Source of the DNA: Plasmodiophora brassicae | Lineage: Eukaryota | DNA length: 20,000 nucleotides | NCBI GenBank assembly: GCA_036867785.1 | Contig: CP145416.1 | Span: 1,351,254 to 1,371,253 of the forward strand | Direction: 5' to 3' | Part shown: in pieces, positions 1-20,000 of the stretch | Numbering within the stretch: position 1 is the stretch's first letter | How the letters are laid out: every line of letters begins with the position of its first letter | Made by a program: the position numbers and the translations under genes | The notes under the pieces: model-generated | What the model saw: the letters and a program-made list of their open reading frames with translations, nothing else | Told to the model about the DNA's origin: nothing | Databases searched by the model: none

Positions 1-1117
1 ACGACGATATCGAGACGGCAACGTACACGCGACGAATGGAGATGCAGAAGCTGATGTCATTGTCGGGCCAGGCCGACATTGTCCTGTCGCATGACTGGCC
101 GCGGGGCATCCTGCAGTACGGTGACGATGAGGTCCTGATCAACCATCGACCCCAGCTGGCGAAGCAGATTGCGGCGGACGCGTTTGGCAACCCGCACCTG
201 GACGACCTGATGACGCACCTGAGACCCGGTCACTGGTTCTCGGCCCGTTGGCAACTCAAGTGGAGCGCCGCATGGCGACACGCGAACGGCCAGCAGACCT
301 TGTTCTACTCGGCACCAAAGACCTGCCGCCGGAAGGACTTCCTGCAGTACTTTGACATACCGTCCAAGAACGATGACCGCGACATCCAGTTCGATCCGGA
401 ATGGCTGGCCATAACGCGACTCAGCTCGCCTTTGCTGTCGTGTGACCCTGCATCGCAGCCGATCGAATTGACATCGGAAGCCATCCAAGCCGTGCGTCTT
501 CGTGCAGCATGGCCTGTCGAATGTCGCCTCGTTGTGCTGACGTGGTGATGGATGGCAGGAAACCGACGTGGTGCGCGCCGAACTGAACGACCAACTCAAG
601 GTGCCGCTCGAGTTCGAACGTACCGTCAAACCGCACAAGTTCAACCACGCGCGTATGGTCTGCAAGCCGAAGCGACGCATGGATTACCTGGAACGTACCA
701 GTAAGCACCACGTTTCCCGCGTGCATCGTCTGTCGCGACGCCCGGTGGTCTGACACCTGTTTGGTCACAGCCCTACAGCTGAACCCGTACACGTCCCACT
801 TCATGGAGCGGATGCGAATCGCCGATCCGTTTGTTGACAAGCGCAATCGGACGGTAGAGCGGAAGGTGGAGCCGAAGAACCGCCTGTCAAAGGAGGAGAA
901 GATGGCAATGAAGATCGCGCCGTACGACGAACGGTTCTGTTTTGAGAACGGGAAAATGCCGTTCGAGAACGGCGACCTGCTGGGCTTGAATCCGACTTCG
1001 ACGCCTGCGTTCCGAATGCCGGCAGCAACGAGCCTGCGGCTCGACCGCTTCCGTCAATCGCGGGTGATGTCGACTCTGGCCACGTCAGCAATGAGCGTTG
1101 TACGACGTGTTCGCTAG
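1..1117 (+). CDS. Lariat debranching enzyme (Dbr1)-like protein, 5'-truncated by the window. Predicted exons <1-491, 559-700, 771-1117. Probably catalytically degenerate.
   Basis: Translation has Dbr1 hallmark segments: DIVLSHDWPRGI, GNP..L..LRP.HWFSA, DFLQ, FDPEWLAI and C-terminal LNPYTSHF. Two GT..AG introns (492-558, 67 nt; 701-770, 70 nt), each with a CTGAC branch point, join three ORF-track fragments in frame. The 3' end at 1117 is less certain. Confidence 0.85.
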
Positions 1118-1597
1118 GTTTGGGCATCCAGCCGATGGCATAAACATATACGTACGATGTATTTCCGTGGCAGAGCGTCCGCTACTTCGTTATGGGCGAC
1201 TGGCTGGTCCTGCGGATCGGGTCGCATGACACACCGATCTATGGGGAACATGCGCGGCCGCAGGGTCCAGGAAAGATGCCGCAACGGGCCAGGCTCTGGC
1301 CGAATGAAGCCATTCAATGCCGTCGGTGCGTGGCACCCCCAATTGAGGTCGTCACGAGCCAGAGCGTTCCTGCAGGTGGTCTGGAATATTCTGGGACGCC
1401 CTAGCGGCCAATCGGCCCTGCCGTATTACAGGCCAGGGCCACATTGTAGTAACAGACGAACCCTTGCCCATTTCTGTGTCGTCGTCGTTCGGCAACCCCT
1501 CGTCGGCGACGTTGATCCGGAGTCGTAGCACAGCGCCGTCTCCCGCCCGCCCACCAGAACGGCCCATCGATCGCAACGTGAACCGCGCCGCCAACTG

Positions 1598-2479
1598 ATG
1601 AAGCATTGCACGCTCCTGGCCATTCTACTGTCGGGCCTCTTGTCGGCCGCTGTCGAGACCGACTTTTCGTACGCCGACCAGGGCGCCTGGCAGACGCTGC
1701 CCAACTCGCAATGCGGTGGACGTCGCCAATCGCCAGTCGACCTGGACCTACGCAACGTGACCGTGGACAAGATCCTGGGTCAAGATCTGGCTTGCACCTG
1801 GCAGCAGAACAAGGCGGTCATAGAGGGCGACCTGGTTAACACCGGACGGACGATGGAGCTGGACGTTCGGTCGCCACACACGTGTCGTGGCGTCCCTGGG
1901 TCGCCCAGTGCCCACTTCCGCCTCGCCGCCGTCCACATCCACTATGGCAGCGCCTCCGACCAGGGCAGCGAACACACGATCAACGGGCGAACGTCGGCGC
2001 TGGAGGTTCACATGGTGCACTTTGACACAAGGTTCGCCAGCTTGGACAAGGCCCGCGAGCAGCCGGGCGGGATCATGGTCGCCGGCCTGCTATTCGACGA
2101 AGCTGACGAGGCGATCGCGAACCCGGAGCTGACGAAGATGGCGGTCATCAGCGGGACGGCGCTACGGTCCACAGGAGGCGTGCTCGCTAGCCGCCTGAAC
2201 GCGGCCCCGCTGATTGAAGGCACAGGACTGGATAAGGCTCGGGCGCGCTTCCTGACGTACGCGGGATCGCTGACGACGCCGACCTGTAACGAGGTCGTCA
2301 CCTGGATCGTCGCCGCGGAACCTGGTCTGGTGGGCCACCAGACCATGCACCTGCTACGTACCGTGACGGGCCTGGGCAACAAGACGATCACGCCCAATTT
2401 CCGACAGGTCCAGCCGCTGAACGGACGCACGATCACGAGCTCGTTCCAGCCGGCCTGTGGTCTACACGGCCGCTGTTAG
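1598..2479 (+). CDS. Secreted alpha-carbonic anhydrase, intronless, 293 aa
   Basis: N-terminal hydrophobic signal-like peptide (MKHCTLLAILLSGLLSAA). Alpha-CA motifs QSPVD, HIHYG (two Zn His), GSEHTING, EVHMVH (third Zn His), YAGSLTTPTCNEVVTW and NFRQVQPLNGR. Cys pair typical of extracellular alpha-CAs. Confidence 0.95.
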   Translation: MKHCTLLAILLSGLLSAAVETDFSYADQGAWQTLPNSQCGGRRQSPVDLDLRNVTVDKILGQDLACTWQQNKAVIEGDLVNTGRTMELDVRSPHTCRGVPGSPSAHFRLAAVHIHYGSASDQGSEHTINGRTSALEVHMVHFDTRFASLDKAREQPGGIMVAGLLFDEADEAIANPELTKMAVISGTALRSTGGVLASRLNAAPLIEGTGLDKARARFLTYAGSLTTPTCNEVVTWIVAAEPGLVGHQTMHLLRTVTGLGNKTITPNFRQVQPLNGRTITSSFQPACGLHGRC

Positions 2480-3449
2480 GCGATTAGCTCGACGTGTTGC
2501 GGTGCGAGCACCGAGCCGTACTTGTTGGCTGACCTCTAAAACGATGCTGGTGTTCTGATGAACTCGCTTGTATGATATTGTGGCCGTAACCGCCGCGTCC
2601 TCAGCCGTAATCATACAGATGGAGGGTGCTTGACGTCAGCTGACGTTCACGCGTGGCATCGTTGCCGACCGGCTAAAGTGCTGCACAGGGAAGGACCGTA
2701 CCGGCGACGACGACATCACCACGTTGTTGACAGGAACGTGTCGGCTGTAACATGCATTGATGCGCGCAATGCTTCTGGGGAGTCCCAATCGCCGGACCGT
2801 GTCTATGGTTGGCCACTGCTCTGCCGCGTCGTCTAGCTAGATGCCGGCAAGCGATGACGCATGTGACGTTTTCCGTCCCGCCATCCGCCGTGCACCCGGA
2901 CCAGCACACAAGCGAGGGCACGTTTGAAACCGACACCGCAAGGTTCCACGCTTTGTCCTGGTGTGATACGCAATGATGGCATGGTCCCGATGGCGGCCCA
3001 CTATTGCCGTCTTGTCCCGTGAAGCATACTGCTGAACTAGAGAACGTCAGCTCGGTCAGCAGCGACAATGGATTTCCGATGCGTCGTCCTGTCTATGGTT
3101 CCAACAATCACATCTCTGGGGTCAGGCTACACGTTCGACGTATCTGTCAAAGTGTGTCACGGCACTGATGTTGTTCGTATCCCAGGCGTTTCAGCACCTC
3201 TGTACGCAACCGTCGAATGAAGATGCATTCAGGGCAACGTAAAGGAGACACCGATCCCGCGGTGGGTGCTGTCGGCGCGACCGATGACCCGACGTCGCTG
3301 CCAGCCCCGAAGGCCGCCCTCTGCAACGCCCTGCATGGCCGCCCGACATGCCGTTGTTTCGGCATCACACAGCGCAGGTCGTCCCTGCCGTCGCGCCTGC
3401 CTGCACCCGGGTCGACGTCGCTGCCGACCAGTGACCTTCCCGCAACAGA

Positions 3450-3712
3450 CCTACTACGACCACAACGCGTCCTGCTGGACGTATGACGTCGCGCGCGTCC
3501 TGGAACTCATTACGACCGCAACACGTCCTGCTCGATGCGTGCCGTCGCGTCCAGCATGTCTGGGGGACGCCCTGCATCTCGAGGACAGGTACGAATCGTA
3601 GCCTCTGGCACAGACCCAGGCCGTCTAACTCTTGCTGGACAGGGCACGCCTGCCGTCGCCTGCCGTCTCCCGTCCAGCATGAGCACCTGCAGGGCAGCGG
3701 TCGTCCTGCCGG
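3450..3712 (+). repeat. Copy 1 of a dispersed intron-containing subtelomeric repeat (gene-family relic)
   Basis: CTACGACCACAAC..TCCTGCTGG ... CAG|GTACGA..CTAAC..ACAG|GGCACGCCTGCC..AGCATGAGCACCTGC is shared with the copies at ~14.65, 16.17 and 18.12 kb. Intron-like segment 3589-3642 (54 nt). Confidence 0.75.
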
Positions 3713-4006
3713 GGGGGGGCAGCGCCGCTCCGGTCTGATCCTCAGCTGAGGCGGCGTCCTGGCCGCCCGCCAGTCGTTACAATCGGTCTCGCGCGCCCCT
3801 GCCCTACATCATGCATCGATGGGTGGGCGGACCAACGAAGGGCGCCACTGAGGTCCCCGCCTGCCTGGCGAGCGTCGCTTGTTTGTCCTGCAGGTCGCCA
3901 AGCAGGGCAGCGGCGCCCAGCGCCAGTGGGCGCCGGTTGACATGCGAACGCGAGAGGCAACCGTTGCAGCCGCCTACGACGGGGCAGCATTCGCGTCGGA
4001 CGCCGG

Positions 4007-4520
4007 TTCAGCGAGACGCCGCAGTGCTGCTGACGAACAGCTTGTGAAGCTGCAGAAAGGCAATAACGGACACCACAACATCATCTACCGTAAGCATCCA
4101 CCGCAGTATCCGAACTGCTGACGGTGATTAACAGGCACCTCCTACATACGTTGCGCACCACCTTCCAAACTGCGCAGCCGCCGGCGCTCTCAGGACGAAC
4201 GCCGTCTGGATATCGAGCTCCTCCAGGCGGGCGGTCCCGTCGAAACAGAACGCGAAACCTGCACGTCACGCCGGTCAGTGAGCCCCTGCCGACTGGAGGC
4301 CGGCCACTGACTGACGAACGTGATGGGGTCGCAGTCCAGGATCCAGCGGCTGGCACTTCGGGTCGCTGTTTGACGAGCGCCCACCTGAAGAACATCTCCG
4401 GTCAGGTGACCAGCTAGCCGCCAACAACGTCTAGACGCCGACGCTGTCCAGGTTCGCCTCGTCGCTCTGCATCTGATTGGCGAACTCGAGCAGCGACAGC
4501 ATCCCGCTCAACGTGATTCT
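4007..4520 (-). pseudogene. Possible degraded spliced gene of unknown function
   Basis: Protein-like minus-strand segments (RITLSGMLSLLEFANQMQSDEANLD; FAFCFDGTARLEELDIQTAFVLR; RILRWMLTVDDVVVSVIAFLQLHKLF) and an intron-like GTCAGT..CTGAC..GCAG at about 4315-4259. No family recognised, and the frames are broken. Confidence 0.25.
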
Positions 4521-4997
4521 GGTCGTACCGGTCGGACTCCTCGTACAGGCGATCGGTCGACCTTGGCCTTGGAGAACTGCGCCTTGAGCCAGGCCAGCCT
4601 GCCCAGCTATCGTAACTGGCACGTCGGCAGGCGTCGCGTGGCACGACCGTCTGCGACGTGGGGACTTGCCAGCGCAGGGCACCACTAATTTGGTGCCGGG
4701 GTCGCCCACGCCTTGGCCGGTGTGGGCGGGTTCGCCGCAGATGCGATGCAACGGCGTCTGAAACGCAGGCAGACCGGCGACAGAGCGGCAGGGGTTCCGA
4801 AATGGGGTCGCGCGCAAGAACATGGGACGAAACGGGCCAAGCGGAATGGGGAACCCGCAACGTTGCTCAACATCGGTGGCGACCTGGATGTCCGCCCACT
4901 GTGGACCGTCAGTCGCAATTTGAAGACGGTGTGGAGGGATGGCGTCGTCGTCAGCGTCGTCGGCCCGGGCGCGAGACTTGTTCCCGACGTCGCTGAG

Positions 4998-5753
4998 GTT
5001 GTGGCGCGCATGTTAATACCGTCACGTACGTCCGAACGGGCCGTATGGTCCGATACCAACAGGATGACAGTCGATGATCAGGAATGCCGGCCGCTGGTCG
5101 GTGCCATCGTCCTTTTTGTGCTGACGATCCGCTTCGTCGCCGCTTACGTGTTGGTCGAAATGGTCACCGTCACGGTGGCGACTGATGTCGGACTTGCTCT
5201 CCTATTGCTCGTAATTCTCTGCAAATCAGTCATCATTGTGCGCCAACACCTGGGCCATCCCGCGAACGACCATCTCATAAGCGGCGGCAAAGCGGATCGA
5301 TTACGCGTCATCGGTTTGTGTGTCTTGGTCGCGCAACAGCGCTAGCTCAGTAGAGGCATCTTGATCCGGGCCGACGTGAACATGGTGATGCGCGTTGTTC
5401 GCTGGATGGCCCAGGTGTTGGCGCAGAATGAAGGCGGATTTGCAGAGAATTACGAGCAACAGGAGAGCAAGTCCGACATCAGTCGCCACCGTGACGGTGA
5501 TCGACCTTGTCAACCATCTCGTAAGCGGCGACAAACCGGATCGTGAGCACAAAAAGGACGATGGCACCGACCAGCGGCCAGCATTCCTGATCATCGACTG
5601 TCATCCTGTTGGTATCGGACCATACGGCCCGTTCGCACGTACGCGACGGTAACACGCGCGCCGCAACATGTCCACGTCGGCCAGGATCAGGATGCCTCTA
5701 CTGAGCTAGCGCTGTTGATGCGCGACCAAGACACACAAACCGATGACGCGTAA
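4998..5753. repeat. Complex fold-back: two interlocked long inverted repeats
   Basis: Arm ~4998-5270 is the imperfect reverse complement of ~5394-5667. Segment 5301-5384 is the reverse complement of 5667-5753. 5270-5299 is also a direct repeat of ~5514-5543. Confidence 0.9.
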
Positions 5754-7263
5754 CCATGCTATTTTCTTTGCCATAAACTGCCCACCGTGATTGTCACGAC
5801 TATACAACGATGCGTTGACGACGCCTGACAATGATTGTTCGAGATCGATAGTGTGCTCAAGGCCTGATGAAGGCTCCTCGCTCGAACCGCAAGAGCGTGT
5901 CGAATGGTGGATCGACCACGCAGCTCAGCTTGGGATGCGTAGGCGGTAGCCAAGTTGGCACGCTTCTCTCTGAGCCAGTCAGGATGCTGAACTCGAAACC
6001 AGGGAACCTGAGCAACACGCGACGTGGCTGTATCACCTTCGTGCGTTCGCTGATGAGCTACGGCCAATTCATCGCCGCCCATAGGAGGACGTCGCTGAGA
6101 GAGATCGACGCCTGGATTGGTGCTGTTAACGAGTTCGAGGAAATTCTCTGTTTATTCGTGAGGGCGGCGCCCAACAACGTGAATGGGACGCCGGGTCGTC
6201 AGGCGATGGCCAATCGGCGATCGCTCGAGCAGGTGATGATACGCACTGCGCCGCTCAGCCGTTTATGGCGAGCGGCAGCAGTGCGGGCTCGGTTCGCGAT
6301 GCGGGCGGTATGCACCGCAGCGCTGGCCTAGGTGGGGTGTCGGTAGATGCCTTGCTGCATCGGGTCGGGGGCACCGTCACAGGGGGAGTGGGTGCCCGGC
6401 CGCGGCTCAGCACGGCATGGTCTTGGGGAGCGTGGGGGAAGGTGACCTTGAGCACGGCAGCGCGCGCTCAGTGGAGAGGCGCAGGCGGCGGGGCGACCAC
6501 GGCGGGAGCCAGCGCGGGCTGGCGCCCCCGGACGCCTGGTCTTATGCATCGTCGGCTGGCGCGTGCCTGTGACGGTGCGGCAGCAGGCGGGGCGGTTCGG
6601 CGACGTCGGGCGCCGGGTGCAGGACGGGATCGGCCGCGACCGACGAGATCAGCAGCAGTAGTAGCGCGGCCGGCACAAGCCTGATCTTGAGGTCGACACG
6701 GCGGTCCGGATCCTGCTGGACGACAACGGCCTCGGCGGCGGCGACGGCGACTGCAGCGGCCTGCAGGTTGTCCGGCTCGTCGTGTAGGTCCGGCTCGAGG
6801 AACGCGATGGCGGCTGGTCCGGCCATTGACGCCACGCACTGGGCCGAGATCGACAACGGCGCCCCGTGCAGGCACTCGACGACGGTCGCGGACGTTGCCG
6901 CGCACGATGCTGCGGTTCCCGAAGACCATGGCCACCGACGACTTCATCAACGAGTCCATGCCGGCGAGCAACGCTTTCGAATGATCCGAGAAGGCCAGGC
7001 CATACTCGGCGCGGGCGCGAACCCAGCAGAATATGAGCAATCGCTTGCGGGCTAGGGACAGGTGCGACCGGTCCTGAACAGCGCGTGCTGACTGATCCGT
7101 GCCGAAATGTTCCGTGATGAGGGCTGCGGGGATGTTGCGTGACGTGGACACGGGGAGGGGAGGGGGCTCTCGGGGATGCCGCCCGCACTCGCATACCGCC
7201 GCCGCCGCTCGCTCGCATCGCCGCCGCTCGCCGCCACCGCTCGCCCGCAGTACTCCGACCGAC

Positions 7264-9615
7264 ATGGACAGCAACCGACGCATCACCGACACGACGACAC
7301 CCCAGGAGGTCGCCGTCGTCGTACGCGACCTCAGTCAAGGGCGGGCTCGTCTCATTGGCAGCTTTGACGGCATTGTCCTCCGGGACGTGAGACGCTCATA
7401 CCTTCACCAATACTTCGTCTGGGATGACGAGGCGCCCAGCGAGGGCCGGACCGCGTTCATCGACAACTTCTATTCGTGCCTGCATCGGCCCGCACCGTTG
7501 CCTGCCGTCCCGTTCACGTGCGGCAGCATTGCCGTGGTCGCGACAGATGTGGCGTCGATGTATCTGGCAGCGAATCCTCGCCGTCGAGGCGCACCCTACA
7601 AGATCGTTTCGGTGGCCAGAGCGCACTCCTTAGCCGGGTACGGGGTCGTCCACATGGCGGCGTTTGCTCTCGCCGGCCTGTTCGATTCGCATAGGCGGTT
7701 CTCTCCGCTCCAACTACCAATGCCCGACGTCCTGCACGAGGCCGCCATGCCCGACCGTGATTTCTCATTCTCTGCCAGCCACATCCTGCGCCCGAGCCAC
7801 AACAGCAACCTGAGCGTCACGATCGCGTACCTGCTGGCCGCGCTGCCGCTCAGGACTTTCGTCCCGAGCCCGCTCTGCCGCCCCGAGCTCCAATTCCACG
7901 GCCGGGTGTGGGATCGCGTGCTGGACGCGGCGTTGCGCGTCCCCGAATCGCAATCGCCCAGCATCTTCTCGCATGTCGAGTTTGCGCTTGCCCAGGTGCT
8001 GGACGGGTTTCCTGACCAGTTCGTCGACTACGCGGTGACGCTGTCGGCGACGCCGGTGACCGGCAACGATGATCCGATGCGGCGCGCCCGTCGTCTCCCC
8101 ATATTGCTGGCCGAGATCGGCGCGCACGACGTGATGGAAGACTGCGACCACAAGGACTTCCGGAAGATGGCTGTCGACATGGCCGCCTCCCTCATCGCTC
8201 AGCTGGGCGTCCTGCGCGAAGCGCCTCGCGACGATCGCGCCCGGCTACGCGTCTTCGGTCTACTGTGTGGCGGTGGCCGAGCTCAGCCGTATGTTCTGGT
8301 CCCAGACCTCGCCGACGAGGGCGACCGTGACAAGTCGGACGAGACTGTGCGCGCCTCTCTCGTCCTGCACCCGTTGCCGTCGTTTGATCTGTTCGGCAAC
8401 GACGTGGAGCAGGATCCGGTTCCGCTGGTCGTCCCGCCCGGTGATCTGTGCAATCCGGACGACGTCGACCAGCTCGACCGGAACGACCGCGCCCGCTACG
8501 ACGGCCGTTCGGTCCGAGGGCCCAGTGCTCGCGTCTTTGCCGAAGACGGCACCGTCAAGCTGGAGTACCTGCGCCCACTGTTCACTTTTGCCGACGCCGT
8601 CCGTCAGTACGCTGCCGAGTACGACCGCCTGCTCGACGGCCACAAGGCCGACCTGTCGCCGCCGTTCCCCTATCCGGACGAGTTCGGGTCGCCTCCGCGC
8701 TCGAGGTCCAGTCACGCGCTGCGCTCATCGGCGCGATCCTCGCAGCGTTCCTCGGGGACGTCGTCACAGCGTCCGCCGAAGCGCCCTCGCACCCGGGACG
8801 TCGTCGAGGCCGAATTCGACTCGTCGTCGGGCGTGTCGGTGTGCCTTCTGCGGCGGCCGGACGGGTCCCGTGTCGCCGTCAAAAGAAAGCCGAAGAGCAG
8901 GCAGCTCGAGATCGACCTGCTGCGAGCGGCACAGGGCCCGGGCGTCGTCCGCCTTGTCGAGGACCGGGGCGACGCCGGCATCGTGCTCGTTGAGCAACGC
9001 CTGGATCGTATCGATCTGGCCGACCTGTCGCTGGCGGGCATGGCCGCCGTCCTGATTCGCTTGTTCGTCGACGGTCTGGACGCGTTGCAGACGATGGAAC
9101 GCGCCGGCATCGTGCACCGGGACATCTCCGTCAACAACCTCATGTACTCGATGGAGGATCGTCGGTGGCGCCTCACCGATTTTGACGCCGCCTGTCGCGC
9201 GACCGACCTGGTGGACGGGGGCGACGGCGTCCTGTATGGCACCGACGGGTTCATCGCCCCGGAGGCACTGGCGCCCGAGCGCCGGTACACGTTCGCGTCG
9301 GACCGTTGGAGCCTGGGCGCGTGCGCTCTGTACTGGATCAACGCCGCCGAGGACGAGTACGGGCGCCGTCGCGACGTTGGACACCTGTTCGGCGCCCTGC
9401 TCGGCCAGTTGCTGGTGTTCGCGTACCATCTGCAAGTCGGCGATCGTCGCTTGCACGACGACGAGGTGCAGGTGCTGACGGAGTGGAAGATCGAGAGGCA
9501 CCTGCCCGGGTGGCCCCGGAACGGAGAGGGCACCGAACGGCCATCGGGAAGCGTGCCAGTCTCGTCCAGGACGCGCGACAAGGAGTCCCACCTGGACGGG
9601 TCGCCCGTGCGGTAA
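7264..9615 (+). CDS. Putative restriction-endonuclease-fold + protein kinase fusion (Crinkler/CR-effector-like architecture)
   Basis: Intronless open frame (ORF track 7099-9615; first in-frame ATG after the GC-rich leader is 7264). C-terminal kinase motifs: VAVK, EIDLL, HRDISVNN, DFD, GTDGFIAPE, SDRWSLG. The central FVDYAV...ILLAEIG...HKDFRKM...RVFGLL segment resembles a PD-(D/E)xK-like REase core (recognised by eye). Confidence 0.8.
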   Translation: MDSNRRITDTTTPQEVAVVVRDLSQGRARLIGSFDGIVLRDVRRSYLHQYFVWDDEAPSEGRTAFIDNFYSCLHRPAPLPAVPFTCGSIAVVATDVASMYLAANPRRRGAPYKIVSVARAHSLAGYGVVHMAAFALAGLFDSHRRFSPLQLPMPDVLHEAAMPDRDFSFSASHILRPSHNSNLSVTIAYLLAALPLRTFVPSPLCRPELQFHGRVWDRVLDAALRVPESQSPSIFSHVEFALAQVLDGFPDQFVDYAVTLSATPVTGNDDPMRRARRLPILLAEIGAHDVMEDCDHKDFRKMAVDMAASLIAQLGVLREAPRDDRARLRVFGLLCGGGRAQPYVLVPDLADEGDRDKSDETVRASLVLHPLPSFDLFGNDVEQDPVPLVVPPGDLCNPDDVDQLDRNDRARYDGRSVRGPSARVFAEDGTVKLEYLRPLFTFADAVRQYAAEYDRLLDGHKADLSPPFPYPDEFGSPPRSRSSHALRSSARSSQRSSGTSSQRPPKRPRTRDVVEAEFDSSSGVSVCLLRRPDGSRVAVKRKPKSRQLEIDLLRAAQGPGVVRLVEDRGDAGIVLVEQRLDRIDLADLSLAGMAAVLIRLFVDGLDALQTMERAGIVHRDISVNNLMYSMEDRRWRLTDFDAACRATDLVDGGDGVLYGTDGFIAPEALAPERRYTFASDRWSLGACALYWINAAEDEYGRRRDVGHLFGALLGQLLVFAYHLQVGDRRLHDDEVQVLTEWKIERHLPGWPRNGEGTERPSGSVPVSSRTRDKESHLDGSPVR

Positions 9616-9972
9616 CGCGTTCGACCGGTCAAGACGTGCGCCCAGACGTCGACCTGAATATTGGAAATGTGTTCGTTCAGAGGCCGGTCCTGTCCTGCTC
9701 GTGGGATGATGGCAGGGCGCACGACAGCAATAATAACGGTCTGCCTATCGTCCTGGATTCCATCGACCACCTTGGTGTCCACCTGAGCGCTGAGCAAGCA
9801 GCTCGTTGCCATCTTGGAGAGTGTGAACGTTCGCTGACGGTCGCCTCGTCGAGTCGATCCTGTGGGGCATTCGTAACCGTTTACTGTACGACGTGTTCGA
9901 CGAGCTTGCGCCCGACATCGTTGTGTGAATCGTCGAGAGCTTCCACATCCTGCACTCGGAGTTGAGGACGTA

Positions 9973-10000
9973 CTACTCCGTTTCATCTGAAGAGTCCGAT
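9973..10000 (+). repeat. Left terminal inverted repeat of the mariner element
   Basis: 28 bp, preceded by TA. A partial internal second copy, GAAGAGTCCGATTCGTGCA, lies at ~10025-10043. Confidence 0.9.
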
Positions 10001-10055
10001 CCCACGGCGTTTTTCGTTCCAACAGAAGAGTCCGATTCGTGCATTCATGCCGACA

Positions 10056-11444
10056 CTAACAGTTCTGGCGCTCGAACGACGTCACTTTGGCAGCTAGAGC
10101 CTTCCATGCATTCCCATGAGAGATAGGGTCATCCCTCACGGCCTTGCTTATCTTGCGTTTGGCATTGCGGAGCGCAGATGAGTCGCAGTGGATAGCAATC
10201 GGAAGCATATTGTGGCGTCGCAGGTGCGCCTTGCGCATGTGAGGAGGTTTGAACCCGTTCCCGCCCCCATGCGTCATACATGCTTCCATTGTCTTCTGTA
10301 GAGACAGGAATAAGTCATCGATTGTTTGCCACTCAATGTCGTTGAACGCTTCTTCGATATTCGCGACCATGTCATCAATTGATTTGGCCGGCTTCCGAAG
10401 CTGGCGCGCCTGAATAGCCGAAAACAACCCAAGATCAAGAATGTTCAGGTCGGGGGAATGAGGTGGTTGAGGTGATATCGATATGTTCCAGCCGTCCGAA
10501 GATGCCGCTCGCAGAATCGCTTCATCTCGATCGACACGTGAATGCGGAGGAGCATTATCATGTTGAACTCGGATGGGCATGGATTTGGAACTCTGCGGCC
10601 ACTTCACCTTGATCGCAGGGATGACCTTCTCCACCATTGTCCTGATGTACTCGCCCCTGTTGATGGACTCCAGGGCCTTCATGACCAGCGTTCCCTTGGG
10701 TCGGTTGCGAGAGGATCATTTGGCTGGTTCGCTAACGGTAAAGGGGAAGCAGCCTATTTTACCGTCAAATATAACCCCCGTCTCGACGACGAACCGCGGT
10801 CTCGCCACAGCAACGAGAACCATGACCTTCTTGATAAAGCGCCGATTTTGAACATGCCGCGCGGGTGTCGCCTCGCCCCGAACGATGTAATAACCTTGCT
10901 TGGCTTTGCAGATGTAGAAGTACTTCTCGTCTACATGTACGTAGTCAAGCATCGGCTGGAAACACGTCAGATCGTCGGTCAGCATCTGGATGCAGTGAAC
11001 AAGACGCGTGATCGCATTTTGAAAAGTCAGCGTTGGTGCCACCGTGCTGGATACGTGCTGGATCAGTCCCTCTTCCTTCATGCGAAACGTGGTTGACAGC
11101 GAGACGTTCAGCGACGACGCCATTGTCCGAAGGCTGACGCAGTTATACTCTGGCAAGTTCTTCGCACGCTCGAGGATTGGCCCCCTGTCTATCAGTTTTC
11201 TGCCCGGACCGTGCTTCCTTGAAGCAACATCCGCCACCACAGCGCCGCTCGCGTAGCATTCCTTGGCACGATGCCAGATTCTCGAAATGGTCTTAGTGCA
11301 CACCTCGAAGTGGTTTGCTGCTGCTGATATCGTTCCCGCCGCAAGCTTCCCGTTGTGAGATTTGATCAGGAGATATTGTAGGACTCCTTGGCGTTGCTCG
11401 TTTGTCAGGTTGGGGCGCTTCTTGCTTAACTTGCCGGCGACCAT
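10056..11444 (-). pseudogene. Mariner-like DDD transposase (DD39D plant/oomycete-type lineage) with one in-frame stop
   Basis: ORFs 10716-11444 and 10056-10682 are in the same frame, separated by a TGA at 10716-10718 (EPAK*SSRNRPKG). Catalytic motifs HVDEKYFY, QHDNAPPH and SPDLNILDLGLF, plus an N-terminal HTH-like region. 462 aa if read through. Confidence 0.93.
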
Positions 11445-11669
11445 GTTGTCAGATGGCGCGCAGATCGATTTCAGCCAGTCGTCTCCAGGGGTGGGCTATT
11501 TTTGGATATCTAGGCGTCAACCGGCAAAAGGTATAGGTTGGAAGATAATCCATATCATGAGACATATGTCGCCGGAATGATACCTCTCTGACCTAGTGAT
11601 AGACAGAGTTCAATAAAGGTACGCCCTGTATTTATAACTATATACTACCTCAAAATACGCCGTGTATCG

Positions 11670-11731
11670 TCCCTACCAACGGTCCTACCAGGGTCCTACC
11701 ACGGATCCTACCGCACCCACGGATCCTACCA
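11670..11731 (+). repeat. Array of five CCTACC-core direct repeats upstream of the recombinase gene
   Basis: CCTACC at 11672, 11684, 11695, 11707 and 11725. Further same-orientation copies lie downstream of the gene at 14019, 14129 and 14137. Confidence 0.8.
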
Positions 11732-11820
11732 GACGGCGCCGCCACCCCCTCCCGGTACAACCAAGCGCACCGCCGCACGCATCCCCACGCAGGTTTCCAC
11801 ACCGCATTGTCGACGACGTC

Positions 11821-13998
11821 ATGGGTCGATCACGATCGTCTGGAGGGCAACGAACGCGCACAGCGGCCCAGTTCCGTGTCAGCAACCGGGCCAAGTACCA
11901 TGTCCCCGCCGAGTTATGGGCGGACGCCGTTGTCGGTTTGGGCCTGGTTCGTCGCCGCCTTCGCGTGTCGGAAGGAGCGAGCCGCCCTGTCACCGGGAGC
12001 AAGCCCCTGGCCAAGAACTCGGTGCATGCCTACGGCAAGCACATACGTGGACTAAGGTACTACTGTTGCCTGGTCGGTGACTACGACAGCCTGCTTGTCC
12101 TGCAGGACGATGCGCCATCTGACCACTGCCCGTCAATGAGTGCGAAGACCTTATCGAACTTTGTTCGGTTCAAGAGGGGCGTCCAGGGGACGCCGCTTGT
12201 CGATGCCTCGGGCGTGCCCGTCCTGGATCGGCGTGGGCAGCCTGTCGTCTGCCAAGGCGGGTGGAATGGCCCTGGCAACGTGGAGCAGTTCGAGTCGGCC
12301 GTTACGGCGGTGCATGCGGCGCGCGATCAACGTGGCAACTTTGAAGACGCGTGCAACGCCTGCTGGGACGCGTTCCAGGCGGCGCGTCAAGCGAGTGCCT
12401 GCGGCCGGCATGTTGGACAGCATGATGATTCTTGCGACACATGCTGGGCGACGTTCTCGAGATCGAATCAGTCTTTCGGCTGCTTTCATCACGTCGGACA
12501 GCCACGTCTGTGGCGGCGCGGCAATCCTGTGCTGAGTCAAGTTGCGGTCGACACCAAGCAATGGGTGAAACGCGAGACGCAGGGGTACAAGGCAGAGGGT
12601 AACTTCGCTCTGCTGCCTGACCAGGTGCTGGAGATCAGGCGGCAGCTCGTTGCGACTGGCTCCCTCCGAGACTATTCCACCTGGGTGTCGATCCTGCTGG
12701 GCGTCCACCTGTTCCTGCGGGCCGACGAGATCGTCGACATCGCGCTTGAAGATTTCTTGCTCGAGATGACGGCCAAGGACGACCTGGACCGCGTCGATCA
12801 GCTCGTCGTGCAGGTCTGCGGCAAGTCGGAGAGGGCCAAGGCCGAGGGTCCCGTCAATCTGGTCTTGTACCGGCTTGATTCGCACCCGAAGCTATGCCCC
12901 ATCCGGGCGTTGTTCACGCTGGTGTCTCGGACACGCATCAAGTCCGGGTTGGTCTTCGGCACGAAGCAACACCTTGACGCGATCGACCGAGGCGCCGCTT
13001 CGTTCGAATCGTTCCCGGATGGATTGTCCTACGACGAGTTCAACGCCGAGTTCGTTCGTGTTTGCAGGCCTGTCGTCGGCGACGACACGATGCACCGGTA
13101 CGGCCCGCACTCGATCCGCAAGACGGCGTACCTGTTCGCCATCTGGGGTGGTGGCGACCTCGATCACATCAGGCAAGCGGCGCGCCACAAGACGCTCAAG
13201 AACGCGGAATTGTATTACCGCGATTCGAAAGCTCTGCTGGCCCGGGCGCGCAGGACGAACAGCCACGTACTGGCGTTGACGCCCAAGTGGGAGCCGATCT
13301 TCCTGGAGAACCTGCGCAACGCTCGGCGGATCGCTCTCGATAGCAGGTGCCCGCCGCAGTCGAGCTCGATACCCGGGTTGGCATCGACGTACGTCGCGAC
13401 ACAGCTCCGGGTCGATCCGGCGTCCGTGTCCCTGATGCAGCTCATCTCTCTGGCAGAGCGCGATATCCCTGAGACGCCGGCGTTTCAACAATTGGAACAA
13501 CTGCTTCAAACGCATGTGCCCCAGCTGGCACAGACGATGATGTCGCTGGTTAACCAGGTCGTTCTCCAACGACTCAACAATTCGGAATCTCAGCCAGCCA
13601 TCCAGCAGCCACCGGCCCCGCCCCCAGTCCAACCGCCGATGGCGTCGTCATTGTCACCTCCGCCGCCGCTGCCGCAACCTGATCCGAACGATGACAACCG
13701 GGGGCGCGCGAGGCGAGGCGGTAATGTCGATCTTCCTGGGCGTTCACAGCTGGCCAAGCTTTCGACTTCGTCGGAGAAGATTGTGCTGCTTCTATCCATC
13801 GAGGCGTCGCTGCCGGCCAGCAAGAAAGACCTGACCGAGCGTGCCCGCACGTTCGTCAATCAGGTCGTGACGCCAGTGCTGCGGTGCTACCGCGAACATT
13901 GCGCCTCGTCGTTGCCCGAATTCGTCGACAAGTGGGGGGCCAACTTCTCACACTCCCGGTTTTCGAAGGGGTGCGGTTGTGTGGAGCCGGCCCAATAA
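11821..13998 (+). CDS. Tyrosine recombinase, Crypton-like, intact (~725 aa from ATG 11821)
   Basis: Full catalytic set in order: FLRADE (R), GKSE (K), HSIRK (HxxR), ARHK (H), ELYY (Y), plus the LCPIRAL motif common in eukaryotic YRs. No reverse transcriptase nearby, so not DIRS. Pro-rich linker and a small Cys/His-containing C-terminal domain. Confidence 0.9.
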   Translation: MGRSRSSGGQRTRTAAQFRVSNRAKYHVPAELWADAVVGLGLVRRRLRVSEGASRPVTGSKPLAKNSVHAYGKHIRGLRYYCCLVGDYDSLLVLQDDAPSDHCPSMSAKTLSNFVRFKRGVQGTPLVDASGVPVLDRRGQPVVCQGGWNGPGNVEQFESAVTAVHAARDQRGNFEDACNACWDAFQAARQASACGRHVGQHDDSCDTCWATFSRSNQSFGCFHHVGQPRLWRRGNPVLSQVAVDTKQWVKRETQGYKAEGNFALLPDQVLEIRRQLVATGSLRDYSTWVSILLGVHLFLRADEIVDIALEDFLLEMTAKDDLDRVDQLVVQVCGKSERAKAEGPVNLVLYRLDSHPKLCPIRALFTLVSRTRIKSGLVFGTKQHLDAIDRGAASFESFPDGLSYDEFNAEFVRVCRPVVGDDTMHRYGPHSIRKTAYLFAIWGGGDLDHIRQAARHKTLKNAELYYRDSKALLARARRTNSHVLALTPKWEPIFLENLRNARRIALDSRCPPQSSSIPGLASTYVATQLRVDPASVSLMQLISLAERDIPETPAFQQLEQLLQTHVPQLAQTMMSLVNQVVLQRLNNSESQPAIQQPPAPPPVQPPMASSLSPPPPLPQPDPNDDNRGRARRGGNVDLPGRSQLAKLSTSSEKIVLLLSIEASLPASKKDLTERARTFVNQVVTPVLRCYREHCASSLPEFVDKWGANFSHSRFSKGCGCVEPAQ

Positions 13999-14088
13999 AT
14001 TGGATGATTCGTTCCGGGCCTACCTGCGTTCCCAGCTGGCAATGCGTCGGTTTGCTTGCACCGCCCGGCTAAGTACATAGGCCTTAGC

Positions 14089-14126
14089 GGTCACAAAAGT
14101 GCGCAGTGCGCGCATTTTTTGTGACC
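14089..14126. other. Short inverted repeat/hairpin downstream of the recombinase
   Basis: GGTCACAAAAGTGCGC-AGTGC-GCGCATTTTTTGTGACC: 16/17-bp near-perfect arms around a 5-nt spacer. Confidence 0.75.
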
Positions 14127-14190
14127 CTCCTACCATCCTACCACGACAGTAATGAAACTTTATGACGTTAATCCTGGGGTACAGTGCACG

Positions 14191-14218
14191 ATCGGACTCT
14201 TCAGATGAAACGGAGTGG
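14191..14218 (-). repeat. Right terminal inverted repeat of the mariner element
   Basis: ATCGGACTCTTCAGATGAAACGGAGTGG followed by TA; 27/28 match to the left TIR. Confidence 0.9.
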
Positions 14219-14240
14219 TATTTGGTAGGGAAGATCCGAT

Positions 14241-14288
14241 CGACGTCGACCAGCTCGACCGGAACGACAGCGCCCGCTACGACGGCCG
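14241..14288 (+). repeat. 48-bp copy of an internal piece of the REase-kinase gene
   Basis: 47/48 identical to 8460-8507 (encodes DVDQLDRND.ARYDGR). Confidence 0.85.
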
Positions 14289-14651
14289 GGTTGGGGAGCC
14301 CGGGTACCGGTTGCAGATCCACGAGAGGACGGCGTATGCGTCATCGCCAGCACAACACGCCTCGGGATGCGGCTGGTTGAACGGCTGGACATGCAGCGCC
14401 TGGAGCTATATTCGTCCTGTCTGCGGAGGCTGGCGGCGGACTGCCGTGAATGCGACCGTGCCGAGCAGGTGCCCACTCCGAGGTGGGCGTCGTCAGCGCC
14501 GCAGAAACGACGCTGCCGCCAACGGCGACAACGTACACTGCCGCCCCGTCGGCACCGTTCGGCACAATTAGTCGTCCTGGCCCAGATGCGCCTGCCTGCC
14601 CTGTACGTTCGCGACGACGTCGCCGCCAAACAGAGGCACGGGTCAATGCGA

Positions 14652-15000
14652 CCACTACGACCTCAATACGGTCTGCTGGACGCCAGGCGACGTTTCCGCC
14701 AGGTCTGCGAGATCGTACTGCACCTTGACGATAGGTACAAGTCATCGCCTGCTGCACAGTCATCCAGGCGTCCTCTGACGCGCTGGACGTCACTGGTCTG
14801 CCGTCTCCTGCCGTCGAAGCGGGACGTGTACAACGTGGCGCAGGCCAGGTGACGCACTCGTCGTCCGACGTTTGCTACGATTTGGCATGACGCGCTACAG
14901 CCCTGCACCATGCGACGATGGCTGGCTGACCAGCCAAGGTTGTCGCCGACCTCCCTGTCTGCGCGTCGAGCACGCGGTGCCTGCCTGCCTGCCTGCGTTG
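14652..15000 (+). repeat. Copy 2 (more degraded) of the intron-containing subtelomeric repeat
   Basis: CCACTACGACCTCAATACGGTCTGCTGG ... GATAG|GTACAA..CTGAC; the acceptor appears mutated. Right boundary approximate. Confidence 0.6.
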
Positions 15001-15401
15001 TGTTCGGCATCGCATGTCGCAAGTCGTCGACGTCCCGAGGCGTCTGATCGCCGTACCAGCGACTATTGCGACATCGTAAAGCATCCCGCAGGACGTCTGC
15101 CGACGCGCCGAACACTTCTGGGTCAACGCCATGCACGGGTACGGAATGTTGTCTAATGCAAAGGACCAGGTCCTCACACGTTCTGCACAGGACTCGCACC
15201 TCGCGTGTCGCCAACGACCTGTTGCGCCTGCCTGCCCTGCTTGCGTCCTCGCCGTGGTCGTCGTCGACCGGCGCCGCGGGCCAACGCGGCCGCCTACGAC
15301 CACACAGATTTCAGTCAGAACTCTGCCCACAATACCTTCTAGCCAATGACCCTGTACGCCGACAACCGTGACGACATCTAACGCGTGAACCGTCCCGCAC
15401 G

Positions 15402-16085
15402 AAACTGGTCAAGGACGTGTCCGGACACTGGCCGTCGCCGGTCGGTCTGTCCAAAGGGGACCTGGAGCAGAGGATCATCCTGATGATCGATCTACCATGC
15501 GCGCAGCCTTGGTTCCTTGACATATCTTGGTCAGGAGGGGATCTCTGGCGGGCGACAGGTCGACGAACACGCCATCGACGTAGCGGCGTTCCTCAAGTCA
15601 CTGAACGCCGGCATCATCGAATGGGAAGACTTCGCCCACGACCAACGTTGCGTGATTGGCGTTGTCGGGGCAATCTCAGCGAGATCGGGTGCGCGACCAA
15701 GCACACCTTCGAGGTCCTTCGTATGGCGATCGGGCTCGCCGTTCTCACGTCGAGGAGTCAGGATGCCGTCGACGACAGGATCCTGTCGATCGTCGGACAC
15801 CTGCTGACCTGGCCGGTTCTGCAGCAAGGAAGCGCTTCGACTGTTCGCTGCTCGACGGGCGAGGGCGTTATCCTCACCGACGAATCGACATCATCGGACC
15901 CCATGCCATCACCGGCCAGGTCGATGGCGCTTCTGTGTTTCCTCAATGCGTCTTTGTACATCACCAGCAGGCGTGCTGCGATAGACGCGATCCTATCGTC
16001 GGCAACAGACGACCCTCTGCTCCAGGTCCCCTTTGGACAGATCAACCGGCGACGGCCAGTGTCCGGACACGTCCTTGACTAGTTT
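15402..16085. repeat. 75-bp inverted repeat pair enclosing ~535 bp of degraded coding-like sequence
   Basis: 15402-15476 versus the reverse complement of 16011-16085: 4 mismatches in 75 by manual comparison. No clear target-site duplication. Confidence 0.85.
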
Positions 16086-16164
16086 GCGGCCTGCTTCGAT
16101 AGCTGCCGGTACGATTTGGACAGGTGAATCGTGTCGTCGAAGCAGGGCGCCTGCCAACGGACCC

Positions 16165-16745
16165 AGAACGACCACAACATGTCGTGCTGCACGCCTGCCG
16201 CCGTCCCGACGGGTTTGGACGAACGTCAAGCACCTTCGGGACAGGTATGATCAGTCGTGGCCTGGTGCACAGTTCCCCAGGCCCTCTAACATGTTGGGCA
16301 GGACACGCCTGCCGTTGTCTGTCCACCGGGATCCGCCTGCATCAGCAGTCGTCCTGTTCATGCTGGTCGTGCCACCGTCATGCCGACCTGCTCCTCGGCA
16401 GAGGCAGCGCGCCCTGTCCGCCCACCGATCAGTGCAAGCGGTTGCGCGCGCTCCGGGCCTGCCCTGCACCATGCGTCGACAACGGGACAACCGAGCAAGG
16501 GCGTTGCCGAGTTCCGCATCTGCCTGGTTAGCCGCGCTTGACTGCCCTGCAGGTCGTCCATAAGGGCAGTGGCGTTTAGTAGGCGTCGTCGCCGGTCGAC
16601 ATGGGAATGCTTATTAGCTGCCATCGACGACCCGCCGGCCGCCGCCATCCCTGCCGGCATGTCGGCACAACCAGAACCGTTCAATACAAGCAGGTGAGGC
16701 CGATACGCGCGAGCAACGACCCTGCATGTCGTCCTGGTGTTAACC
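16165..16745 (+). repeat. Copy 3 of the intron-containing subtelomeric repeat
   Basis: ACGACCACAACATGTCGTGCTG ... ACAG|GTATGA..CTAAC..GCAG (intron-like 16245-16301, 57 nt) ... GTTCAATACAAGC. Collinear with the copy at 18.1-18.8 kb but frameshifted. Confidence 0.7.
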
Positions 16746-18041
16746 GCTACCTGGCGACAATGCAATCTGTCAGTGCGTCCAAGGGTGCCTCGCCGGGAAT
16801 TCGCCGTACCTGGCTGCGCGACAGGGCGATCGTTGTTCTGGACCGGTTGCAGGGGATAGGGAAGATGCGGAATGCCCGCATCGCGCCCGTGTCGAGATAC
16901 AGGCTCGCCGCAGGTCGGCCGGTTCACAGTGAGCGGTGACTCGCTCCGCTTGCCACTGGCCTCGCATCTGCTGTACAACGTGCGCATCCACCTCCTCGCG
17001 TGAGACAGTCCGGCAGGCAGGTGTCGGCTGCGGATGACGTCGTCTGGTGGGTGACTTCGTCGCGGGACAGCCGGGTCGTGTCAGCATGGCTCCGTGTCGT
17101 TGTCGTCGGGCGGCTGCGCAGTGCGCCGCGTGCACTCGCCCGCCGGGCGTCAATGTCGGCGCAAGGCGGGGCTGCCGCCGGTCGTCCTGCCGCTACTCGT
17201 CTGCATGTCTGCATGTCTCTGGCACAAATTGATTCCGTTACCATACCGAGGTGCTGGGCCTGGATGCGGCCGAGGGGTTGCTGCTGGCGTCCCGTCTGTC
17301 TGCCTAGTCGCCAGTCCAGCTGCATGACTTGCGCTGACGTGTACGCCACAGGCCGATGACTCTGCGAGGTGTGTACCCGTTAACCTGTCGCCTTTCGCAA
17401 CGGCTGCCATTCATGTGTTCACAGACGCGAGTATTGCTGCCCAGATCCCTGGCAAGTCAGGTATCGTCGTTGTTGCCGCGTACGCCCTTCCTCGTACTGT
17501 GTGCTGGGTCACGTCCCCCGCCTGATTACATCCTGGGGAAACGTGCCCGTTAACCAGCAGCTCTCCGGGTCGCACCTCTGACGATACTCGTAAGAATTCT
17601 GCCATACCCTGTAACACCACAGCTGCCGCGGTTCGGGGTTTCTGGTGCTGGTCCACACTGTCGTCACGTAATCCAGTTCCTGTCCTGGACGACCTTGGTA
17701 CGACTGAAAAGCACTTCAATAACTCCATTCTGGTATGCCGCCCGTCGTTTCCTTACGGCTTCGCTTGTGAAAGATTCTACTTCTATTGCAGGGTTGCAGG
17801 GACCGCCCTGGAATCGCTCGTCGCCACACGACGCTGTGTCACATCACGTATGTTACTCGCCCAGCCCTTTCGGTGCACGAATCTGACCACGTCTACTGCA
17901 GGACTGTCGCCCGGTTAAGCCGTCGTCGTGCGTCTAGCTGCGCCACTTCTGCTATATGGCCTGGCTGAGCAACGGCATCGTGCCGCCAGTTGCATGGCAC
18001 GCACAGAGCCAACCGCCATGCCACACCGACCGCCGTCCTAA

Positions 18042-18839
18042 ATGTCGTTCCTGACACGTCTGGTGGCCCTGCGTGCTCGGGCGCTGACGTCGCCGCCGTC
18101 CAGCGGCGCTGATACCCGGAGCCACTACGACCACAACACGTCCTGCTGGGCGGCTGCCAACAAGCCGCATACGTCCGGGCTCCATAACAGGTACGATTCT
18201 TCCTCTAACGCACATAGCCAGGCCGTCTAATACGTGCTTGGCAGGGCGCGCCTGCCGTTCAGCATGAGCACCTGCAAGACAGCAGTCGTCCCGCGTAGGC
18301 GAGGCGGGGACCTCGTCGTGCCGACCTGCTCCTCAGCTATGGCGGCGCGCCGATCATTGCAATCGATCGCTCGCGCTCCTGCCCTGCACCGTTTGTCGAT
18401 AGCGGGACGATCAAGACAGGGCGTCGCCGAGGACCCCGTCCGTTTGGCAATCGGCGCCTGCCTGCCCTGCATGTCGTCCAGCTGGGCGTCGGAACTCAGC
18501 GCCCGTTGCCGCCGATCGACTTGCGAATGCCTGCCTGGCGTCGACGACCCGACCGCCGTTAGCCCTGCCGGGCATACCGCCACGACCAGACGAGTTCAAT
18601 ACAAGCCGATGATGTCGTCACGCGCGTACTACAAACACTGCCGATTGTGCTGGCGTCAGACGACACGACCCGTCGTCAGCTCTGCCGAGCATACCGGTGC
18701 AACCAGATCCGTTCAATACAAGCAGACCATGTCATCACGCGCGTACGACGTCAGTACTCAAGGTCGGCCTGGTGTCAGGTGGCACAGAACGGCAGCGTTC
18801 CCTGCAATTGGTGAAGTGGGGGCGCCGGTCCACGATTGA
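18042..18839 (+). CDS. Copy 4 of the repeat family: hypothetical two-exon ORF (18042-18190, 18245-18839; 247 aa)
   Basis: Removing a 54-nt GTACGA..CTAAT..GCAG intron (18191-18244) joins ORFs 18042-18230 and 18234-18839 in frame. Contains an internal duplication (T.TR.VQYK..MSSRAY twice). No recognisable domain. Confidence 0.35.
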
Positions 18840-18969
18840 GAGCGGCGACGTCGCCCTGGCCGCCGGCCGATCGCTGCAGTCTGTCACGTGCGCCCCTGTC
18901 CTGGACAATGCACCGGTGGCAGAGCGACCAACCAAGGCCGTCGCCGATCTCTGGTCTTAGGGACTTCTA

Positions 18970-19348
18970 CTAGCGGTTGGGGCTCGCGCTGCTTCGCCAA
19001 TACATTCCACAGATCGTCTCATATCGGCTGATCCAGGGTCAAGCCCCAGCCGACATGGCGACGAGTTGAGGAATGGCCAGTGCGGAATAGATTCGGGCTG
19101 GGAGACGTCACTAGTGTTTGGCCGCACAGTGTGCATGAACCCCAAACATGCAGTTCCATAGGACTTAACTCCTGCCCGTATCCATCCATCCATGCACTGC
19201 CGACGGCTTAGTCGAAGACATCCCGAAACACGACGTTCCTGATCTTGGCGATCGGGCTGCCGGTGCCGTCGGCGGCTCTGAAGTTATCTGGGTGACAGCA
19301 ACGGGACCGGGCCACGTACAGCTGACCGTGGCTGAACACTTCGTGGCC
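18970..19348 (-). mobile_element. Helitron 3' remnant (Pif1-type helicase C-terminus plus candidate 3' ends)
   Basis: Minus frame 19348-19208 reads GHEVFSHGQLYVARSRCCHPDNFRAADGTGSPIAKIRNVVFRDVFD*: helicase motif VI (VFSHGQLYVAxSR) and the Helitron-typical NVV(F/Y)xxV tail. Downstream are a palindrome GCACAxTGTGC (19124-19134) then CTAG|T (19114-19110), and a second CTAG|T at 18973-18969. Confidence 0.8.
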
Positions 19349-19645
19349 CTACATCTGTAAAGGCAAAGGCCGAACTCTAACGCTTACCCGTGCAGCAACC
19401 AACGGATACACGCTGCGCAAGACAGTGTAGGCAGATCAACCACGTACAGTGAGGGTGATCAACGTCTACGAACCTCTGGGGGCTCGCCGAGCCCTCTGAC
19501 TCGCCCCGGATGTCGCCACCCTGTGAGATCCCATAACAAAGGTGATAGGCCGGCACTGCCAGGCCGGGATAAGCTGCGTTCTGCAAGCTGATCCTACGAT
19601 CATCAGGCCCGAGACCGAGGCGCCTGCGTGAAAAGCGCGAACCGC

Positions 19646-20000
19646 TTAGGGTTTTAGGGTTTTAGGGTTTTAGGGGCTTAGGGTTTTAGGGTTTTAGGGT
19701 TTAGGGTTTTAGGGTTTTTTAGGGGGTTTTTTAGGGTTTAGGGTTTTAGGGTTTTAGGGTTTTAGGGTTTTAGGGTTTTAGGGTTTTAGGGTTTTAGGGT
19801 TTTAGGGTTTTAGGGTTTTAGGGTTTTAGGGTTTTAGGGTTTTAGGGTTTTAGGGTTTTAGGGTTTTAGGGTTTTAGGGTTTTAGGGTTTTAGGGTTTTA
19901 GGGTTTTAGGGTTTTAGGGTTTTAGGGTTTTAGGGTTTTAGGGTTTTAGGGTTTTAGGGTTTTTAGGGTTAGGGTTTTAGGGTTTTAGGGCTTTAGGGTT
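19646..20000 (+). repeat. Telomeric array (TTTTAGGG)n
   Basis: Tandem TTTTAGGG to the end of the window with the G-rich strand running 5'->3' outward. Variant units (T2-T6, G3-G5, CTTAGGG) occur at the proximal and distal edges. Confidence 0.98.

What the first reader, a model, noticed from the sequence alone, without database searches (positions are those of the whole stretch)
9971..14220. Mariner TIRs enclose both a DDD transposase and a divergent intact tyrosine recombinase: Tec-like composite transposon or nested Crypton
Seen: one TA-flanked TIR pair (27/28) brackets a minus-strand transposase and a plus-strand tyrosine recombinase arranged head-to-head, with ~375 bp between start codons. 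Known: DDE transposase + tyrosine recombinase pairings occur in ciliate Tec elements and bacterial Tn4430-type transposons; plant-type DD39D mariners normally encode only a transposase. Inference: this is either a new two-enzyme eukaryotic element, with the YR acting as resolvase/excisase or a hitchhiker, or a Crypton-like element inserted into the mariner 5' region. The visibly lower GC of the transposase half, and a dead transposase next to an intact YR, lean toward a later nested insertion.
Basis: partly seen in the sequence, partly recalled or inferred. Interest (0 to 1): 0.85.

Follow-up and report, generated by a model that had tools for sequence, protein, structure and literature searches.

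The report
Crypton-like element nested inside a mariner
A small jumping gene that uses a tyrosine recombinase has landed inside another jumping gene of the mariner type near a chromosome end, so this looks like two ordinary transposons, one nested in the other, and not a new two-enzyme element.

Summary
A TA-flanked inverted-repeat pair (9971-10001 / 14190-14220, 30 of 31 nt) encloses a minus-strand mariner-type transposase and a plus-strand 725-aa tyrosine recombinase (YR), head to head. The transposase has a single in-frame TGA.

The YR has no Pfam hit, but its model (pLDDT 88.9) matches Cre recombinase at Z 17.9 and the R-K-H-R-H-Y residues are conserved. Contigs of public runs laid on the region show:
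- a form that lacks the whole 4.25-kb unit, fitting a TA duplication;
- mariner derivatives that lack exactly 11626-14157, the YR segment;
- YR contigs at 4-8.6 times the depth of transposase contigs in 3 of 4 runs;
- a YR copy that runs into unrelated DNA at the same right boundary.

GC also differs: 52.6% in the mariner part, 61.4% in the insert. The best reading is a 2.53-kb Crypton-like element nested in the 5' region of a 1.71-kb mariner.

True mariner-Crypton composites are already described (MarCry-1_FO, Fusarium oxysporum). A 99.7% identical protein is annotated in Plasmodiophora brassicae as "Tyr recombinase domain-containing protein". Interest is modest. What is new is an apparently active Crypton-like family in a rhizarian, belonging to a large family that Pfam does not name.

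The parts
9971..9972 (.). left copy of the TA target-site duplication of the mariner
   Evidence: Sequence. The joint 9969->14218 skips 4248 nt with 3 ambiguous letters.
9973..10001 (+). left terminal inverted repeat of the mariner
   Evidence: 31-nt arms including the TA, 97% complementary, 0 expected by chance.
10015..10036 (+). subterminal partial copy of the TIR, present at the left end only; possibly a second transposase binding site (inferred)
   Evidence: pair I3, 22 nt, 86%; the 12-mer GAAGAGTCCGAT has 3 matches in the window against 0.10 expected.
10056..11444 (-). mariner-type transposase gene, 462 codons, with one in-frame TGA at 10716-10718; DUF7769 HTH at the N-terminus; D172, D296, D332 and D337 conserved
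   Evidence: The stop lies in a column where 10 of 10 aligned relatives have arginine.
11445..11625 (-). mariner 5' untranslated region, proximal part, up to the insertion point
   Evidence: in YR-less derivatives 11625 is joined to 14158.
11626..14157 (+). nested Crypton-like element, 2532 bp, boundaries good to about 2 nt
   Evidence: the joint 11625->14158 appears in 3 of 4 runs. A high-depth contig starts at 11625 (X2 record 18). X7 record 27 diverges after 14159. GC is 61.4% against 52.6% for the mariner part.
11672..11731 (+). cluster of five direct (T)CCTACC(A) motifs about 50-100 nt inside the left end of the nested element; candidate recombinase-binding or promoter repeats (inferred)
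   Evidence: TCCTACCA has 5 matches in the window against 0.26 expected, all on the + strand and all in this cluster or the one at 14128-14143.
11821..13998 (+). tyrosine recombinase gene, 725 aa, intact; R300, K335, H430, R433, H456 and Y465 conserved
   Evidence: Model pLDDT 88.9. Cre is the top hit: Foldseek E 5e-6, VIA Z 17.9. 723 of 725 residues identical to a named P. brassicae protein.
12342..12456 (+). internal 81-nt tandem duplication of the Cys-rich CxxC...C motif in the recombinase, absent from the 3 closest relatives outside this species
   Evidence: insertion relative to P0001-P0003. (family D4, 34 nt, 71%, spacing 81).
14089..14126 (+). hairpin-forming inverted repeat downstream of the recombinase stop codon
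   Evidence: -15.2 kcal/mol, z -3.9, 0 of 200 shuffles fold as well.
14128..14143 (+). two further direct TCCTACCA motifs, 15-30 nt inside the right end of the nested element
14158..14189 (-). distal part of the mariner 5' region, cut off from the rest by the nested element
   Evidence: joint 11625->14158.
14190..14218 (-). right terminal inverted repeat of the mariner
14219..14220 (.). right copy of the TA target-site duplication

Best explanation
Two separate transposons, one inside the other. (1) A 1.71-kb Tc1/mariner-superfamily element (9973-11625 plus 14158-14218) of the plant/oomycete DUF7769 clade inserted by cut-and-paste at a TA in a multi-copy subtelomeric sequence. Its transposase now carries one premature TGA. 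(2) A 2.53-kb Crypton-like element (about 11626-14157) later inserted into the mariner's 5' untranslated region, 181 nt upstream of the transposase ATG and in the opposite orientation. It has one gene for a 725-aa tyrosine recombinase, no terminal inverted repeats, and arrays of direct TCCTACC(A) motifs near both ends. The Crypton-like element is presumed to move on its own, by recombinase-mediated excision to a circle and reintegration. It does not serve the mariner. Shown here: the anatomy, the recombinase fold and catalytic residues, YR-less mariner derivatives, and a YR copy in another context. Inferred: the order of the two insertions, the circular intermediate, and any role of the TCCTACC(A) motifs.
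For: All joints, depths and contigs below come (runs X1, X2, X7, X11; Logan contigs; likeness 85 or more). (a) A joint 11625->14158 skips 2532 nt with one T between. It is seen in 3 of 4 runs (X1, X2, X11). The mariner backbone therefore exists without the YR segment. (b) Contigs that match the YR part exactly have depth 379-407 in X1, 1960-2309 in X2 and 129-143 in X7. Exact transposase contigs have depth 63.6, 269-324 and 31.5. The ratios are 4 to 8.6. (c) X2 record 18, a high-depth contig, begins exactly at 11625. (d) X7 record 27 (2387 nt) matches 12151-14159 with 4 other letters and then runs on for 388 nt of unlike sequence. This is a YR copy outside this mariner with the same right boundary. 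(e) Other degenerate YR copies exist: the joint 12202->13773, and a 4497-nt contig about 10% diverged over 11820-12236. GC is 52.6% in the mariner part, 61.4% in the insert and 62-66% in the flanks; GC3 is 0.63, 0.75 and 0.81. No inverted repeat of 7 nt or more links the two insert ends, while 7 direct CCTACC cores do. Recombinase fold: Cre at Z 17.9, rmsd 3.5, 306 residues aligned, model range 43-481. R300, K335, H430, R433, H456 and Y465 are invariant or at least 90% conserved in 70-87 relatives. Among those relatives, 10 of 70 hit Pfam NDC10_II (best E 1.4e-6) and 3 of 70 hit Phage_integrase. Of the 10 relatives looked up, 7 lie on contigs of 2.3-3.2 kb, too short for a second transposase gene. 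None of 6 metagenome loci with a YR relative holds a match to the transposase. The 7 best transposase relatives with a contig on record lie on contigs of 1.5-1.7 kb, apart from P0006 (6.1 kb) and P0008 (a chromosome). That matches the 1.71-kb backbone.
Against: The tool states that contig depth is not a copy number. In 1 of 4 runs (X11, guessed to be RNA) the ratio is reversed: the YR contig has depth 40.8 and 15 differences, while transposase contigs have depth 152-165. The YR-less mariner copies seen are themselves internally deleted (10222->11413 or 10270->11413) and 7-11% diverged, so no intact YR-free 1.7-kb copy was seen. Only one contig, from a run guessed to be RNA, shows the YR copy in another context among the rows printed; 133 loose ends and 484 pieces were not shown. 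The expected 4-6-bp terminal direct repeats of Cryptons are not evident; at most a 2-nt CT is shared at the two junctions. The empty-site form does not tell whether the mariner arrived empty or already loaded. No whole genome was held for this window, so copies could not be tabulated.
Confidence: 0.8

Rival explanations
1. MarCry-like composite: after the Crypton-like element entered a mariner, the whole 4.25-kb TIR-bounded unit was moved here by mariner transposase as one piece, and may still be movable in trans.
For: The TIRs are nearly perfect (30 of 31 including the TA) and the TA duplication is intact. A form lacking exactly the whole unit is seen in 3 of 4 runs. Cut-and-paste movement leaves no second copy. 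There is a precedent, MarCry-1_FO (PMC3212892).
Against: Transposase contigs sit at the lowest recurring depth in X1 and X2, so there is no sign of several composite copies. The transposase has a stop codon. No closer relative than 48% identity of 254 aa or more was found among 79 hits. The YR part is identical to the high-depth copies (0 differences over contigs of 906, 559, 451 and 408 nt), which fits a very recent arrival of the YR.
Confidence: 0.12
2. Tec-like two-enzyme element: the recombinase is an integral partner of the mariner, for example resolving or excising transposition intermediates.
For: Both genes lie inside one TIR pair, head to head. Tec1 and Tec2 pair a DDE transposase with a YR (PMC3212892, passage).
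Against: YR-less derivatives of the same mariner exist. The YR segment has its own boundaries and its own depth, and a different base composition. Relatives of either gene lie on contigs too short to hold both. None of 6 loci with a YR relative holds a transposase match.
Confidence: 0.03
3. Passive capture: the mariner picked up a host recombinase gene, by transduplication or a composite of two mariner ends, without any activity of the recombinase itself.
For: The GC and GC3 of the YR gene are closer to host genes than to the transposase.
Against: No further TIR copy lies inside the unit: 2 matches only, at up to 3 mismatches. The same 2.53-kb segment recurs with the same boundaries at higher depth and in another context. 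The protein family is found in distant eukaryotes on element-sized contigs.
Confidence: 0.03

Closest known systems
MarCry-1_FO of Fusarium oxysporum (Kojima and Jurka 2011, PMC3212892; passages read)
   Same: A Crypton recombinase gene and a mariner-type DDE transposase gene sit inside one pair of TIRs with a TA target duplication.
   Different: MarCry-1_FO has four copies more than 97% alike, which shows that the composite moves as a unit. Its Crypton is of the CryptonF group with a GCR1_C domain, and its TIRs are 16 bp. Here the composite shows no sign of more than one copy. YR-less mariner derivatives and free YR copies exist. No GCR1_C match was found. The TIRs are 29 bp.
Crypton DNA transposons, above all CryptonS of oomycetes and diatoms (PMC3212892; passages read)
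   Same: A single recombinase gene and no TIRs or LTRs. There is a conserved C-terminal region without GCR1_C, a low copy number, and relatives in an oomycete (Aphanomyces stellatus). A diatom-rich Atlas cluster is among the nearest neighbours.
   Different: CryptonS elements are reported with 5-6-bp terminal direct repeats, mostly TATGG. No TATGG and no clear repeat longer than 2 nt is seen at these junctions. The host is a rhizarian, a group not listed for Cryptons in that paper's passages.
Plant and oomycete mariner-like elements with a DUF7769 N-terminus (the names 'DD39D' and Stowaway-type TIR are recalled, not tested)
   Same: TA duplication; TIRs beginning C(T/C)ACTCCG; DUF7769 plus a Tc1-like DDE domain. 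It is 35-48% identical to relatives from Phytophthora, Aphanomyces and plants. The backbone is about 1.7 kb.
   Different: There is one extra residue between the second and third catalytic Asp relative to the plant relatives in A3. There is one premature stop. It carries a nested element.
Tec1 and Tec2 of Euplotes crassus
   Same: A DDE transposase and a tyrosine recombinase lie in one TIR-bounded element (PMC3212892, passage).
   Different: In Tec the pairing is a constant feature of a high-copy family. Here the pairing looks accidental, and each part is found without the other.
Cre recombinase of phage P1 (structural neighbour)
   Same: Two-domain tyrosine recombinase fold: Z 17.9, 306 of 327 residues aligned.
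   Different: Sequence identity is 14%. The protein here has a Cys/His-rich insert (C178, C181, C221, H224 conserved) and an extra conserved region of about 240 residues at the C-terminus, with no fold match examined.

Membership tests
Tc1/mariner superfamily | TA target-site duplication | tested here: met
   TA lies at 9971-9972 and 14219-14220. The empty form skips element plus one TA, 4248 nt.
Tc1/mariner superfamily | terminal inverted repeats | tested here: met
   28 of 29 nt plus the TA; 0 expected by chance.
Tc1/mariner superfamily | DDE/D catalytic triad in a transposase with an N-terminal HTH | tested here: met
   D172, D296, D332 (and D337) are invariant in 11 aligned sequences. DUF7769 scores E 1e-16. 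DDE_3 is only weak, at E 0.03-0.07 and below Pfam's cut-off.
Tc1/mariner superfamily | uninterrupted transposase reading frame (autonomous copy) | tested here: not met
   There is one in-frame TGA at 10716-10718.
Tyrosine recombinase superfamily | two-domain Cre/integrase fold | tested here: met
   Model pLDDT 88.9. Foldseek finds 36 PDB matches at E of 0.001 or less, and the first 27 rows printed are Cre or Cre-derived variants (Tre). VIA gives Z 17.9, and 103 of 335 chains reach Z 8 or more.
Tyrosine recombinase superfamily | catalytic R-K-H-R-H/W-Y residues | tested here: met
   R300, K335, R455 and H456 are invariant, and H430, R433 and Y465 are at least 90% conserved, in 70 relatives (likewise in 87). 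Assigning these residues to catalytic roles rests on motif order (LFLRxDE, GKxD, HxxR, RH, Y), not on a residue-by-residue superposition.
Crypton | one recombinase gene, no reverse transcriptase, no TIRs or LTRs | tested here: met
   11626-14157 holds a single long ORF. No inverted repeat of 7 nt or more links the ends.
Crypton | short (4-6 bp) direct repeats at both termini | tested here: inconclusive
   Only CT is shared at both junctions. The YR-less reference copies are 7-11% diverged, so the junction cannot be placed to the base.
Crypton | several copies with the same ends at different sites | tested here: inconclusive
   Depth is 4-8.6 times higher in 3 of 4 runs. One contig shows another right flank, and one high-depth contig starts at 11625. 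No genome was available to count copies.
Crypton | recombinase sequence related to known Crypton recombinases | tested here: inconclusive
   The window's protein has no Pfam hit. Among relatives, 10 of 70 hit NDC10_II, a domain that the 2011 paper derives from CryptonF. The nearest Atlas neighbours carry NDC10_II, GCR1_C or DUF3504. No Repbase Crypton sequence could be compared.
Crypton | excision as a circle and reintegration | not testable with these tools
   This needs junction PCR or long reads.
MarCry / Tec-type composite (DDE transposase plus YR moving as one unit) | several copies of the whole composite with TIRs and TSDs at independent sites | tested here: inconclusive
   No sign of more than one composite was found. 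Exact transposase contigs have the lowest recurring depth, and each part is also seen without the other. Copies could not be counted in a genome.

The most novel reading that the evidence does not exclude
The 2.53-kb insert belongs to a widespread group of Crypton-like transposons that has not yet been described. The group has 1187 representative proteins at E of 0.001 or less and no Pfam family. Its proteins carry a conserved CxxC...CxxH insert and their own C-terminal domain. It is currently active in a rhizarian crop parasite. By landing inside a mariner with intact ends, it has recreated, independently of Fusarium, a MarCry-like vehicle that a mariner transposase could move.
Probability: 0.2. 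Interest if true: 0.5.

Novelty: new member of a known kind. Interest (0 to 1): 0.3.

Why it matters
The finding removes a tempting claim, that this is a new two-enzyme eukaryotic transposon, and replaces it with an ordinary nested insertion. Two smaller points remain. First, the recombinase belongs to a large eukaryotic family that Pfam does not recognise, although it is clearly a Cre-like tyrosine recombinase. A profile for it would improve transposon annotation in protists, chytrids and oomycetes. Second, near-identical copies at raised depth suggest that a Crypton-like element is or recently was moving in what appears to be the clubroot parasite. Published repeat surveys of that organism, in the passages I read, name only broad classes. 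The case also shows the first step by which a MarCry-type composite could arise.

Tried and rejected
- First structure model from 4 sequences: unusable, pLDDT 36.9. It was replaced by the 87-sequence model.
- Sequence searches of the recombinase against PDB, alone and as a profile: nothing meaningful, best E 0.099-0.22 to unrelated proteins.
- Pfam on longer relatives (894-1284 aa) to look for fused domains: 0 families in 8 proteins.
- Pfam on neighbouring ORFs in L001 and L003: 0 families in 4.
- Shared 8-mers in the flanks of relatives' ORFs (L001, L002, L005): none comparable to the TCCTACCA arrays.
- Earlier findings of this scan: nothing by place, sequence or words.
- RNA: no RNA holder is listed on record. 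X7 and X11 are only guessed to be RNA, so nothing is claimed about expression.
- Exact look-up of the window's three proteins: not in the collection.
- Literature: 'Crypton' with 'Plasmodiophora' gave 2 papers, neither on this subject by title. 'Crypton' with 'Rhizaria' gave 10 papers, seen as a listing only. I therefore found no report of Cryptons in plasmodiophorids in the held library. Supplementary files, such as Additional file 1 of PMC3212892 or the repeat tables of the genome papers, are closed and could hold one.
- Misassembly of the window: considered, not tested. No printed contig bridges 11625 in the window's arrangement, and 484 pieces were not shown.

Full report
**1. The observation**

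The inverted repeat is real. The arms are 9971-10001 and 14190-14220, 31 nt, with one mismatch. Its 26-nt core occurs exactly twice in the window, against none expected in 200 shuffles. Each arm starts with TA.

Inside the repeat lie two reading frames.
- On the minus strand, one frame runs from 11444 to 10056 and is broken by a single TGA at 10716-10718.
- On the plus strand, an intact ORF runs from 11662 to 13998. Its first ATG is at 11821, giving 725 aa.
- The two start codons are 376 nt apart.

A partial third copy of the TIR lies at 10015-10036, at the left end only.

**2. The transposase**

It has a DUF7769 domain (E 1e-16) and a weak DDE_3 match. A word-indexed search gave 79 homologs. 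The best are 46-48% identical, and the named ones come from Phytophthora, Aphanomyces and flowering plants.

In an alignment with 10 of these homologs, D172, D296, D332 and D337 are invariant. The stop codon falls in a column where all 10 relatives have arginine. The gene is therefore a mariner-like transposase of the plant/oomycete type, inactivated by one nonsense codon. The spacing after the second Asp is one residue longer than in the plant relatives.

Most of the best hits sit on contigs of 1.5-1.7 kb.

**3. The recombinase**

Sequence methods say little.
- Pfam gives nothing for the window's protein.
- PDB sequence searches give nothing, either with the single protein or with a profile.
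- The word-indexed search found only 3 relatives.
- The exhaustive HMMER search found 1187 representatives at E of 0.001 or less and 175 at 1e-30 or less. Many of the 150 listed are 600-800 aa long.

An 87-sequence alignment shows a tyrosine-recombinase pattern: R300 (in LFLRxDE), K335 (in GKxD), H430-x-x-R433, R455-H456 and Y465. It also shows conserved C178, C181, C221 and H224.

The structure is clearer.
- AlphaFold2 on that alignment gave pLDDT 88.9. A first model from 4 sequences had failed.
- Foldseek puts Cre and Cre-derived recombinases first (E 5e-6). XerH, XerA, integron integrase and, far down the list, yeast Ndc10 follow.
- VIA-align gives Z 17.9, rmsd 3.5 Å and 306 aligned residues over model residues 43-481.

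Several weaker results link the family to Crypton-type recombinases.
- Of 70 relatives scanned one by one, 10 match Pfam NDC10_II (best E 1.4e-6) and 3 match Phage_integrase.
- The Atlas neighbours carry NDC10_II, GCR1_C, DUF3504 or Phage_integrase.
- According to Kojima and Jurka, NDC10 and GCR1 derive from CryptonF and DUF3504 from Crypton recombinases (PMC3212892, passages).

The protein is thus a Cre-like tyrosine recombinase of the Crypton kind. It has an extra Cys/His insert, partly duplicated in this species, and a conserved C-terminal region of unknown fold.

**4. Where the window comes from**

- A protein 723/725 identical is named [quoted passage not shown]. Fragments of the same 90% cluster lie on other contigs of that species.
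- The window ends in 44 copies of an 8-nt TTTTAGGG unit. This is the telomere repeat reported for P. brassicae (passages).
- The runs that hold the stretch are labelled plant metagenome and two coded organisms.

The locus is therefore about 5.4 kb from a telomere, most likely in P. brassicae. Family members also occur in Spongospora subterranea, the chytrid Zopfochytrium polystomum and the oomycete Aphanomyces stellatus.

**5. One element or two**

No whole genome was held. Instead I laid the Logan contigs of four runs on 9300-14900 at 85% likeness.

- **Empty form.** A form joins 9969 to 14218, skipping 4248 nt with 3 ambiguous letters. It occurs in X1, X2 and X7. It is the site without the whole unit and fits a TA duplication. 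Its depth in X1 and X2 is 2.5-3.4 times that of the exact transposase contigs. The flank is therefore probably a multi-copy subtelomeric sequence, and most copies lack the insertion.
- **Mariner without the recombinase segment.** A joint 11625->14158 skips 2532 nt with a single T between. It occurs in X1, X2 and X11. The contigs that carry it are also internally deleted (10222->11413 or 10270->11413) and 7-11% diverged. They are old, MITE-like derivatives.
- **Depth.** Contigs identical to the recombinase part have 4 to 8.6 times the depth of contigs identical to the transposase part in X1, X2 and X7. One high-depth contig (X2 record 18) starts exactly at 11625.
- **The recombinase segment in another context.** A 2387-nt contig in X7 follows the recombinase gene to 14159 and then continues for 388 nt that match nothing here.
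- **Degenerate recombinase copies.** A deleted copy (joint 12202->13773) and a copy about 10% diverged are also present.

Three results count against this reading.
- In X11, which is guessed to be RNA, the depth ratio is reversed.
- The tool warns that contig depth is not a copy number.
- Many rows were not printed.

**6. Features of the insert**

- The 2532-bp segment holds one gene.
- No inverted repeat of 7 nt or more links its ends.
- TCCTACCA occurs 5 times in the window against 0.26 expected. All 5 are on the plus strand: 3 lie 57-105 nt inside the left boundary and 2 lie 14-29 nt inside the right boundary. Two near-copies sit on the left as well.
- A hairpin lies at 14089-14126 (z -3.9).
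- Base composition sets the insert apart. It is 61.4% GC with GC3 0.75. The mariner part is 52.6% GC with GC3 0.63. The neighbouring kinase gene has GC3 0.81.

Removing the insert leaves a 1714-bp mariner. This matches the contig sizes of the transposase's relatives.

**7. Relatives elsewhere**

- Seven of the 10 recombinase relatives looked up lie on contigs of 2.3-3.2 kb.
- Six metagenome loci with a relative hold no match to the transposase (0 of 6).
- Nothing links the two gene families outside this locus.

**8. Comparison with known elements**

A real mariner-Crypton composite is already in print. MarCry-1_FO of Fusarium oxysporum has four copies more than 97% alike, 16-bp TIRs and TA duplications (PMC3212892). 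Tec1 and Tec2 also pair a DDE transposase with a recombinase (same paper).

The present case has the same look but fails the feature that defines a composite, which is repeated insertion of the whole unit. It fits instead a Crypton-like element nested in a mariner. Cryptons are described as lacking TIRs and having 4-6-bp terminal direct repeats, with TATGG typical of CryptonS. I see at most a shared CT, so the termini remain unsettled. Membership in a named Crypton group could not be tested without Repbase sequences or the paper's supplements.

**9. Verdict**

A MarCry-like unit that moved here as one piece cannot be excluded (0.12). A Tec-like partnership and passive capture are both unlikely.

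Novelty is limited to a new member of known kinds. The useful side result is that a large eukaryotic recombinase family unnamed by Pfam is Cre-like and probably mobile.

Noticed in passing
window 19646-20000: The window ends in about 44 copies of the 8-nt telomere unit TTTTAGGG, so the whole locus is subtelomeric. The same repeat is reported for Plasmodiophora brassicae and Chlamydomonas.
   Followed up: partly
window 7099-9615 (+), 8453-8507 and 14234-14288: An 838-aa ORF with a C-terminal protein kinase domain (Pkinase E 1.5e-14, Pkinase_fungal E 1e-8) lies just left of the mariner. A 55-nt piece from its middle recurs at 95% identity 14 nt right of the mariner. Contigs of public runs show several diverged paralogues, so this looks like a multi-copy subtelomeric kinase gene family with fragments.
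   Followed up: partly
window 3443-3951, 14644-14810, 16155-16717, 18114-18749: Several families of 60-85% similar direct repeats recur with a spacing of about 1.5-1.9 kb between the mariner and the telomere, and once at about 3.5 kb. This is probably a degenerate subtelomeric repeat unit. ORFs in it have no Pfam match.
   Followed up: no
window 12342-12456: The recombinase of this species carries an 81-nt tandem duplication of its CxxC...C(H) motif. The three closest relatives outside the species lack it. The model is of low confidence there (pLDDT 55-67).
   Followed up: no
window 9971-10222, 11413-11625 and 14158-14220 (as joined in run contigs): Public runs hold short deletion derivatives of the mariner, of about 0.2-0.6 kb, for example the joints 10121->14196 and 10222->11413 plus 11625->14158. 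They are 7-11% diverged. This is a small MITE-like family derived from the same mariner.
   Followed up: partly
window 1598-2479 (+) and 36-548 (+): Ordinary host genes lie further in: a eukaryotic-type carbonic anhydrase (E 2e-53) and the C-terminal part of a lariat debranching enzyme (E 5e-10).
   Followed up: no
recombinase residues about 500-725 (window 13320-13995): This is a conserved C-terminal region (LTxxARxF ... C ... H ... CxG..C; pLDDT above 95 for residues 640-710) found across about 70 relatives. It has no Pfam match, and no fold comparison was made for this part. It is possibly a DNA-binding or zinc-binding module.
   Followed up: no
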